A DNA stretch of 64,000 bases from Clostridia bacterium (GTDB lineage: Bacteria; Bacillota; Clostridia; Christensenellales; UBA3700): NCBI GenBank assembly GCA_036659935.1, contig JAVXBP010000001.1, positions 4,067-68,066 of the forward strand, written 5' to 3'. The translations under genes and the position numbers were made by a program. Shown piece by piece: positions 1-64,000 of this stretch; positions within the stretch are counted from its first letter, which is position 1; the number at the start of each line of letters is the position of its first letter. The notes under the pieces were generated by a model. The model made no database searches. It worked only from the letters and a program-made list of their open reading frames with translations, and was not told the DNA's origin.

Positions 1-806
1 GCGCGGTTGCGTTGGAAAAAGCTTATGAGAAATATCCCCGACCAAAGGCGATTGTCATTGTAAATTTGTATGGCAACCCTGCTGACTTTGAGCGCTTGCT
101 CGCGATTGCAAAGGCGCACGGCACTGCTGTGTTGGAAGATGCCGCGGAGAGTCTCGGCTCAAGATATAACGGAATTGCGACGGGCAGTTTTGGCGACGTG
201 TCGATTGTTTCTTTCAACGGCAACAAGATTATCACCACAAGCGGTGGCGGAATGGCGCTTGTAAATGACAAGAAAGCGCGCGACAAAATGCTGTTTTGGG
301 CGACGCAATCGCGCGAAAATTCGCTGTGGTATCAACACGAAGAAATTGGATATAATTATCGTTTGTCCAACATTTGCGCGGGCATTGGCAGGGGGCAACT
401 CACGGCGCTTGACTTGCGCGTGTGTCAAAAACGCAAAATTTTTCAAATTTATTGCGAAGAATTTGCAAACGTTGAGCAAATAAAAATGATTCCTGAGCCA
501 AAAAATTGTTTTTGCAATCATTGGCTGTCATTGATAACGCTGTCGAGAGAATGCAAAACTACATTTGTGGACATAATCAATGCGTTGGCGAAAGAAAATA
601 TCGAGAGCCGTCCTGCGTGGAAGCCTATGCATATGCAACCTGTGTATGCAAATTGCGACTTTTTCTCATCTCTCGACAAGGGGAGCGTGGCGCAAGACTT
701 GTTCGAGCGCAGTCTTTGCTTGCCAAGCGACACAAAAATGACGGAAAGCCAAGTTCGACTTGTGGCGGAAATTGTCAAGAAAACTATCGCGGAAAAAGAA
801 AAATAA
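1..806 (+). CDS. DegT/DnrJ/EryC1/StrS-family PLP-dependent sugar aminotransferase, C-terminal part (5' end outside window)
   Basis: Frame is open from the window edge. AVLEDAAESLGS...VSFNGNKIITTSGGGMAL matches the conserved PLP-lysine region of PglE/WecE-type sugar aminotransferases. Stop at 804-806. Confidence 0.85.
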   Translation, partial: AVALEKAYEKYPRPKAIVIVNLYGNPADFERLLAIAKAHGTAVLEDAAESLGSRYNGIATGSFGDVSIVSFNGNKIITTSGGGMALVNDKKARDKMLFWATQSRENSLWYQHEEIGYNYRLSNICAGIGRGQLTALDLRVCQKRKIFQIYCEEFANVEQIKMIPEPKNCFCNHWLSLITLSRECKTTFVDIINALAKENIESRPAWKPMHMQPVYANCDFFSSLDKGSVAQDLFERSLCLPSDTKMTESQVRLVAEIVKKTIAEKEK

Positions 807-826
807 AGCCAAAGCGGAAAAGGGGA

Positions 827-1537
827 ATGCATTTGTATAAGAAGTTGTGGAAAAGAATTTTCGATATAATTTTGAGCCTTGTTGGAATGATTGTGGTCAC
901 TCCTGCTTTCTTGATTTTGTTGCCGATTGTGGCGATTGCGATGCGTGGGAAGCCGTTTTTCTTGCAAACACGCGTTGGAAAAGGTGGAAAAAAATTTAAA
1001 ATTGTAAAATTGCGTACAATGACAAATGAGAAAGGCGCGGACGGAAAATTGTTGCCAGACAAAGAAAGATTGACGAAATTCGGTATGTTTTTGCGAAAAA
1101 CGTCAATCGACGAGTTGCCAGAAATGTGGAATATTCTCGTCGGGCAAATGAGCGTTGTTGGACCGCGACCGCTGTTGGAAGAATATTTGCCGCTGTATAG
1201 CGCCGTGCAAAATCGCCGTCACGAAATGCGTCCCGGTCTCACGGGGCTTGCGCAAGTGAGCGGAAGAAACGCGATTGGTTGGCAAGAAAAATTCGAAAAA
1301 GACGTGGAGTATGTTGACAATTGCTCATTGAAATTGGACGCAAAAATATTTTTTTTGACAATAAAAAAAGTTTGCAAAAGAGACGGAATCGCGCAATCGG
1401 GCGAGGCGACAATGGAATATTTTGTTGGAAATGGCAAAGACAAAATCGACAAAAATAATAATTCTTTTGACGACGAGCAAGGCGAAAAATTCCAAATAGT
1501 TGACGAAGAAAAAGCGAAAAATGACAAAAAAAGTTAG
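827..1537 (+). CDS. Small monotopic phosphoglycosyl transferase (bacterial sugar transferase, PglC/WbaP C-terminal type)
   Basis: ATG 827 follows a GGGG Shine-Dalgarno. The ORF-track start at 506 overlaps the upstream gene and is rejected. One N-terminal hydrophobic helix, then KPFFLQTRVG, KIVKLRTM, IDELPEMWNIL and VGPRP motifs. K/N/D-rich C-terminal tail. Confidence 0.9.
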   Translation: MHLYKKLWKRIFDIILSLVGMIVVTPAFLILLPIVAIAMRGKPFFLQTRVGKGGKKFKIVKLRTMTNEKGADGKLLPDKERLTKFGMFLRKTSIDELPEMWNILVGQMSVVGPRPLLEEYLPLYSAVQNRRHEMRPGLTGLAQVSGRNAIGWQEKFEKDVEYVDNCSLKLDAKIFFLTIKKVCKRDGIAQSGEATMEYFVGNGKDKIDKNNNSFDDEQGEKFQIVDEEKAKNDKKS

Positions 1538-1594
1538 CGTTCCAAATTGAAATAAAATATTGCAAAAATCAAAATCAGCAAAAGTGAGAAAAGT

Positions 1595-2563
1595 ATGCGA
1601 GAAATTAACATTTTGATAACAAGCGTTGGCAGACGAGTTGAGCTGGTCAAACTTTTTGCGCGCGCAAAATCAGCGCTTGGAGTAAGTGGCAAAATTGTGA
1701 CGGCTGATATTACAAAGACAGCGCCTGCGTTGCAATTTGGCGACGTCGCCTATATCATTCCGCGCATAAGCGACGAGAATTTTGTCCAAAGTTTGATTGA
1801 TATTTGCAACAAAGAAGACATCGCGTTGATTGTTCCGACGATTGATACCGAGCTGGAAAAGCTTGCGCAAAACAAGGAATTTATCGAAAGTCAAACGCGA
1901 GCGAAAGCGCTTGTAAGTTCGCCGCGCGTGATAGAAATTTGTAATGACAAAAGGAAAACGGCGCAATTTTTCGCTGAAAACAATTTTCTCACGCCAAGGA
2001 CTTTGACAAAATTTGACTTGCAAAAGGGGGACTACAATTTTCCACTTTTTGTAAAACCACTCAACGGAAGTAGCAGTCAAAACGCTTACAAAATTAACAA
2101 CGAAAATGAGTTGGAATTTTTCTCGGAATATGTGCCAAATGCGATAATTCAAGAGTGCGCGAGCGGAAAAGAATATACGATTGACGTTTTTGTCGACTTC
2201 GACGGGAATGTTGTGAGCGTTGTTCCGCGACAAAGATTGGCGACGCGCGCAGGCGAAATTCAAAAGGGCAAGATAGAAAAAAACGATTATTTGATAGCCG
2301 AAACAAAAAAAATGATTGCAAAACTCAAGCCGATTGGGCATATTACCGCGCAAGGTTTTCTGGGGCAAGACGGGGCTTTCCGCTTTATTGAGATAAATCC
2401 GCGCTTTGGCGGTGGCGCGCCGATGAGCATTTTGGCAGGGGCGGACAGTCCGCAATTCCTTTATCGACTTTTGCGCGGAGAAAAGTTGGAATATGTGGAA
2501 AACTTCCGCGACGGCGTTGTTTTTTCTCGCTTTGACGATTGTGTGGAAGTTGAAAATGATTGA
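1595..2563 (+). CDS. ATP-grasp domain ligase (carbamoyl-phosphate-synthase-like) of a polysaccharide locus
   Basis: 322 aa with INILITSVGRRVELVK, FVKPLNGSSSQ and IEINPRFGGG, typical of ATP-grasp enzymes. Sits between the sugar transferase and HAD genes. Confidence 0.8.
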   Translation: MREINILITSVGRRVELVKLFARAKSALGVSGKIVTADITKTAPALQFGDVAYIIPRISDENFVQSLIDICNKEDIALIVPTIDTELEKLAQNKEFIESQTRAKALVSSPRVIEICNDKRKTAQFFAENNFLTPRTLTKFDLQKGDYNFPLFVKPLNGSSSQNAYKINNENELEFFSEYVPNAIIQECASGKEYTIDVFVDFDGNVVSVVPRQRLATRAGEIQKGKIEKNDYLIAETKKMIAKLKPIGHITAQGFLGQDGAFRFIEINPRFGGGAPMSILAGADSPQFLYRLLRGEKLEYVENFRDGVVFSRFDDCVEVEND

Positions 2564-2622
2564 GGCGGTTGCGTTTGATAGCGTGGAAGTGGAAAATGAT
2601 TAAGGCGGTCGTGTTTGACTTG
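2543..2622. repeat. Imperfect 40-bp tandem duplication (2 copies) spanning the ATP-grasp stop / HAD start junction
   Basis: 2543-2582 and 2583-2622 align with 4 mismatches in the first 36 nt. Both copies contain GAAAATGATTRA (an ATG 5 nt before a stop). Confidence 0.9.
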
Positions 2623-3276
2623 GACGATACGTTGTTCCCAGAAATGCAATTTGTTGAGCAAGGTTTTGAATATGTGGCGCAAATTGTTGGCGAAAAATAT
2701 CATTTGCAAGGCGTATATCCAAGACTTTTGCAACTTTTCGAGCAAGACCACGCGAACGTTTACAACCGATTGTTGGACAGCTTTGGCATAAAATATTGCG
2801 AGAGTGATATCGCAGAACTTGCGCAAGAATATCGAAGTTGTGAGCGGACGAATTTGCAGTTTTATCCCGACACGATTGGCGTGTTGGAAGAATTGAGAAA
2901 ACACAATATTCGCATTGGAGTGATAACTGACGGCAGAATTGAGTGCCAAAAAAACAAAATTAGTTCGCTGGAAGTGGAAAAATATGTCGACTTTGTTGTG
3001 ATTACTGACAGCTTGGGCGGAGAAAAATTCCGCAAGCCACACCCGAAAGCGTTCGAGATTATGCGAGAAAAATTGCAAGTTGAGTTCAATGAGATGATCT
3101 ATGTCGGCGACAACCGCGCAAAAGACTTTGCGATTGGCGCGCTATATCCGATTGTTACTTGTGAGATTTCAAGAGCGGACAAATTGTATAGAAACAAAGA
3201 ATATTGCAATGGCATTTTGCCAAAAATAACAATCAAAACACTGTCGGAATTGTTGGAATATATAAGGAAAATGTAA
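2596..3276 (+). CDS. HAD-superfamily hydrolase
   Basis: Starts MIKAVVFDLDDTLF (HAD motif I DxDxT). Later GVITDG and YVGDNRAKDF motifs. The ORF-track start at 2560 lies in the duplicated junction and is rejected. Confidence 0.85.
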   Translation: MIKAVVFDLDDTLFPEMQFVEQGFEYVAQIVGEKYHLQGVYPRLLQLFEQDHANVYNRLLDSFGIKYCESDIAELAQEYRSCERTNLQFYPDTIGVLEELRKHNIRIGVITDGRIECQKNKISSLEVEKYVDFVVITDSLGGEKFRKPHPKAFEIMREKLQVEFNEMIYVGDNRAKDFAIGALYPIVTCEISRADKLYRNKEYCNGILPKITIKTLSELLEYIRKM

Positions 3277-3362
3277 TAAAAAAGATATTATACAAAAAGC
3301 AATCGAGCTGTTGAAATATATAATATTAAAAAAAACACTGTCGGAATTGTTGGAATATATTA
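3235..3362. repeat. Direct repeat: the last ~30 nt of the HAD gene are re-copied 97 bp downstream
   Basis: AAAACACTGTCGGAATTGTTGGAATATAT occurs at 3235-3263 and again, identical, at 3332-3360. Related TGTTG(G)AA(A)TAT words are near 3309 and 3380. Confidence 0.9.
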
Positions 3363-3413
3363 GAAAAAATTAAAAAAAGCTGTTGGAAAATAAAAGGAAA
3401 ATAAAAGGAAAAT

Positions 3414-4493
3414 ATGAAAATTTTGTTGATAGGGAATTCTCCTGCAGGAATGTTGCTTTTCCGAGAAGAACTGATAATGCAACTGAGAAAGGAAAATGAG
3501 ATTGCGATAATTTGTCCAAATGGCGACGAGCAACAAAATGCGCGATTGAGTGAGTTGGGCGAATTTTTCCCAGTGGAAATGGAAAGACGAGGAAAGAATG
3601 CACTGCAAGATATCAAGCTTGTGGCAGAATATAGGCGAATTGTCAAAAAGTTTGCGCCCGACAAGCTCATAACTTATACCGTCAAATGCAACATTTATGG
3701 CGGAATGGCTTGCCCACGAAGCGTTGAGTTTTTCCCGAATGTTACGGGGCTTGGAAGGTCATTCCAAGGCGGAGCGATGACGCGCCTTGTCACTTTTCTC
3801 TACAAAATATCCGTCAAAAAGAAAGCGAAAAAAGTATTTTTCGAGAACTGCGCCGACAAGGCAGTTTTTGTTGAGCGGAGCATTGTAAATCAAGAAAATG
3901 CAATCGTTTTGAATGGCGCTGGCGTAAATCTCGACAAGTTTGCTTACAAATCGTTGGAAAAAAATGAAGTTACAAAATTTGTTTTTGTAGGCAGAATTAT
4001 GCGAGAAAAGGGCGTTGACGAGCTTTTGTGGGCAATCGCCGAGATGAAAAAAATCAACGCGCAGGCGCAATTTGTTTTTCTTGGCGAAATGGAAGAAGAT
4101 TATCGACCGCAAATTGACGACTTTGTCGCGCGCGGCTGGCTTGAATGGCGTGGAATGGTCGCGAATGTCGCGGAAGTTCTCTGGCAAAGCGATTGCTTGG
4201 TGTTGCCAAGTTATCACGAAGGAATGAGCAATGCAATTCTTGAGGCATGCAGCTGTGGGCGAGCCGTTATCGCCAGCGATATAAATGGTTGCAAAGAAGG
4301 AGTAATTGACGGGGAAAGTGGCTTTGTGTGCAAGGTTCAAGACAAAAAAAGTCTCTTTGATTGCTTGATGAAATTTGTCAATTTGAGTTGGCAAGAAAAA
4401 TCAAATTTTGGAAAAAATGGTCGCGCGCTTGTCGAAGAAAAATTCGACAAACAAAAAGTCGTGCAGGCGACAATCAAAGAATTGTTCGAGTAA
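3414..4493 (+). CDS. GT4-family (GT-B, group 1) glycosyltransferase
   Basis: 359 aa. C-terminal LPSYHEGMSNAILEACSCGRAVIASDINGCKEGVIDGESGF matches the EX7E region of group-1 glycosyltransferases. Confidence 0.9.
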   Translation: MKILLIGNSPAGMLLFREELIMQLRKENEIAIICPNGDEQQNARLSELGEFFPVEMERRGKNALQDIKLVAEYRRIVKKFAPDKLITYTVKCNIYGGMACPRSVEFFPNVTGLGRSFQGGAMTRLVTFLYKISVKKKAKKVFFENCADKAVFVERSIVNQENAIVLNGAGVNLDKFAYKSLEKNEVTKFVFVGRIMREKGVDELLWAIAEMKKINAQAQFVFLGEMEEDYRPQIDDFVARGWLEWRGMVANVAEVLWQSDCLVLPSYHEGMSNAILEACSCGRAVIASDINGCKEGVIDGESGFVCKVQDKKSLFDCLMKFVNLSWQEKSNFGKNGRALVEEKFDKQKVVQATIKELFE

Positions 4494-4765
4494 AAAAATT
4501 CCGCGAGCAAAAATGCAAGTTGCAAAAATTTGAAAAGAAAACGAAAAGTCGCAAAGTAAAAAAGAAAGAAGTAGAAAAGCCACGAGATAAAAAAGTTAAA
4601 AAAAGATGTCTTTTAAATGCGTTTTGAGTTGTTGCAAAACAAAAGTGGTCGCATTGAAAAAAATTGCAAATTTGTAACAAAATTATATTATTAGGTAATT
4701 TCTCTTAAATCATAGTTATATTTGCGGTGTGTTCACAATCTTATATTACAACGCTCTCATTCTTG

Positions 4766-4794
4766 TTGACATAAGAAAACAAAAAGAATATAAT
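4766..4794 (+). promoter_or_regulatory. Consensus sigma-A-type promoter (TTGACA-17 nt-TATAAT) for the MATE gene
   Basis: TTGACA at 4766-4771, a 17-nt spacer, TATAAT at 4789-4794. A 7-bp hairpin (AACAAGG 4804-4810 / CCTTGTT 4816-4822) follows at the predicted 5' end of the transcript. Confidence 0.7.
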
Positions 4795-4836
4795 AACTTC
4801 GTCAACAAGGAAACCCCTTGTTAACAAGGATAAATT

Positions 4837-6387
4837 ATGTTGAAAAGTCGCGCCCTAAAAGCCGATATGGATATGTGTTCTCGTCCATTATTCGGCAAAA
4901 TAATTTTGTTTTCGCTTCCGCTTGTGTTCACAGGAATTTTGCAATTGCTGTACAACGCCGCGGATATTATTGTCGTTGGAAGATTTGCCGACAGCAACGC
5001 TATGGCGGCGGTTGGCTCGACCGGCGCGCTTGTCAACTTGGTGATAAATTTGTTTATTGGCTTGTCGGTGGGCGCTCTTGCCGCGATGGCGCAAGCGATT
5101 GGCTCGCGCGACGAAAAGGCTGCGGAAAAAATTGTACATACCGCCATTCTTGTCAGCGTAATTGGCGGAGTTATTGTCGGCATTTTTGGCTATTTTATGA
5201 CGGAAACATTTTTGCGTTGGATGAAAACTCCAGAAGATATTTTGCCGCTTTCGGCTATTTATCTCAAGATATTTTTTGTTGGAATGCCAGCGAATTTGTT
5301 GTATAACTTTGGCGCGTCAATTTTGCGCGCGTGTGGCGACACAAAAAACCCTTTGATATTTTTGACACTGTCGGGGCTTGTCAATGTCGCGCTTAATCTT
5401 GTTTTTGTAATAGTTTTCAAAATGAGCGTCGCTGGCGTTGCGTGGGCGACAATCATTGCGCAAGCGATATCGGCGGTGTTGGTTGTCATTTGTCTCTCAA
5501 GGCGCAAAGGCTTTGGCAAGTTGACAATCAAGCGATTGAGAATCGACAAAGGAGCGCTGTTGAAAATTATGCGCATTGGTTTGCCGGCGGGCATTCAAAG
5601 CACAATATTTTCTTTTTCCAACGTCATTATTCAATCAGCAATCAACTCAATGGGCAACGCCGCAATGGCAGGAAGCGCCGCCTCGGCAAGCATAGAAGGC
5701 TTTGTATACACGTCGATGAACGCTGTCTCGCAAGCTGCTTTGACATTTACCGGGCAAAATTATGGCGCGAACAAACGCAAAAATTGTTCGATTGTATTGG
5801 TTCAAACTATGGCGATTACGACTGTGCTTGGGCTTGTGATGGGCGTCTCGTCATATCTTGCCGCGCCGTGGCTGCTCAAAGTCTACAACACCGACCCAGA
5901 AGTCATCAAGTTTGGCGTTCAACGGCTGTTGGTCATTGGCACGACATACTTTACGTGCGGACTTATGGAAGTTTTGGTGGGCTCGTTGCGTGGCATTGGC
6001 TTGTCTTTTACGCCAATGTTTGTGTCAATTGTGGGCGTGTGCGGAGTAAGAATTTTGTGGATATATACTGTTTTTGCCGCGACGCACAATCTTATCGCGC
6101 TCTATCTTTCTTATCCTGTTTCTTGGGTCATAACGGTGATTATACATTTTGTAACGTTGCTTATCGCGCGCAATAAGGCGTTCGCAAGGTTGGAAAAAAA
6201 CAAGGGAAACAAGGATAATAATGACAAAAATAACAAAAATGACAACAAAGACAACTTTGTCACACAAAATTCTGGCGATGGACAGCGTGGCTCTGTGAAG
6301 TTGTGGGACAACAATGACAACAAGGACAACAAAGACAACTTTGTCACACAAAATTCTGTCGAAGGGCAACAAACGAGCGGAATATAA
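4837..6387 (+). CDS. MATE-family efflux transporter with an N/D/K-rich ~70-aa C-terminal tail
   Basis: 516 aa. N-terminus LFSLPLVFTGILQLLYNAADIIVVGRF and 12 hydrophobic segments are typical of MATE (NorM/DinF-like). AAGGA Shine-Dalgarno 7 nt upstream of the ATG. Confidence 0.9.
   Translation: MLKSRALKADMDMCSRPLFGKIILFSLPLVFTGILQLLYNAADIIVVGRFADSNAMAAVGSTGALVNLVINLFIGLSVGALAAMAQAIGSRDEKAAEKIVHTAILVSVIGGVIVGIFGYFMTETFLRWMKTPEDILPLSAIYLKIFFVGMPANLLYNFGASILRACGDTKNPLIFLTLSGLVNVALNLVFVIVFKMSVAGVAWATIIAQAISAVLVVICLSRRKGFGKLTIKRLRIDKGALLKIMRIGLPAGIQSTIFSFSNVIIQSAINSMGNAAMAGSAASASIEGFVYTSMNAVSQAALTFTGQNYGANKRKNCSIVLVQTMAITTVLGLVMGVSSYLAAPWLLKVYNTDPEVIKFGVQRLLVIGTTYFTCGLMEVLVGSLRGIGLSFTPMFVSIVGVCGVRILWIYTVFAATHNLIALYLSYPVSWVITVIIHFVTLLIARNKAFARLEKNKGNKDNNDKNNKNDNKDNFVTQNSGDGQRGSVKLWDNNDNKDNKDNFVTQNSVEGQQTSGI
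6241..6358 (+). repeat. Perfect 34-bp direct repeat (period 84 bp, in frame) inside the MATE C-terminal tail
   Basis: GACAACAAAGACAACTTTGTCACACAAAATTCTG at 6241-6274 and 6325-6358. Encodes DNKDNFVTQNS twice. Confidence 0.95.
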
Positions 6388-6427
6388 CAAAAAAAGCGAA
6401 AAAAGAGTTCAAATTTGTAACAATTTT

Positions 6428-6458
6428 GACGGCGGAGAGAAATCTTTGCCGTTTTTTG
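6428..6458 (+). terminator. Weak candidate rho-independent terminator after the MATE gene
   Basis: Short stem GACGGC / GCCGTT followed by a TTTTTT run. The stem is only 5-6 bp. Confidence 0.4.
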
Positions 6459-6513
6459 CGTGATTGGGACATTTGTTGAGATTGGCGCGCATATACTGAT
6501 TGCGAGGTGAAAT

Positions 6514-7662
6514 ATGAGAGATAACAAAAACGCTAACTGTCGAGAGGACAGTTTTGATTGCCTATGCGCAAATGAATTTGATAATAACGCAAGCAATTGT
6601 CCCACAGAAAACGAGTGTTGTTGCGCGGACAAGGTGAGTTGCGCAAGTGTAAATGATATAATTGAGTCGGTTGCGTTGGAGCAAACTGGCATATCGCACA
6701 TTCTCAACACAGAAGGCGAAAAGTTGCAAAAACTTTTGCAAGGCTCGCCCACAGTCAACGAAATGCTTGCCGCCAACAATTCCGTGCGCGCTACTGTCGA
6801 ACAAATCACAATGTTGGAGATTGTTCTGCTCAACAAGCTCAAGGCGGTTGTAAATCTTCCGTGCGAAGACGCCACCACGGGGAGCGTCAGAGTGTGTGTG
6901 AAATGTTGCAAAAGCAACTTGCCGTTGTGTGGAATTTTTGTGGCTATTTTGGACGAAAAAGGCGTTGTGATTGCATCTGGCGACACGAACAAGCAGGGGG
7001 CGTATACCGCCAATTGCATACCTTTTGGCAAGTATGTTGTGGAACTTATCTATCCTTGCACGGGCGAAAAAATCACGCAAGAAATAGAGTTGACTTGCAA
7101 AAAAACAAGCGCCTATGTCGCAAAATGTTTCGAATGCGAGGCGCAATGCCACACAATCGAAGTGAGTGTCGTTGATTGTAATTCTTCCGCGCCACAATGC
7201 GGCAACAAAGTTGTAATTCTTGATTGCGCCAACGCGCAGGTTGACAGCGGAGCGACAAATTGCGATGGCAAATTTGTGTCCAAATGTCTCAAAGTCGGCA
7301 AGTATACCGTCGAAGCTTATGACTGTTCTCAACTTGTCAAAAAGTCAGCCGTGGTTACTGTCCAAGAAGAAAGTTGCGTCGAAAAGGTAGAATTTTGTTT
7401 TGGCGGAAGCGCAAAGAAAATCTCTGTTTGCGGAGTTGTTACGGATAGAAATCAAAAGCCACTTGCCAACGCGTGCGTGCAAATCAACGCCAACGGACAA
7501 GAAATTGTCAAAACCGATTGCAATGGCAATTATTGTGTAAGCAATATCAGCGTGATTGACAAGTTTTCCATTTTTGCAAGTTGCAATGGCTGTTTCTCGG
7601 CGATGCGCACAGTAAATTGCATTACAATGACAAATTATGTGATAAATCTTGTCGTGAAATAG
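6514..7662 (+). CDS. Cysteine-rich hypothetical protein: Cys-rich N-terminus, helical LE..G.SHI.N.EGEK.Q module, three Cys-laden beta-sandwich-like repeats. No signal peptide.
   Basis: 382 aa with 34 Cys by my count. GAGGTGA Shine-Dalgarno upstream of the ATG. Three repeats of the pattern hydrophobic-strand...G.Y...GKY.VE resemble CarboxypepD_reg / Cna-B-like folds. Residues 48-113 are paralogous to the next gene. Confidence 0.8.
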   Translation: MRDNKNANCREDSFDCLCANEFDNNASNCPTENECCCADKVSCASVNDIIESVALEQTGISHILNTEGEKLQKLLQGSPTVNEMLAANNSVRATVEQITMLEIVLLNKLKAVVNLPCEDATTGSVRVCVKCCKSNLPLCGIFVAILDEKGVVIASGDTNKQGAYTANCIPFGKYVVELIYPCTGEKITQEIELTCKKTSAYVAKCFECEAQCHTIEVSVVDCNSSAPQCGNKVVILDCANAQVDSGATNCDGKFVSKCLKVGKYTVEAYDCSQLVKKSAVVTVQEESCVEKVEFCFGGSAKKISVCGVVTDRNQKPLANACVQINANGQEIVKTDCNGNYCVSNISVIDKFSIFASCNGCFSAMRTVNCITMTNYVINLVVK

Positions 7663-7746
7663 TCGCGAAAGTGTAAACATTTTTGCAATCGAACATATTA
7701 TGTAAGGAAGGAAAAATCCTTTAATTTATTTATGAGGTGACGATAT

Positions 7747-8019
7747 ATGTCAATGCCAGTAATTATCCCAAGCACAACAACAAGAGAACAAGCAATAACC
7801 GACCTTATTGAGTCAGTTGCGCTCGAAGAGACAGGCTTGTCTCACATTATCAATGCGGAGGGCGAAAAAATTCAAGCGGTTGTCAAAGTTGCAAACGTTA
7901 CGCCTGCTCAATTGTTGGAAGTTAACAAATCAGTGCAGGACATGATCAAAGCTATCACAAGCCTAGAAATGGTGTTGGAAAATAAGCTTGACTTGTTCAG
8001 TCCATCGTTGAACGCATAG
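7747..8019 (+). CDS. Small hypothetical protein (90 aa) made up almost entirely of the same helical module as residues 48-113 of the upstream gene
   Basis: DLIESVALEETGLSHIINAEGEKIQ...NKSVQDMIKAITSLEMVLENKL aligns with DIIESVALEQTGISHILNTEGEKLQ...NNSVRATVEQITMLEIVLLNKL. GAGGTGA Shine-Dalgarno. No Cys. Confidence 0.75.
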   Translation: MSMPVIIPSTTTREQAITDLIESVALEETGLSHIINAEGEKIQAVVKVANVTPAQLLEVNKSVQDMIKAITSLEMVLENKLDLFSPSLNA

Positions 8020-8066
8020 GAAAAATTTGGAAATGACTACATAGGGCGTTTCCGCGAAAAAAAGAA

Positions 8067-8102
8067 AAACTACTTTGCCTTGCGGGGCAGAGTAGTTTTT
8101 TG
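8067..8102. terminator. Rho-independent terminator, bidirectional in form
   Basis: 13-bp stem AAACTACTTTGCC / GGCAGAGTAGTTT (one G-U pair), 6-nt loop, A-run before and T-run after. Confidence 0.85.
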
Positions 8103-8292
8103 TTGTAAAGTCGTGTTTTTCCAAAATGCAAAAGTGGTTTCTGGCTGTCTACACTTTGGAAAAGTTGCTTTTGTTGTTGCAAATTTTATTTTCCAAGGCG
8201 CAAGAATTTTTCTCAGCTGTCAACGCTTTTGGAAAGTTGTTGTTGAGATAATTTTCTCAACAATCAAATGTTGCCGACTGGAAAGTCACTTT

Positions 8293-9159
8293 TTATTGCA
8301 AAGCTTTTGCAATTTTTTTGTCAAGACGCGCCAGCTTTTTGTCAAGCTTTTCGCGTGGAAGCAAGCGCGCGTGCCACGGCAAAGTGTGTCCAATGGTCTC
8401 TTTGTCAAAGTCGTGTTGCAAGCCGTCGCGGACACGAACAAGTTTGAAAAGTCTCATAAAAGTCTTGTCAACGAGCAAGTTGGAAATGTTGTTCGCAAAG
8501 CCAAAGCCGTCGTGCAAGACAGCGGACGCCAATACGGCGCTTGTTTGCAAGTTGGGGTGTATGCCGTCGCCTGTCGAAAAGTTGGCGCAGGAAGCGTGTT
8601 TTTCGTTGATATAGGCGTTCATAGCGGCGTTGATATCAACAATTTTGTCAACAGACGGCGCAAGGTCAGTTCTTATCCATTCTGCATAGGCGCTCATCAC
8701 GGAGTTGTATCCGCTGTAAAGCGTGCCAATCGGGTTGTCGTCAATGACATCGGACAATGGCGTAACAGAACAAAGCGGGTCGAAAGCCGACGGAGTGCAA
8801 ACATAAATCGCGCCAACGCCACGCTCGCGCAAGCGGGTGACAAGGTTTGTCATGCCACTTTTGAAAGCAGAAAATCTTTCCTCAGAAAAACTTTTGTATA
8901 TGGCATCATTGATTCCGTACATTATTATTGCGCGGTCAATGTTGTAATAATCAAGAATTTTGTCGATGCGCATCGCAATATTTGGGCGCTCGCAAGGGTG
9001 TCCTGCTTCTGTCAAGGCGGAGGTGTTTTCGCTGCACAAGCCAATGTTGTTGATCTTGAACTCTTTTGCCGGCATATATAATCGCAAAAAGGTGTCAACA
9101 AGCGCGACATGTGTTCCTGCATCAGTTATGCTGTCTCCAATAAATAGTACATTTTCCAT
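8293..9159 (-). CDS. SGNH/GDSL-family hydrolase (esterase/lipase-like)
   Basis: True start MENVLFIGDSITDAG (GDS block I) at 9159, preceded by AGGAGG. Later YGINDA and GDGIHPN blocks. The ORF-track N-terminal extension to 9441 is rejected. Confidence 0.85.
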   Translation of the reverse strand: MENVLFIGDSITDAGTHVALVDTFLRLYMPAKEFKINNIGLCSENTSALTEAGHPCERPNIAMRIDKILDYYNIDRAIIMYGINDAIYKSFSEERFSAFKSGMTNLVTRLRERGVGAIYVCTPSAFDPLCSVTPLSDVIDDNPIGTLYSGYNSVMSAYAEWIRTDLAPSVDKIVDINAAMNAYINEKHASCANFSTGDGIHPNLQTSAVLASAVLHDGFGFANNISNLLVDKTFMRLFKLVRVRDGLQHDFDKETIGHTLPWHARLLPREKLDKKLARLDKKIAKALQ

Positions 9160-9461
9160 ACAAAGTCCTCCTGTATATATTTTAGTCCAAAAAAATGAGA
9201 AAATCAATAGTTTTTGGGCGAATTTTGACAATTTTGATTGCATATTTTGCAAAAGGTCGTTGGCAAGTGAGATTGTGTTTAAATTGTAGCCCACAAAAAG
9301 CATATATGATTGTATATTTGACAAAAGATTGTGGGCAAACGCGTTCGTGATTAAATTGTCGACAAAAAAGCATAATAATATCATATTAAACAATTTGGAA
9401 AATGTGAAATAGACTTTTTGGAAACTACACAATTCGAGCAAAGCGAATGAACTTTTGCCAC

Positions 9462-9478
9462 TTCACACAAACTTCACA
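9462..9478 (+). promoter_or_regulatory. Pho-box-like tandem repeat (TTCACA-N5-TTCACA, 11-bp phase) upstream of pstS
   Basis: TTCACACAAAC occurs twice in tandem (TTCACA at 9462-9467 and 9473-9478). This matches the Bacillus PhoP half-site TT(A/T/C)ACA spaced at one helical turn. Confidence 0.6.
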
Positions 9479-9518
9479 CAAACATTGCGCAAAGGTGGTG
9501 GTTTGGCGAAAAAAAATT

Positions 9519-9527
9519 TGTTAGAAT
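9519..9527 (+). promoter_or_regulatory. Extended -10 element TGTTAGAAT of the pst operon promoter
   Basis: TG-N-TAGAAT lies 30 nt upstream of the pstS ATG. No good -35, as expected for an activator-dependent promoter. Confidence 0.5.
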
Positions 9528-9556
9528 GAAGTTACAAAAGGAAAAGGAGAACGAAA

Positions 9557-10441
9557 ATGAAAAAAAGAAGTATTCTTGCAATAAGCATTGCCTTGTTGCT
9601 AGCGCTTGCCACAGTGGGGCTGTCGGCGTGCAAAGGCGCAAGTTTTGATGCAAACAAAAACATTAGCGTGGTCGCGAGAGAGGACGGAAGCGGCACGAAA
9701 TCAGCCTTTATGGAAATCGTTGGGCTCAAAGGAAAAAGCGATATAAAGGGCATTATCATTGGCACAGGCACGGCGGGAGTGCTCGCGGAAGTCAAAGGCA
9801 ACCCACAAGCAATCGCTTATGAAAGTCTTGGCTATGTCACAGCCGACGTCAAAAAGTTGACGGTAGAAGGCAAGGAAGCCAACACCGCGAATATCAAAGA
9901 CGGCAGTTACAAAATCGCTCGTCCGCTCAACATTTTGTTCAAACAAGAGACATTGAACAACACTCTCAACAAGGCGTTCTATGACTTTCTTGCGAGCAAA
10001 ACCGCTCAAGATATAATCACAGAAAACGGCTATGTCAGCACAAAAGACAACGCTCCAACATACAACTTGCAAGCAGGTCTCAAGGGGACGATTGACATCA
10101 GCGGAAGCACTTCTCTGCAACCTTTGATGATTGTTCTCGCTCAAAAGTTCGAAGATATCCAGAGCGGAGTCAGCATTACTGTCAGCGGTGGCGGAAGTGG
10201 CACAGGCTACAAAAACGCAAACGACGGAGTGAGCGACTTTGGAATGATATCAGAAGAATTCAATCAATCGAAAGCTCCAAATTGCTCGAGCCAAGAAGTG
10301 GCGAAAGACGGCATCGCAATCATTGTCAACAAGAAAAATCCTATCACAAACATCACGCTTGCCGATATCAAAGCAATCTACAACGCGGAGCAACCAGCCG
10401 ACAGCAAGATTGTCACTTGGTCTCAAATAGGTAACAAATGA
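9557..10441 (+). CDS. pstS: Phosphate ABC transporter substrate-binding lipoprotein PstS (domain order appears circularly permuted)
   Basis: Lipobox LATVGLSAC. Both SGSTSLQPL...GGGSGTG and VAREDGSGT...AIAYESLGY blocks of the PstS family are present. First gene of pstSCAB-phoU. Confidence 0.85.
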   Translation: MKKRSILAISIALLLALATVGLSACKGASFDANKNISVVAREDGSGTKSAFMEIVGLKGKSDIKGIIIGTGTAGVLAEVKGNPQAIAYESLGYVTADVKKLTVEGKEANTANIKDGSYKIARPLNILFKQETLNNTLNKAFYDFLASKTAQDIITENGYVSTKDNAPTYNLQAGLKGTIDISGSTSLQPLMIVLAQKFEDIQSGVSITVSGGGSGTGYKNANDGVSDFGMISEEFNQSKAPNCSSQEVAKDGIAIIVNKKNPITNITLADIKAIYNAEQPADSKIVTWSQIGNK

Positions 10442-11520
10442 AATCTTCGCCGAAATATATAAACGCGAGAGAAGGGGTGATGAAAGGAGTTTTTCTCCTT
10501 TCCGCCGTCTTTTCAATTTTTGCGCTTGTCGCGATAACGGTGTTTCTATTTGCGAGTGGAGCGCCGTTTATCGCGCGTATTGGCATTGGCAAGTTTCTGT
10601 TTGGCACGACGTGGGCGCCGCTTGCGACAAGCCCGAGTTACGGCATATTGTCAATGATTGTGGCGACACTCTATGTGACGGCGCTTGCGGTTTTGTTGGG
10701 GGTTGGCGTGGGGCTTTTCTCGGCGATATGTCTCTATAAGTTTTGCCCAAAAAAGCTTGTCGCTCCAATAAGGCAAATGGTCAATCTTTTGGCTGGCATT
10801 CCGTCAGTAATTTTCGGACTGTTTGGACTGTCGGTCATTGTGCCTTTTATCAGAGATTATTTGTCGCCAAACGGCGTGGGCTATGGAATTCTTTCGGCGA
10901 GCGTAGTGCTTGGCATTATGATATTGCCGACGATTGTCAGCGTTAGCCTTGACGCGATGAAAAGTGTGCCAGAAAGCTACTACGAGGGAGCGCTGGCGCT
11001 TGGAGCGACAAAGGAACAAGCGACATTCAAGGTTATGTTGCCGAGCGCAAAAAGCGGAATTTTCGCAGGTGTTACGCTTGCGATTGGGCGAGCGGTTGGC
11101 GAGACTATGGCGGTGATTATGGTCATCGGTGGCAGTCCAGAAATGCCGAATAGCATTTTCCAAAGCGTGCGCACGTTGACCGCGAACATAGCGATGGGCG
11201 CGACGGAGTTGTCGGGCGACGCGCTGTCGGCGTTGATAGCGTCGGGAGTGGTGTTGTTTGTGTTTACGCTGTTGCTCAATATGAGTTTTGCCGCGCTCAA
11301 AAATGGCAAAAAAGAGAAAAAAGAAAAACACAGCAAGAACAAAAACTCACAAGAAAAGTCGGACAATATGGTGGGAAAAAGCCAAAAACTCAATACAGGT
11401 CGCACAAATGGCGATGAGACAAACAATATGCAAGCAGTTGAAGGCTTGGAAAATGTTGCAAAAGACGTGACGAGAAAAGGCGGAAATTTGTCAAAGGAGA
11501 TTGCAAATGCAAAAGATTGA
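10438..11520 (+). CDS. pstC: Phosphate ABC transporter permease PstC with a ~75-aa hydrophilic C-terminal extension
   Basis: Six hydrophobic segments. LLAGIPSVIFGLFGL and EGALALGATKEQATFKVMLP motifs. ATGA overlap with the pstS stop. An alternative start at 10480 is possible. Confidence 0.85.
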   Translation: MKSSPKYINAREGVMKGVFLLSAVFSIFALVAITVFLFASGAPFIARIGIGKFLFGTTWAPLATSPSYGILSMIVATLYVTALAVLLGVGVGLFSAICLYKFCPKKLVAPIRQMVNLLAGIPSVIFGLFGLSVIVPFIRDYLSPNGVGYGILSASVVLGIMILPTIVSVSLDAMKSVPESYYEGALALGATKEQATFKVMLPSAKSGIFAGVTLAIGRAVGETMAVIMVIGGSPEMPNSIFQSVRTLTANIAMGATELSGDALSALIASGVVLFVFTLLLNMSFAALKNGKKEKKEKHSKNKNSQEKSDNMVGKSQKLNTGRTNGDETNNMQAVEGLENVAKDVTRKGGNLSKEIANAKD

Positions 11521-12397
11521 CGACGAGCAAAACACAACTAATGTTGTGGTAAAAAGAAAAAGTAAGAGTGGTCAAAGGGCGGTTTTTTCTTCTTTGAAAT
11601 GGTTTTCTGTCGCGACAACAGTCATCGCTATGATTGCGCTCGTGGGAGTGATTGTCTTTATTGTCGCAAACGGCGTGGACAAAATTACGCCACAATTGTT
11701 GTGGGGAAAATATGGCAAGTATCCGTCAATTTTGCCGGCGCTGTCGGGGACGATTCAACTCGTGTTGGTCTCTATCGCGATAGCTGGCCCGATTGGCATT
11801 GCGAGCGCAATTTTCCTTGTGGAATATACAAACAACAAGGGCAGGTTCGTCCGCGCGATAAGAATTGCGACGGAGACGCTGGCTGGCATTCCGAGCATAG
11901 TGTATGGTCTTTTTGGCTATCTTGTTTTTGTGGTGTCGTTCGGGTGGGGCTATTCTTTGCTCGGTGGCGGACTTACGCTTGCGATAATGATTTTGCCAGT
12001 GATTGTGCGCTCGACGGAAGAAAGCTTGTTGTCCGTGCCACAAAACTTTCGCGAAGGGGCTTATGCCTTGGGAACAAGCAAAGTCAGAACAATTTTTCGT
12101 GTAATTTTGCCGAGCGCGAGCGGTGGCATTGTCACGGCGCTCATTCTTGCAATCGGGCGCGTTGTGTCAGAAAGCGCGGTGCTTATTTTGACAATCGGAA
12201 TGGTCGTCAACAAAATGCCATCGTCGATTATGTCGCCTGGCACAAGCCTTGCGCTGGACGTATACTACTTTGGCAGTCACGGCTATCCTGATGAGGCTGC
12301 CGCAACGGCGGTGGTGCTGCTTGTTTTTGTAATAGCAATCAATTGCGTGGCAGGCTTGCTCGGCAAGTTTCTCAAAAAAGGAATTGGCGAAAAATAA
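11501..12397 (+). CDS. pstA: Phosphate ABC transporter permease PstA
   Basis: ETLAGIPSIVYGLFGY and EGAYALGTSKVRTIFRVILP motifs. AAGGAG Shine-Dalgarno. Overlaps the pstC tail by 20 nt. Confidence 0.9.
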   Translation: MQMQKIDDEQNTTNVVVKRKSKSGQRAVFSSLKWFSVATTVIAMIALVGVIVFIVANGVDKITPQLLWGKYGKYPSILPALSGTIQLVLVSIAIAGPIGIASAIFLVEYTNNKGRFVRAIRIATETLAGIPSIVYGLFGYLVFVVSFGWGYSLLGGGLTLAIMILPVIVRSTEESLLSVPQNFREGAYALGTSKVRTIFRVILPSASGGIVTALILAIGRVVSESAVLILTIGMVVNKMPSSIMSPGTSLALDVYYFGSHGYPDEAAATAVVLLVFVIAINCVAGLLGKFLKKGIGEK

Positions 12398-12519
12398 AAG
12401 CGCTTGCGAAAAAGCGTTGAAGTATAGAAAGGCGAATACAAATTGATATTACAATATAACAAAAACAATAAAATATTCAGCAGTGGCGAATGACAACGCA
12501 AGACACAGAAAGGAGAAAA

Positions 12520-13290
12520 ATGAAAGAATTTGATAGCAAAATGGATATTTCCGCAAAGAATTGCAACTTGTTTTACGGCGAATTCCAAGCGTTGAAAAAT
12601 ATCAATATCGACATAAAAGAAAAGGAAGTTACGGCTTTTATTGGACCGTCAGGTTGTGGAAAGTCCACCTTTCTCAAGATTTTTAACAGAATGAACGACC
12701 TTGTCGAAGGGTGCAAAATATTGGGCGAATATACGATTGGCGGAGTTGATATCTTTGCCAAAGACACAGACGTCAACCTTTTGCGCAAGAATGTCGGAAT
12801 GGTTTTCCAGAAGCCTAATCCATTTCCGATGAGCATTTATGACAATATCGCCTTTGCGCCAAGAACTTTTGGAATCAACAAGAAAGCCGACCTTGACGAG
12901 ATTGTTGAGAGCAGTCTTGTCAAAGCGAGCATTTGGAATGAGGTCAAAGACAGGCTCAAAAAAAGCGCGCTTGGCATTTCTGGCGGACAACAACAGCGCT
13001 TGTGCATTGCTCGCGCGCTTGCCGCCGACCCGAGAATTTTGCTTATGGACGAGCCAACGTCGGCGCTTGACCCGATATCGACAGGCAAGATAGAAGAACT
13101 TGTGAGCGAATTGAGAAACGAACTCACGATAATAATCGTCACGCACAATATGCAACAAGCGACGAGAATCGCCGACAAAACAGCGTTTTTTCTGCTCGGA
13201 GAGATTATCGAATTTGACAAAACGGAAAACATTTTTAGCTGTCCAAGGGACACGCGCACAGAAAATTATATCACCGGAAGATTTGGTTGA
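12520..13290 (+). CDS. pstB: Phosphate ABC transporter ATP-binding protein PstB
   Basis: Start MKEFDSK preceded by AAAGGAG. Walker [10 protein letters not shown], signature [15 protein letters not shown], Walker [13 protein letters not shown]. Confidence 0.95.
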
Positions 13291-13338
13291 GAATATTTTG
13301 GAAAAAACAGCCAAATTTTAAGGAAAAAGGAGTATATT

Positions 13339-13992
13339 ATGAGTATAAGAATAAAATATGAAAAAGAACTCGTCGACGTCTATAACAAATTGATATCAAT
13401 GTGCAAACAAACTGAGTTGGCGATAGAAAAGTCAATCAACGCGCTTGTTATTCAAGACAAAGAATTGTCCAAAGAAGTCATTGCCGACGACAAAATTGTT
13501 GACAACTTCGAAAGGGAGATTGAGCAAGACTGTCTCAAAATTTTGCTTATGGAACACCCCGTCGCAAAGGACTTTCGAGAAGTGAGCGCCGCGCTCAAAA
13601 TGATAACGGACTTGGAAAGAATTGCCGACCAAGCGAGCGATATATCAGAGATTGCGTTGCAGTTTGGCGAAGAAAAGTATATCAAAAAGCTCGAGCATAT
13701 TCCGCTTATGGCGAACCTTGCGATTGGAATGGTTCAGGACGGCGTGCACAGTTATATCAATCGCGACCTTGAGCTCGCGCGCGGGCTCGACAAACGCGAC
13801 GACCTTGTGGACGAATATTTCGAGATAATCAAAGCCGACCTGATAGCGTTGATAAAGCAAGACGGCAAAAACGCCGACCAAGCGATATTGTTTATGATGA
13901 TAGCCAAATATCTTGAACGCATTGGCGACCACGCGGTAAATATTGGCGAGTGGGTAGAATACGCTATCACGGGATATCACGCGCAAAGTTGA
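13339..13992 (+). CDS. phoU: Phosphate signalling/transport regulator PhoU
   Basis: 217 aa with two PhoU repeats (DLERIADQASDI and YLERIGDHAVNI). Directly follows pstB. Confidence 0.9.
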   Translation: MSIRIKYEKELVDVYNKLISMCKQTELAIEKSINALVIQDKELSKEVIADDKIVDNFEREIEQDCLKILLMEHPVAKDFREVSAALKMITDLERIADQASDISEIALQFGEEKYIKKLEHIPLMANLAIGMVQDGVHSYINRDLELARGLDKRDDLVDEYFEIIKADLIALIKQDGKNADQAILFMMIAKYLERIGDHAVNIGEWVEYAITGYHAQS

Positions 13993-14108
13993 ATGTCGTG
14001 TCGATAAAATAAAAAACATTAAAAGTAGCGCTATATGTCGCGTAAAACATCGCTTTGCAACTTTGTTCGACGCGAAAATGTCAACGAAAAAGGGAGAAAA
14101 GGGAGAGA

Positions 14109-14798
14109 ATGGAAAGAATGGAAAGAAGAAAAATATTTGCCGTTGATGACGAGGACTCTATCAGAGAGTTATATTCTTGCGCGCTCGAGGGGGCGGACTT
14201 CGAGACAAAGTGCTTCGAGAATGGCGACTTGCTTTTTTCCGCGCTGCAAAGTCAATCGCCCGACCTTATCATTCTTGACATTATGTTGGACGGAATGGAC
14301 GGCTACAAAATTTTGGCAAAGCTCAAGCAAGACACGCGCTTCGAGAATATCCCAGTGATAATGGTGTCGGCAAAAGGCGAGGAGATTAACAAGGTCAAGG
14401 GGCTTAACCTTGGCGCGGACGATTATCTTGCAAAGCCCTTTGGAGTGCTCGAACTTATCGCTCGCGTCAAAGCAAATCTCAGAAAGCTTGCCAAAAATTC
14501 TTCGCCACAAAATTGTTACAAAGATATCAACATTGACGAAAATTTGCACAAAATTTCGATAAAAAACGAGTGCGCAAAGCTTACGCTCAAAGAATATAAT
14601 TTGTTGAAGTTGCTTGTCGAAAACGCAGGCAAAACGCTCGACAGAGACGCAATTCTCAATGCCATTTGGGGGGAAGATTATGTGGGCGACACGCGCACGC
14701 TTGACACGCATATCAAAGACTTGCGCAAAGTGTTGTCAGAAAAAGAAAGCGATGTTGTCATATCAACAATCAGAGGAGTGGGGTTTTTGTTGGAATGA
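14109..14798 (+). CDS. phoP: OmpR/PhoB-family response regulator (PhoP-like by context)
   Basis: Receiver domain (IFAVDDEDSIRE...LIILDIMLDGMDG...KP) plus a winged-helix output (LTLKEYNLLKLL...RGVGFLL). Start is ambiguous between ATG 14109 and ATG 14118 within a duplicated AATGGAAAG word. Confidence 0.8.
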   Translation: MERMERRKIFAVDDEDSIRELYSCALEGADFETKCFENGDLLFSALQSQSPDLIILDIMLDGMDGYKILAKLKQDTRFENIPVIMVSAKGEEINKVKGLNLGADDYLAKPFGVLELIARVKANLRKLAKNSSPQNCYKDINIDENLHKISIKNECAKLTLKEYNLLKLLVENAGKTLDRDAILNAIWGEDYVGDTRTLDTHIKDLRKVLSEKESDVVISTIRGVGFLLE

Positions 14799-16486
14799 AA
14801 AAACGATTAATAATTTTTAATGTGACGGTCACCACGTTGGCGCTTGTGCTTATGTTTGTGGCGGGACTGTTTATCACTCGCAAGAACAACAACGAGCAAG
14901 CCGAACGCAACCTTATCAATTTGGCGCAGGTCTATGCCGAGACATATTCTGGCAACGCTCAACTTGTCGAGATTGACCAAAACATTCGCGTTACGATTGT
15001 GGCTGCCGACGGCAAAGTTGTCGCGGACAGCAAGCAAGTTGACGTTTCCGCATTGGAAAACCACTTGCAACGGCAAGAAATTCAATCGGCGTTGGCTGGC
15101 AAGTCAAGCATTGCGCGCAGATATAGCGCGACGCTCGGCGCGGATATGATGTATTACGCGCTCAAAGTTCCGACAGCGGACAGCTTTGTTTTTGTCAGAG
15201 TCGCGATGCCTGTCGCAACAATAAATGACTTTGCAACGCAAACAATTCCTTATACAATTTTGATTATGGCGGTGGCGATTGGCTTGACGGTGGTGGTGAG
15301 CATAGTTTTCGGCAGATATTCTATCAAACCGCTCGCGACTGTCAGAAACAGTTTGCAAGCGATAAATGATGCGGAATTCAAGCCTATTATCGCGACGTCA
15401 AAGGACAAAGAAGTCAATCAGATTCTTGTGGAAATCAGCGCGATAAGCGAGAAAGTTCAACAAAATCTTTGCGAACAAATTGAGCAAGAAGAAAAGCTCG
15501 ATTATATTCTTGACAACATATCCGACGGCGTCGTCGTGGTCAATCCGCAAGGCATTGTTCAACTTATCAACGGCAAGGCAAGACATATTTTCGACGTGAC
15601 AAATTCAATCGTCGGCAAGACTGCCAACTGTCTCACTTTCGACCAAGCGTTCACGGACAACTTGTTCGCAAGCGTGACAAAAGGGCAAAATACGCTTTTT
15701 GAAAGTCAGCTCAACAAGTCAATCTATCTTTGCAGCGCAAAATATATGTCGGACGACAGCAAAATGACAATTCTTGTAATGACGGATATCACCGTTACGC
15801 GCAACAATGAGAAGTTGAGAAGTGAATTTTTTGCAAACGCAAGCCACGAGCTCAAGACTCCGCTTACGTCGATAAAGGGCTTCAACGAGCTTGTCCAACT
15901 CTCCAACGGGGACAAAAAACTCGACCCTTATATCGCTCAAATCGCCAAAGAGTCCAACAGAATGCTCACGCTGATTGACGATATGTTGAGATTGTCCAAT
16001 CTCGAAAACAAAGTCGAACTCGAAAAAAGCAAGGTCGACGTCGCAAGCGTTGCGCAAGACGTAATAAGCACCTTGCAACCGCTTGCAAAAGAAAAGAATA
16101 TCACGGTCGCGACGAGCGGGCAGGGCAGCGTGTTTGCCGAGCAAGAACATATCTATGACCTTGTCAAAAACCTTGTCGAAAACGCAATCAAATATAACAA
16201 TGTCGGCGGAAAGGTTGACGTCAAAATTGCCGAAGGAAGAAACAATCTCACAATTGAAGTGTCGGACAACGGCATTGGAATTGACAGCAAGCATCAGGCG
16301 AGAATTTTCGAAAGATTCTATCGCGTGGAAAAAAGTCGCTCAAGAGAAACAGGTGGCACTGGGCTTGGACTGGCGATTGTGAAGCATATCGCGGAACTCT
16401 ATAAGGCGGAGCTGTCAATCAAGAGCAAAGTCGGAGTTGGCACTGTCATCAAAGTTGTGTTCAATACGCAATCAATATTGCAGTAA
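14795..16486 (+). CDS. phoR: Sensor histidine kinase (PhoR-like by context)
   Basis: Two N-terminal transmembrane segments. H-box FFANASHELKTPLTSIKGF. ATPase boxes ENAIKYN, DNGIGI, GGTGLGLAIVK. ATGA overlap with the regulator gene. Confidence 0.85.
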   Translation: MKKRLIIFNVTVTTLALVLMFVAGLFITRKNNNEQAERNLINLAQVYAETYSGNAQLVEIDQNIRVTIVAADGKVVADSKQVDVSALENHLQRQEIQSALAGKSSIARRYSATLGADMMYYALKVPTADSFVFVRVAMPVATINDFATQTIPYTILIMAVAIGLTVVVSIVFGRYSIKPLATVRNSLQAINDAEFKPIIATSKDKEVNQILVEISAISEKVQQNLCEQIEQEEKLDYILDNISDGVVVVNPQGIVQLINGKARHIFDVTNSIVGKTANCLTFDQAFTDNLFASVTKGQNTLFESQLNKSIYLCSAKYMSDDSKMTILVMTDITVTRNNEKLRSEFFANASHELKTPLTSIKGFNELVQLSNGDKKLDPYIAQIAKESNRMLTLIDDMLRLSNLENKVELEKSKVDVASVAQDVISTLQPLAKEKNITVATSGQGSVFAEQEHIYDLVKNLVENAIKYNNVGGKVDVKIAEGRNNLTIEVSDNGIGIDSKHQARIFERFYRVEKSRSRETGGTGLGLAIVKHIAELYKAELSIKSKVGVGTVIKVVFNTQSILQ

Positions 16487-16500
16487 AATTACAAATGCAA

Positions 16501-16531
16501 AAAAGTCGGCTCGCAATGAGCCGACTTTTTT
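16501..16531. terminator. Bidirectional rho-independent terminator shared by convergent phoR and the YitT-family gene
   Basis: 8-bp GC-rich stem GTCGGCTC / GAGCCGAC, 5-nt loop, A-run upstream and T6 downstream. Confidence 0.9.
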
Positions 16532-16649
16532 AATATTCTGATATTTAGATATTTTGATAATTTGAAATTTTGATATTTGTGATATTGTGACATTGTAGTA
16601 TTGTGACATTGTGATATTGTGATAATTGCTAAATTATGATATTGCAATA
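16532..16649. repeat. Array of degenerate TGATATT / TGTGA(C/T)ATTG words (about 8 GATAT-type copies) in a convergent intergenic region
   Basis: The 118 bp consist almost entirely of GATATT-like words. Ends with the 12-bp palindrome ATATTGCAATAT (16639-16650). Confidence 0.85.
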
Positions 16650-17699
16650 TTATTGTTTGTCTTGTTCTGAGAAACTTGTCAACACGTCAACAATTTCTTG
16701 TGGGAAAACAGGTTGATGTTGAGAGTTTGTGTCAGCCATTGTTTGCTCAGGATTAAGGTTTGCGCGGTCGTCAATCGCAGGTGGCAGTTGGTTCTTTTTC
16801 TTGCGAGAACGACGCCTTTTGAAGTTGCCCGCGAGCGAGTCGGAGACGTCAGTTATCGCGACAAAAGCGTTGTGGTCGAGTTGGATAACAATCTTTTTGA
16901 GCTTGCTCACTTCGAAGCGGTTTACAACGCAATAGAGCACGCATTTGTCTTTTTTGGAATAATAGCCTTTCGCGTTGAGAATTGTTACGCCTCTGCCAAA
17001 CGCGTCCGACAGCGCCTTTGCGATAGAATTGTCGAGACGGTCAGAAATGATAAACGCCGACTTTGTTTTGTCAATGCCGTCGATGATAAAGTCAACCGTT
17101 TTGACGCCGATTGCATAAGCCAAAATCGAATAAAGTGGCAAAATGTAACTCTTGAAAATCACTCCAGCGATGACATAAATGACAGTGTTGTATATCATTA
17201 CAAAAGTGCCGACGGTCAAGCCAATACGCTTTGCAAACAGCACCGCCATGACTTCTACGCCGTCGATTGCGCCGCCAAATCGAATCGTCAGTCCACTGCC
17301 TACGCCAGAGATAAGTCCGCCAAAAATTGCGCACAAAAGCAAATCGTCTTTCGCGATTGGCGAGCCGAGCGAAAAATCAATGTGGGCAAGGTTTTGGAAA
17401 ACAAATGTAAAAAACGAATATACGCTCACCGCGCACAGCGAATAGAGCACAAACGGCAAGCCAAGTTTCTTTGCGCCAAAGATAAAAAACGGAAAGTTGA
17501 GAATGACCAGCCACAACGCAATGTTGAGATGAGAAACTTGATAGAGCAAAATTGACGTGCCAGAAAAGCCACCGTCATAAATGCTGACAGGCGTCAAAAA
17601 AAGGTTGACACCAACGGCGTTTATAAAGCCGGCAATTATCAAAAAGACAAAGTTGATTGGCTCGACGCCTTCGAAAATTTTGCGCAATTTTTGTTTCAT
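16650..17699 (-). CDS. YitT-family membrane protein (with C-terminal DUF2179 domain)
   Basis: Multi-pass hydrophobic N-domain, then VTILNAKGYYS...HNAFVAITDVSD characteristic of DUF2179. Hydrophilic 55-aa tail. Confidence 0.8.
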   Translation of the reverse strand: MKQKLRKIFEGVEPINFVFLIIAGFINAVGVNLFLTPVSIYDGGFSGTSILLYQVSHLNIALWLVILNFPFFIFGAKKLGLPFVLYSLCAVSVYSFFTFVFQNLAHIDFSLGSPIAKDDLLLCAIFGGLISGVGSGLTIRFGGAIDGVEVMAVLFAKRIGLTVGTFVMIYNTVIYVIAGVIFKSYILPLYSILAYAIGVKTVDFIIDGIDKTKSAFIISDRLDNSIAKALSDAFGRGVTILNAKGYYSKKDKCVLYCVVNRFEVSKLKKIVIQLDHNAFVAITDVSDSLAGNFKRRRSRKKKNQLPPAIDDRANLNPEQTMADTNSQHQPVFPQEIVDVLTSFSEQDKQ

Positions 17700-17801
17700 T
17701 TTTTCACCTGCTTTCTATATTGTAATAAATTGTAATTGTAGTTTATGTCACACCTGTATATGATATTCGACATTTTGTCAGACATTCTCCGCGACAATAT
17801 A

Positions 17802-19190
17802 TTATTGTTGCGCAGGCATTGTTGACGCTGGCAAAAGCGCTTTTGCGCGCTTGTTGAGAATGCGATTGATGATGCAGCTGTATACGATTGTGCTCGACAG
17901 ACAGCTGACCGCGTCGGCGATAGGCTCGGAGAAAAATATGCTTTCCACTCCAAAAAATTGTGGCAAAACAAGAATGAGCGTGAGCATAACCACCACTTTG
18001 CGGAAAAGCGAAAGTGATATCGCCACGGGCGCAATGCCAAGCGCCGTCAGCCCGTCGACCAAAGAATATTGGAAGGAGAGCGGAATTATCATCATTGTAT
18101 AGATCTTGATATACTTTATGCTCATCGCGATAAGTTCGGGGTCTTTTGTAAATATTTTGACAAACAATTGACTGCCAAATTGAGCAAAAAAGGTCATCAT
18201 TGTGGTAAAAATTATGCACATAAGCAATATCAATTTTTGTCCGAGTTTCACTCTCGCAGTGTTGCGCGCGCCATAATTGTAGCTGAGAATTGGTTGCGTG
18301 CCACCAGTTATTCCGCCGAGTGGCATTGTGATAACTTGCATAAAGGACAAAACTATTGTCGCGCTTGCGATGAGCGTGTCGCCACTTGCTCCGCCATATT
18401 GTTGCAGGGCGGAATTGAGCGCGATAAGCATTACGCTGTCAGTCGCGATGATAAGAAAAGGCGACAAACCGAGAAGAATTATCTTTCCGATTGTTTTTCG
18501 GTTGTAACCGCGATAGGTTATTTTGATAAAGCTGTGCTTGGACGAAAGGAAAGCAAACGCAAAAATTGCCGATATCGCCTGAGAAATTACTGTCGCGATT
18601 GCAGCGCCTTTGACGCCCATATTGAATGTAAAAATAAAGAGCGGGTCGAGACAAATGTTTGCGACTGCGCCGACAAGAACGGTCGCCATCGCTGTTTTTG
18701 CAAAGCCTTGCGCGACAATAAAGCTGTTGAGCCCAGCGCCCATAATCGCAAAAACCGTGCCGATTGTATAGTAGGTCAAATACTCGTCAGCCATTGGGAA
18801 AAGCTTGTCGCTTGCGCCAAAAGCGTAAAGCATAGGCGTTTTCGCAACGAAAACCACGATTGTAAGCACAACTGATAGCACCGCCAACATAAGAAAGCTG
18901 TTTGCAAGCACTTGTTCAGCGCCTTTGTTGTTTTTTTCGCCGAGGCGAATGGAAAAAATTGGCGCTCCGCCCAAACCGACAAGAGAGGCAAACGAGCAAA
19001 TGAGCGTCACAATTGGCCCGCAAATGCCAACGCTCGCGAGCGCGTCAAGTCCGACTTCTGGCATATTTCCGATATAAATTCTGTCTACTATAGAATAAAG
19101 TACGCTTACAAATTGCGCAAGCATAGACGGTATAGCTATTCTGAGAACAAGTTTCCACATCTTTTCTGTTCCGAGAAAATTATCTTTCAT
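17802..19190 (-). CDS. MATE-family efflux transporter
   Basis: 462 aa. LVLRIAIPSMLAQFVSVLYSIVDRIYIG and 12 hydrophobic segments. Confidence 0.9.
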   Translation of the reverse strand: MKDNFLGTEKMWKLVLRIAIPSMLAQFVSVLYSIVDRIYIGNMPEVGLDALASVGICGPIVTLICSFASLVGLGGAPIFSIRLGEKNNKGAEQVLANSFLMLAVLSVVLTIVVFVAKTPMLYAFGASDKLFPMADEYLTYYTIGTVFAIMGAGLNSFIVAQGFAKTAMATVLVGAVANICLDPLFIFTFNMGVKGAAIATVISQAISAIFAFAFLSSKHSFIKITYRGYNRKTIGKIILLGLSPFLIIATDSVMLIALNSALQQYGGASGDTLIASATIVLSFMQVITMPLGGITGGTQPILSYNYGARNTARVKLGQKLILLMCIIFTTMMTFFAQFGSQLFVKIFTKDPELIAMSIKYIKIYTMMIIPLSFQYSLVDGLTALGIAPVAISLSLFRKVVVMLTLILVLPQFFGVESIFFSEPIADAVSCLSSTIVYSCIINRILNKRAKALLPASTMPAQQ

Positions 19191-19341
19191 TCCAACATTT
19201 TTTCCTTTTTGTTTTCTTCACCTAAAGTATAGCATAATAGCCACCAGAAACAAGCATTTTTGGCGGCTATTTGTACAAAATTTTATTCTTATTGGATATA
19301 TTATAATCTCTAATCAGTGACAAACAACTTGCGAAAGAGTG

Positions 19342-19989
19342 TTATTTGGACAAATCGCAGTTGTCGTTCTTGTTGTCGCAATCGTCGCTGTCGCAAATGC
19401 TTGCGGCTTTGCTTTTTTTGTTGGTCGGCAAGTTGCGCGTTTTGTTGAGAATTGGAATAAGTTTCCACGCAAGAGCGCACGCAAGCATAGCAAGAATTAT
19501 GTCTTTTGGAGCTGTCGCCAAGAAAAATGTTTGGAAAATAAACCAACTGTCTTTTGGAGTGTGCAAATAGAATGTAGTAATCAAATAATAATAGAACATT
19601 CCTATCGCGTAGGATATTACAAAACCAACCAACGCGCCAACAACCAGTCGCCAAAACTTTACGCCTTTGCGTGGATTTGCGATCAAGCCACACGCAAACG
19701 CTGAGAAAATAAAACCGATTATGTAGCCAAAAGTTGGCGAAACAAGATAGCCGATTCCTCCGCCGGTGGAAAAAACTGGTATGCCGATAAGCCCCATGAG
19801 CATATAAATAGCCATGGAAAATGCGCCGAGTTTTGCGCCGAGAAGCATTCCGCCAAGCAAGCAAAAGGTGAGTTGGAAAGTGATTGGCACGACGGGGGTT
19901 GGAATTTTGAGAAAAGCGCCAACTATCATAAGCGCGACGAAAAGCGCGCAAGTCGCAAGGTCAAAGGTTCTTTTTCTGTTGAGTTGCAT
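19342..19989 (-). CDS. bioY: Biotin transporter BioY (ECF S-component)
   Basis: True start MQLNRKRTFDL at 19989 after AGGAG. KIPTPVVPITFQLTFCLLGG...GYLVSPTFGYIIGF is typical of BioY. C/D/N-rich tail. ORF-track extension to 20127 rejected. Confidence 0.85.
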   Translation of the reverse strand: MQLNRKRTFDLATCALFVALMIVGAFLKIPTPVVPITFQLTFCLLGGMLLGAKLGAFSMAIYMLMGLIGIPVFSTGGGIGYLVSPTFGYIIGFIFSAFACGLIANPRKGVKFWRLVVGALVGFVISYAIGMFYYYLITTFYLHTPKDSWFIFQTFFLATAPKDIILAMLACALAWKLIPILNKTRNLPTNKKSKAASICDSDDCDNKNDNCDLSK

Positions 19990-20119
19990 AGTTCTCCTGC
20001 CACAGCCACGCCACCAAAAGTCAAAAACTTTGTAATTTTTGGGAAACGAGCCGTCAACAAACGCGATTGAAATTTTGGAATTTGGCGTTTGCGTATATAT
20101 TAAACCACAAAGCAAAGCG

Positions 20120-20154
20120 ATTGTCAACCAAAATTATCAACAAAAGGTGACAAT
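20120..20154. promoter_or_regulatory. BirA operator-like inverted repeat upstream of bioY
   Basis: ATTGTCAACC-N16-GGTGACAAT resembles the TGTnAACC-N14-16-GGTTnACA BirA site. On the minus strand the left half contains a TTGACA -35. Confidence 0.65.
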
Positions 20155-20276
20155 TAAAAAATATTGCATAATGCGCGGAAAATATAGTCAAAAACGATTT
20201 TTTGTGCTATACTTATACACCATAACAAGATTAAAGGAAAACTCTACGCGCAATGGCGCGCAACAACGGAGAAAAA

Positions 20277-21527
20277 ATGGAAAAGAAAAAAAGTCTACAA
20301 ATTTTTCACACGGCAGGCAGTTTGTTGGAATTTGTAGGGCAAGAAACACAAGAAAAGCGCGCTGGCGACATCGCGAGCAAGCTCATAGAATTTGCAATGC
20401 AATACAACGTCAATGGCAACATTTGGCATCATTATATCGCATATTTTCTTGCATTCAACGAAAACGCTTTTTCGCTCGCGTGCGAGAAAAAAGGCTTGAC
20501 AAACACTTCCCTTGACGCGTTGGCAGAAAAAGAAATGACGATTATCAAAGGGATATTTGATATGGACATGCAAGAATTGCTTGATTGCGACAAAAGCGAG
20601 ACTGACATTTTTGCGCACTTTGTAAGTGGTGAGAAAAATGTTTTCAACGCGATTATCGCAGGCGCGGTGGCGCACTTTGCAAGCGAGTTGGAAAAGGCGA
20701 AAACTCCGCGAGAATTTTTGTTGGCGGTGGCTGACTTTTATCGCGATTATGGCGTGGGCGACATTGGGCTCAATATGGCTTTCAAAGTCAACAAACCGTC
20801 AAACAGTGACGTTGCGGAATTGCTCCCAATCAAAAACGCCGACCGCAAGCGCCTTTGTGATATCATCGGTTATGACCTGCAAAAGGGCAAAGTTGTAGAA
20901 AACACGCTCGCGTTTTTGCAAGGCAAGCCAGCCAACAATGTTTTGCTATATGGCGACGGTGGCACTGGCAAGTCATCGACAATCAAGGCGTTGCTCGGGG
21001 AATATTTTTCTCAAGGGTTGCGCGTTGTGGAAGTCTATAAGCATCAATTTGGAATGATATCAGATATTATTTCAATTTTAAAAACAAGGAATTATAAGTT
21101 TATGCTCTATCTCGACGACTTGTCTTTCGAGGACTTTGAGATAGAATACAAATATTTTAAGGCTATCATTGACGGCGGAATGGAAGTTCGCCCAAAAAAT
21201 ATGTTGATATACGCGACGTCAAACAGACGCCACCTTATCAAAGAAAGTTTCAATGACAAAAACGATATGCAAATGGTCGGCGACTTGCACAGAAGCGATA
21301 CTTTGCAAGAAAAACTTTCGCTTGTGGCGCGTTTTGGCTTGTCGATATATTATCCGTCGCCAAATCAAGTGGAATATCTTGCGATTGTGGGTGAACTTGC
21401 AACAAAAAACAATATCGATATGCCACGAGAGGACTTGGAAAAGCTTGCTTTGCAATGGGAGTTGCGCGGAAGTGGCAAAAGCGGTCGAACCGCCGAGCAA
21501 TTTATCAACGCGCTTTTGGCAAAATAA
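20277..21527 (+). CDS. DUF815-type AAA+ ATPase
   Basis: Walker A LLYGDGGTGKSS, Walker B MLYLDDLSFE, IYATSNRRHLI. GGAG Shine-Dalgarno before ATG 20277. Confidence 0.8.
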   Translation: MEKKKSLQIFHTAGSLLEFVGQETQEKRAGDIASKLIEFAMQYNVNGNIWHHYIAYFLAFNENAFSLACEKKGLTNTSLDALAEKEMTIIKGIFDMDMQELLDCDKSETDIFAHFVSGEKNVFNAIIAGAVAHFASELEKAKTPREFLLAVADFYRDYGVGDIGLNMAFKVNKPSNSDVAELLPIKNADRKRLCDIIGYDLQKGKVVENTLAFLQGKPANNVLLYGDGGTGKSSTIKALLGEYFSQGLRVVEVYKHQFGMISDIISILKTRNYKFMLYLDDLSFEDFEIEYKYFKAIIDGGMEVRPKNMLIYATSNRRHLIKESFNDKNDMQMVGDLHRSDTLQEKLSLVARFGLSIYYPSPNQVEYLAIVGELATKNNIDMPREDLEKLALQWELRGSGKSGRTAEQFINALLAK

Positions 21528-21665
21528 GTTGTCAATAGCATAAAATATAAAGTTAAAATGCAAGTGTAAAAAATAAATAAAAAAATAATTAAGATACAAA
21601 CATATATAGCAAATAGAAAAAGTAATATAAAAAAACAAATAATATATAACATCAACATCAATATC

Positions 21666-21696
21666 AAAAAGCTCGCTTGCAAAGGCGAGTTTTTTG
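21666..21696. terminator. Rho-independent terminator
   Basis: Stem CTCGCTT / AGGCGAG with a GCAA tetraloop, A-run before and T6 after. Confidence 0.7.
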
Positions 21697-21756
21697 TTGT
21701 AAATAAATATAAAATCAAAACACCGCTATAATTATTCCTTAAAATAGCATTTTCAC

Positions 21757-21785
21757 TTGTAAATATTTTTTGACTATAGTATAAT
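21757..21785 (+). promoter_or_regulatory. Sigma-A-type promoter for the sulfatase operon
   Basis: TTGTAA (21757-21762), 17-nt spacer, TATAAT (21780-21785). Confidence 0.55.
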
Positions 21786-21879
21786 TAAAATATGTTGGCG
21801 CAAAAACAATATTTTGCGAGCAATATAACAAATGAATGAGAAAAATATTTTGCAAAGAACAAACAGCAAGGAGAGAATT

Positions 21880-24069
21880 ATGGAAGAAAACAAAGTTGTT
21901 GAACAAACAACCGCGCAAGACAAGCCTTTGAGACAAACGGTCTCGCTTGACAAGTCGCCAAAGGTTATACCAATGATCGTAATGGTGTTGGGTATGACAA
22001 TTATGCTTTGCCAATGGGTCATCGGTTTGAACATTGTCGCGCTTGTAGGAGCGATGTATATGTGCATTACTTCGGCGATTATTTTGATAGGACTTATCTC
22101 GAAAAAGAAGCTTTATTTGTGGTATTTTATCGGCTATGTCGCTGTCAGCTTTGGCATCGCAATGTTTTTTATCGTCAACGGCGCTGACGCAGGTTGGGGA
22201 GCAATAACAAGCGGACAAACTGGCTTCGATACTGCCGCGCACGGTTTGTGGCAAGGCGAAGGCAATTTTGGCACAAGATTGCTCGGAAATATTATTATTT
22301 GTTCGCCAAGTTTTGTTGTTTTGTTGGGGCTTTATTTGATTGTTGACAAGATGAAAGCAGGTCGCTCGCTCAAAACAATTTTGACTTATGCAATGAGCGT
22401 TTTGTTGATAGGTACGTCGATATTGTATGTTTTTACTATGAATTTGCGTTCGAACCCAAAAGTTTTTGACTTGTCAAAAGGTCACGACGAATATCTCAAC
22501 GGCGTCAAAAAGAATGCGAACCACAACAACCCAAACGTCCTTGTAATTCTTATGGACGACTTGGGCTATGGCGACACAAGCTATAACGCTCGCAAGGGGG
22601 GACAAACACCTGCCTTCGAGACGCCTACGCTCGATTGGATAGCGCAAAGCGGAGTTGACTTTGACAACTTCTATTCGTCATATTCCGTTTGTTCGCCATC
22701 GCGTTTTGCAATGATGACAGGCAGATATCCTTATCGTGGCAACGCCGACAACGTTATGTATCCGACAGTAAACACTTTTGCTCCGCTCGCGACGACGAGA
22801 GTTTTCAACTCAATCGAGCTTGGCGCAAACTGTGACGGAATGTTGGGGGACGAAGTTACTATGGCGGAAAGTTTCCAACAAGCTGGCTATGAGACTGGCT
22901 GTTTTGGCAAGTGGCATTTGGGCGACTATGGTCAATATTTGCCGACAAAACAAGGCTTTGATTACTTCTATGGTTCTCACCACGTCAACGATATGGTGCC
23001 TTTCTATCACGCGACTGAGCAAGACGGAGAATACAAAATTTCTGTCGGGACAGAAAAGCTCAATCAAAATGACGCGACAAAAATTATACACAATGAGACA
23101 TACAATTGGATCGCCGACAAGGCTGACAACAGCGAGCCATTCTTTGCTTATTATGCGACGCCGTGGCCACACGCTCCACTCTTTGCGAGCGAAGAATTCC
23201 AAGGCAGCACAGGCGCGGGCATCTATGCTGATTGCGTGACGGAATTCGACCACTATCTTGGCGAACTGTTTGCAATGATGCAAGACAAGGGCGTGCTCGA
23301 CGACACAATTATTGTCTTTTCTTCTGACAACGGACCAGCATTGCAAGGCTCAATGAATGAGTTGCGCGGTGGTAAATTTTCGCCATACGAAGGTGGACAA
23401 AAAGTGCCTTTCTATATGCGTTGGGGCAACGGCGGACAAAACTTTGGCAACAAACGCGGTCTTGACACAACTCAACCGACAGACAAGGGACGCACAATCG
23501 CAGCTCCTGCCACGTTGGCTGACCTTTATCCAACGCTGACCGACATTTGCAACATTACAAACCAAGACGAGAGCATTCGCGGTTATATGCCAAGCGACGT
23601 GGACAGAGATATTGACGGCGTAAATATGATGCCGATTATCGAAGACACGACGGGGACAAAATTTATCCACGACAAGGCGCATCCAATTCTGCATATGAAA
23701 CGCGAAAAGATTCACGCGGTGCAATATTCTCTCACCAAACAAGAATTGTTGGACGAAGTCAAGGACTATAAGAAAGAACCAAACAACAAGGTTGCCGACG
23801 GCAAAGATTACGCAGAGATTCCATTTATCAAGGACAATTCTTATACGACTTGGAAATATTTTAAAAAGTACAAAAATGACAACCCAGAATTTTTCGACAA
23901 GACAAGAAAAAATTGGTTGATTTGTTTGACTGACGACAGGGGCGAAAGCTATCAAAGAGCGCAAGTTTTCCCAACAATCGCCGACGATAGCAAGCAAGTT
24001 ATAAACGATTGGACAAAGAAATTCAAGGACAACCGTCGCGGTTATTACAAAGACTTCTACAAAAAGTAA
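21880..24069 (+). CDS. Membrane-anchored Cys-type (formylglycine) sulfatase
   Basis: About five N-terminal hydrophobic helices, then PNVLVILMDDLGYGD and SVCSPSRFAMMTGRYP (C-x-P-x-R). AAGGAGAG Shine-Dalgarno before ATG 21880 (ORF-track start 21832 has none). Confidence 0.85.
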   Translation: MEENKVVEQTTAQDKPLRQTVSLDKSPKVIPMIVMVLGMTIMLCQWVIGLNIVALVGAMYMCITSAIILIGLISKKKLYLWYFIGYVAVSFGIAMFFIVNGADAGWGAITSGQTGFDTAAHGLWQGEGNFGTRLLGNIIICSPSFVVLLGLYLIVDKMKAGRSLKTILTYAMSVLLIGTSILYVFTMNLRSNPKVFDLSKGHDEYLNGVKKNANHNNPNVLVILMDDLGYGDTSYNARKGGQTPAFETPTLDWIAQSGVDFDNFYSSYSVCSPSRFAMMTGRYPYRGNADNVMYPTVNTFAPLATTRVFNSIELGANCDGMLGDEVTMAESFQQAGYETGCFGKWHLGDYGQYLPTKQGFDYFYGSHHVNDMVPFYHATEQDGEYKISVGTEKLNQNDATKIIHNETYNWIADKADNSEPFFAYYATPWPHAPLFASEEFQGSTGAGIYADCVTEFDHYLGELFAMMQDKGVLDDTIIVFSSDNGPALQGSMNELRGGKFSPYEGGQKVPFYMRWGNGGQNFGNKRGLDTTQPTDKGRTIAAPATLADLYPTLTDICNITNQDESIRGYMPSDVDRDIDGVNMMPIIEDTTGTKFIHDKAHPILHMKREKIHAVQYSLTKQELLDEVKDYKKEPNNKVADGKDYAEIPFIKDNSYTTWKYFKKYKNDNPEFFDKTRKNWLICLTDDRGESYQRAQVFPTIADDSKQVINDWTKKFKDNRRGYYKDFYKK

Positions 24070-24083
24070 GTCAAGGAGAAATT

Positions 24084-25169
24084 ATGCCGCAACTTTCTAT
24101 TATGATAAAACCCGCGTCAAGCTTGTGCAATATGCGGTGCAAATATTGCTTTTATCACTCTCTTGCAAGCGAGAGAGAAGAATTTAGCTTTGGCAAAATG
24201 ACGCCGTCAACGACAGAAAATTTGGTAGAAAAGGCCTTGCGTTTTGCAAACGGCGAAAGCGTATATTTTGCATTCCAAGGGGGCGAGCCACTGCTTGCAG
24301 GCAAAGATTATTTTGCAAACTTCGTGGCGCTTGTCAACAAATATAACGCGAAAAAAAGTGAAATTTTCTTTTCACTGCAAACAAACGGCACGCTTGTTGA
24401 CGACGAGTGGACAAAGTTTTTTCTCGACAATGACTTTCTCATAGGCTTGAGCTTGGACGGCAATCAAGACGCTAATAGATTCCGCTTGGACGGCGAGTTT
24501 GCGCCTGCTTTCAACAAAACTTTCGCGGCGGCAAAGTCTTTGCAAAAAAGTGGCGTCAAGACAAATATTTTGATTGTCGCGACTGGTTGGACTGCCGACC
24601 ATATCGAAGAAGTGTATAGGTTTTTGCGCGACGAAGGCTTTGGCTACTTGCAATTTATCCCTTGTTTGCGCCCGTTTGGCGACACGACAGAAGGGCAATT
24701 GTATATGACCGTCGAGCAATATCGCAGTTTTCTTGTGAGATTGTGCAACTTGTATGTCAAAGATTTTGTGCGCGGAAAATATGTCAGCGTGCGATATATG
24801 GACAATCTTGTAAGGCTTTTTCTTGGTCAAAAGGCTGAGCAATGCGGCTTGGAAGGGCATTGCACTCATCAATTTGTGGTCGAAGGCAACGGCAACGTTT
24901 ATCCGTGCGACTTCTATTGTTTGGACAAATGGTTGCTCGGCAACGTGAACGAAAGTGACTTTGCGCTGTTGGCGCACACTCCGCTCGCGATAGAATTTAT
25001 CAGAGAGTCTTTCAATATCCCCGACAAATGCAAGACGTGCAAATATCTCGCGCTTTGCAGAGCGGGCGGTTGCAAACGCTCACGCGCGGACAGAGATTAT
25101 TGCGAGGCGTACAAAGGCTTTTTCTCAGCGTGCTTGCCACTGCTCAACGTTTTCAAAAAGTTGGACTGA
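24084..25169 (+). CDS. Anaerobic sulfatase-maturating enzyme (radical SAM / SPASM)
   Basis: MIKPASSLCNMRCKYCFY (CxxxCxxC) and C-terminal Cys clusters (CDFYC, CKTCKYLALCRAGGC). AAGGAGA Shine-Dalgarno. 14 nt after the sulfatase stop. Confidence 0.9.
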   Translation: MPQLSIMIKPASSLCNMRCKYCFYHSLASEREEFSFGKMTPSTTENLVEKALRFANGESVYFAFQGGEPLLAGKDYFANFVALVNKYNAKKSEIFFSLQTNGTLVDDEWTKFFLDNDFLIGLSLDGNQDANRFRLDGEFAPAFNKTFAAAKSLQKSGVKTNILIVATGWTADHIEEVYRFLRDEGFGYLQFIPCLRPFGDTTEGQLYMTVEQYRSFLVRLCNLYVKDFVRGKYVSVRYMDNLVRLFLGQKAEQCGLEGHCTHQFVVEGNGNVYPCDFYCLDKWLLGNVNESDFALLAHTPLAIEFIRESFNIPDKCKTCKYLALCRAGGCKRSRADRDYCEAYKGFFSACLPLLNVFKKLD

Positions 25170-25260
25170 AATATCGCGCAGAAAAATTGCTGTAAACAAG
25201 TTTTTCCATCAACAATCTTGAATAGCTTTTGGGAGTTGAACACTATTTTGATATAACCTT

Positions 25261-25300
25261 ACGCGCTCAAAGAGACAAACTCTCTTGGGCGCGTATTTTG
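25261..25300 (+). terminator. Rho-independent terminator after the sulfatase operon
   Basis: 14-bp stem with one bulge (ACGCGCTCAAAGAG / CTCTTGGGCGCGT), 5-nt loop, followed by ATTTTGTTG. Confidence 0.65.
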
Positions 25301-25418
25301 TTGTGTCGAGCGTATTGTCGTCGCAAAAATGTTTTTTTGTCGCGAGTTCGAGTTTTGCGCAGTAATTGCAAATTTTTAATTGCAATTTTATCACTGCAAA
25401 AATGTGTTTTTCGTCGCG

Positions 25419-25688
25419 TTATATGTTGTGCGGTTCAAGAAAAGTGACGAATTTTAGATTGAAAATGTCACAAACAATATATTGACGATTGCGCGCTTGA
25501 TAGAGCACAAGATATTTTTCGCCGACATCGTGCAAGATGCCAGCCTTTGTCACAACGGTATTTGTGCCGACAAGAAAGTCGCACGATATGTAATTGCCGA
25601 CGTTGAGAGAAAGCAGCCGTTGCATTGAGCCGTCGAATGCCTGACCTGACAGGTCGTCGTGAGGGATATCAAGATTTTCGTTTGCCAT
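25419..25688 (-). CDS. gerQ: GerQ-like spore coat protein
   Basis: 89 aa. LLSLNVGNYISCDFLVG...KAGILHDVGEKYLVLYQ...IVCDIFNLKFVTF mirrors the C-terminal domain pattern of Bacillus GerQ. AGGAGG Shine-Dalgarno. Immediately downstream of a CwlJ-type gene, as in Bacillus. Confidence 0.55.
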   Translation of the reverse strand: MANENLDIPHDDLSGQAFDGSMQRLLSLNVGNYISCDFLVGTNTVVTKAGILHDVGEKYLVLYQARNRQYIVCDIFNLKFVTFLEPHNI

Positions 25689-25726
25689 AGAAACCTCCTA
25701 AATTTTTTGTTGTTCGATTGCAAATA

Positions 25727-26155
25727 TTATGTATTTGGATAAGAAGAAGTCGGGTTGTAGAAGCAATGGTCGCCAATTCTGATAGCGAAATAGCCGTTTT
25801 TGTTGGGGAAATTTGTCTTGCAAACCTTGGAAAAAGGATTAAAATACCACAAAGAATTGGAGACTATCGGCAACACGCCCCCGTCAAGCGCCCACTGCGC
25901 GATATCATAATGTTCTTGTTCGGCGGGGAGATTGAAAATATTTTGCGGATTGTATTTTGTGCCAAAATATTCGCGCGCGCAGTCAAATTGATAGGGCGCG
26001 TAAATGACGTTGCGCAAGGTGTTGAACCTGCCATATTCGCCTGTGTCCTCTCGCACTCGGTTCATAATCACTGTCGCGACGGCGCGCATTCCGTCCTCTC
26101 CTTCGCCGCCTGCTTCGCATCTCAAAATTCTTGCCAACAATTCCAAATCGCTCAT
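25727..26155 (-). CDS. cwlJ: CwlJ/SleB-family spore cortex-lytic cell-wall hydrolase
   Basis: True start MSDLELLARILRCEAGGEGEDGMRAVATVIMNRV at 26155 (Hydrolase_2 signature). ORF-track extension into the upstream repeats rejected. Confidence 0.8.
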   Translation of the reverse strand: MSDLELLARILRCEAGGEGEDGMRAVATVIMNRVREDTGEYGRFNTLRNVIYAPYQFDCAREYFGTKYNPQNIFNLPAEQEHYDIAQWALDGGVLPIVSNSLWYFNPFSKVCKTNFPNKNGYFAIRIGDHCFYNPTSSYPNT

Positions 26156-26229
26156 TTTGCTACCTCGCTTACAATATATGTTTGCCGATTGCAAAAGGCT
26201 ACTTGTCGCAAAAAACTGTCCGTCACAAA

Positions 26230-26396
26230 AGGTCGCTTTCCACTTATTGTCGGTGAAATTTTGAGAAAGTCGAGCGTGTTGTGATAGGTCGCTTTTCAGT
26301 TGTGTCGGTAACATTTTGAAAAAGTCGAGTGTGTTGTGACAGGTCGCTTTCCGCTTATTGTTGACTGCATTTTGAGAAAGTCGCGCGCACGATGAT
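26230..26396. repeat. Three tandem copies of a ~56-bp unit upstream of cwlJ
   Basis: Units at 26230-26285, 26286-26340 and 26341-26396 all begin AGGTCGCTTT and share ATTTTGA(G/A)AAAGTCG. About 80% identity. Confidence 0.9.
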
Positions 26397-26529
26397 AAAA
26401 AAATTATTTTTTTTGCTCAATCGGTTGCTAAAATGGCAACAAATGTAGTAAAATAACCACATAAGAGCGCGAGCTCACGCTTGCAAATGCAGGCGCGTTG
26501 ACAAGAAATCAATTTTGGAGGTTCTTTTT

Positions 26530-27210
26530 ATGGAATTCGTTTACAAAGGCAAAACAAAAGATGTTTACAAACTTGACAATGGCAATTATTTGTTGAAGTT
26601 CAAGGACGACGCTACTGGTGTTAACGGAGTTTTTGACCCGGGCGCAAATACTGTTGGCGTTACTATCGACGGTCTTGGCAAAGACGCGCTCAAGTTGACA
26701 ACTTATTTCTACACATTGCTTACAAAAATGGGCGTTCCAAATCACTTTGTCTCATCTGACATAGAAAATGGCGCAATGGAAGTTTTGCCATGCAAAGCGT
26801 TTGGCAAAGGGCTCGAAGTTATCTGCCGCTGCAAGGCTGTAGGAAGCTTTTTTAGACGTTATGGCGATTATTGCCAAAAGGGACAAGCGCTCGACTACTA
26901 TGTTGAGACAACGCTCAAAGACGACGCAAGAGAAGACCCGCTTATCACAAAAGACGCGCTCGCAATGCTCGACATTGTCAGCCCAGCTCAATATGAGTCT
27001 CTCAAAGCCGACACTGTCAAAATTTGCAAAATTGTAGAAAGCGAACTTGCAAAACGCAACGTTACTCTCTTTGACATAAAGTTTGAGTTTGGCACAACCA
27101 AAGACGGCAAAGTTATTTTGATTGACGAAATTTCCGGTGGAAATATGCGCGCGATGAAAGACGGCAAGTTCCTTGAGCCGTTGGAATACGCTCCAATCAT
27201 TCTTGGCTAA
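26530..27210 (+). CDS. purC: Phosphoribosylaminoimidazole-succinocarboxamide (SAICAR) synthase
   Basis: MEFVYKGKTKDVYKLDNGNYLLKFKDDATG... is typical of PurC. GGAGG Shine-Dalgarno 9 nt upstream of ATG 26530. Confidence 0.85.
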   Translation: MEFVYKGKTKDVYKLDNGNYLLKFKDDATGVNGVFDPGANTVGVTIDGLGKDALKLTTYFYTLLTKMGVPNHFVSSDIENGAMEVLPCKAFGKGLEVICRCKAVGSFFRRYGDYCQKGQALDYYVETTLKDDAREDPLITKDALAMLDIVSPAQYESLKADTVKICKIVESELAKRNVTLFDIKFEFGTTKDGKVILIDEISGGNMRAMKDGKFLEPLEYAPIILG

Positions 27211-27277
27211 AATGGAAGTCGCAAAAATATTCGCGTGGCGTTGAATTGCGTTTGCGGATAAAATAATAAACAATATT

Positions 27278-27316
27278 AAGTCAATCGTCGCGTTTGTGGT
27301 GGTTGACTTTTTTTAA
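27278..27316 (+). terminator. Candidate rho-independent terminator after purC
   Basis: 7-bp stem AAGTCAA / TTGACTT with a long loop, followed by T7. Confidence 0.45.
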
Positions 27317-27454
27317 GCGAACTTTCCGAAAACGACTTGTTCAAATAAAGTTTGAGTTTTTGGCAAAAGTAATTGTTTTTTGAACGCAATTTTGTTATAA
27401 TAGCTGTATAATTGTTTGGGAATGGCATATTTGCCGTTCGCGTAGGGGGGAATT

Positions 27455-28165
27455 ATGTGGTATGCTATTGTAGCGATTGTCGCGCTTGGCGTGGGCGTTG
27501 GTCTGGGGCTTGGCATCGAAAAGCTTGGTCAATATATGTATTACAAGCGAATGGGCTCTGGCGCGTCAACCATAGAACTCAGAAAGGTTTATGACGAGCA
27601 ATCGGCTGAACTTGCCGCAAAAAAAGCTGTGGTAGGGACTGTTTTTCTCGGCGACTCAATCACCGAGCAATATGATATCGAGCAATATTATCCAAACAAA
27701 GGCTATCTCAATCGTGGCATTGGCGGCAACATTGGCGTGCAAATTCTTGACAGAATGGACGGCAACGTTCTTGTAATGCAACCACAAAGAATTATTTTGC
27801 TTATCGGCACAAATGACTTATATTTTGGCTTTGCTCCGTCAAAAGTTGTCTCAACGATTGGTGAAATTGTTGACAATATAAGACAAAAAAGTCCGCAAAC
27901 GCAAGTGATTGTCGAGGGCGTATATCCGCTCAATTCCACTTTGCTCAATGACCCAAATCGCAACAACGCAAATGTCTTGCTCATCAACAAGGGGCTTGTA
28001 GAATTGTGCGAGAAAGAAAAGTTGCAATATGTCGACACTCACAAACTGCTCGCCGACAGCGATGGACAGCTTGTCAAAGAGTATACTCGCGACGGACTGC
28101 ATCTCAACGCAAACGGCTATGTCGCGTTGACAAAGTTCTTGCAATCTGAGATAGAAAATTTGTAG
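27455..28165 (+). CDS. SGNH/GDSL-family hydrolase with an N-terminal membrane anchor
   Basis: N-terminal hydrophobic helix. FLGDSITEQ, NRGIGGN, LIGTNDL and DGLHLNANGY blocks. Confidence 0.85.
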   Translation: MWYAIVAIVALGVGVGLGLGIEKLGQYMYYKRMGSGASTIELRKVYDEQSAELAAKKAVVGTVFLGDSITEQYDIEQYYPNKGYLNRGIGGNIGVQILDRMDGNVLVMQPQRIILLIGTNDLYFGFAPSKVVSTIGEIVDNIRQKSPQTQVIVEGVYPLNSTLLNDPNRNNANVLLINKGLVELCEKEKLQYVDTHKLLADSDGQLVKEYTRDGLHLNANGYVALTKFLQSEIENL

Positions 28166-28212
28166 AATTGCGTCGCAAAGCAAAGTCGGAAAAATTAAAA
28201 TTATGATAAAAG

Positions 28213-28250
28213 AAAACGAACCAAACTCGTGTGAGCAAGGTTCGTTTTTT
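28213..28250. terminator. Bidirectional rho-independent terminator between convergent genes
   Basis: Stem AACGAACC / GGTTCGTT flanked by an A-run and a T-run. Confidence 0.7.
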
Positions 28251-28279
28251 GTTGTTTTTGCAAATGATATTCTCTCTTA

Positions 28280-29779
28280 TCAATCAAAGATATTGTTCAT
28301 TGCGCGCAACAGTGAACGCTCGTGTGAGTATGGCAAATCGCAATTGTAATGCCAAATCATCATTCCGCCGAGCCCAGAGTCATAAGCAAACGCAGTCTTA
28401 TCTTGTATCATATTTACGCCGTTGTACCACCTTGCTTTTACAAGGAAAGTGTTGCCGTCATAGTCTGTTGTGACAAATTCCGACGCGATATAGTTGGAAA
28501 ATTCGCTCATATTTTGATATTCGCCAGACCAACCTCCCCAGAAAGCGCCATAGTCGACAGGGCGAGAATAGAAAGGCACGCCAAGGTCGAGTTTTTCTTT
28601 TGGAAAGCCTTTTTTGATCATATAATCAATTGCGTCAGTGCAAGCGAGTTTCCAGCCTGAGTGGTTGCCTCTTTTGTCCATAAGGTCATAAGCCATAACC
28701 TCGAACATATCGACCGCCTCGATTGCTTTTTTCGAATATTTTATGCCCCAAGGCGCGACAGCGATTGAGATAAGTTTGTTTGGAATTGCACCCTTGAGCG
28801 CAATCAAAAAGTCGCCGTATGTCGTGTAATCGTCTTGTGTGTATGGATATTCATAGTCGAAAGAAAGCCCGTCAATTGGCAGTTCGTCAAGGCATTTGGA
28901 AAGGTTCGCAATAAAGTTCGCTCGGTTGTCCTTGAACGCTATTTTTTGAACGCTTGCAAAAAACTTTTCGTTGGAAAGTCCGCTCGTGTTTTTGAGTGTG
29001 TTGTTGGGCATAAAGTTTACAAAAAGTCGTGGCATTTTTTCTCCGCAAGTCGCCTTGATGATTGCGATTGCTTTGTCGAGAGTCTCGCGACCTTGAGTGA
29101 TAAGCAAGCCTTTGTCGTCATAAGTCGGTTTGCCGTCTTTGTCATAAATCGCATTGCCGAGAGCAATGTCGCCTTTTTCGCTGTAAATCGCCTGTCCAAA
29201 AAGAATTACGTCAGTGACGTGGCGCAGTCCTTCTGTGTCAACCTTGCCGTCAACAAATTCGTTGACAGGAATGTAGGTTGTTATGCGGAAGTCTTTTTGC
29301 GGACGTTGAGTGTTGTAAAGCTCGAATTTGTCAATTGTAAATTTTTGCTTGCCAACAGAAAACGCGCGAATTGTCATTTCTTTGACTTTGATATTGTCAA
29401 TATAACAAAAACGCAAACCGTTTATTTCGTCTTGTTTGTACAACAATTTTTGTTCGGTCTTGTCTGGCTCGCCGTTTTCGCCTTTTTTGACAACAGGTAT
29501 CCAAACCTCGAAGGCGCTCACCGAGCTTGTCTTTTCGCGCAAGACAATTGTGTTAATTTCCTTTTCTTCTGGCAAGACAACAGTGACTTGCGATGACTTG
29601 TTGGTCAACTTGAAGTCTTTTGAAGTTTTGTCTTTTGAATAGTTGAAAGTTGCATTTGCAGCCAAGTTTTCGCCGTCTGGGCGAGTCGATTGAATCTTCG
29701 AGCAACCGACAAACAGTGTCGAAAGCATCGTTGTCGCCAAAACCAGCAACAATGACAGTGTGATAAGTTTTTTTCTCAT
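28280..29779 (-). CDS. GH18-family glycoside hydrolase lipoprotein with an N-terminal discoidin/CBM32-like domain
   Basis: Lipobox LFVGCS. PIDGLSFDYEYP corresponds to the GH18 DGxDxDxE catalytic strand, with Ser replacing the middle Asp. AAGGGGTGG Shine-Dalgarno. Confidence 0.8.
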   Translation of the reverse strand: MRKKLITLSLLLVLATTMLSTLFVGCSKIQSTRPDGENLAANATFNYSKDKTSKDFKLTNKSSQVTVVLPEEKEINTIVLREKTSSVSAFEVWIPVVKKGENGEPDKTEQKLLYKQDEINGLRFCYIDNIKVKEMTIRAFSVGKQKFTIDKFELYNTQRPQKDFRITTYIPVNEFVDGKVDTEGLRHVTDVILFGQAIYSEKGDIALGNAIYDKDGKPTYDDKGLLITQGRETLDKAIAIIKATCGEKMPRLFVNFMPNNTLKNTSGLSNEKFFASVQKIAFKDNRANFIANLSKCLDELPIDGLSFDYEYPYTQDDYTTYGDFLIALKGAIPNKLISIAVAPWGIKYSKKAIEAVDMFEVMAYDLMDKRGNHSGWKLACTDAIDYMIKKGFPKEKLDLGVPFYSRPVDYGAFWGGWSGEYQNMSEFSNYIASEFVTTDYDGNTFLVKARWYNGVNMIQDKTAFAYDSGLGGMMIWHYNCDLPYSHERSLLRAMNNIFD

Positions 29780-29875
29780 AGTCCACCCCTTATCTTTCTA
29801 TTATATATTATAACAATTGTATTGTCAATCGAGAAAAAAATAACTTTGCAATTTTTTTAATTTTTGTTGGAAAAT

Positions 29876-29901
29876 GTCGCAAAATATTGCAATATTGCGA
29901 C
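29876..29901. promoter_or_regulatory. Inverted repeat GTCGCAA-N12-TTGCGAC enclosing a perfect 14-bp palindrome AATATTGCAATATT
   Basis: Lies in the divergent GH18 / MATE promoter region. The core ATATTGCAATAT recurs at 16639-16650. Confidence 0.5.
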
Positions 29902-30211
29902 AGAACATTAAACTTTGGAGAAAAAATGAGCCACTTGATTGAACTTTGCAATTAAGATATGGCGAAATGGTCAAAAAAAATTAGAGAGTAACAATATAAT
30001 AGAAAAAATAAAATTGTCGAAAAAAAATTAAAAGTTGGCGCTTTGTTGCTCAAAAGGTTTATTTTATGCTCAAAATGTGCTATAATTGCCAGAGAATAAA
30101 AAAAGGTAATGAAGTTTTGGTCTAAATTCGTTCTTTGTGGCGGTATTAAAATATGCTTCGATAACACAATGTTACAATTCGCAGGGTAAAAGTTCATAGG
30201 AAAAGTCAAAA

Positions 30212-31600
30212 ATGTTAGAAAAGCAATTTGTCACTCTCCCAACAAAAAAGATATTTTTTAAATTGGCCGTGCCAAACGTGTTGAGCATGGTGTTTTCTTC
30301 CATATATATGATGGCGGACGGCATTTTTGTCGGGCGATTTATTGGTGGAAACGCGCTCGCCGCGGTCAGCCTTGTTATGCCTATTGTAACAATTATTTTC
30401 GCGCTGTCCAACATGATAGCGATTGGCTCGTCGGTCAAAGTTTCGACGGCGCTTGGCGAAGGCAACACTCAAAAAGCGAAAGAAATATTTACGGCGAGTG
30501 TTTTGACGATTGTCGGCATTGGCGCGGTATTTTCGTTGATTGGGATATTTTTTGCAAAGACGATAATTTTTGCGGTTATTCAAGACGACATTCTCGCCGA
30601 TTTGGCGTATAGATATATCGAATATTTTATTTATGGCTTGCCGTTTATTATGCCTATGTTCGCGATGGACAACTTTTTGCGCGCGTGCGGAAAGGCAAAA
30701 TATAATATGACGGTCAACATTTTTGTGTCAATTCTCAATATTTTTCTTGACTGGCTGTTTATCGCTTATCTTGGCTATGGCATTGAGTTCTCGGCGATTT
30801 CGTCGGTTGGAAGCATTTTGATTGGGACAATTTTTTCGTTCGCTCCGTTTTTTGGCAAAAAAATGGCGTTGCATTTTACAAAACCAAAGATTTCGTTGCG
30901 CGAGGCGTGGGGCATAGTTTACAACGGAAGTTCGGAATTTTTGAGCAGTATTTCCAACGCTTTTATGGCGACGGTCATCAATATTATGTTGCTCAATCTT
31001 GGCGGGTCGGTCGCGGTGGCGAGCTATGGCATTGTAATGTATATCGACGTTTTGTTGATTGGCGCGCTCTATGGAGTCCTTGATTCCGTTCAACCAGTGG
31101 TGAGCTACAACGTGGGCGCAAAAGAGATAAAACGCGCCTTTTCGTTTTTCCGAATTACGTGCGTTGCAACGGCTGTTTTGTCGGGTGTGTGCATGGCGGT
31201 GATTATGATTTTCCCGCAAGCGCTCGCAAGCATTTTTGCAAAGGATAACAATGCCGAGATTATCAAAATGACCACGTCGGCTTTGCTGCTTTTCGCGCCG
31301 TCTTATCTTTTCACTTGGTTCAATATGAGCGCCAGCGCGTTTTTGACGGCGATTGACAAGCCGAAAGAATCAATGATAATTATGCTTTTCCGCACAGTTT
31401 CACCATTCGTTTGCGTGTTTGCGCTGTCGTCTTTTATGGGAGTCTATGGAGTGTATTTTACGGCGACCGTGGCTGGCGCGTTGACGGTGATTGTCTCAAT
31501 CGTCATCTCGATAAACGCAAAACGCAAGTTGAAAAAACAATGTGTTCCTGCCGTCCAAGCGGTCGAGTTGCAAGAGAAAGCGACAGAAAATTATAATTGA
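30212..31600 (+). CDS. MATE-family efflux transporter
   Basis: 462 aa. FKLAVPNVLSMVFSSIYMMADGIFVGRFIG and 12 hydrophobic segments. Confidence 0.9.
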   Translation: MLEKQFVTLPTKKIFFKLAVPNVLSMVFSSIYMMADGIFVGRFIGGNALAAVSLVMPIVTIIFALSNMIAIGSSVKVSTALGEGNTQKAKEIFTASVLTIVGIGAVFSLIGIFFAKTIIFAVIQDDILADLAYRYIEYFIYGLPFIMPMFAMDNFLRACGKAKYNMTVNIFVSILNIFLDWLFIAYLGYGIEFSAISSVGSILIGTIFSFAPFFGKKMALHFTKPKISLREAWGIVYNGSSEFLSSISNAFMATVINIMLLNLGGSVAVASYGIVMYIDVLLIGALYGVLDSVQPVVSYNVGAKEIKRAFSFFRITCVATAVLSGVCMAVIMIFPQALASIFAKDNNAEIIKMTTSALLLFAPSYLFTWFNMSASAFLTAIDKPKESMIIMLFRTVSPFVCVFALSSFMGVYGVYFTATVAGALTVIVSIVISINAKRKLKKQCVPAVQAVELQEKATENYN

Positions 31601-31675
31601 AAAAATGTTTTCTAACATTAAAATTATTAAAATGTAAACGATAAAAAAAGTAAGTCAAAAAAGTTATATTTTTCG

Positions 31676-31707
31676 CAAGCGTAACATCGAGTCGCGCTTG
31701 TTTTTTT
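31676..31707 (+). terminator. Rho-independent terminator
   Basis: Stem CAAGCG / CGCTTG followed by T7. Confidence 0.6.
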
Positions 31708-31713
31708 GCGTGG

Positions 31714-31792
31714 AAAAGGCGAAAAAGGCGACAAAAAAGGGCGACAATTTGAATAACAAAAAAGGCGACAAAAAAGGCGACGAAAGGGCGAT
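31714..31792 (+). repeat. Six copies of the word AAA(A)GG(G)CGA(C) within 79 bp
   Basis: Copies start near 31714, 31723, 31736, 31758, 31771 and 31783. Upstream of the GIY-YIG gene. Confidence 0.85.
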
Positions 31793-31863
31793 ATTTATTT
31801 TTTTTTGATATTGACAAATGGCGCGGTTGGTGGTAAGCTATTATTAAGGTTGGAATTGTTGAA

Positions 31864-32127
31864 ATGTTTTATATTTATATTCTAGAATGCGCCGACGGCA
31901 CGCTTTATTGCGGATATACAAACGACATTGTCGCGCGCGTCGCGACGCACAACGCGGGCAAAGGGGCGAAATATACAAAAGGCAGGTTGCCCGTCGAGAT
32001 GATATACAGCGAGCAGTTTGACACAAAGTCGCAAGCGCTGATACGCGAATGCGCAATCAAAAAGCTGTCAAGAAAAGAAAAGTTGCAACTTGTCGGAAGA
32101 GATAAAGCCGCGAAAGTTGATTGTTGA
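31864..32127 (+). CDS. GIY-YIG nuclease-domain protein (UPF0213 / YhbQ-like)
   Basis: 87 aa. MFYIYILECADGTLYCGYTNDIVARVATHNAGKGAKYTKGRLP is the stand-alone GIY-YIG (URI) fold. Confidence 0.85.
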   Translation: MFYIYILECADGTLYCGYTNDIVARVATHNAGKGAKYTKGRLPVEMIYSEQFDTKSQALIRECAIKKLSRKEKLQLVGRDKAAKVDC

Positions 32128-32225
32128 AAGTGTAAGAAAAAATAACAACTTCTCGGAAAAAGCAAAGTTGATTGTTGAAAGTGTAAGAAAAAAGTAACAA
32201 CTTCTCGAAAAAAGCAAAGTTGTAT
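32113..32225 (+). repeat. 51-bp tandem repeat (2.2 copies) starting inside the last five codons of the GIY-YIG gene
   Basis: 32113-32163 and 32164-32215 are near-identical (AAAGTTGATTGTTGAAAGTGTAAGAAAAAA...). A partial third copy is at 32216-32225. The KVDC-stop ending is therefore present twice. Confidence 0.9.
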
Positions 32226-32330
32226 AAGCCAATAGAGATTAAAAGAATAACAGCTTGCTATCAAAGAAAGTTGACAGTTGTAGGCGAGTGAAATTATGTT
32301 TTCGAAAAACAAAAATATGTTGAAATTTTG

Positions 32331-32359
32331 TTGACAAGCGATTTGTTGTATGTTATTAT
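32331..32359 (+). promoter_or_regulatory. Sigma-A-type promoter of the rubredoxin/rubrerythrin operon
   Basis: TTGACA (32331-32336), 17-nt spacer, TATTAT (32354-32359). Confidence 0.65.
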
Positions 32360-32364
32360 AAAAA

Positions 32365-32379
32365 TAGGAATAATTCCTA
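32365..32379. promoter_or_regulatory. Perfect 7-1-7 palindrome TAGGAATAATTCCTA (Fur-family-box architecture) at the predicted transcription start
   Basis: Seen directly. The inner AAT-N-ATT core is the same as in Fur/PerR/Zur 7-1-7 boxes. Begins 6 nt after the -10. Confidence 0.55.
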
Positions 32380-32532
32380 ATTTACTAAAGCGAATTGCAA
32401 AAATAAAATTATTTGTCAAAAGTCATTTGTTTGTCGGGAAGTAATTTTCTTGATTGACGAATATGCTAAACGACAAGGCTTTGATTGCAAACTCGCGTTT
32501 GGAAAGGCGGAAAAAAACAAAGGAGGAACGTT

Positions 32533-33189
32533 ATGAAAAAATATGTTTGTTCAGTATGCGGTTATGTATACGACGAACAAAAAGAGGCGGTTAGGTTCGA
32601 CGACTTGCCTGCAAATTGGGTTTGTCCACTTTGTGGCGCGCCAAAGAGCGCGTTCAATGAGATGACCGAGAAAAAGACCGAGCCAGCTGTGTCGCAACCT
32701 GTCTCATCGACAGCAAAAAGCGTCGACGTGAGCGCGGACAGAGAATTATCCAACGCGGAGCTTAATGTTTTGTGCACAAACCTTGCAAAAGGTTGTGAGA
32801 AACAATATCGCGCGGAAGAAGCGAGCTTGTTTGGCGAGATTGCTGATTATTACAAAAAGCGTAGCGAAAAGCCAGCGGAAAAAAGCTTTGACGATATTAC
32901 AAAATTTTTGAAAGACGACCTTGCAAACAGTTTTGGCGTGGCGTTCGACCAAGCGAGAGCCGACGGCGACCGCGGAGCGTTGAGAGTGTTGACCTGGAGC
33001 GAAAAAGTTTCGAAAATTGTCGATTCGCTCATATCGAGATATCGCAAGGAAGGCACGGCTTTTTTGCAAAACACAAAAATATTTGTGTGCGAAATTTGTG
33101 GCTTTATTTATATCGGTGACGAAGCGCCAGAAATTTGTCCTATTTGCAAAGTTCCAAGATTGAAAATTCACGAAGTAGGGAGGATATAG
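32533..33189 (+). CDS. Rubredoxin-domain protein: N-terminal rubredoxin, central helical region, C-terminal rubredoxin-like Cys4 knuckle
   Basis: [15 protein letters not shown]...[10 protein letters not shown] (rubredoxin) and [24 protein letters not shown] (rubrerythrin-type C-terminal Cys4). AGGAGG Shine-Dalgarno before ATG 32533. Confidence 0.8.
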
Positions 33190-33191
33190 AA

Positions 33192-34232
33192 ATGTTTGCA
33201 GTAAGAAATTTGAGATTATGCACAAAAGATTGCTTGTGTTTGTATGTTTGCCCGACCCACGCGACTGACACGGAAAACGGTCAAATTGATTGGAAAAAGT
33301 GCATTGGTTGTGGAATGTGCGCGCAATCTTGCCCGTCACACGCGATATCAATGGTGCCAGAAGATATGCCAGAGCAACAACTCAAGAGTGAGAAAGTTGT
33401 CGCGGACTTGAACGCGTTGACAAAAAGCAAAGTGAGACAAGAAAAGATTGCGGAAAATGTTAGAGACGCAAGCGACGACGAATTGACAAGAAAGTTGGCG
33501 GAAGCGCTGAGACTTTCCAATCATATTATGGCGGAAGATATTGTCAGAGAAGCGGGCTATATGTTGCCACAAAGCGACAACGGCATTGCATTCTTGCAAG
33601 ACATCTTAACAAAGGAAACAAATGAGGACTTCCCAAAAGAAGCCGTTCAAAAATTGTTGGAAAAATTACAAAATAAAAAAAAGGAAGGTACTAAAATTAT
33701 GGAATTGAAAGGAACAAAAACTGAGCAAAACTTGAAAGACGCATTTGCTGGCGAAAGCCAAGCGAGAAACAAATATTCATACTTCGCAAGCGTTGCGAGA
33801 AAAGAGGGCTATGAACAAATTGCCGCTATTTTTGAACACACCGCCGACAACGAAAAAGAGCACGCAAAATTGTGGTTCAAAGCGCTCAATGAGCTTGGCG
33901 ACACAAAACAAAACTTGGCTCACGCGGCTGACGGCGAATATTATGAGTGGACAGATATGTATGAGAGATTTGCTGTCGACGCAGAAAAAGAAGGCTTCAC
34001 CGAGCTCGCGCTGAGATTTAGAGGCGTGGCAAAAATTGAAAAAACTCACGAAGAACGCTATAGAGCGTTGCTCAAAAACGTTGATATGCAAGCAGTTTTT
34101 GCAAAAGCTGACGAAACTATGTGGGAATGTCGCAATTGCGGACACCTTGTAATTGGCAAGAAAGCGCCAGAAGTTTGCCCAGTTTGCAATCACCCACAAA
34201 GCTATTTCGAAGTTAGAAGCACAAATTATTAA
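33192..34232 (+). CDS. 4Fe-4S ferredoxin domain fused in frame to a complete rubrerythrin (possible second internal start at 33699)
   Basis: N-terminus has [12 protein letters not shown] plus a variant cluster motif. From [26 protein letters not shown]... to ...[23 protein letters not shown] is a full rubrerythrin. No stop codon between the two parts. Confidence 0.8.
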
Positions 34233-34321
34233 GCCACAAGAATGGCGGAAACGCGACAAGAAAGCTATTTTGAAGTCAAAAATATAAAAAAATAAGCCAC
34301 AAAAAAATGGCGAAAACGCGA
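34198..34321 (+). repeat. Imperfect 63-bp tandem duplication of the rubrerythrin 3' end, including its stop codon
   Basis: AAAGCTATTTCGAAGT...TAAGCCACAAGAATGGCGGAAACGCGA (34198-34256) versus AAAGCTATTTTGAAGT...TAAGCCACAAAAAAATGGCGAAAACGCGA (34261-34321). Confidence 0.85.
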
Positions 34322-34332
34322 AAAAACAACGC

Positions 34333-34370
34333 AAAAGTCGAGTGTCAAAAAATGGACGCTCGACTTTTTT
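34333..34370 (+). terminator. Rho-independent terminator of the rubrerythrin operon
   Basis: Stem AAAAGTCGAG / CTCGACTTTT with a 16-nt loop and a T-run. Confidence 0.7.
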
Positions 34371-34380
34371 GTCGCAACAA

Positions 34381-34550
34381 AATTATTGATATTGCAGAAG
34401 AAATGATATACGATTGATAATATATCAAAAGTAACGATATTTGATAGTTGGTATTTAACAAAATGAATGATATTTAACTGTCGATATGTTACAAAAGTAA
34501 TTATATTTAACTATTGATATTTGACGAAAGTTATGATATTATTATATATA
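34381..34550. repeat. Second array of GATAT(T)-type words (about 9 copies) plus three ATATTTAAC words
   Basis: TGATATTGC, TGATATACG, TGATAATAT, CGATATTTG, TGATATTTAAC, CGATATGTT, TGATATTTGAC, TGATATTATT. Upstream of the GH89 gene. Confidence 0.8.
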
Positions 34551-34600
34551 GAAAGTAAGAAGGTGTTTGCAGTGGATAAGCGACTGCAAAAAGGGGAAAT

Positions 34601-36787
34601 ATGAGAGTTCTTGATGACTTTGTCGCAAGAGTTTTGCCAAAATGCAAGACAAAAATAGAATTCCAAGTCGGCGGAAGCGCTGACAAAAGCAATCAAAGCG
34701 TTGTCGGAAAGTGTGGCAACAATAGCGGTCAACAAGTTGGCAAAAGTGGCGCTGGCGACAACTTTTGTGTGACTTTTGACACGGGCAAGTTGACAATCAA
34801 AGCGAATTGTATCATTGCCGCGGCGAATGGTTTGTATGATTATCTCAAAAAGTATTGCAACGTCAATCTTTCTTGGAACGGCAATCGCGAGTTGGATATT
34901 GTTGAACTTGTTCCGTTCGAGGGCGAATTTTGCAAGGTTATCGAGCAAAAATATCGCGTTTATATGAATTATTGCACGCTCAATTACAGCATGAGTTGGT
35001 GGGACTTTTCCCGTTGGGAAAAAGAGCTTGACTTTATGGCGTTGAATGGCATAAATATGCCGCTCGCGGTCATTGGGACAGAGGCGGTTTGGTACGAAAC
35101 GCTTTTGAATTTTGGCTATCCGAGCGAAAAAGCCTTGGAAACAATCTCAGGCCCTGCCTTTTGGGCGTGGCAACTTATGACAAATATTGAAGGCTATTGT
35201 CCGCCAAAAGACGTCAAATATGTCTATGATAGGCTGGAACTTGGCAAGAAAATTATCGCGCGTATGTTGGAATTTGGAATGTATCCTATTCAACAAGGCT
35301 TTTCTGGGCACGCGCCAATGAGTATGATAGAAAAATTTCCAAACGCGAAAATTTTGCCAAAACGCAAGTGGTGCAGCTTTCCGCAAACGGCGCAAATTGA
35401 CCCGCTTGACGCCCTTTTTGAGAAGTTCGGCAGGGCGTTTTTGGACAAGCAAAAGGAGCTGTTGGGCGCTTATCATTTCTATGCGACCGATCCTTTCCAC
35501 GAGTGCTCGCCGCCAAAAAATAGCATTTTCTATATGCGCAAAGTTGGCAAGGCGATTGAGAGACTTTTCTGCAATTTCGACAGCCAAGCGGTGTGGGTGA
35601 TGCAATCTTGGTCGCTGAGAAAACCAATTGTAAAGGCGGTCAAAAAAGAAAATTTGCTCATTCTTGATATAAATTCGCAAAAGTATAAGACTTGTCGCAA
35701 CTTCTGGGGATATGACTTTGTGTGCGGATATTTGCACAATTTCGGTGGCAAAAACGCCTTGCAAGGGCGAATGGAAACTTATAGCCACAACTGCTTTTCC
35801 GAGCTCAAAAAGACAAACTCAAACGTTGTCGGGGCGGGGCTTTTTATGGAAGGTATCGAACAAAATATTTATGTTTATGATATGCTTTTCGAGCTGATGA
35901 CAAAGCGTGGCGACGTCAATGTCGGCGAGTTTACAAAAAATTATATTACAAGACGATATGGAGCTTACAGCGAAAAAATTGCGCAGGCGTACAACATTTT
36001 CCTTGAGACTTGCTATAAGTCAGACGGCGACAAAGAGAACGAAGTCGGCTCGATGATTGCGGCGCGACCAAGATATTTGCCAATCAAAGCGTCGCCTTGC
36101 GACAATCTCGACAAGTTCTATGACAAAGAATATTTCCGCAAAGCGGTTATCATTTTTGCAAGTGAAAGCGCAAAATTCGGAAAGAGCGATGGCTATCAAT
36201 TTGATTTGTTAGACTTCACTCGCCAAGCGATGAGCGATTTGTTCTATATCAATCAAAACGATTACGCTCGCGCGGCTCATTCGATGAACGCGGTTGAGAT
36301 GGAAAATATCGCCACAAAGCAGTTGGAATTGCTGTCGGACGTTGACGAATTGTTGTCGCTGAGAAGTGAGACTTGTCTCTCGAAGTGGCTATATGACGCG
36401 CGCAAACTCGCCACAACTGACGATATGAAGGACTATTTTGAATACAACGCGCGACTGCTTGTAACCTTGTGGGGGGACACAAATGGCAGTTGTGATTTGC
36501 ACGATTACGCCTGGAAAGAGTGGGGCGGACTTGTCAAAGAATATTATTTGCCTCGTTGGAAAAGTTTCTATCAGGCGAGCGCCGAGAGCGTAGCAAAGGG
36601 CAGGCTTGTGCCTTTCCCGATTGACAGGTCGCACTTTGGCCGTCCAAGTTGGAGAGACGGAGAGTTCTATAACAAGTTGGCTGACTTCGAATTGGCATGG
36701 TGCAAAACTTGCTCCGATTGCGAATGTCCGCGCGACAAAGACGTCATTCCTACGGCAAAAAAAATGATAGAAAAATATTTCAAATAA
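34601..36787 (+). CDS. Alpha-N-acetylglucosaminidase (GH89, NAGLU-like)
   Basis: 728 aa. YMNYCTLNYSMSWWDFSRWEKELDFMALNGINMPLAVIGTEAVW and SGPAFWAWQLMTNIEGY are hallmark NAGLU blocks. No signal peptide. Confidence 0.85.
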   Translation: MRVLDDFVARVLPKCKTKIEFQVGGSADKSNQSVVGKCGNNSGQQVGKSGAGDNFCVTFDTGKLTIKANCIIAAANGLYDYLKKYCNVNLSWNGNRELDIVELVPFEGEFCKVIEQKYRVYMNYCTLNYSMSWWDFSRWEKELDFMALNGINMPLAVIGTEAVWYETLLNFGYPSEKALETISGPAFWAWQLMTNIEGYCPPKDVKYVYDRLELGKKIIARMLEFGMYPIQQGFSGHAPMSMIEKFPNAKILPKRKWCSFPQTAQIDPLDALFEKFGRAFLDKQKELLGAYHFYATDPFHECSPPKNSIFYMRKVGKAIERLFCNFDSQAVWVMQSWSLRKPIVKAVKKENLLILDINSQKYKTCRNFWGYDFVCGYLHNFGGKNALQGRMETYSHNCFSELKKTNSNVVGAGLFMEGIEQNIYVYDMLFELMTKRGDVNVGEFTKNYITRRYGAYSEKIAQAYNIFLETCYKSDGDKENEVGSMIAARPRYLPIKASPCDNLDKFYDKEYFRKAVIIFASESAKFGKSDGYQFDLLDFTRQAMSDLFYINQNDYARAAHSMNAVEMENIATKQLELLSDVDELLSLRSETCLSKWLYDARKLATTDDMKDYFEYNARLLVTLWGDTNGSCDLHDYAWKEWGGLVKEYYLPRWKSFYQASAESVAKGRLVPFPIDRSHFGRPSWRDGEFYNKLADFELAWCKTCSDCECPRDKDVIPTAKKMIEKYFK

Positions 36788-36904
36788 GACAAAAAACTGC
36801 GATAACTCAATACCTATCGCTCAAAATAGAAAAAGAAACATAAGAAAAAGTACAAAAAGCAACACAAAAATAACTCAAACAATTACAGCAACAAGGGGGC
36901 AATT

Positions 36905-38248
36905 ATGTCATTTTCGGTATTAGAAAAAGATTTGAAACCGCACAAGGAAATGTTCTTGTATCAACCTTTCACTCAAGAGGAGTGGGACGCTTATCCGTTT
37001 GCAAGTCAAGAAGATTTGCAATGGTTCAGAGACGCAAAATTCGGCTTGTTTCTCCACGTTGGCTTGTCCGCGCTTGGCAAAGTTGATTTGAGTTGGCCGC
37101 GTTATACTCGCGTTGCGCCCGACAGTGGGCATGGTTGGGTGCCTGACAAAATATATGACGGTTGGGCAAACAAGTTGAAATTCGCAAAATTTGACGCGTC
37201 AAAGTGGGCGAAAGTCGCGAAAGAGAGTGGTTGTAAATATGTTGTAATTATCACAAAGCATATGGAGGGCTTCCATATGTGGGACACGCAATTTTCCGAT
37301 TACAAGATTACAAATTCGCCGTTCGGCAGAGATTATCTCAAAGAAATGGTTGAAGCTTTCAGAAAAGAAGGGCTGAGAATAGGCTTATATTTTTCTAAAC
37401 GCGAGTGCAAACACCCAGATTATGAGCCACTCGAAGTGTCAAAAATTGACGTTATTCCTGACCCGCCACACTGGCGAGTGAAAGAAGGTTGCGCGCTCGA
37501 AAGGACGGAAAAACAAAAGCGATATATTCAATATCTTTTCAACGCGACGCGCGAACTTATGACAAATTATGGACAAATTGATATGTTGTGGTGGGACGCG
37601 TCTTGGTTTGGTGGAATGTTTACGGCGGATATGTGGGACTCGTTTGAGTTGGAAAGTGAGATTCGCAAGTTGCAACCGCATATAATTATCAACAATCGCG
37701 CATCGCTTGTGGGCGACTTCGACACGCCAGAATGTGAGATTGGCGCTTTCCAAAACACTCGCCCGTGGGAATCTTGCATGTGCCTTGGCAGGGCGTGGTC
37801 GTGGACTGGTGGCAGTCCGAAAAAGCGTGATTTGCTCTTGTCTCAAATGATAAATTGCGTGTGCGGAGACGGCAATTATTTGCTCAGCACAGGCTGCAAG
37901 CCGAATGGCGAACTCGGCAAACGCGACGTCAAAAGAATGAGAGAACTCGGCGATTGGCTCGAAAAATATGGCGAAAGCATTTATGGAACGCGCGGTGGAA
38001 TTTGGTCGGCGCAAGACGGAGTGTTGAGCTGCTACAAAGAAAATGCGATTTATTTGCATATTTTGCAAGACCAACATGGACGAAAAATTACGCTCGATTT
38101 GCGTGGCAACAAGATAGAAAATTATACTGTCTTGACGGGCGAAAGCGTCGATATTGATTGGACGGACGAGACGTTGAACATTGTGGCGAATGGCGACAAA
38201 AATTTTGACGTGATAGTCAAGCTTGTTTGCAAGGACAAAATAAAATGA
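36905..38248 (+). CDS. Alpha-L-fucosidase (GH29)
   Basis: WFRDAKFGLFLHVGL and KYVVIITKHMEGFHMWDT blocks. No signal peptide. Confidence 0.85.
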   Translation: MSFSVLEKDLKPHKEMFLYQPFTQEEWDAYPFASQEDLQWFRDAKFGLFLHVGLSALGKVDLSWPRYTRVAPDSGHGWVPDKIYDGWANKLKFAKFDASKWAKVAKESGCKYVVIITKHMEGFHMWDTQFSDYKITNSPFGRDYLKEMVEAFRKEGLRIGLYFSKRECKHPDYEPLEVSKIDVIPDPPHWRVKEGCALERTEKQKRYIQYLFNATRELMTNYGQIDMLWWDASWFGGMFTADMWDSFELESEIRKLQPHIIINNRASLVGDFDTPECEIGAFQNTRPWESCMCLGRAWSWTGGSPKKRDLLLSQMINCVCGDGNYLLSTGCKPNGELGKRDVKRMRELGDWLEKYGESIYGTRGGIWSAQDGVLSCYKENAIYLHILQDQHGRKITLDLRGNKIENYTVLTGESVDIDWTDETLNIVANGDKNFDVIVKLVCKDKIK

Positions 38249-38325
38249 AGTTAAATTTGCGCAAAAGAAACGCTTTTGTTGCATTTGCGCCGAAATAAAA
38301 GAAAAAATGATTGGAGGAAAAAATT

Positions 38326-38865
38326 GTGGAAGAACAAAAGAAAAACAAAATTATTGCAAAAAAGACGGTCAACATTCGCGAATTGTTCAATGCCTTTCTG
38401 GCTTTTGTGATATTGGCGCTTGTGGTGGAAGTGATAATTTTGGTCACTACAAAAATGGTAGGTTGGAATCCGACCGTAAGTGGCAGACCGTGGGTTGTGT
38501 CGGCGCACGTGCATATATTGGTGTTGGGCGCAATGTTTTCGCTTGTAATGATATTGTTGGACAAGTCAATCAATATCACCAAAGCGAAAAATTTCTATGC
38601 GTTTTTTGTCGTATACTTGGTGGGCTTTAGCTTGTTGTTGGCGTTTATTCTATACAAAGGCTTTACGCAACTGCTTGGTGGCGTCGCAATCAGCGGACTG
38701 TTGCAAGCTGGCGCGGCAGTGGCGCACGTGACTATGTTTGTCGCGTTGTTTATGTTTTGCGCAGTGTTGAAAAACGCGCTTGGAATTGTTAAAAACAACA
38801 ACAAAAGCAACAACAAAAACGACGAAAAAGTCGAAAGTGAAAGCAACGCAAGCGAAAAGAACTGA
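38326..38865 (+). CDS. Small four-helix membrane protein (DUF2871-like) with an N/K-rich tail
   Basis: GTG 38326 lies 7 nt after GGAGGA (the ORF-track TTG at 38311 overlaps the SD). Four hydrophobic segments. SAHVHILVLGAMF resembles the DUF2871 histidine motif, but the family assignment is tentative. Confidence 0.6.
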   Translation: MEEQKKNKIIAKKTVNIRELFNAFLAFVILALVVEVIILVTTKMVGWNPTVSGRPWVVSAHVHILVLGAMFSLVMILLDKSINITKAKNFYAFFVVYLVGFSLLLAFILYKGFTQLLGGVAISGLLQAGAAVAHVTMFVALFMFCAVLKNALGIVKNNNKSNNKNDEKVESESNASEKN

Positions 38866-39044
38866 ACAAAAAAGATAAAAAAAGCTGAAGAATTGAAAGA
38901 TATACAAAAAAGAAGCAAATTAAAAACAAATATGACTGAAAAACAAAAGTAAAAATGTAAAAAAACGAAGTAAAATCAAAAAGAAAAGGGCAATCAAAGA
39001 TATTAAACAAATTCAAAAAAAGAATTGAAAACAAACAAAAAGAT

Positions 39045-39076
39045 AAGGCAGGAACTTGCGTTCCTGCCTTGTTTTG
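39045..39076. terminator. Rho-independent terminator (best T-run on the minus strand, serving the oxidoreductase gene)
   Basis: 11-bp stem AAGGCAGGAAC / GTTCCTGCCTT with a TTGC loop. The minus strand continues ATCTTTTTGTTTGTTTTC. Confidence 0.75.
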
Positions 39077-39123
39077 CAATAAGGAGACAATTGTCGCGAC
39101 AAAAGTCTTGTTCCGTGAGCCGT

Positions 39124-41175
39124 TTACAACTTCATAGCGACATTCCACGCTTCCCAAATTGCCGTTCTCAGGTTGCCGACCGTCTTGCAATCTCCTACGA
39201 GTTTTGCTTTTTTGTCGTTGACGAGCGGGCTTGGGTTGTAGCCGACTGACATAATAACGCTGTCGCCTGCGATGTCGAATTTTTTGCCGTCTTTGTCCAC
39301 CGCGACGATGCCGTTTGCGGTTATTTCGTCGAGTTTTGTCTCAAGGAAAACTTGCACCTTGTTGAGCGCAAAGAAGTCGCGCAAATAAGAACTGTTGGCA
39401 AGGCACACGCCTTTGACCGCGATAAGGTCATTTTTCATTTCGACAATCGTTGGCGTTTTCCCTTTGAGAAACAAGTCGTACGCAATCTCACAGCCAGTCA
39501 AACCACCGCCGACAATGATAACATTTTTCCCGACTTTTTTCTTGCCAGAAAGATATTCGCACGCTTCGATTGACTTTTCGATGCCGTTCACGTTGAAGTG
39601 TTTTGGCGTCGCGCCCGTCGCGATAATGACTTCGTCAGCTTGCAGTTCCGCTGGCGATTTGACTTCCGAATTGAATTTTACTTCGATGCCGAGTTTTGCA
39701 ATCTCAGCGCGATACCACTCGATGAGTTGTCTATCTTTTTCTTTGAAAGACGGTGACGCCGCCGCGATAAAAATTCCGCCGAGCTTGTCAGACTTCTCAT
39801 ATATCGTCACTTTGTGACCGCGCAAGGTTGCGACACGCGCGACTTCCATACCGCCAATGCCACCGCCGATGACGGCGATATTTTTCGGTTTGGACGTTTT
39901 TGTTATGTGATATTTTTTGGTTTGCATTGTTTCTGGGTTGATTGCGCATCTCGCCATATGCATAGTGTCGCTCAAGTCCTGCTCATTTGGCACGCCTTTG
40001 TAATGCGCCATATTGAAACAGCCATTGTGGCAACAAATGCACGGCAAAATTTCGTTTTCTTTGTCTTGCATAAGTTTTGTTACCCATTGTGGGTCAGCCA
40101 AAAACTGCCGAGCAACGCCCATACCGTCGAGTTTGCCGTCCGCGATAGCTTTCGCCGCCTCGGCAGGAGTCATTCTTCCGGCGCAAACCACAGGAATGTC
40201 CACAAACTTTTTGATATGTTCGCAATCGCTCAAATTGCAGTTTTGGGGCATATACATTGGTGGGTGAGACCAATACCAAGCATCATAAGTGCCATTGTCG
40301 GCGTTGAGCATATCATAGCCGGCATCTTGCAAATATTTCGCCGCGCGTTCGCTTTCTTGCATATCGCGACCGACTTCGACAAAGTCCTCGTTTGGCATTG
40401 CGCCTTGGCGGAAGCCCTTTGTCTTGGACACAACAGAATAACGCAGTGAGACAGGGTAATCGTCGCCACAAACTTTTTTGATTTCTTTGACGATATCCGT
40501 CGGGAAGCGATAGCGATTTTCGAAAGAACCGCCATATTCGTCCGTTCTTTGGTTGGTGTATGCGGTTGTAAATTGGTCAAGCAAATAGCCTTCGTGCACC
40601 GCGTGAATCTCAACGCCGTCGACGCCAGCTTCTTTGCACATTTTTGCCGTCTCGCCAAAAGCGACAACCATTTCTTCAATTTCTTGAATGGTGAGCGGGC
40701 GAGAAGGAACTTTGTCCGACCAGCGATTTGGGTTTGCGCTTGCGCTTGCGGTCAGTCTGTCAACGTCAAAAAGCAACTTGCCGACAGCGCCAAGAACCTT
40801 GTTTTCTGTCATTTTTTCCATCAATTCGTTGACGGAAAATGCGCGCCCAAAGCCGGCGGTCAATTGAATGAACATTTTTGCGCCAGTCTTGTGGAATTCT
40901 TCCATAAAGACCTTGAGTTCTTTGAACGACTTTTTGCTTTTGTAGAGCCAGCCACCGCCCATAATATTCCTGATAGGAGCGATGCCGGGCAGAATGAGAC
41001 CGACATTGTTTTTTGCTCGCTCGAGCAGGAAGTTGGCGGCTTCCTTGTCAAAATGGTGCGGTTCCATCCACCCAAAAATGGACGTGCCACCCATTGACGT
41101 CAAAACGATACGGTTTTTTATTTCCACGTTTTTGACTTTCCATGGTGTAAACAAACTTTCATATTCTGTTTTCAT
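39124..41175 (-). CDS. Old-Yellow-Enzyme-type NADH:flavin oxidoreductase fused to an FAD/NAD(P)-binding domain (2-enoate / 2,4-dienoyl-CoA reductase family)
   Basis: True start MKTEYESLFTPWKVKNVEIKNRIVLTSMGG at 41175 after AAGGAGA. Fe-S motif CICCHNGC. GGGIGGME and GGGLTGCE dinucleotide-binding motifs. Confidence 0.85.
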   Translation of the reverse strand: MKTEYESLFTPWKVKNVEIKNRIVLTSMGGTSIFGWMEPHHFDKEAANFLLERAKNNVGLILPGIAPIRNIMGGGWLYKSKKSFKELKVFMEEFHKTGAKMFIQLTAGFGRAFSVNELMEKMTENKVLGAVGKLLFDVDRLTASASANPNRWSDKVPSRPLTIQEIEEMVVAFGETAKMCKEAGVDGVEIHAVHEGYLLDQFTTAYTNQRTDEYGGSFENRYRFPTDIVKEIKKVCGDDYPVSLRYSVVSKTKGFRQGAMPNEDFVEVGRDMQESERAAKYLQDAGYDMLNADNGTYDAWYWSHPPMYMPQNCNLSDCEHIKKFVDIPVVCAGRMTPAEAAKAIADGKLDGMGVARQFLADPQWVTKLMQDKENEILPCICCHNGCFNMAHYKGVPNEQDLSDTMHMARCAINPETMQTKKYHITKTSKPKNIAVIGGGIGGMEVARVATLRGHKVTIYEKSDKLGGIFIAAASPSFKEKDRQLIEWYRAEIAKLGIEVKFNSEVKSPAELQADEVIIATGATPKHFNVNGIEKSIEACEYLSGKKKVGKNVIIVGGGLTGCEIAYDLFLKGKTPTIVEMKNDLIAVKGVCLANSSYLRDFFALNKVQVFLETKLDEITANGIVAVDKDGKKFDIAGDSVIMSVGYNPSPLVNDKKAKLVGDCKTVGNLRTAIWEAWNVAMKL

Positions 41176-41260
41176 ACGCTTCTCCTTGTGGTTATTATAC
41201 CTATATTTTAAACTTAATCGCAATCAATGTCAATAGGCTTTTTAAAATTTGTTTAATTTT

Positions 41261-41355
41261 TAACAAAAAAAGCGCAAAATTTTAACAAAAAAGCGTGAAT
41301 TGTCAGCAAAAAAGCGCGAATATTTAATAACTTACGGCAAAAAGCAGTAAATTTT
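41261..41355. repeat. Four tandem degenerate ~22-bp units (T)AACAAAAAAGCG(C/T)(A/G)AAtt
   Basis: Units start near 41261, 41283, 41303 and 41326. Located between the spoIIR stop and the oxidoreductase start. Confidence 0.75.
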
Positions 41356-41482
41356 ATCAAAAAATTGTAAAAAAAATGCAATCAAAAATAAGCATAAATG
41401 ATATTGTAAAATATCGCATAAAAATTGAAGGGCAAAGCTGGCGCGCAAAGAAAAAGTTAAGTAATCGCGCAAGGCAACGAGA

Positions 41483-42007
41483 TTAGTCTTGGACAAACTC
41501 GTTCCACAGTTCGACAATCTTTGACTTGTAGACGACTTTTTCGCCTTCGCCGTCCGCGACAAAGCACAGCGGTGGAAAGACCACGCACCACCAATTGTCG
41601 CCAGTTCCACTGCCGAGCTCCAAGATAAGCGCGTCATAGACACCGCTTGACAAGGTCAGCTCGCCATAACTGCGCGTCGGGAACTTTTCTTGGCAAAGTT
41701 TCGCGTGGCTCGTGTAATCAAAGCCGTTGGCGGAAAGCGTCGCGTTGGCGGTTTTTTCTATCTCGCTCAAGTTGGCGTTGACAATCGCGAAAGCTTGCGC
41801 TTTTGATTGCGCGCCAGACAGTCTCGGAGAAAGCATCTCAACAATGCTTTCTTTTACTTTATATTTGACATTTTGGTCGATATCGTCGTTGCTGTTGGCG
41901 CGAATATGTATTCTGATATAGTCAGCCTTGGGCGGTTGATATTGCGCGGCGATTGCGCCGATTGAGCAAATTATCAAAAGGAAAGAAATTACTGCAAATT
42001 TTTTCAT
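41483..42007 (-). CDS. spoIIR: Stage II sporulation protein R
   Basis: True start MKKFAVISFLLII at 42007 after AAGGAG. DYIRIHIRANSNDDIDQNVKYKVKE and WWCVVFPPLCF are SpoIIR hallmarks. Confidence 0.9.
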   Translation of the reverse strand: MKKFAVISFLLIICSIGAIAAQYQPPKADYIRIHIRANSNDDIDQNVKYKVKESIVEMLSPRLSGAQSKAQAFAIVNANLSEIEKTANATLSANGFDYTSHAKLCQEKFPTRSYGELTLSSGVYDALILELGSGTGDNWWCVVFPPLCFVADGEGEKVVYKSKIVELWNEFVQD

Positions 42008-42024
42008 ACAAAACTCCTTGTCAC

Positions 42025-42235
42025 TATTGTTGACGGCGAGCGGAAAATTATTCACGCGAAAGCGATATTTGCAAAGGTCGCGAATTTTCGCGGTTTTATT
42101 GAACTGCGTTTTTTGGAATTGCGAGCGAGAAAAAAATTGTTATTGTTGACGGCGGGCGGAAAATTATTCACGAGAAAGCTATATTTGCAAAGGTCGCGAA
42201 TTTTCGCGTTTTTATTGAACTGCGTTTTTTCGAAT
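42025..42235. repeat. 95-bp direct repeat, two copies (period 116 bp, ~95% identity), immediately upstream of spoIIR
   Basis: 42025-42119 versus 42141-42235 differ at 5 positions. Each copy contains the small palindrome CGCGAATTTTCGCG. Confidence 0.95.
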
Positions 42236-42591
42236 ATGAAAAGAAAGTAAATAATAGAAAAACTTTTTAAAAACATTTTGATTTAATCTCTCAAGTGTGT
42301 TAAGATAATAATGTAATAATAAATTTTGCATTTGGCAAAGTGAAAAATCGCAAAAAAAAGGAAGTTGCAAAAGTAAAAAGCGCAAAAGACAAAAACTTAA
42401 AAAACAGTGTTTCAAAAGCAGAAAAGTTGCGAAAAGAAAACTCATCAAAAAACTTGCGAAAGTAAAAACATAAAAAAGTAAAGTTGCAAAATTAAAAAGT
42501 AACGAAAGAAAAATATAAAAAATAAAGTAGCATAAACAAAAAATTATGAAAGTGAAAACTTGCGCAAGCGAGAATTTGGAAAGGGAGAAAA

Positions 42592-44016
42592 ATGAAAAGA
42601 AAGTATTTATCCAGCGTAATATCAATCGCTGTCACGCTTTTGTTGGTGCTGACAGTTTCGTGTGGCGTATATTTTGGATATTCCGCGCTGTATGACGAGA
42701 CGCGTTCATACACTGTCGCTGACGGCGAAACGGTTAAAGTTGGAGTTTTTGGAGACTTCCAACTCCCTGCGAGTGGCGAGGACTCTTATCAACAAGAAAA
42801 ATTGCGCAAAGGTTTGCAATATTTCCGCGACGCAGAAGTTGACGTTCTTGTCAACACGGGCGACACGACCGACCTTGGCACTGTCGAGGCGTGGGAGTCT
42901 TACAAAAGGACTTACAAAAGCGTTTTTCCTAACAAAGGCCCAATCTTGTCTTACGCGATTGGCAATCACGATTATTGGCTGGGGGACTTTTTCAAAGACT
43001 TCGAGATTCCTACGCCTGCAAAAATGCAAAGACGATTCTCCAAATATACGGGCGAATTGCCTTATACGCACAAGATTGTAAATGGCTTCCATTTTATCAC
43101 GTGGAGTTCTTCCAACGGAAGTTATGACAAGTCATATCGCAATCTCGAAAAAATGAAAGAACAACTGGACAGCGCCGTTGCGAGCGACCCCAATCGACCA
43201 ATTTTTGTTACCACTCATCTTGGCGGGACAAAAACGTCTTATTGCAACGACGAGTGGGGCAACGACGACATTTTCGCCTTGCTCAAAAATTATCCGCAAG
43301 TAATCAACTTGTCAGGTCACGTGCATTCGGCTCTTGAGGACGAACGCTCAATGTGGCAGGGGGAATATACCGCGGTCAACACGCAAGCGACCGACTATAT
43401 CGAGTTGGAAAGCGGACGATACAACGAGACGATTCCGCTCAACGCTTATGGCAAAAGCATGGCGATTGACAACCCAGTCGGACTGATAATCGAAGTCAAC
43501 AAAATAGACGTAACGATAAGACGCGTTAACCTTGCGACGGGCGAAGAAACGCGCGCGCCGTGGATTGTGTCCACGCCTTTCAACAACGTTGACAACTTCC
43601 TTTACACTGACACCGTTCGCAAAGCGAGCAACAAAAAGCCGACATTTCCGCGCGTAGGTCAACTCAACGCGTCGATAGCCAACGAGAAGTCAATTGACGG
43701 CAAAGATATCAAAACGCTGACATTCAACAGCTTTGCTGACGACGACTTTGTGCACAGTTATGGCCTGCAATTTCTTGACGCGCAGGACAACGTTTTGCAG
43801 CTGTCTCCAACAACATATAATGGAGAAGCAAAAGACGGCGCAATGTGGGACAAAATGCTATATTTCAGTGACTTTTCGCTCGGAATATCGCGTATGAGCG
43901 CCCTTACAAAGCTCAGATTGCCGCCAAACATTCCAACAAATTGCGCCAAAATTGCAATAAGCGCGCTTGATTCTTTCGGCTTGGAAAGCGAGCAGTGGCT
44001 CATAGCTTTCAATTGA
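42592..44016 (+). CDS. Calcineurin-like metallophosphoesterase with an N-terminal membrane anchor
   Basis: GVFGDFQ, NTGDTTD, GNHDYW and SGHVHS metallophosphatase motifs. N-terminal hydrophobic helix. GGGAG Shine-Dalgarno. Confidence 0.85.
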   Translation: MKRKYLSSVISIAVTLLLVLTVSCGVYFGYSALYDETRSYTVADGETVKVGVFGDFQLPASGEDSYQQEKLRKGLQYFRDAEVDVLVNTGDTTDLGTVEAWESYKRTYKSVFPNKGPILSYAIGNHDYWLGDFFKDFEIPTPAKMQRRFSKYTGELPYTHKIVNGFHFITWSSSNGSYDKSYRNLEKMKEQLDSAVASDPNRPIFVTTHLGGTKTSYCNDEWGNDDIFALLKNYPQVINLSGHVHSALEDERSMWQGEYTAVNTQATDYIELESGRYNETIPLNAYGKSMAIDNPVGLIIEVNKIDVTIRRVNLATGEETRAPWIVSTPFNNVDNFLYTDTVRKASNKKPTFPRVGQLNASIANEKSIDGKDIKTLTFNSFADDDFVHSYGLQFLDAQDNVLQLSPTTYNGEAKDGAMWDKMLYFSDFSLGISRMSALTKLRLPPNIPTNCAKIAISALDSFGLESEQWLIAFN

Positions 44017-44076
44017 TAAATAAGAAAACAAAAAATATTTTGAACAAATAAGTAAACAAAAATAAGGGAGAAAAAA

Positions 44077-45633
44077 ATGAACATAATTCCACAACCAAAC
44101 AAGGTTACGCTTTTGGGCGGAAAAATGGCGCTTGGCAAAAACACAAAGATAATTTGTCAAGATAGCCAACTCAAAGACAGCGTTGCAAAAGCGCTTGCAA
44201 AGTTCGACAACAAGTCGTCAAACTCGGTCGAATTTGTCACGGACTGCGCGATGGCAAAAGAAGAATATTCTATTGTCGCAAAGGCTGACAAAGTGGAAGT
44301 CAAGGCGAGCGGGTTCAACGGCTTTTTCTATGCGGCGCAAACTCTCTCTCAAATGCTCGACGGCGACGGCGCGGTTGAGTGTGTGACAATTTGTGACAAG
44401 CCGAGATTCGAATACAGAAGTTTTATGCTTGATTGCGCAAGGCATTTCTGGACGATAGAAAAAATCAAACAATATATCGACCTTATGGCGAGCGTAAAGC
44501 TAAACATTTTCCACTGGCATCTCTCAGAAGACCAAGGTTGGCGCGCGGAAATCAAAAAATATCCGCTTTTGACCACAAAAGGTTGCATTCGCAAAGATAC
44601 GCCGCTTTCGCTCAAGGGCTATCCTACCAAAAGGGAAGAACACGACGGCAAAGAATATGGCAGAGGCTTGTTCTATTCTCAAGAGCAAATGCGCGACATT
44701 GTCGATTACGCGAGCAAAAGAGCGGTCGAAGTCGTGCCAGAGATTGATATGCCCGGACACCTTGTCTCGGCGATATCGTGTTATCCAGAGCTTTCTTGCA
44801 CGGGCGAAAAGGTCGAAGTTTCCAACCGTTGGGGCGTGATGGACAACATCGGTTGTTGTGGAAAAGAAAATATTTATCAATTTGCAAAAGACATTGTTGA
44901 CGAATTGGTTGATATTTTTCCGTGCAAATATTTCCATATCGGCGGAGACGAAGTGCCAAAAAACAAATGGAAAACTTGTCCAAAATGCCAAGCGAAAATA
45001 AAGGAACTCGGGCTTGCGAACGAAAATGAGTTGCAGGGCTATTTCAACAACGTTATGGCGGACTATTTGAGCTCAAAAGGCAAGACAACGCTTGGCTGGA
45101 ATGAGATTCTTGAGTCAAGCAAAACACTCAACAAAAACATAATTCCACAATGGTGGACAAGGCACATTGGCTCGAGATATGAGCTCGATTGGATAGACAA
45201 CGGCGGAAAACTTGTCATTTCTATGGTCGACTTTGTCTATATGGATCACCCTTATATGAAGCGTCCGCTTGCCAAAACATACAGTTTTGCGCCGAGCAAA
45301 ATTGGCATCAAAAACGAAAGCGGCGTGCTTGGAGTTGAAGCTCCGCAATGGACGGAATATATCAGAGACGAACGTAAACTTGACTTTAACACTGTCCCAA
45401 GAATGTGCGCGATTGCGGAAGTCGGTTGGACACAAGAAACGAATATGGAATATGACGACTTCGAGAGACGCTTCGAGAGCAAGCGCGACAAGTTGCAAGC
45501 GCAAGGGCTTGTCTTGCCGAGCCAAAAAGTTTATCGTGGAAACGCTTGTTGGAATCCTTTCAAAATTCGCGATATTGGCATGGCGAAGTGGGTCGTTAAT
45601 CCTTATTTTGAGTTGGAAAAAGACGGAAAATAA
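44077..45633 (+). CDS. Beta-N-acetylhexosaminidase (GH20)
   Basis: RSFMLDCARHFW, NIFHWHLSEDQGWR and YFHIGGDEVP blocks. No signal peptide. Confidence 0.9.
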   Translation: MNIIPQPNKVTLLGGKMALGKNTKIICQDSQLKDSVAKALAKFDNKSSNSVEFVTDCAMAKEEYSIVAKADKVEVKASGFNGFFYAAQTLSQMLDGDGAVECVTICDKPRFEYRSFMLDCARHFWTIEKIKQYIDLMASVKLNIFHWHLSEDQGWRAEIKKYPLLTTKGCIRKDTPLSLKGYPTKREEHDGKEYGRGLFYSQEQMRDIVDYASKRAVEVVPEIDMPGHLVSAISCYPELSCTGEKVEVSNRWGVMDNIGCCGKENIYQFAKDIVDELVDIFPCKYFHIGGDEVPKNKWKTCPKCQAKIKELGLANENELQGYFNNVMADYLSSKGKTTLGWNEILESSKTLNKNIIPQWWTRHIGSRYELDWIDNGGKLVISMVDFVYMDHPYMKRPLAKTYSFAPSKIGIKNESGVLGVEAPQWTEYIRDERKLDFNTVPRMCAIAEVGWTQETNMEYDDFERRFESKRDKLQAQGLVLPSQKVYRGNACWNPFKIRDIGMAKWVVNPYFELEKDGK

Positions 45634-45650
45634 TAGAAAAGCTATTCAAA

Positions 45651-45693
45651 ATATCCGATTGTTGCAAACTTGTGGCAGTCGGATATTTTTTTG
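45651..45693 (+). terminator. Rho-independent terminator after the GH20 gene
   Basis: Stem ATATCCGA / TCGGATAT, extended by A-T pairs, followed by T7. Confidence 0.75.
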
Positions 45694-45757
45694 CAAAAAA
45701 CTGCAACATTACACGGAATTTGTGCTAAAATATATATGACACCAAGGGGGTATTAAT

Positions 45758-46780
45758 ATGGATTACACAGCAAAAGAAAACAGATATTCATCAATGCAAT
45801 ATGCGCGCTCAGGCAAGTCGGGGCTCGCTTTGCCACGCATTTCGCTTGGCTTGTGGCACAACTTTGGCTCAAACGCAAACATTCAAAATATGACGGAAAT
45901 GCTTACGACGGCTTTCGACAATGGCATAACTCACTTTGACCTTGCCAACAATTATGGACCTGTCGACGGCAGCGCGGAAGAAAATTTTGGCAAAATTATG
46001 TCGCAAACGCTCCGTCCTTATCGCGACGAACTTATCATATCGACAAAGGCTGGCTACAAAATGTGGGACGGCCCTTATGGCGACGGCGGCTCGCGCAAAT
46101 ATATTCTCGCAAGCCTTGACCAAAGCCTCAAAAGAATGCAAATGGGCTATGTTGACATTTTCTATCATCACCGCATGGACAAAAACACGCCGTTGGAAGA
46201 AAGTATGATGGCGCTCGACACCGCGGTCAAAAGCGGAAAGGCGCTCTATGCTGGCATATCCAACTATGACACAGAGACAATGCTCAGCGCGATTGACATT
46301 CTCAAAGATTTGAGATGCCCGTTTGTTATCAATCAAGTGCGTTATTCCATTCTTGACAGACATATCGAAAGCGACAAACTCAAAGAAAACGCTTACGCGC
46401 AAGGTTGTGGCTTGATAACTTTCAGTCCGCTTGCCCAAGGCATTCTCAGCGAAAAATATTTGGACGGAGTGCCAGACAACAGCAGAATCAAAACAGACGG
46501 AAGATTTCTCAAAGTCGAGAATCTCACCCCCGAGAAAATGCAAGCCGTGCGCAAACTTGACGCGCTTGCTGGCGAGCGTGGGCAAAGTCTCTCACAAATG
46601 GCGCTCAGTTGGATATTGAAGGACAAATATATCACAAGCGTGCTTGTGGGCGCGTCCAACTCGCAACAAATTTTGAGCAATATTGGCGCGCTCAAAAACT
46701 GCGGTTTTACTCGCGAAGAACTCAACAACATTGATATGGCGACAAAAGACGTTTGTGTCAAAGAATACAACAAAAAATAA
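45758..46780 (+). CDS. Aldo/keto reductase (YghZ/Tas-like)
   Basis: 340 aa. LGLWHNFG, HFDLANNYG and YVDIFYHHRMD are typical AKR blocks. Confidence 0.85.
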   Translation: MDYTAKENRYSSMQYARSGKSGLALPRISLGLWHNFGSNANIQNMTEMLTTAFDNGITHFDLANNYGPVDGSAEENFGKIMSQTLRPYRDELIISTKAGYKMWDGPYGDGGSRKYILASLDQSLKRMQMGYVDIFYHHRMDKNTPLEESMMALDTAVKSGKALYAGISNYDTETMLSAIDILKDLRCPFVINQVRYSILDRHIESDKLKENAYAQGCGLITFSPLAQGILSEKYLDGVPDNSRIKTDGRFLKVENLTPEKMQAVRKLDALAGERGQSLSQMALSWILKDKYITSVLVGASNSQQILSNIGALKNCGFTREELNNIDMATKDVCVKEYNKK

Positions 46781-46802
46781 AAGTAATTAAAATGGAAAAG
46801 GC

Positions 46803-46960
46803 GGAAAAACAAAACTCATTCAAAAAAAGAAAGTTCGCGTAAAATTCCTATAAGAAAGTTGTCAATAAGAAAAAAGCGAAAAAATAAAGTTTATATAAAA
46901 AAATGAAAAAACAAAACTCATTCAAAAAAAGTTTGCAAAATTCCTACAAGAAAGTTGTCA
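46803..46960. repeat. ~60-bp direct repeat, two copies (period ~102 bp), in the A-rich spacer
   Basis: GAAAAACAAAACTCATTCAAAAAAAG...AAAATTCCTA(T/C)AAGAAAGTTGTCA at 46803-46864 and 46905-46960. Confidence 0.85.
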
Positions 46961-46979
46961 GCCAAAAGGTAGATTATTC

Positions 46980-47008
46980 TTGCAAAAAGCTCGCAAAAAT
47001 GTTAGAAT
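46980..47008 (+). promoter_or_regulatory. Promoter TTGCAA-17 nt-(TGT)TAGAAT ending 6 nt before the ATG (leaderless-mRNA candidate)
   Basis: TTGCAA at 46980-46985, extended -10 TGTTAGAAT at 47000-47008, ATG at 47015. No Shine-Dalgarno in between. Confidence 0.5.
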
Positions 47009-47014
47009 GTAGTT

Positions 47015-48475
47015 ATGAAAACTTTATTTCTTTCGCTCAATTCTCAATATGTGCACACTTTGCTCGCGCCGAGATATCTTTGCGCCAACGCGGTGGGGCA
47101 AAACATCGAAATTTTGGAAACAAATGTCAATGTCAACATTGACACGCTGCTCCAACAAATTTATTGCGCAAGACCTGACACGCTCGCGATAAGTTGTTAT
47201 ATCTTCAACATATCCGTTGTAAGGAAAATTCTCGATGAGATAAAACTTTTCTTGCCAAACTTGACAATTATCCTTGGCGGTTATGAGGTTACGTTTGACA
47301 TTGAGACTTATTTGCCCTTGTGCGATTATATTATCAAAGGGGAAGGCGACTTCGTTTTTGGGCAGTTGTTGGACAGCATTGAGCGTGGCGACAACAAGTT
47401 CGACAAGGTGATTGAGGCTGGCTCGGTGGCGCATTTGGACGACATCGCGCGACCTTATACGCCTGATTATGCAGCGCTTGGCAAAGACAAAATTTTGTAT
47501 ATGGAAACGAGCCGCGGTTGCCCTTATCATTGCAGTTATTGCATGTCGGCAAACTCTCACGGCGTGAGAACTTTCAGTTTGGAAAGGACTTTTGCTGACT
47601 TTGAGGCGCTGATGGAATATGACCCGCGACAAATAAAACTTGTTGACCGCACATTCAACTTTGATATCAAAAGAGCGAACAAAATTTTCTCGTTTTTGAT
47701 AGACAAATATAATGATAGAAACACAAATTTTCACTTTGAGCTTGCGCCAGAACTTTTCGACGATGAGATTTTTGCCACCTTGCAAAGGGCGCGCAAGGGG
47801 CTTTTCCAGTTCGAGATTGGCGTGCAATCTTACAACAAAGACACGCTTGCCTTGGTCGGAAGAAGCGCGAACGTGAGCAAGATTGAGAGCAATATCACTC
47901 GACTTGTAGCCCTTGGCAACAGCCATATTCACGTCGATTTGATTGCAGGTTTGCCTGACGAAAACAAAGAAAGCTTTGTGCGTGGCTTCGACAGGCTTTT
48001 TTTGCTCAAGGCGGAAAATTTGCAACTTGGCTTTCTCAAAATTCTCAAGGGGTCGAATATGTACAATCAGCGCGCAGGTTATGTTGTGCGCACCGCTCCG
48101 CCATATGAGATTGTCAGCTCGCCACAGTTGAGCTATGACGAGATTGTAGAGTTGAAACGCGCCGAAAGCGCCCTGGAGACCTATCACAACAGCGGGCGAT
48201 TTGCAAGGGCGATAGAGATGCTTGTTCCGCAATATTTTGCGCCATATGAGTTTTTCTTGGGGCTGGGCGAGTTTGTAGAGCAATGCCGTGGCGAACACAA
48301 GGCGATGAGCGCGAGCGCGCAATGCGACGTCTTGTATGAGTTTGTCGAGAAAAATTTGCGCGGCGACGACAAAGAAGAAATTCTCACAACGCTTGTTGAC
48401 GAAATAAACGCCGACTTTGCAGCGAGTGGAAATGTCCGCAAATGGAAAAGAGTTGGCGAGAAAAGCAGTAAATAA
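47015..48475 (+). CDS. B12-binding-domain radical SAM protein (DUF4080-containing family)
   Basis: N-terminal MKTLFLSLNSQYVHTLLAPRYL. Radical SAM motif SRGCPYHCSYC. Confidence 0.8.
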   Translation: MKTLFLSLNSQYVHTLLAPRYLCANAVGQNIEILETNVNVNIDTLLQQIYCARPDTLAISCYIFNISVVRKILDEIKLFLPNLTIILGGYEVTFDIETYLPLCDYIIKGEGDFVFGQLLDSIERGDNKFDKVIEAGSVAHLDDIARPYTPDYAALGKDKILYMETSRGCPYHCSYCMSANSHGVRTFSLERTFADFEALMEYDPRQIKLVDRTFNFDIKRANKIFSFLIDKYNDRNTNFHFELAPELFDDEIFATLQRARKGLFQFEIGVQSYNKDTLALVGRSANVSKIESNITRLVALGNSHIHVDLIAGLPDENKESFVRGFDRLFLLKAENLQLGFLKILKGSNMYNQRAGYVVRTAPPYEIVSSPQLSYDEIVELKRAESALETYHNSGRFARAIEMLVPQYFAPYEFFLGLGEFVEQCRGEHKAMSASAQCDVLYEFVEKNLRGDDKEEILTTLVDEINADFAASGNVRKWKRVGEKSSK

Positions 48476-48680
48476 AATTGCAAAAACATCGAGAAAAAGA
48501 AATGAATAAAATGATAAATAGTTGATAAATTTGTGGAAAAGAAATAAATGAAATTGCAAATTATTGAAAAAGATTGTAACTATAATATTATAAATCATTG
48601 AAAAAACAGACAAAAAAATAGTAAAAAAGATAGGATACTTTATTAAAAAATTGCAAAAATATTAAAAAATAGGTGAAAAA

Positions 48681-49118
48681 ATGATATTTGACAACATAAA
48701 AAACATAAACAATTATCTTGCGAATGACAAAATTTGTGAAGCGTTGAAGCTTGCGCAAACGTTGAATGAGAATTCTCCGCTTGGCAAGGTGGTCATAAAT
48801 GACAATTTGTATTATACCGTTATGCAAATTGACGGCAACAGCGCCAGTGGCGCGAGCGCGGAAACTCACGACAAGTGGGCTGACATACAAATGGTTTTGT
48901 CGGGAAAAGAGCAAATTGGCATTGCAAAGGTCGAAGATTTGACAGTGGCAACTCCATACAACTCAGAGCGCGACATAGCGTTGTGGAAGGGCGAATTTAC
49001 TTTTTTGCAATTGCAAAAGGGCGATTTTGTAGTGTTGTTCCCACAAGAAGCGCACGCGCCAAGCCTAAATGTTGACAGCAAGCCTATCAAAAAAGCAGTT
49101 TTGAAAGTTAGAATGTAA
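48681..49118 (+). CDS. YhcH/YjgK/YiaL (DUF386, EbgC-like) family protein
   Basis: 145 aa. MIFDNIKNINNYL...ETHDKWADIQMVLSGKEQIG...FVVLFPQEAHAP follows the family pattern. Confidence 0.75.
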   Translation: MIFDNIKNINNYLANDKICEALKLAQTLNENSPLGKVVINDNLYYTVMQIDGNSASGASAETHDKWADIQMVLSGKEQIGIAKVEDLTVATPYNSERDIALWKGEFTFLQLQKGDFVVLFPQEAHAPSLNVDSKPIKKAVLKVRM

Positions 49119-49175
49119 AAATAAATTGTAAACTCATATCAAAATGTCAGTTTTCAAAATAAAATTGCATAAGTC

Positions 49176-49204
49176 TTGACTTATTGCGAAAAAAAATATA
49201 AAAT
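49176..49204 (+). promoter_or_regulatory. Sigma-A-type promoter for fhs-glnS
   Basis: TTGACT (49176-49181), 17-nt spacer, TAAAAT (49199-49204). Confidence 0.55.
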
Positions 49205-49280
49205 AATTAATAGGAGTTTGGCAAACAAAACAAATTCCTTATTTATTTTGTCTCAACAAAAAACACAAGCGGAGGAACAA

Positions 49281-50939
49281 ATGCGCAGCGATATAGAAAT
49301 TGCAAATTCTGTTGAATTGAAAAAAATAGGCGAAATAGCCTCAAAACTTGGCTTGAGCGACGACAATATTGAATATTATGGAAAATATAAGGCGAAAATT
49401 GATATCAAAAGTGGCAAATTGAGCGACAATCTCGTCTTGGTCACAGCTATCAACCCGACTGCTTTCGGCGAAGGCAAAACTACGACGTCGATTGGGCTTG
49501 CCGACGGACTCAACAAGCTTGGCAAAAGCGTTTGCCTTGCATTGCGCGAGCCGTCACTTGGTCCAGTTTTTGGCGTAAAAGGCGGAGCTACGGGCGGTGG
49601 TTTGTCGCAGGTCGCGCCAATGGAAGATATAAATTTGCACTTTACGGGCGATTTGCACGCTATCACTTGCGCCAACAATTTGATATCGGCGATTGTGGAC
49701 AATCATTTGCAACAAGGCAACGAATTGAATTTGAACCCTACCAAAATTTTGTGGAAGCGCTGTTTGGATATGAATGACCGCGCGCTCAGAAATGTTGTTT
49801 GCGGACTTGGCGGAGCGATGAATGGCGTGCCGAGAGAAGAAGGCTTCAACATTACAGCGGCGTCAGAAATAATGGCTGTCTTGTGCTTGTCGCAAGATAT
49901 GGCTGACCTCAAACGCAGAGTTGGAAACATTATCATTGGATATACTTTTGCGAACGAACCTGTTTTTTGCTCGCAACTTGGCATTGTTGACGCGGTGGCG
50001 ATTGTTCTCAAGGACGCCTTGAAGCCTAACCTTGTCCAAACGCTCGAGGGCACGCCTGCAATAATTCACGGCGGACCATTTGCGAATATCGCGCACGGTT
50101 GCAACAGCATTATCGCGACGAAAACTGCCTTGTCGCTTGCCGACATCGTGGTGACGGAAGCTGGCTTTGGCGCTGACCTTGGCGCGGAAAAGTTTTTTGA
50201 CATCAAGTGTCGCGTGGCAGGCTTGAGACCAAAAGCGGTTGTGCTTGTGGCGACAATCAGAGCCTTGAAATATAATGGCGGAGTCAAAAAAGAGGACGTC
50301 AAACAAGAAAATATGCAAGCGCTGCAAGACGGCATTTGCAATCTTGTGGGACATATCGAAAATATCAAAAATGTATATGGCATAAACGCGGTTGTCGCGA
50401 TAAACAAATTTACTGCTGACACTGAGAGAGAAACAAATTTTGTCGCTGACACTTGCAAAGCGCTTGGCGCGAAATGCGAGTTGTGCGAATGTTGGGGAAA
50501 GGGCGGCGACGGCGCGATTGACTTGGCGAAAGCTGTCATAGAAGCTATGCAAGAGCCGAACGACTTCCATTTTGCATATGAGACAGAACAAACAATAGAA
50601 GAAAAAATCACGGCGATTGCGACAAAAGTTTATGGCGCGAGCGGTGTGGAAATATTGCCAAAGGCGAAACAAAGCATTGCTCAAATTGTGGCGATTGGCA
50701 AAGACAAATTGCCTGTTTGCATTGCAAAAACGCAATATTCGTTCTCTGACGACGCGACAAAACTTGGCAGACCGCAAGGCTTTGTCTTGCAAGTTCAAGA
50801 AGTCCAACTCAGGGGCGGAGCGGAATTTTTGGTGGCGGCGTGTGGCAACATTATGCTGATGCCGGGGCTGAGCAAAAAACCTAGCGCGTGTGAGATGACG
50901 ATTGACTCAAAAACATTAGAAATTAAGGGGTTGTTCTAA
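49281..50939 (+). CDS. fhs: Formate--tetrahydrofolate ligase
   Basis: True start MRSDIEIANSV after GGAGG. PTAFGEGKTTTSIGL and the remaining length are typical of Fhs. ORF-track start 49176 rejected. Confidence 0.95.
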   Translation: MRSDIEIANSVELKKIGEIASKLGLSDDNIEYYGKYKAKIDIKSGKLSDNLVLVTAINPTAFGEGKTTTSIGLADGLNKLGKSVCLALREPSLGPVFGVKGGATGGGLSQVAPMEDINLHFTGDLHAITCANNLISAIVDNHLQQGNELNLNPTKILWKRCLDMNDRALRNVVCGLGGAMNGVPREEGFNITAASEIMAVLCLSQDMADLKRRVGNIIIGYTFANEPVFCSQLGIVDAVAIVLKDALKPNLVQTLEGTPAIIHGGPFANIAHGCNSIIATKTALSLADIVVTEAGFGADLGAEKFFDIKCRVAGLRPKAVVLVATIRALKYNGGVKKEDVKQENMQALQDGICNLVGHIENIKNVYGINAVVAINKFTADTERETNFVADTCKALGAKCELCECWGKGGDGAIDLAKAVIEAMQEPNDFHFAYETEQTIEEKITAIATKVYGASGVEILPKAKQSIAQIVAIGKDKLPVCIAKTQYSFSDDATKLGRPQGFVLQVQEVQLRGGAEFLVAACGNIMLMPGLSKKPSACEMTIDSKTLEIKGLF

Positions 50940-50954
50940 CAACAAGGGATATAT

Positions 50955-52586
50955 ATGGAAGAAAACAAATCAACAAACTTTATAGAAGAAATAATCAACA
51001 ACGACTTGGCGGAAGGAAAGTGCGCGGAGATTATCACGCGTTTTCCACCAGAGCCAAACGGCTATTTGCATATTGGTCACGCAAAATCGCTGTGCATAAA
51101 CTTTGGTATGAAAGAAAAATATCACGGCAAATGCAACTTGCGTTATGACGACACCAACCCAAGCAAAGAGGATGTCGAATATGTCAATTCTATCAAAGAA
51201 GATATCAAATGGCTCGGCTTTGATTGGGATGCGGAATTGTATGCGTCGGACTATTTTGGCAGAATGTATGAGTGCGCGGTTGACCTTATCAAAAAGGGGC
51301 TCGCATTTGTGTGCGACTTTGACGCGGAACAAATCAGAACGTCGCGTGGCACTTTGACCGAATCAGGCAAAGAAAGCCCAAATCGCAATCGTCCGATAGC
51401 GGAAAATTTGCAACTTTTCGAAGATATGCGCGCTGGCAAATATGCTGACGGCGAAAAAGTTTTGAGAGCAAAAATTGATATGTCAAGCCCAAATATAAAT
51501 ATGCGCGACCCAGTAATCTATCGCATTTTGCGCGCGACTCATCATCGCACGGGCGACGCGTGGTGCATTTATCCAATGTATGACTTTGCTCATCCGTTGG
51601 AGGACGCATTCGAAGGCATTACTCACAGCATCTGCACGTTGGAATTCGAAGACCACCGCCCACTCTATGATTGGGTGAAAATAAATTGCGGTTTTGGCAG
51701 TTTGCCAAGGCAAGTTGAGTTCGCAAGACTGGGAATGACGCGCACGATTATGTCCAAGCGTTATCTCAAAAAGCTCGTGGAAGAAGGCAAGGTTGCAGGT
51801 TGGTCTGACCCGAGAATGCCTACGCTCAGCGGTATGCGCGAAAGAGGTTATCCTGCGCAAGCGATAAAGAACTTTTGCGAAGCGATTGGCGTGTCAAAGG
51901 CTAACAGCGAAGTTGACGTCACAATGTTGGAATTTTTTGTAAGAGATTATCTCAATGCGCGCGCAAATCGTATGATGGTTGTCAAAAATCCTATCAAATT
52001 GACAATCGAAAATGCGCTCAACAACGAAGAATATGACTTGGAAAACAACCCGAACGAAGAAGTAAAAACTTTCCACAAAGTAAGTTTTGGCAGGAATTTG
52101 TTTATTGACAGCGATGACTTTGCGGTCAATCCACCGCCAAAATATAAGCGCCTTGTTCCTGGTGGAATGGTGCGCTTGAAGGGCTCATATATCTTGGAAT
52201 ATGTCTCGCACAATTGCGACGGCGACGGAAATGTTCAAGAAGTCATTTGCAAGCTTATCCCTGACAGCATCAGCGGCGGCGCAAATGCCGGCATAAAAGT
52301 CAAAGGTGTAATTCAGTGGGTGAACGCCGACGATTGCGTTGAGCTCACCTTGCACGAATATGACTATCTTTTGATGGACGGCGATGGCGACTTCTCAGAA
52401 AGACTTACGCCAGAAAGCCACAAAATTTGTCTCGCAAAGGGCGAAAAAGCTCTTGCGAACGCGCAAGCTTATGACAAATTCCAGTTTATGAGAATGGGCT
52501 ATTACAGCGCTGTCAAAAATTATGGAAAAGACGGCAAGTACGAATTCAATCTTATCACAGGTCTCAAAGACAGTTTTAAACAATAA
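50955..52586 (+). CDS. glnS: Glutamine--tRNA ligase
   Basis: HIGH region PEPNGYLHIGHAKS and KMSKS-type TIMSKR. 543 aa. 15 nt after fhs. Confidence 0.9.
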   Translation: MEENKSTNFIEEIINNDLAEGKCAEIITRFPPEPNGYLHIGHAKSLCINFGMKEKYHGKCNLRYDDTNPSKEDVEYVNSIKEDIKWLGFDWDAELYASDYFGRMYECAVDLIKKGLAFVCDFDAEQIRTSRGTLTESGKESPNRNRPIAENLQLFEDMRAGKYADGEKVLRAKIDMSSPNINMRDPVIYRILRATHHRTGDAWCIYPMYDFAHPLEDAFEGITHSICTLEFEDHRPLYDWVKINCGFGSLPRQVEFARLGMTRTIMSKRYLKKLVEEGKVAGWSDPRMPTLSGMRERGYPAQAIKNFCEAIGVSKANSEVDVTMLEFFVRDYLNARANRMMVVKNPIKLTIENALNNEEYDLENNPNEEVKTFHKVSFGRNLFIDSDDFAVNPPPKYKRLVPGGMVRLKGSYILEYVSHNCDGDGNVQEVICKLIPDSISGGANAGIKVKGVIQWVNADDCVELTLHEYDYLLMDGDGDFSERLTPESHKICLAKGEKALANAQAYDKFQFMRMGYYSAVKNYGKDGKYEFNLITGLKDSFKQ

Positions 52587-52608
52587 TTCGCCTTTTTGTT
52601 CATTTTTT

Positions 52609-52640
52609 CCGCCTTGGGAGTTTTCCAAGGCGGTTTTTTT
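52609..52640 (+). terminator. Rho-independent terminator after glnS
   Basis: 9-bp stem CCGCCTTGG / CCAAGGCGG followed by T7. Confidence 0.9.
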
Positions 52641-52873
52641 ACGCTCAATTATTGATAAATATTTGTATTATAATATAGGAAAGCAATTTTGGCTGGAAAA
52701 AAAGCAAATTTACTCATTTTGAAAGTTAAAATAACGATAATTTTGAGAATTTTGAAAATAATTAAAAAAAAATTAAAAAAGTTGTTAAAAACGCTTTACT
52801 TCTTTAGTTTAATGAAGTATAATACAAACATAAGAACGATTTAGCACACTAAATCACGAAAGGAGATCTAAAA

Positions 52874-53710
52874 ATGAAAAAGAAAGTTTTATTGTCAATT
52901 GTATCAATTCTGTGCGTGGCGGTTGCATTGTTTGCAGTTGCTTGCTCTGGCCAAAAAGGGGAAGTTATTTCTCTCAAAAAACAAACGGACATTTTTCTTG
53001 AACTTAACAGCGGAAAGGCTGACGTAGGCGTTATGGATTCAGTTATGGCTGGCTATTATGTAAAGCAAGCTGACTCAATGTCCAAAGACTTGCAAATTGC
53101 AAGTGGCATCAATCTCGGCGACGAGAAGTATGGCATTGGTTTCCGCAAAGGAAGCGCAATCGCTGACAAAGTAAACACCGAACTTGCAAAACTTGCAAAA
53201 GACGGCACTGTGAAAGCAATCGCTGAGACATATGGCTTGACAGAAAGCTTGCTTGACGTTGATTACACTTCAAAGTGGGACAGCATCGCCGACAAATCTG
53301 ACTGGGACACTGTCAAAGCTAATGGCACAATCAAAATGGGATATACTGTTTTTGCTCCGATAGCTTTTGATAAAGGCGGCAAACTTGTTGGTTTCGATAT
53401 CGACCTTGCAACAAAAGTTTTCTCCAACCTTGGTCTCAAAGTTGAGTTTGTAGAAATAAATTGGGACACAAAGCTCATTGAATTGAAAGATAACAAAATT
53501 GATTGCATTTGGAATGGCATGACAATCACCGACGAACTCTCGAAGGCAATTGAATTTTCTACTCCATATATGGCAAACAAGCAATGCGCGGTTGTCAAGA
53601 AGTCAAACGCTGACAAATATAAGACAAACGAAGATATCAAAAATGTTCGCATAGCTGTCGAAAGTGGTTCTGCTGGAGAAAGTGTTGTTCTTGCATTGCT
53701 CAAAAAATAA
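52874..53710 (+). CDS. Amino-acid ABC transporter substrate-binding lipoprotein (SBP family 3; segment order appears circularly permuted)
   Basis: Lipobox LFAVACS. Residues 31-122 resemble the C-terminal third of HisJ/GlnH-type binders, and residues 146-278 (GFDIDLA...IDCIWNGMTIT...FSTPY) the N-terminal two thirds. Confidence 0.8.
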   Translation: MKKKVLLSIVSILCVAVALFAVACSGQKGEVISLKKQTDIFLELNSGKADVGVMDSVMAGYYVKQADSMSKDLQIASGINLGDEKYGIGFRKGSAIADKVNTELAKLAKDGTVKAIAETYGLTESLLDVDYTSKWDSIADKSDWDTVKANGTIKMGYTVFAPIAFDKGGKLVGFDIDLATKVFSNLGLKVEFVEINWDTKLIELKDNKIDCIWNGMTITDELSKAIEFSTPYMANKQCAVVKKSNADKYKTNEDIKNVRIAVESGSAGESVVLALLKK

Positions 53711-53743
53711 TATTAATCAACAAATAAAATAAAAACAAAGGAA

Positions 53744-53771
53744 CTCTTGTCCGCTTGATTGTGGACAAGAG
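53744..53771 (+). other. Intercistronic stem-loop between the binding-protein and permease genes (no T-run)
   Basis: 9-bp stem CTCTTGTCC / GGACAAGAG with a 10-nt loop. Probably a processing or stability element rather than a terminator. Confidence 0.6.
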
Positions 53772-53772
53772 T

Positions 53773-54465
53773 ATGCGTATTATAATGGCACAATTAACAT
53801 TTCAAGAAACAATGCAAAAATTTTGGGAAATAAACCTGCAACTTTTCTCTGGCTTTGGCAACACGCTAGCGATATTTTTCTCTACGCTCGTGTTTGCTTT
53901 GCCACTCGGACTGTTGCTTTGTTTTGGCTCAAAGTCAAGATTTTCGCCTTTGAAATATATCGTCAAAGTTTTTATTTGGATAATCAGGGGCACGCCGTTG
54001 ATGTTGCAAATAATCGTGATATTCTATGGACCGGGCTTGCTGGGGTGGAATATTCAAATAAACGACCGACTTGTCGCGGTAATTGTCGCGTTTGTTATCA
54101 ATTACGCGTGCTATTTTTCTGAGATATATCGCGGTGGCATTGAGTCAATTCCAAAGGGACAATATGAGGCAGGCGCGGTGCTTGGTATGAAAAAGAGACA
54201 AATTTTTGGCAACGTAGTCCTTCCGCAAGTTTGCAAAAGAATTATGGCGCCGATGAGCAACGAAGTAATCACACTTGTCAAAGACACGTCGCTTGCGCAA
54301 ATTATCGCCGTGGGCGAGCTTATCAAAGAAGCGCAAAAAATTGTCAACGTTCAAGGCATTCTGTGGCCGTTGTTCTATGCAGGACTGTTCTATTTGGTTT
54401 TCAACGGACTGCTCACATTGCTCTTTGGCTATATCGAAAAGCGTATGAATTATTATCGCATTTAA
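53773..54465 (+). CDS. Amino-acid ABC transporter permease (His/Glu/Gln/Arg/opine family)
   Basis: IIRGTPLMLQIIVIFYG and EAGAVLGMKKRQIFGNVVLPQ motifs. Start uncertain (TTG 53755, ATG 53773 or ATG 53785). Confidence 0.85.
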   Translation: MRIIMAQLTFQETMQKFWEINLQLFSGFGNTLAIFFSTLVFALPLGLLLCFGSKSRFSPLKYIVKVFIWIIRGTPLMLQIIVIFYGPGLLGWNIQINDRLVAVIVAFVINYACYFSEIYRGGIESIPKGQYEAGAVLGMKKRQIFGNVVLPQVCKRIMAPMSNEVITLVKDTSLAQIIAVGELIKEAQKIVNVQGILWPLFYAGLFYLVFNGLLTLLFGYIEKRMNYYRI

Positions 54466-54474
54466 GGAGAAAAA

Positions 54475-55356
54475 ATGGCTTTTTTTGAAGTAAACAATAT
54501 AAAGAAAAATTTTGGAAGCACGCAAGTTTTGCGCGGAATAAATTTTGAAATGAACAAGGGCGAGATTGTCGCGATTATTGGCTCGTCGGGCAGTGGAAAA
54601 ACGACGCTTTTGCGTTGCATAAACTTTCTCGAAAGCGCTGACGAAGGCTCAATCACCGTCAATGGCGACAAGGTTTTGGACATAAAAGTCGGCGAAGGCA
54701 AAAAGATTGCAAGCGACAAAGAACAACGCAAAAAGAGATTGCATTTTGGCTTGGTTTTCCAATCTTTCAATCTTTTTCCGCATTACAACGTTCTCAAAAA
54801 CATTATGCTTGCGGCGGAAATGCTCAACAAGGACGAGTTTAAAGCTGCGCAAAAGGCAAAAAAAATAGCCAACAAAGGCAAAGTGTTGACAAAAGAAGAA
54901 AAGATTGCCGACAAACTTGCCAAAGCGCAAGAAAAGGAAGAAAGCAAAAACAAAATTGAGAATCTTGCTTTCGCCTTGCTCGACAAAGTTGGGCTGAGAG
55001 AAAAAGCGGCAAGCTATCCTTGCGAGTTGTCTGGCGGACAACAACAGAGAATCGCTATCGCTCGCGCCTTGGCGCTCAACCCTGACGTTCTTTGTTTCGA
55101 TGAGCCGACAAGCGCGCTCGACCCAGAACTCACTGGTGAAGTTCTCAAAGTTATCAAAGGTCTCAAAAGTGGCGAGACAACAATGGTTGTTGTCACTCAC
55201 GAGATGGAATTTGCGCGCAAAGTCGCGGATAGAGTTATTTTTATGGCGGACGGCGTGATTGTTGAACAGGGCACTCCGCAAGAAATTTTCGAAAACCCAA
55301 AATGCGAGCGCACAAAAAGCTTTATCAACAAGTTAGAAAACATTACTTTTGACTAG
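54475..55356 (+). CDS. Amino-acid ABC transporter ATP-binding protein with a ~35-aa K/E-rich insertion
   Basis: Walker [11 protein letters not shown]-loop FQSFNLFPH, signature [15 protein letters not shown], Walker [12 protein letters not shown]. 293 aa versus about 240 for typical GlnQ-type ATPases. Confidence 0.9.
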
Positions 55357-55392
55357 AAAAAATAAATGACAATAAGACAATAAAACGAAAAA

Positions 55393-55426
55393 ATGCGATA
55401 TCTTTGCAGGTATCGCATTTTTTTCT
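55393..55426. terminator. Bidirectional rho-independent terminator between convergent genes
   Basis: Stem ATGCGATA / TATCGCAT with a 10-nt loop, A-run upstream and T7 downstream. Confidence 0.85.
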
Positions 55427-55473
55427 ACAAGAAAGTCGCAAAACTTTGCAGTTTTGTCAACTCTTGTTTTGCT

Positions 55474-55611
55474 TTACGCCTTTTCGGTGCTAGAGTAAGC
55501 TTTTGTCGCGTTTGTCTTTGAGTTCGAGCAAGCTTTTTCTGCGCCAGCGTTTGATTTTTGTTTTGCTCTTTGAGCATTTTTTGCGCCGTTTGCTTTGTTA
55601 GTTTTTTCCAT
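55474..55611 (-). CDS. Small basic hypothetical protein (45 aa, K/A/N/S-rich)
   Basis: ATG 55611 lies 9 nt after a perfect AGGAGG. MEKTNKANGAKNAQRAKQKSNAGAEKACSNSKTNATKAYSSTEKA. The longer ORF-track version (to 55695) overlaps the upstream gene's end and is rejected. Confidence 0.5.
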   Translation of the reverse strand: MEKTNKANGAKNAQRAKQKSNAGAEKACSNSKTNATKAYSSTEKA

Positions 55612-55676
55612 AACTTTATACCTCCTTATTTGGTACAATTCTATTGTTGTACTTTTTGACGAAAGTATACAAGTTG

Positions 55677-57152
55677 TCAAAATTTTCCTATCCAATTGTT
55701 GAGATGTTGAGATGTTTTTGACTTGGTTTTGTCAAGGTAATCAAAGACAATTTGGCTGTTTACAACCTTGTAACGGCAATCTTTGGCAATGGTTGTCAGC
55801 GCTTTGTTGAGTTTTTTTGTCGTCATATAGTTTTGCGCGTCACGCCAAAGGAGCAGTGACTTGTTGTAGCAAATGTTTGTATAATCGAAATTGTCGCTAT
55901 ATTTGTCGAGCGGAAAATGGAATTGCATTTTGTCCACTTCTTGCCCACTGCTGGCGAGTTTTGCAGTCAAATAATCGTCGTAAGCGCTTTGCGCGCTGGC
56001 AATATATTTTGTCGCTGCGGCAATATTGTTGTTGGTCAAATAATATTGATAGACAGAAAATTCCGTCAGTCCTTCATCGAGCCACGGTTGGACAATCGGG
56101 TTTGTGCCGACCATTCCATACCACCATTGGTGCGCCGTCTCGTGCGCGATGACAGTTTCTTGCATATCTTCCGCAAGTTCGTCGCTGATATAAATCATTG
56201 TTCCAAATTCCATTCCGCCCGCGACAAAAGGAATTTTAGCGACAGAAAAAGTGTTGTAACCATATTCGCCATAGAGTGTCGAAAATGTCGAGAGAGCCGA
56301 CTTTATTTGCTCCATTGTTTTGTCGGGGGCAAGGTCGAAAGTGTAGAGATAAGAAAGTTGAAGATTGCCAAAAGTAATAGCTTTTTTGCTTGCTACTTTG
56401 CTCATTACAATAGAAAAGTCACGGATATTTTTGCACTCTGCAAAGACGTATGTTTTGTGGTTTTGCTCATATTCGGTATAGCTTCCGCTGTTGACCGCGC
56501 GATAGCCTTGTGGCAGTCGATAGCTCACGGCATAATCGGCGCACTCGTTGAAAAAGGGGTCGCCGATAGCAAAATAGTCATAAATTTGCCACTTTCCGTT
56601 GGACAAAGGGGGCACTTGCAAATAAAAGTTTGTGAGCATAATCGCGCTTTCGTTCATTCCATATCGCAAAGTTGTGACGGGCAAAGTGAGATGGAAAGTC
56701 GCGCTGATAGTGACTTTCTCGGACGGGGGCAGGGCAATCGCAAGTTGAATGATGACAATATTGCGCGCGCTGTCGAAGCTCCAGTTGGAAATGTTGTCGC
56801 AAGTCAAGCTTTGGAAGTCAGCCTTGCCATAGTTGACGCCATAAGGATAGGCAGTCGGCAATTCTTCTTTGCAACAAGGCAAAGGCTTGCTTTTGTCGTT
56901 GAAAGCGTTGGGATAGAAATTGAGCCATATCTCAGAAAGTGGGCTGTCGCCTTGATTGTAATACACAATTTTTTCTTGAACGGAAACGCGCGCCTTGTCA
57001 GGCTCGAGCTCAAGCTCCAAGGTATATTTTGTCGGAAAGTATTTTTCCCGCAAGAAAAATATATCCCAGAAAATGCCTGCCGCGACCAAGACAAGCAAAA
57101 TTGTTGTGACGATGATAGCTATTAATTTTTTTGTTTTTTGCGATAAATACAT
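55677..57152 (-). CDS. Membrane-anchored M1-family (gluzincin) metallopeptidase
   Basis: N-terminal hydrophobic helix. HETAHQWWYG followed 18 residues later by the E of WLDEGLTEF (HExxH-x18-E). Confidence 0.8.
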   Translation of the reverse strand: MYLSQKTKKLIAIIVTTILLVLVAAGIFWDIFFLREKYFPTKYTLELELEPDKARVSVQEKIVYYNQGDSPLSEIWLNFYPNAFNDKSKPLPCCKEELPTAYPYGVNYGKADFQSLTCDNISNWSFDSARNIVIIQLAIALPPSEKVTISATFHLTLPVTTLRYGMNESAIMLTNFYLQVPPLSNGKWQIYDYFAIGDPFFNECADYAVSYRLPQGYRAVNSGSYTEYEQNHKTYVFAECKNIRDFSIVMSKVASKKAITFGNLQLSYLYTFDLAPDKTMEQIKSALSTFSTLYGEYGYNTFSVAKIPFVAGGMEFGTMIYISDELAEDMQETVIAHETAHQWWYGMVGTNPIVQPWLDEGLTEFSVYQYYLTNNNIAAATKYIASAQSAYDDYLTAKLASSGQEVDKMQFHFPLDKYSDNFDYTNICYNKSLLLWRDAQNYMTTKKLNKALTTIAKDCRYKVVNSQIVFDYLDKTKSKTSQHLNNWIGKF

Positions 57153-57218
57153 ACAATTATTTATATGGCAAAATTGCGCGTTTATTACACTTGTCGCAAG
57201 TCACCGCAGAAAATTCTA

Positions 57219-57347
57219 CAAAGAAAAACCAAACAAAGAAAAACCAAACAAAGAAAACAAAACAAGTAAACAAAACAAGTAAACAAAACAAGTAAACAAA
57301 ACAAATAAACCAAACAAATAAACCAAATAAATAAACAAAACAAATAA
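57219..57347. repeat. Back-to-back microsatellite-like arrays: 15-mer CAAAGAAAAACCAAA x2.6, then degenerate 13-mer ACAAAACAAGTAA x7
   Basis: 15-mers at 57219, 57234 and 57249 (partial). 13-mers at 57257, 57270, 57283, 57296, 57309, 57322 and 57335. Upstream of the peptidase gene. Confidence 0.9.
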
Positions 57348-57353
57348 TAGAGC

Positions 57354-57389
57354 AAAAAAATACGGCTTGTCTTGCGACGCGCCGTATTT
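57354..57389 (-). terminator. Rho-independent terminator of the PFOR gene
   Basis: On the minus strand: stem AAATACGGC / GCCGTATTT with an internal mini-hairpin, followed by T7. Confidence 0.7.
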
Positions 57390-57411
57390 GATTTGTTGTT
57401 GTTAGACGAGA

Positions 57412-60400
57412 TTATTCGGACAACTTCTTGTAGCCTGCATATCTGTCTTTTGCTTGTTCCTCATTGAGTTTGAAGAGCTTTTCTGCAACTTCTGGCTTTG
57501 CTTTTGCGAGCATAGCGTATCTATTTTCGCCCATAAGGAATTCTTTGTAGTTGATAGTAGGTTCTTTGCTTGCAAGTTTGAATGGATTTTTCTCAGTTCC
57601 AACCAATTGTGGGTTGTAGCTGTAGAGTTGCCAATAACCTGCGTCAACGGCCTTTTTCATCTCAAGTTGTGAGTTGGACATATTGATACCGTGGTTGATG
57701 CAAGGAGCGTACGCGATAATCAAAGATGGTCCGTCATAAGCCTCGGCTTCTTTGATAGCGGTCAAGCATTGATTCATATTTGCGCCCATAGAAATTTGCG
57801 CTACATAGACATAGCCATAGCTCATCGCCATTCTTCCAAGGTCCTTTTTCTTTGTCAATTTTCCGCCAGCGGCGAATTTTGCAACTGCGCCAGTAGGTGA
57901 TGACTTGGACGCTTGTCCGCCTGTGTTGGAATAAACTTCTGTGTCAAGAACGATTACGTTGACGTCTTCGCCCATTGCGAGCACGTGGTCAAGTCCGCCA
58001 TAACCGATATCATAAGCCCAGCCGTCGCCACCAAATATCCAGATTGATTTTTTGATGAGACAATCTTTGCTTTTTGCGATGTCAGCGAGCAAAGCTTTTT
58101 TGTCAGGGTCGATTTCGTTTGCGACAAGTCCGTCGATAGCGGCGCGAATAGCCTCAGAAGCGACTTTGTTTGCGTCAACATTTTTGTAAGAGTCAAGCCA
58201 GTTGTTGAGCAATGTCGCAACGCTTTCGTCTACGCCAAGCGCGAGCAAAGCTTTTGCGTTGTCAGCAATTTTGACACGGCGTTGACCATAAGCCACGTTG
58301 ATACCATATCCAAATTCTGCATTGTCCTCGAACAAGCTGTTTGCCCAAGCAGGTCCATTGCCTTTTTCGTCCTTGCAATAAGGGCAAGTTGGAGCAGAAC
58401 CGCCATAAATTGACGAGCAACCAGTTGCGTTTGCAACAACCATTCTTTCGCCAAACAATTGGGTGATAACCTTGAGATAAGGTGTTTCTCCACAACCAGC
58501 GCAAGCGCCAGAGAACTCGAAATAAGGTTTGTTCAATTGACTTCCAAGAACTGTGTCTCTCTTGATAGGAGCGTCAGATGCAGGAAGGCTGTTTGCAAAA
58601 GTCCAATTTGCTGGCTCGTTGTTTGCGATGACGTCTTCGAGTTTTGTCATAACAAGCGCCTTTTCTTTTGCTGGGCAAATGTTTGCGCAGCTTCCGCAGC
58701 CTGTGCAATCAAGCGGAGAAACTTGCATGCGATATTTGTAGCCCTTTGCAGCTTTGCTGTCCACGATTCCAAACGATGCAGGAGCGCCAGCAAGAGTTTC
58801 TTCTTTTTGAACGACTGGTCTTATGCAAGCGTGTGGGCAAACAAATGCGCATTGGTTGCATTGAATGCAGTTGTCGCTGAGCCATACTGGAACTTCGACA
58901 GCGATTCCGCGTTTTTCGAATTGAGTGGTTGACGTTGGAACGTGACCGTCCGCGTTTGGCATAAATGCAGAAACAGGGAGGTTGTCGCCTTCTTGAGCAA
59001 GGATAGGAGCGATAATCTCATTGAAGTATTTATCTTCTGTAATCTTTGCAGGAACAGCGCCCTCGGCGCAAGTCGCCCAAGACGATGGATACTTGATTTC
59101 TTGAATGTTGCTGATAGCGTTGTCGATAGCGGCAAAGTTCATATTAACAACTTTTTCGCCTTTCTTTGAGAAAGATTTGATAACAAATTCTTTCATATGT
59201 TTTTCTGCGTCAGCGTAAGGAATTACATTTGCGAGCTTGAAGAAGCAAGCTTGCATAGCGGTAGAAATTCTGTTGCCAAGTCCAATCTCTTCGACAACTT
59301 TGATAGCGTCGATATTGTAGAACTTGATATTTTTCTTTGCAATCAAATTCTTCATCTTTGCAGGAAGGTGCTTGTCCATGTCGTCAAGAGTCCAAGAACT
59401 GTTGAGCAAGAACACGCCATTCTTTTTGAGTGAAGTAATCATATCATATTTGATAACATAAGACGGATTGTGGCAAGCGACAAAGTCGGCTTGGTCAATC
59501 AAATAAGCGCTGTGAATTGGGGTGTCGCCAAAACGCAAGTGAGAAACGGTGATACCGCCTGACTTCTTTGAGTCGTATGCGAAATAAGCTTGCGCGTATT
59601 TTTCTGTGTAGTTGCCGATAATTTTGATAGAGTTCTTGTTGCTTCCGACAGTGCCGTCAGAGCCAAGTCCATAGAACTTGCAGCTGATTGCGCCCTTTGG
59701 AGCGGTGTCAATAATCTCAGAATAATCGAGAGAAGTGTTTGTAACGTCATCGTTGATGCCGACAGTAAAGTGATTCTTTGGCTTTTCAACGAGCATATTT
59801 GCATAAATCGCGTTGATCATAGAAGGAGTGAATTCTTTTGAACCAAGTCCAAATCTTCCTGATACGACTTTGATATTTGTTCTTTCTGATTCTGACAAAG
59901 CTGTCACAACGTCGAGATAAAGTGGTTCGCCAGCGCTGCCAGCTTCTTTTACTCTGTCAAGAACGGTCACAACTTTTGCGCTTGCTGGGATAGCCGCCGC
60001 AAATTTTGCAACTGAGAATGGACGGAACAATCTAACTTTTACAAGTCCGAGTTTTTGTCCGTGCGCGTTCAAATAGTCGATTGTCTCAGAGATTGTCTCT
60101 GCGCCGCTGCCCATTACAACAATAACTCTGTCAGCATTTGGGTCGCCATAATAATCATAGAGATTGTATTGTCTGCCCGTGATAGAGTATACGTCAGCCA
60201 TAGCTTCTTCTACGATAGAAGGGATAGCGTCATAATAGTTGTTGCAAGCCTCGCGGTTCTGGAAGTAAATGTCAGGGTTCTGAGCTGTGCCCTTTTGAAT
60301 TGGGTGCTCAGGGTTGAGAGAGCGAGCCTTGAAGTCGTCAACATATTGCATATATTTGCTGTTGAAAACAGGTCTGATATCTTCGTAATCAATCATCTCA

Positions 60401-60945
60401 ATCTTTGAAACTTCGTGAGATGTGCGGAAACCGTCAAAGAAGTGAACAAAAGGAACTCTTGCCTTGAGAGTAGCGAAGTGAGTCGCGAGAGCCAAGTCCA
60501 TAACTTCTTGAACAGAACAAGAGCAAAGCATAGCAAAACCAGTTTGTCTTACTGCCATAACGTCACTGTGGTCGCCAAAAATGTTCAATGCGTGATATGC
60601 GAGAGCGCGAGCGCTTACGTGGAAAACGCAAGGAGTGAGTTCGCCTGCAATTTTGTACATATTTGGAATCATAAGCAACAAGCCTTGGCTTGCCGTAAAG
60701 GTAGTCGTCAAAGCGCCTGCCATAAGAGAACCATGCACTGCGCCAGCCGCGCCAGCCTCAGATTCCATCTCAGCCAACTTCAAAGTTTGACCAAAAAGGT
60801 TTTTTCTTCCTGCTGTCGCCCATTCGTCACAGTTTTCTGCCATCGGGGAAGAAGGCGTGATTGGGTAAATAGCGGCAACCTCGCTGAACGCGTAAGCGAT
60901 ATGCGCGGCGGCTGTATTTCCGTCAATTGTCATTTTTTTGCCCAT
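57412..60945 (-). CDS. nifJ: Pyruvate:ferredoxin (flavodoxin) oxidoreductase, single-polypeptide type
   Basis: True start MGKKMTIDGNTAAAHIAYAFSE after GGAGG. Ferredoxin motifs CIQCNQCAFVCP and CTGCGSCANICP. TPP site GGDGWAYDIGYGG. About 1177 aa. Confidence 0.95.
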   Translation of the reverse strand: MGKKMTIDGNTAAAHIAYAFSEVAAIYPITPSSPMAENCDEWATAGRKNLFGQTLKLAEMESEAGAAGAVHGSLMAGALTTTFTASQGLLLMIPNMYKIAGELTPCVFHVSARALAYHALNIFGDHSDVMAVRQTGFAMLCSCSVQEVMDLALATHFATLKARVPFVHFFDGFRTSHEVSKIEMIDYEDIRPVFNSKYMQYVDDFKARSLNPEHPIQKGTAQNPDIYFQNREACNNYYDAIPSIVEEAMADVYSITGRQYNLYDYYGDPNADRVIVVMGSGAETISETIDYLNAHGQKLGLVKVRLFRPFSVAKFAAAIPASAKVVTVLDRVKEAGSAGEPLYLDVVTALSESERTNIKVVSGRFGLGSKEFTPSMINAIYANMLVEKPKNHFTVGINDDVTNTSLDYSEIIDTAPKGAISCKFYGLGSDGTVGSNKNSIKIIGNYTEKYAQAYFAYDSKKSGGITVSHLRFGDTPIHSAYLIDQADFVACHNPSYVIKYDMITSLKKNGVFLLNSSWTLDDMDKHLPAKMKNLIAKKNIKFYNIDAIKVVEEIGLGNRISTAMQACFFKLANVIPYADAEKHMKEFVIKSFSKKGEKVVNMNFAAIDNAISNIQEIKYPSSWATCAEGAVPAKITEDKYFNEIIAPILAQEGDNLPVSAFMPNADGHVPTSTTQFEKRGIAVEVPVWLSDNCIQCNQCAFVCPHACIRPVVQKEETLAGAPASFGIVDSKAAKGYKYRMQVSPLDCTGCGSCANICPAKEKALVMTKLEDVIANNEPANWTFANSLPASDAPIKRDTVLGSQLNKPYFEFSGACAGCGETPYLKVITQLFGERMVVANATGCSSIYGGSAPTCPYCKDEKGNGPAWANSLFEDNAEFGYGINVAYGQRRVKIADNAKALLALGVDESVATLLNNWLDSYKNVDANKVASEAIRAAIDGLVANEIDPDKKALLADIAKSKDCLIKKSIWIFGGDGWAYDIGYGGLDHVLAMGEDVNVIVLDTEVYSNTGGQASKSSPTGAVAKFAAGGKLTKKKDLGRMAMSYGYVYVAQISMGANMNQCLTAIKEAEAYDGPSLIIAYAPCINHGINMSNSQLEMKKAVDAGYWQLYSYNPQLVGTEKNPFKLASKEPTINYKEFLMGENRYAMLAKAKPEVAEKLFKLNEEQAKDRYAGYKKLSE

Positions 60946-61243
60946 AAAATAAATACCTCCATAGTAATGAGTAATCATTTAATATTCTTTGAACACTGTT
61001 ATCTTTGACATATTTTGGCAAAAATAGCAATATTCGTCAAATCATTGATAACTAATATTATATATTATTATAAGAATTAAGTCAAACACATTTTGTCCAT
61101 AATTGCCAAATTCTACAACTTAACGCGCCAAAAGCCAAAAAACCAAAATATCCTTTCGATATCGTTGTAAAAAAAATACAATTGTGTTAAAATAATATCT
61201 ATTGATTGCAAAGCGTTTGCGCGCGTTTGCAGAAGGAGAACCA

Positions 61244-62080
61244 ATGGCAATAATTGAACTGACAAACGTAGACTTCGAATACAATCTTGACCAAGACGAA
61301 AGGCTCAAAGCCGTCGACAATGTCAGTTTGCAAATAGAAGAAGGTTCTTTTGTCGCGCTTGTCGGACACAACGGCAGTGGGAAAAGCACTCTTGCAAAAT
61401 TGCTCAACGGCTTGCTTTTGCCGTCGAGTGGCAAGGTGACCGTCAACGGCATTGACACGGCTGACGACAAGAATATTTTCGAGATAAGAAAGACTGTTGG
61501 AATGGTTTTCCAGAACCCTGACAACCAAATGATAGCGAGCATTGTCGAGGACGATATTGCTTTTGGACCAGAAAATCTTGGCATTCCACGCGCGGAAATT
61601 ATTGAACGCGTCGAGTGGGCGCTGTCAAAAGTAGGAATGCTCGAGCATCGCAAGGGCACGCCTTTCAAGATGAGTGGCGGTCAAAAACAAAGGCTCGCGA
61701 TAGCGGGCATTCTCGCGATAAAGCCACGCGTAATCGTTTTCGACGAGTCGACGGCTATGCTTGACCCGCAAGGTCGGGCGGAAGTTATGCGCGTCGCGCA
61801 CGAGCTCAACAAGAACGAAAAAATGACTGTTATACACATCACGCACTATATGGACGAGGCGATGGAAGCGGACAGAGTAATCGTTATGAACGAGGGCAAA
61901 ATTGTCGCGGACGACATTCCGCAAAACATTTTTTCTCAATACGAATTGCTCACAAGCATAAAACTTTCCGTGCCGACAGTGACACAAATCGCCGTTACGC
62001 TCAACAAACTTGGAATGGATATTCAACCGAATATTATCTCTCAAGACAAATTGGTGGAGGCGTTATGTCAATTGTTATAG
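61244..62080 (+). CDS. ecfA1: Energy-coupling-factor transporter ATPase EcfA1
   Basis: Start MAIIELTNVDFEY after AAGGAG. Walker A GHNGSGKST, signature SGGQKQRLAIAGILA. First of the ecfA1-ecfA2-ecfT triad. Confidence 0.9.
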   Translation: MAIIELTNVDFEYNLDQDERLKAVDNVSLQIEEGSFVALVGHNGSGKSTLAKLLNGLLLPSSGKVTVNGIDTADDKNIFEIRKTVGMVFQNPDNQMIASIVEDDIAFGPENLGIPRAEIIERVEWALSKVGMLEHRKGTPFKMSGGQKQRLAIAGILAIKPRVIVFDESTAMLDPQGRAEVMRVAHELNKNEKMTVIHITHYMDEAMEADRVIVMNEGKIVADDIPQNIFSQYELLTSIKLSVPTVTQIAVTLNKLGMDIQPNIISQDKLVEALCQLL

Positions 62081-63006
62081 AAAATCTCACCTTCACATAC
62101 AGTCCGCATACGCCTTACGAAAAGAAAGCCCTTGACAATGTCAATTTGACAATCGAAGAAGGGGAATTCCTTGGCATAATCGGTCACACGGGCAGCGGAA
62201 AATCGACTTTTATTCAACATCTCAACGGGCTTATCAAACCGCAAGAAGGCAAGATAGAACTCTTTGATATCACGCTTACAAATGCAAAAAAGCCAAAGCC
62301 TGACTTGAGAAAATTAAGAAGCAAAGTAGGAATGGTTTTCCAATATCCAGAATATCAACTTTTTGCTGACACCGTCCAAAAGGACGTCGCGTTTGGACCG
62401 AAAAATATCGGAATGTCCGACGAAGAAATTGACGCGAGAGTGAGAGAAGCTATCGAGCTTGTCGGCTTGGACTTCGAAAGCATAAAGGACCGCGCTCCCT
62501 TTGAGTTGAGTGGCGGACAAAAACGCAGAGTCGCGATAGCTGGCATAATCGCTATGCGTCCGCAAGTGCTCATTCTTGACGAGCCGTCGGCAGGGCTTGA
62601 CCCTTTTGGAAAGGAACAAATCTTGTCGCTTATCTCCACGCTCAAAGAAAAATGTAGCCCGACCGTCATTGTAATATCTCACGATATCGACGAAATCGCG
62701 CGTTTTGCAAACAGAATTGTAGTTTTCAACGACGCAAAAATCGCGTTCGATATGCCTATAAAAGAACTTTTTTCGCACAAAAAAGAACTTGTCGAAATGG
62801 GACTTGACATTCCGCAAGGCGTCAAAATTGCCAACGACTTGGAGCAAAAAGGCGTGCAATTGCAGGGCGATATTATCACAATTCAAGACTTAATGTCGGC
62901 GGTTGTCGACAAATATAACGCCGTCCACAAGACGAATATCGTATATGACAAAAATGCGAAAAGCGAATTTGATATCTCTCAATCTCTCGCAAAGGAGTTA
63001 GATTGA
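62065..63006 (+). CDS. ecfA2: Energy-coupling-factor transporter ATPase EcfA2
   Basis: MSIVIENLTFTYSPHTPYEKKAL. Walker A GHTGSGKST, signature SGGQKRRVAIAGIIA. Confidence 0.9.
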   Translation: MSIVIENLTFTYSPHTPYEKKALDNVNLTIEEGEFLGIIGHTGSGKSTFIQHLNGLIKPQEGKIELFDITLTNAKKPKPDLRKLRSKVGMVFQYPEYQLFADTVQKDVAFGPKNIGMSDEEIDARVREAIELVGLDFESIKDRAPFELSGGQKRRVAIAGIIAMRPQVLILDEPSAGLDPFGKEQILSLISTLKEKCSPTVIVISHDIDEIARFANRIVVFNDAKIAFDMPIKELFSHKKELVEMGLDIPQGVKIANDLEQKGVQLQGDIITIQDLMSAVVDKYNAVHKTNIVYDKNAKSEFDISQSLAKELD

Positions 63007-63869
63007 TGCGTGATATATCTTTTGGACAATATTATCCTACAAATTCAATAATTCACCGCCTTGACGCGCGCATAAAACTTATTATCACTATATTGTATAT
63101 GGTGAGCATATTTTTTGTCGTTTCTTACACGGCGTATATGGTTATTTTTCTTGGACTGATTACAATAACCCTTGTTTCTCGCATACCAGTCAAAACGCTT
63201 TTTCGCAGTGTCAAAGCTATTCTTTTGATATTGTTTTTCACTTCGATGCTCAACTTGTTTTTCTTCAAAGACGGGAAAGTTTTGTGCGAGTGGTGGATAT
63301 TTAGAATCACTGACAGGGGCATAGACTTTGCGGTCAAAATGATATTGCGTCTCGCATTGCTTGTTATGGGCTCGAGCTTGTTGACATTCACGACCACGCC
63401 GACAGAGTTGACTGACGCGATAGAATATTTGCTTGCTCCGCTCAAACTTGTCAAAGTTCCAGTGCACGATATCGCATTGATAATGAGCATTGCTTTGCGA
63501 TTTATTCCGGGGCTTATTGACGAGACGGACAAGATAATGATGGCGCAGAAAGCGCGCGGAGCAAACCTCGACACAGGCAACTTTTTCCAGCGCATAAAGG
63601 CAATGTTGCCAATCTTGATACCGTTGCTGGTGGGGGCGTTCCGACACGCGGACGAGCTTGCGGACGCGCTTGACGCGAGATGTTACAGCGCCTCGCCGAA
63701 GCGCACAAAAATGAAAGTTTTCCACCTTACATTCAAAGACTTTGTCGCGATGTTCTTGATGATTGCGCTGACAGTTTTGATAATGTTGGAGAAATATCTT
63801 GTCGGTGGCAGCGGCTTTTTTGTCGGAATGGACAGAATTATTTTGGCGTGCTTTGGAATTCAATATTGA
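63006..63869 (+). CDS. ecfT: Energy-coupling-factor transporter transmembrane protein EcfT
   Basis: ATG 63006 overlaps the ecfA2 stop (TGATG). Multi-pass membrane protein with the ARGA...AEELADALDARC-type coupling helices. Confidence 0.9.
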   Translation: MRDISFGQYYPTNSIIHRLDARIKLIITILYMVSIFFVVSYTAYMVIFLGLITITLVSRIPVKTLFRSVKAILLILFFTSMLNLFFFKDGKVLCEWWIFRITDRGIDFAVKMILRLALLVMGSSLLTFTTTPTELTDAIEYLLAPLKLVKVPVHDIALIMSIALRFIPGLIDETDKIMMAQKARGANLDTGNFFQRIKAMLPILIPLLVGAFRHADELADALDARCYSASPKRTKMKVFHLTFKDFVAMFLMIALTVLIMLEKYLVGGSGFFVGMDRIILACFGIQY

Positions 63870-63880
63870 GTGGGGGAGAT

Positions 63881-64000
63881 ATGAACCGTTACAAATTGAC
63901 AATATCTTATGACGGAACCGCATATTTTGGCTTCCAGCGACAACCAAACGTCAACACAATTCAAGAAGTGCTGGAAGGCGTTTTGTCACGCAAATTTGGC
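63881..64000 (+). CDS. truA: tRNA pseudouridine(38-40) synthase TruA, N-terminal 40 codons (3' end outside window)
   Basis: GGGGGAG Shine-Dalgarno, ATG 63881. MNRYKLTISYDGTAYFGFQRQPN matches the TruA N-terminus. Follows ecfT as in many Firmicutes. Confidence 0.8.
   Translation, partial: MNRYKLTISYDGTAYFGFQRQPNVNTIQEVLEGVLSRKFG

Follow-up and report, generated by a model that had tools for sequence, protein, structure and literature searches.

A putative A-ENA-type endospore-appendage locus in an uncultured Clostridia genome, with a cysteine-rich fusion protein as candidate anchor

Two neighbouring genes in a 64-kb stretch of DNA from an uncultured Clostridia genome (the whole stretch that was analysed, hereafter the window) encode a 382-aa Cys-rich protein and a 90-aa protein that have one module in common. 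Taking all lines of evidence together, we lean toward the view that these genes constitute a clostridial A-ENA-type endospore-appendage locus in which the large protein serves as an anchor or cross-linker. That both proteins are members of the A_ENA family is very probable; the pair represents, in Clostridia, a family of spore appendages that is already known and is no novel protein type. Few protein polymers are known to match A-ENA fibres in chemical robustness. Work on them has so far been confined to a single plasmid-borne system of Bacillus thuringiensis, in which spores are glued to toxin crystals.

Shared module and family membership

Both ORFs lie on the forward strand, at 6514..7662 (382 aa) and 7747..8019 (90 aa), and residue counts confirm the contrast in composition that an earlier note had read from the DNA. 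The large protein contains 34 Cys (8.9%; the figure for 20 other window proteins is 1.8%), of which 8 lie within residues 1-44 and 26 within residues 114-382, residues 45-113 being free of Cys. The 90-aa protein contains none. Neither N-terminus is hydrophobic, that of the large protein (MRDNKNANCRED) being hydrophilic, so that neither protein has a signal peptide. A BLASTP comparison of the two proteins aligns 66 residues at 50% identity (E 7e-18), far beyond chance, and bears out the suggestion that they share a module; no third copy was found in the six frames of the 64-kb window.

In phmmer searches of the PDB the only significant match of either protein is 9IHH_A, with E 3.1e-15 for the small and E 3.8e-8 for the large protein, and a profile built from the module likewise has 9IHH as its sole match (E 2.7e-23). 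This entry, "Ex vivo spore-silk A-ENA fibers", is a 2026 cryo-EM structure from Bacillus thuringiensis (Sleutel, Sogues & Remaut, Nat Commun 2026, PMC13111695) of a spore fibre that crosslinks itself and whose cross-alpha assembly withstands SDS and heat. All three E-values lie below the limit that the founding paper set for inclusion in A-ENA with its own HMM (hmmsearch E<=1e-7; PMC13111695). Precomputed annotation places Pfam PF26595 (A_ENA) on both proteins; a literature search on this accession found nothing.

Predicted structures agree with the sequence matches. AlphaFold2 models the 90-aa protein (pLDDT 87) as a 12-residue N-terminal tail, with the latch at residues 2-12, followed by a helical hairpin of helices 13-47 and 53-88, and Foldseek returns 9IHH_A as the top and only significant PDB match of this model (TM 0.71). 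In the model of the 382-aa protein the hairpin helices span residues 43-76 and 81-113. The earlier note had described the module as helical, uncharacterised and without a named family. Its helical character is upheld by these monomer models; the HMMER matches of both proteins to 9IHH and A_ENA place it in a named family with a cryo-EM structure, and hence it is neither uncharacterised nor novel. The accompanying remark that its motif recurs in unannotated proteins was accurate, as the module profile gathers 2,582 clusters (50% identity, E<=1e-3), mostly from Clostridia metagenome-assembled genomes and annotated as hypothetical. Thiopep_pre (E 0.11), DUF1664 and a phage regulator (E 0.2), which appeared as candidate families for the module in Pfam, NCBIfam and PHROGs scans, fall far below cut-offs and were rejected.

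N-terminal latch and isopeptide-bond residues

Over its full length the 90-aa protein can be aligned, at ~43% identity, with A-ENA / A-ENA1 of Bacillus thuringiensis sv. israelensis (Q8KNV8 / Q8KNV7). Both begin with M-(G/S)-M-P, are alike in their latch-plus-hairpin fold and carry the same bond-forming and catalytic residues for types 1-3; they differ in that the loop of the clostridial protein is 3-4 residues shorter and its C-terminal tail is also shorter. In A-ENA, bond types 1-3 are formed (bond/catalyst) by N-terminus-Q44/E41, K42-N64/E39 and K84-E29/E28, and types 4 and 5 by K77-E78 and K76-Q82/E86 (PMC13111695). Its N-terminal lock consists of a small residue 2, which allows Met1 to be cleaved off so that a free amine remains, and a hydrophobic latch that follows (M3, P4, I6, P7 and onward; PMC13111695).

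By alignment, the putative counterparts of types 1-3 in the small protein are S2 and Q43/E40, K41-N60/E38, and K80-E28/E27. An alignment of 119 homologues shows no substitution at E38, E40, K41, Q43, N60 or K80, and 113 of the sequences have Ser or Gly as residue 2; all six crosslinking residues fall among the 21 of 90 columns that are invariant (hypergeometric p 9e-5). The protein begins MSMPVIIPS, with M3, P4 and I6 invariant in 50 homologues, and thus has the small second residue and hydrophobic latch of the N-terminal lock. In the 382-aa protein, alignments and the AlphaFold2 model place a Cys-free A_ENA hairpin at residues 45-113 (6646..6852), in which the presumed equivalents are K70-N88/E67 for type 2, K108-Q57/E56 for type 3 and, for type 1, the acceptor side only (Q72/E69). 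The latch itself is missing: a 44-residue Cys-rich segment stands in its place, and the profile match begins at position 14 of 90.

In contrast to A-ENA, both proteins have lost bond types 4 and 5. K77 is replaced by Leu in the pair and in 117 of 119 homologues, and K76 by Ser in the small protein, by Met in the large one and mostly by Arg among the homologues, so that the donor lysines are absent from the 90-aa protein (Leu73, Ser72) as from almost the whole clostridial subfamily. Because recombinant A-ENA1 fibres without types 1 and 5 remain stable, and fibres held by only 6 isopeptide bonds per subunit keep their ultra-stability (PMC13111695), we regard this loss as a subfamily difference and not as a ground for exclusion. 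Type 5 is the sole covalent link between the two protofilaments, and the quaternary structure may therefore differ in these Clostridia. Fibre polarity is unreadable from donor vs acceptor conservation, as every module class keeps both residue sets.

Regulatory sites and genomic setting

The two genes form a unit on the forward strand. A terminator-like hairpin followed by a T-run after the upstream MATE gene (6428..6460; terminator scan and RNA fold) marks its 5' boundary, and an intrinsic terminator with a 17-bp stem and a U-rich tail (8064..8107) closes it; the latter folds at -34.2 kcal/mol (z -5.5), and 0 of 200 shuffles fold as well. The single-domain gene lies 87 nt downstream of the fusion gene and is preceded by a predicted sigma-K-type promoter at 7673..7705 (-35 AC at 7677-7678, 15-nt spacer, -10 CATATTATG at 7694-7702). 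When scanned with a matrix derived from orthologous upstream regions, the window excluded, this promoter is the best match on both strands of the 64 kb. The motif occurs in 49 of 82 orthologous upstream regions, compared with 3.6+-1.8 in shuffles, and a-ena of Bacillus thuringiensis israelensis has a SigK site and a reporter expressed only in sporulation (PMC13111695). Ahead of the large gene, whose Shine-Dalgarno GAGGTG is at 6504-6509, the same orthologue-derived matrix picks out a weak and uncertain mother-cell-type promoter-like site (6465..6501, forward strand; AC at 6469-6470, CATATACT at 6490-6497). It scores 7.5 with spacers of 15-18 nt and 16.5 only if a non-canonical 19-nt spacer is allowed; since a good score needs that spacer, no canonical sigma-K site was established for the large gene.

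These features bear on the division of labour within the pair. The module-only protein had been tentatively cast as an assembly partner or cap. We believe that the roles are most likely inverted, with the small protein probably the major fibre subunit and the large one accessory, because in the founding system a module-only protein of ~100 aa is the major self-assembling subunit and module-plus-passenger proteins are minor accessory parts (PMC13111695), and because the small gene has its own strong promoter and terminator.

The host is a spore-former; its SpoIIR gene lies at 41483-42007 (reverse strand; E 3e-42). The earlier note had listed both spoIIR and cwlJ-gerQ; a CwlJ/SleB-type Hydrolase_2 gene is indeed found at 25727-26314 (reverse strand), but no GerQ match came up in Pfam at E<=1e-4. 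The closer neighbours (MATE, GDSL hydrolase, pstSCAB, a glycosyltransferase cluster) are chromosomal housekeeping genes with no mobile elements among them, and no functional link of the pair to them is supportable. Like the A-ENA system, the locus combines a sigma-K-type promoter, here a predicted one, a spore-former host and a second module-bearing gene nearby. Unlike it, the locus is chromosomal and not on a toxin plasmid, no amidase gene lies between the pair, and the partner is a 382-aa Cys-rich fusion instead of a second single-domain paralogue.

Helical hairpins are simple folds, and the pair might be unrelated to spores altogether, a vegetative or mobile-element hairpin family whose likeness to A-ENA is one of fold only. 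A few of the carrier genomes are labelled Muribaculaceae or Mycoplasmatota, and the module also has weak matches, at E 0.11 to a thiopeptide precursor family and at E 0.2 to a phage family, which point in the same direction. We consider this explanation highly improbable: the module profile matches 9IHH at E 2.7e-23, the 43% identity runs from end to end with the catalytic residues included, orthologues share the sigma-K-type promoter, the neighbours are chromosomal housekeeping genes, and the weak matches are far below curated cut-offs. The general direction of the earlier proposal, a spore-surface pair without a signal peptide, is supported by A-ENA homology and the sigma-K-type promoter.

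If the A-ENA-type reading is correct, the mother cell would make the 90-aa protein in bulk late in sporulation from its own sigma-K-type promoter. Removal of Met1 would leave a free Ser2 amine on the 12-residue latch ahead of the helical hairpin, and the hairpins would stack into cross-alpha protofilaments, as in the homologous A-ENA fibre of Bacillus thuringiensis. Stacking would unite three catalytic triads and yield enzyme-free intermolecular isopeptide bonds, predicted to join Ser2-N to Gln43 (catalyst Glu40), Lys41 to Asn60 (Glu38) and Lys80 to Glu28 (Glu27). With the lysines for types 4 and 5 missing, we would expect ~6 bonds per subunit instead of 10. Fibre formation in this host is an extrapolation from A-ENA at about 43% identity.

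The cysteine-rich fusion and its possible role

The hairpin of the 382-aa protein is flanked by Cys-rich sequence on both sides. Residues 1-44 (6514..6645) contain 8 Cys, including CLC and CCC motifs, are predicted to be disordered (pLDDT <50 for residues 1-42), and occupy the place of the N-terminal lock in alignment with latch-bearing homologues. On the C-terminal side lie three Cys-rich beta-sandwiches of CarboxypepD_reg / SdrD_B / SpaA type (6877..7641). The three repeats that had been recognised by eye are confirmed: three stretches match Pfam CarboxypepD_reg (E 6.5e-17), there are matches to SdrD_B and SpaA too, and AlphaFold2 builds beta-sandwiches at residues 122-206, 213-296 and 301-376, for which Foldseek finds Gram-positive pilus and adhesin domains (TIE, BcpA, SpaA, SpaC, SdrD). 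The fold is thus that of sortase pilins and MSCRAMM B-repeats (BcpA, SpaA, TIE, SdrD); unlike these, the protein has no signal peptide and no LPXTG sorting signal (C-terminus ...TNYVINLVVK) and belongs to a spore-appendage locus. Cys positions are only partly, or poorly, conserved across the three repeats, and one Cys is Trp in a 99%-identical strain; such variable positions fit surface Cys and are no proof of disulfide crosslinking. The hairpin has a mean identity of 48-53% to all fusion classes, which singles out none of them. It has the GEKLQK motif and a one-residue loop deletion in common with the Cys-rich class, and it keeps the type-3 catalyst Glu that is mostly lost in that class.

Comparison with other clostridial genomes places the pair in a recurrent arrangement. 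Of 81 clostridial loci, about half have a Cys-rich A_ENA fusion and a single-domain gene as neighbours. In 40 cases the median distance between a Cys-rich module gene and a single-domain or latch-bearing A_ENA gene is 118 nt. Two close relatives (L001 and L002) have the same gene order. The latch is kept in 13 other fusions of the same set of loci, and many loci have a separate, Cys-poor, adhesin-like fusion. Because close relatives carry from 0 to 3 copies of the beta-sandwich and yet keep the Cys-rich flanks of the hairpin, the flanks and not the sandwiches appear to be the conserved functional part.

We conclude that the 382-aa protein is probably a latch-less accessory subunit, whether anchor, cross-linker or tip. 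As an anchor or cross-linker it would be a minor subunit whose hairpin keeps the type 2 and 3 triads and an acceptor for a neighbour's latch, and with these it could be locked covalently into or onto the fibre. After lysis of the mother cell and oxidation of the proteins, its disordered 8-Cys N-terminus and three beta-sandwiches may then link the fibre through disulfides to the Cys-rich outer layers of the spore or to further fibres.

Known A-ENA fusions ('ruffles', A-BclA) carry collagen/C1q, SdrD_B/OmcB or 4Fe-4S-like passengers and are clustered with single-domain genes (PMC13111695). The present protein resembles them in joining a hairpin (45-113) to passengers beside a single-domain gene, and in the match of those passengers to SdrD_B/prealbumin-like folds. 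Fusions with passengers, SdrD_B included, have been interpreted as tip fibrillae (PMC13111695), and it is conceivable, though in our view rather doubtful, that the same fibre forms here with the 382-aa protein as its distal tip or surface adhesin, the counterpart of a collagen/C1q 'ruffle'. Its hairpin would dock at the fibre end, the sandwiches, so similar to pilus and adhesin domains in Foldseek (TIE, BcpA, SpaA, SpaC, SdrD) and Pfam (SdrD_B, SpaA), would bind spores, host or substrate, and the Cys would only stabilise the domains. Against such a tip stands the N-terminus: the fusions modelled in that paper keep an N-terminal A-ENA domain with its bond residues (PMC13111695), and here a 44-residue segment with 8 Cys replaces the latch and the passengers are exceptionally Cys-rich, so that full mimicry of the subunit's homotypic contacts, latch included, is not achieved. 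The variation in sandwich number among relatives (0 to 3) with retention of the Cys-rich flanks likewise argues against it, and the Cys-poor adhesin-like fusion at many loci suits a tip role better. Neither cysteine nor disulfide appears in the main text of PMC13111695.

A functional parallel to the anchor or cross-linker role may be found in F-Anchor and F-Anchor-3 of F-ENA, which combine a copy of the subunit domain, beta-sandwich spacers and a spore-surface module, and are proposed to nucleate or tether the fibre (PMC12357932). The logic is the same, as is the position beside the major subunit gene. By contrast, their subunit fold is unrelated (a DUF4183 beta-barrel) and they anchor by an ExsF-bound exosporium leader or a CsxA-like domain, not by Cys-rich segments; the analogy is functional and not evolutionary. 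S-ENA and L-ENA of the Bacillus cereus group (DUF3992; Ena1A/B/C, Ena3A) are likewise mother-cell products that lack a secretion signal, and their disordered N-terminal connectors bear Cys motifs (CC) that form intermolecular disulfides. They differ in being beta-jellyrolls crosslinked by disulfides only, whereas here the fibre core would be isopeptide-linked and only the accessory protein is Cys-rich. There is no sequence similarity to S-ENA or L-ENA, and neither DUF3992 nor DUF4183 appears in the Pfam scan at E<=1.

The comparison with CotY/CotZ and CdeC made in the earlier note has only Cys content behind it, and it amounts to a model without any fibre, in which the large protein would serve as a Cys-rich building block of that type in the coat or exosporium and the small one as an assembly partner or cap. 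High Cys content (8.9%), the lack of a signal peptide and a spore-forming host are indeed what these proteins and ExsY have in common with ours, and the founding paper reports no clostridial fibre of the A-ENA family (PMC13111695). We nevertheless find this model improbable. No match to the CotY/CotZ/ExsY/CdeC families was obtained in Pfam or NCBIfam at E<=1, and the domain make-up of a hairpin with three beta-sandwiches differs from theirs. Moreover, the module is homologous to a protein that forms fibres unaided, without partners; an invariant latch and invariant isopeptide residues in the small proteins are hard to explain for a mere cap; and the strong dedicated promoter belongs to the small gene, not the large.

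More speculatively, and with less confidence than in an appendage locus as such, Clostridia may possess a distinct form of A-ENA, a fibre of three bond types with no covalent link between protofilaments, to which a latch-less Cys-rich fusion is added as attachment or cross-linking element. If so, one appendage would combine two orthogonal self-crosslinking chemistries, isopeptide and disulfide, and the 382-aa protein of the window, whose hairpin lies near the N-terminus and is followed by three Cys-studded beta-sandwiches, would represent a rare layout of the anchor class. The recurrent latch-less Cys-rich partner is a candidate for the fixing of fibres to spores, a question left by the founding paper (PMC13111695).

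Together with its ~2,600 relatives (50%-identity clusters), the locus indicates that anaerobic Clostridia carry the family in abundance, with many of the carriers coming from groups typical of gut communities. These Clostridia have no toxin crystals, and a fibre must therefore serve some other purpose, such as spore attachment, clumping or transmission. The products of the two genes, until now "hypothetical" and "carboxypeptidase-like regulatory domain protein", can be reannotated as A_ENA-family spore appendage proteins, and carriers already in culture include Clostridium collagenovorans DSM 3089, Longibaculum muris DSM 29487, Pygmaiobacter massiliensis and Flavonifractor sp.

A shared A_ENA hairpin in two adjacent genes

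The 382-aa protein (6514..7662, +) and the 90-aa protein (7747..8019, +) are encoded 84 nt apart on one strand, in a two-gene unit bounded by a terminator-like hairpin on its 5' side (6428-6460) and by a strong terminator on the other (8064-8107; 17-bp stem, z -5.5). The large protein contains 34 Cys (8.9%, versus a mean of 1.8% in 20 other window proteins), of which 8 lie in residues 1-44, none in 45-113 and 26 in 114-382; the small protein is Cys-free. Residues 45-109 of the large and 16-81 of the small protein are 50% identical (BLASTP, E 7e-18), and a six-frame scan found no third copy of this module within the 64-kb window. The C-terminal two-thirds of the large protein hold three stretches with matches to Pfam CarboxypepD_reg (E 6.5e-17); SdrD_B, SpaA and bMG3 match there as well. 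The ORFs, Cys layout, common module and C-terminal repeats are thus all as described in an earlier note on this DNA. The flanking genes (a MATE transporter, a convergent GDSL hydrolase, pstSCAB and an upstream glycosyltransferase cluster) look unrelated to the A_ENA pair. The upstream cluster, of polysaccharide type (506-6387, +), encodes a Bac_transf sugar transferase, an ATP-grasp enzyme, a HAD hydrolase and a GT1 glycosyltransferase, and ends directly before the pair in a MATE-family protein whose C-terminal ~70 residues are Asn/Asp/Lys-rich with a repeated DNKDNFVTQNS unit.

The earlier note left the module without a named family, but both proteins and all their relatives carry a precomputed Pfam annotation as A_ENA (PF26595); model scans with Pfam, NCBIfam and PHROGs returned no match to the module. 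A homology search of the HMMER type, proposed in that note, recovered one clear match among PDB sequences, chain A of 9IHH ("Ex vivo spore-silk A-ENA fibers"), for both the small protein (residues 2-82, E 3.1e-15) and the large (residues 44-114, E 3.8e-8); it was also the sole PDB match of a profile of 50 clostridial homologues (E 2.7e-23). Structure prediction, likewise proposed, gave a helical hairpin in both. The AlphaFold2 model of the small protein, computed from a 50-sequence alignment (pLDDT 87), has an extended tail (1-12) and two helices (13-47 and 53-88), and 9IHH_A is its first Foldseek match in the PDB (E 5e-4, TM 0.71, 43% identity) and the only one with E<=0.001. The large-protein model (pLDDT 74) consists of a disordered segment (1-42), the hairpin (43-76 and 81-113) and three beta-sandwiches. 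The likeness to CotY and CdeC drawn in the note found no homology support in Pfam and NCBIfam scans.

The A-ENA protein of Bacillus thuringiensis sv. israelensis (101 aa) has a 13-residue N-terminal lock followed by an alpha-helical hairpin; copies of it stack into a two-protofilament cross-alpha fibre, which crosslinks itself by intermolecular isopeptide bonds of five proximity-induced types. Self-assembly in E. coli requires no helper proteins, and expression, driven by a promoter with a SigK site, is confined to sporulating cells (Sleutel, Sogues & Remaut, Nat Commun 2026; PMC13111695). Its homologues in Clostridia and Bacillales include single-domain genes and passenger-domain fusions, among them SdrD_B/OmcB, and the genes are often clustered (PMC13111695). 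With its SdrD_B-like passenger the large protein falls into this published fusion category, yet it lacks the N-terminal lock, or latch, and is extremely rich in Cys, two differences that the main text of PMC13111695 does not mention.

Isopeptide-bond residues and promoter motif

We mapped the published A-ENA bond residues onto the homologue alignment. In the small protein, the predicted residues are the Ser2 amine, Gln43 and Glu40 for type 1, Lys41, Asn60 and Glu38 for type 2, and Lys80, Glu28 and Glu27 for type 3. Across 119 single-domain homologues E38, E40, K41, Q43, N60 and K80 are 100% conserved, and these six core residues all fall among the 21 invariant columns of 90 (hypergeometric p 9e-5). 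At position 2, 113 of the 119 have Ser or Gly, both small enough to permit Met1 removal, with starts of MSMP in 98 and MGMP in 13. Bond types 4 and 5 have been lost: Leu stands in place of K77 in 117/119 and mostly Arg in place of K76, the window equivalents being Leu73 and Ser72. This loss is no argument against fibre formation, because recombinant A-ENA1 fibres that have only six bonds per subunit and no inter-protofilament type 5 bond are almost isomorphous and just as stable (PMC13111695). The small protein is a straightforward A_ENA family member, of a clostridial subfamily retaining three of the five bond types. The large-protein hairpin retains K70/N88/E67, K108/Q57/E56 and the latch-acceptor pair Q72/E69, and has no latch, its profile match starting at position 14.

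A C-x-I-C type end (CEIC, CDIC, CNIC and others) just after helix 2 occurs in 20/119 single-domain homologues, such as P0018, P0032, P0076, P0101, P0122 and the gene at 1316-1594 of homologous locus L001; the Cys-free small protein of the window lacks it. With this motif, a disulfide may take the place of the inter-protofilament isopeptide bond that was lost.

Upstream of single-domain orthologues, AC-N15-18-CATAnnnT is present in 49 of 82, versus 3.6+-1.8 (maximum 9) in shuffles, at sites centred 44-62 nt 5' of the start codon. The consensus of these regions, tgTcACAttt ... CATAtaATA, is the sigma-K pattern established for Bacillus subtilis promoters. It is also similar to the SigK site of israelensis a-ena (PMC13111695). 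When a matrix built with the window excluded was scanned over both strands of the whole window, its best match was 7673-7705, 42 nt before the ATG of the small gene; for the large gene there is just a look-alike site, with a 19-nt spacer. Among Cys-rich A_ENA genes, 25 of 42 carry a sigma-K-type site, versus 4% of random segments. The window also encodes SpoIIR (E 3e-42) and a CwlJ/SleB-type hydrolase, and the host therefore forms endospores. A-ENA homology and the sigma-K-type promoter together argue for the spore-surface pair suggested in the earlier note; its gerQ call, an 89-aa ORF (25419-25688, -) downstream of the hydrolase gene, has no Pfam match at E<=1e-4.

The second-best sigma-K-type match in the window (30144-30176, -; score 19.2, the site of the A_ENA gene reaching 19.3) lies upstream of an 81-aa ORF and a GH18 lipoprotein gene (28280-29779, -), and another is found at 30698-30730 (-).

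Family spread and locus classes

A HMMER scan with the module yielded 2,582 clusters (50% identity) at E<=1e-3 and 1,428 at E<=1e-10. We fetched 80 genome loci and analysed 81 counting the window; hosts include Oscillospiraceae, Lachnospiraceae, Anaerovorax, Erysipelotrichaceae and cultured species such as Clostridium collagenovorans, Longibaculum muris and Pygmaiobacter massiliensis. The 81 loci hold 177 modules, with at least two within +-6 kb in 63 loci: 83 are single-domain with a latch, 13 latch-bearing with C-terminal passengers, 39 latch-less at the C-terminus of Cys-poor large adhesin-like proteins, and 40 latch-less in Cys-rich proteins (over 5% Cys, up to 65 Cys). Cys-rich genes are present in 21 of 36 loci with full flanks; their median distance to the A_ENA gene, single-domain or latch-bearing, beside them is 118 nt, and most encode a conserved 230-aa N-terminal domain for which Pfam returned no match.

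Much of this class is an unannotated recurrent family (~330-370 aa, 20-65 Cys; L010, L017, L024, L036, L069 and ~30 other loci) in which the ~230-aa domain, with motifs FDG..FYLT, ICYD..E.CFWA and IYKL, is followed by a Cys-rich linker and a latch-less hairpin. The gene is usually divergent from a single-domain A_ENA gene within ~120 nt, and in L017 (-) a 347-aa ORF adjoins the single-domain gene at 6001-6264. A_ENA loci with Cys-rich partners also occur in metagenome-assembled genomes labelled Muribaculaceae (L019, L042, L056) and Mycoplasmatota (L029), non-spore-forming phyla, where mis-binning or mislabelling is the probable explanation.

Proposed roles of the two proteins

In the window's large protein the hairpin lies close to the N-terminus, a less common layout found in few relatives: P0001 (99% identity), P0002 (48%), P0003 (35%) and the proteins of L001 and L002, where, as in the window, the Cys-rich hairpin gene lies directly upstream of the single-domain gene. 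The beta-sandwiches vary (none in L001, one in L002); the latch-less hairpin and Cys-rich flanks are constant.

Our proposal builds on observed homology, fold, invariant bond residues, promoter motif and conserved adjacency. The 90-aa protein would be the major subunit and would polymerise inside the mother cell to give a cross-alpha fibre, with about six isopeptide bonds locking each subunit. The 382-aa protein would be a minor subunit, covalently captured through its hairpin, able to accept a neighbour's latch and unable to donate one; after lysis, its Cys-rich N-terminus and sandwiches could provide disulfide links. The earlier note, which cast the small protein as assembly partner or cap, thus probably had the roles reversed. 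For the large protein we favour an anchor or cross-linker, because the Cys flanks are its conserved part and because other spore appendages appear to anchor likewise (F-Anchor-3 combines a subunit-like domain, spacers and a surface-integration module). A tip adhesin is a serious rival, given that the sandwiches resemble pilus and adhesin domains, but many loci have a separate Cys-poor adhesin-like fusion better suited to the tip, a further reason for preferring the anchor or cross-linker. Fibre polarity could not be read from donor and acceptor residue conservation. The pair points to a clostridial branch of this very recent family that is unexplored, and to a candidate attachment subunit.

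In L001, the locus of the closest relative, the 200-aa N-terminal domain of the Cys-rich family is a separate ORF (77-688, +) directly upstream of a 128-aa Cys-rich hairpin protein (831-1217, +), an arrangement suggestive of a partner that has been split or has yet to fuse. A 384-aa version of the large protein occurs in the L083 genome. The strain variant P0001 has one Val-to-Ile change and Trp for Cys222 (codon 222, 7177-7179; VVDCNSS to VVDWNSS); single Cys residues can therefore be dispensed with, as would be expected more of surface Cys than of a fixed disulfide scaffold.
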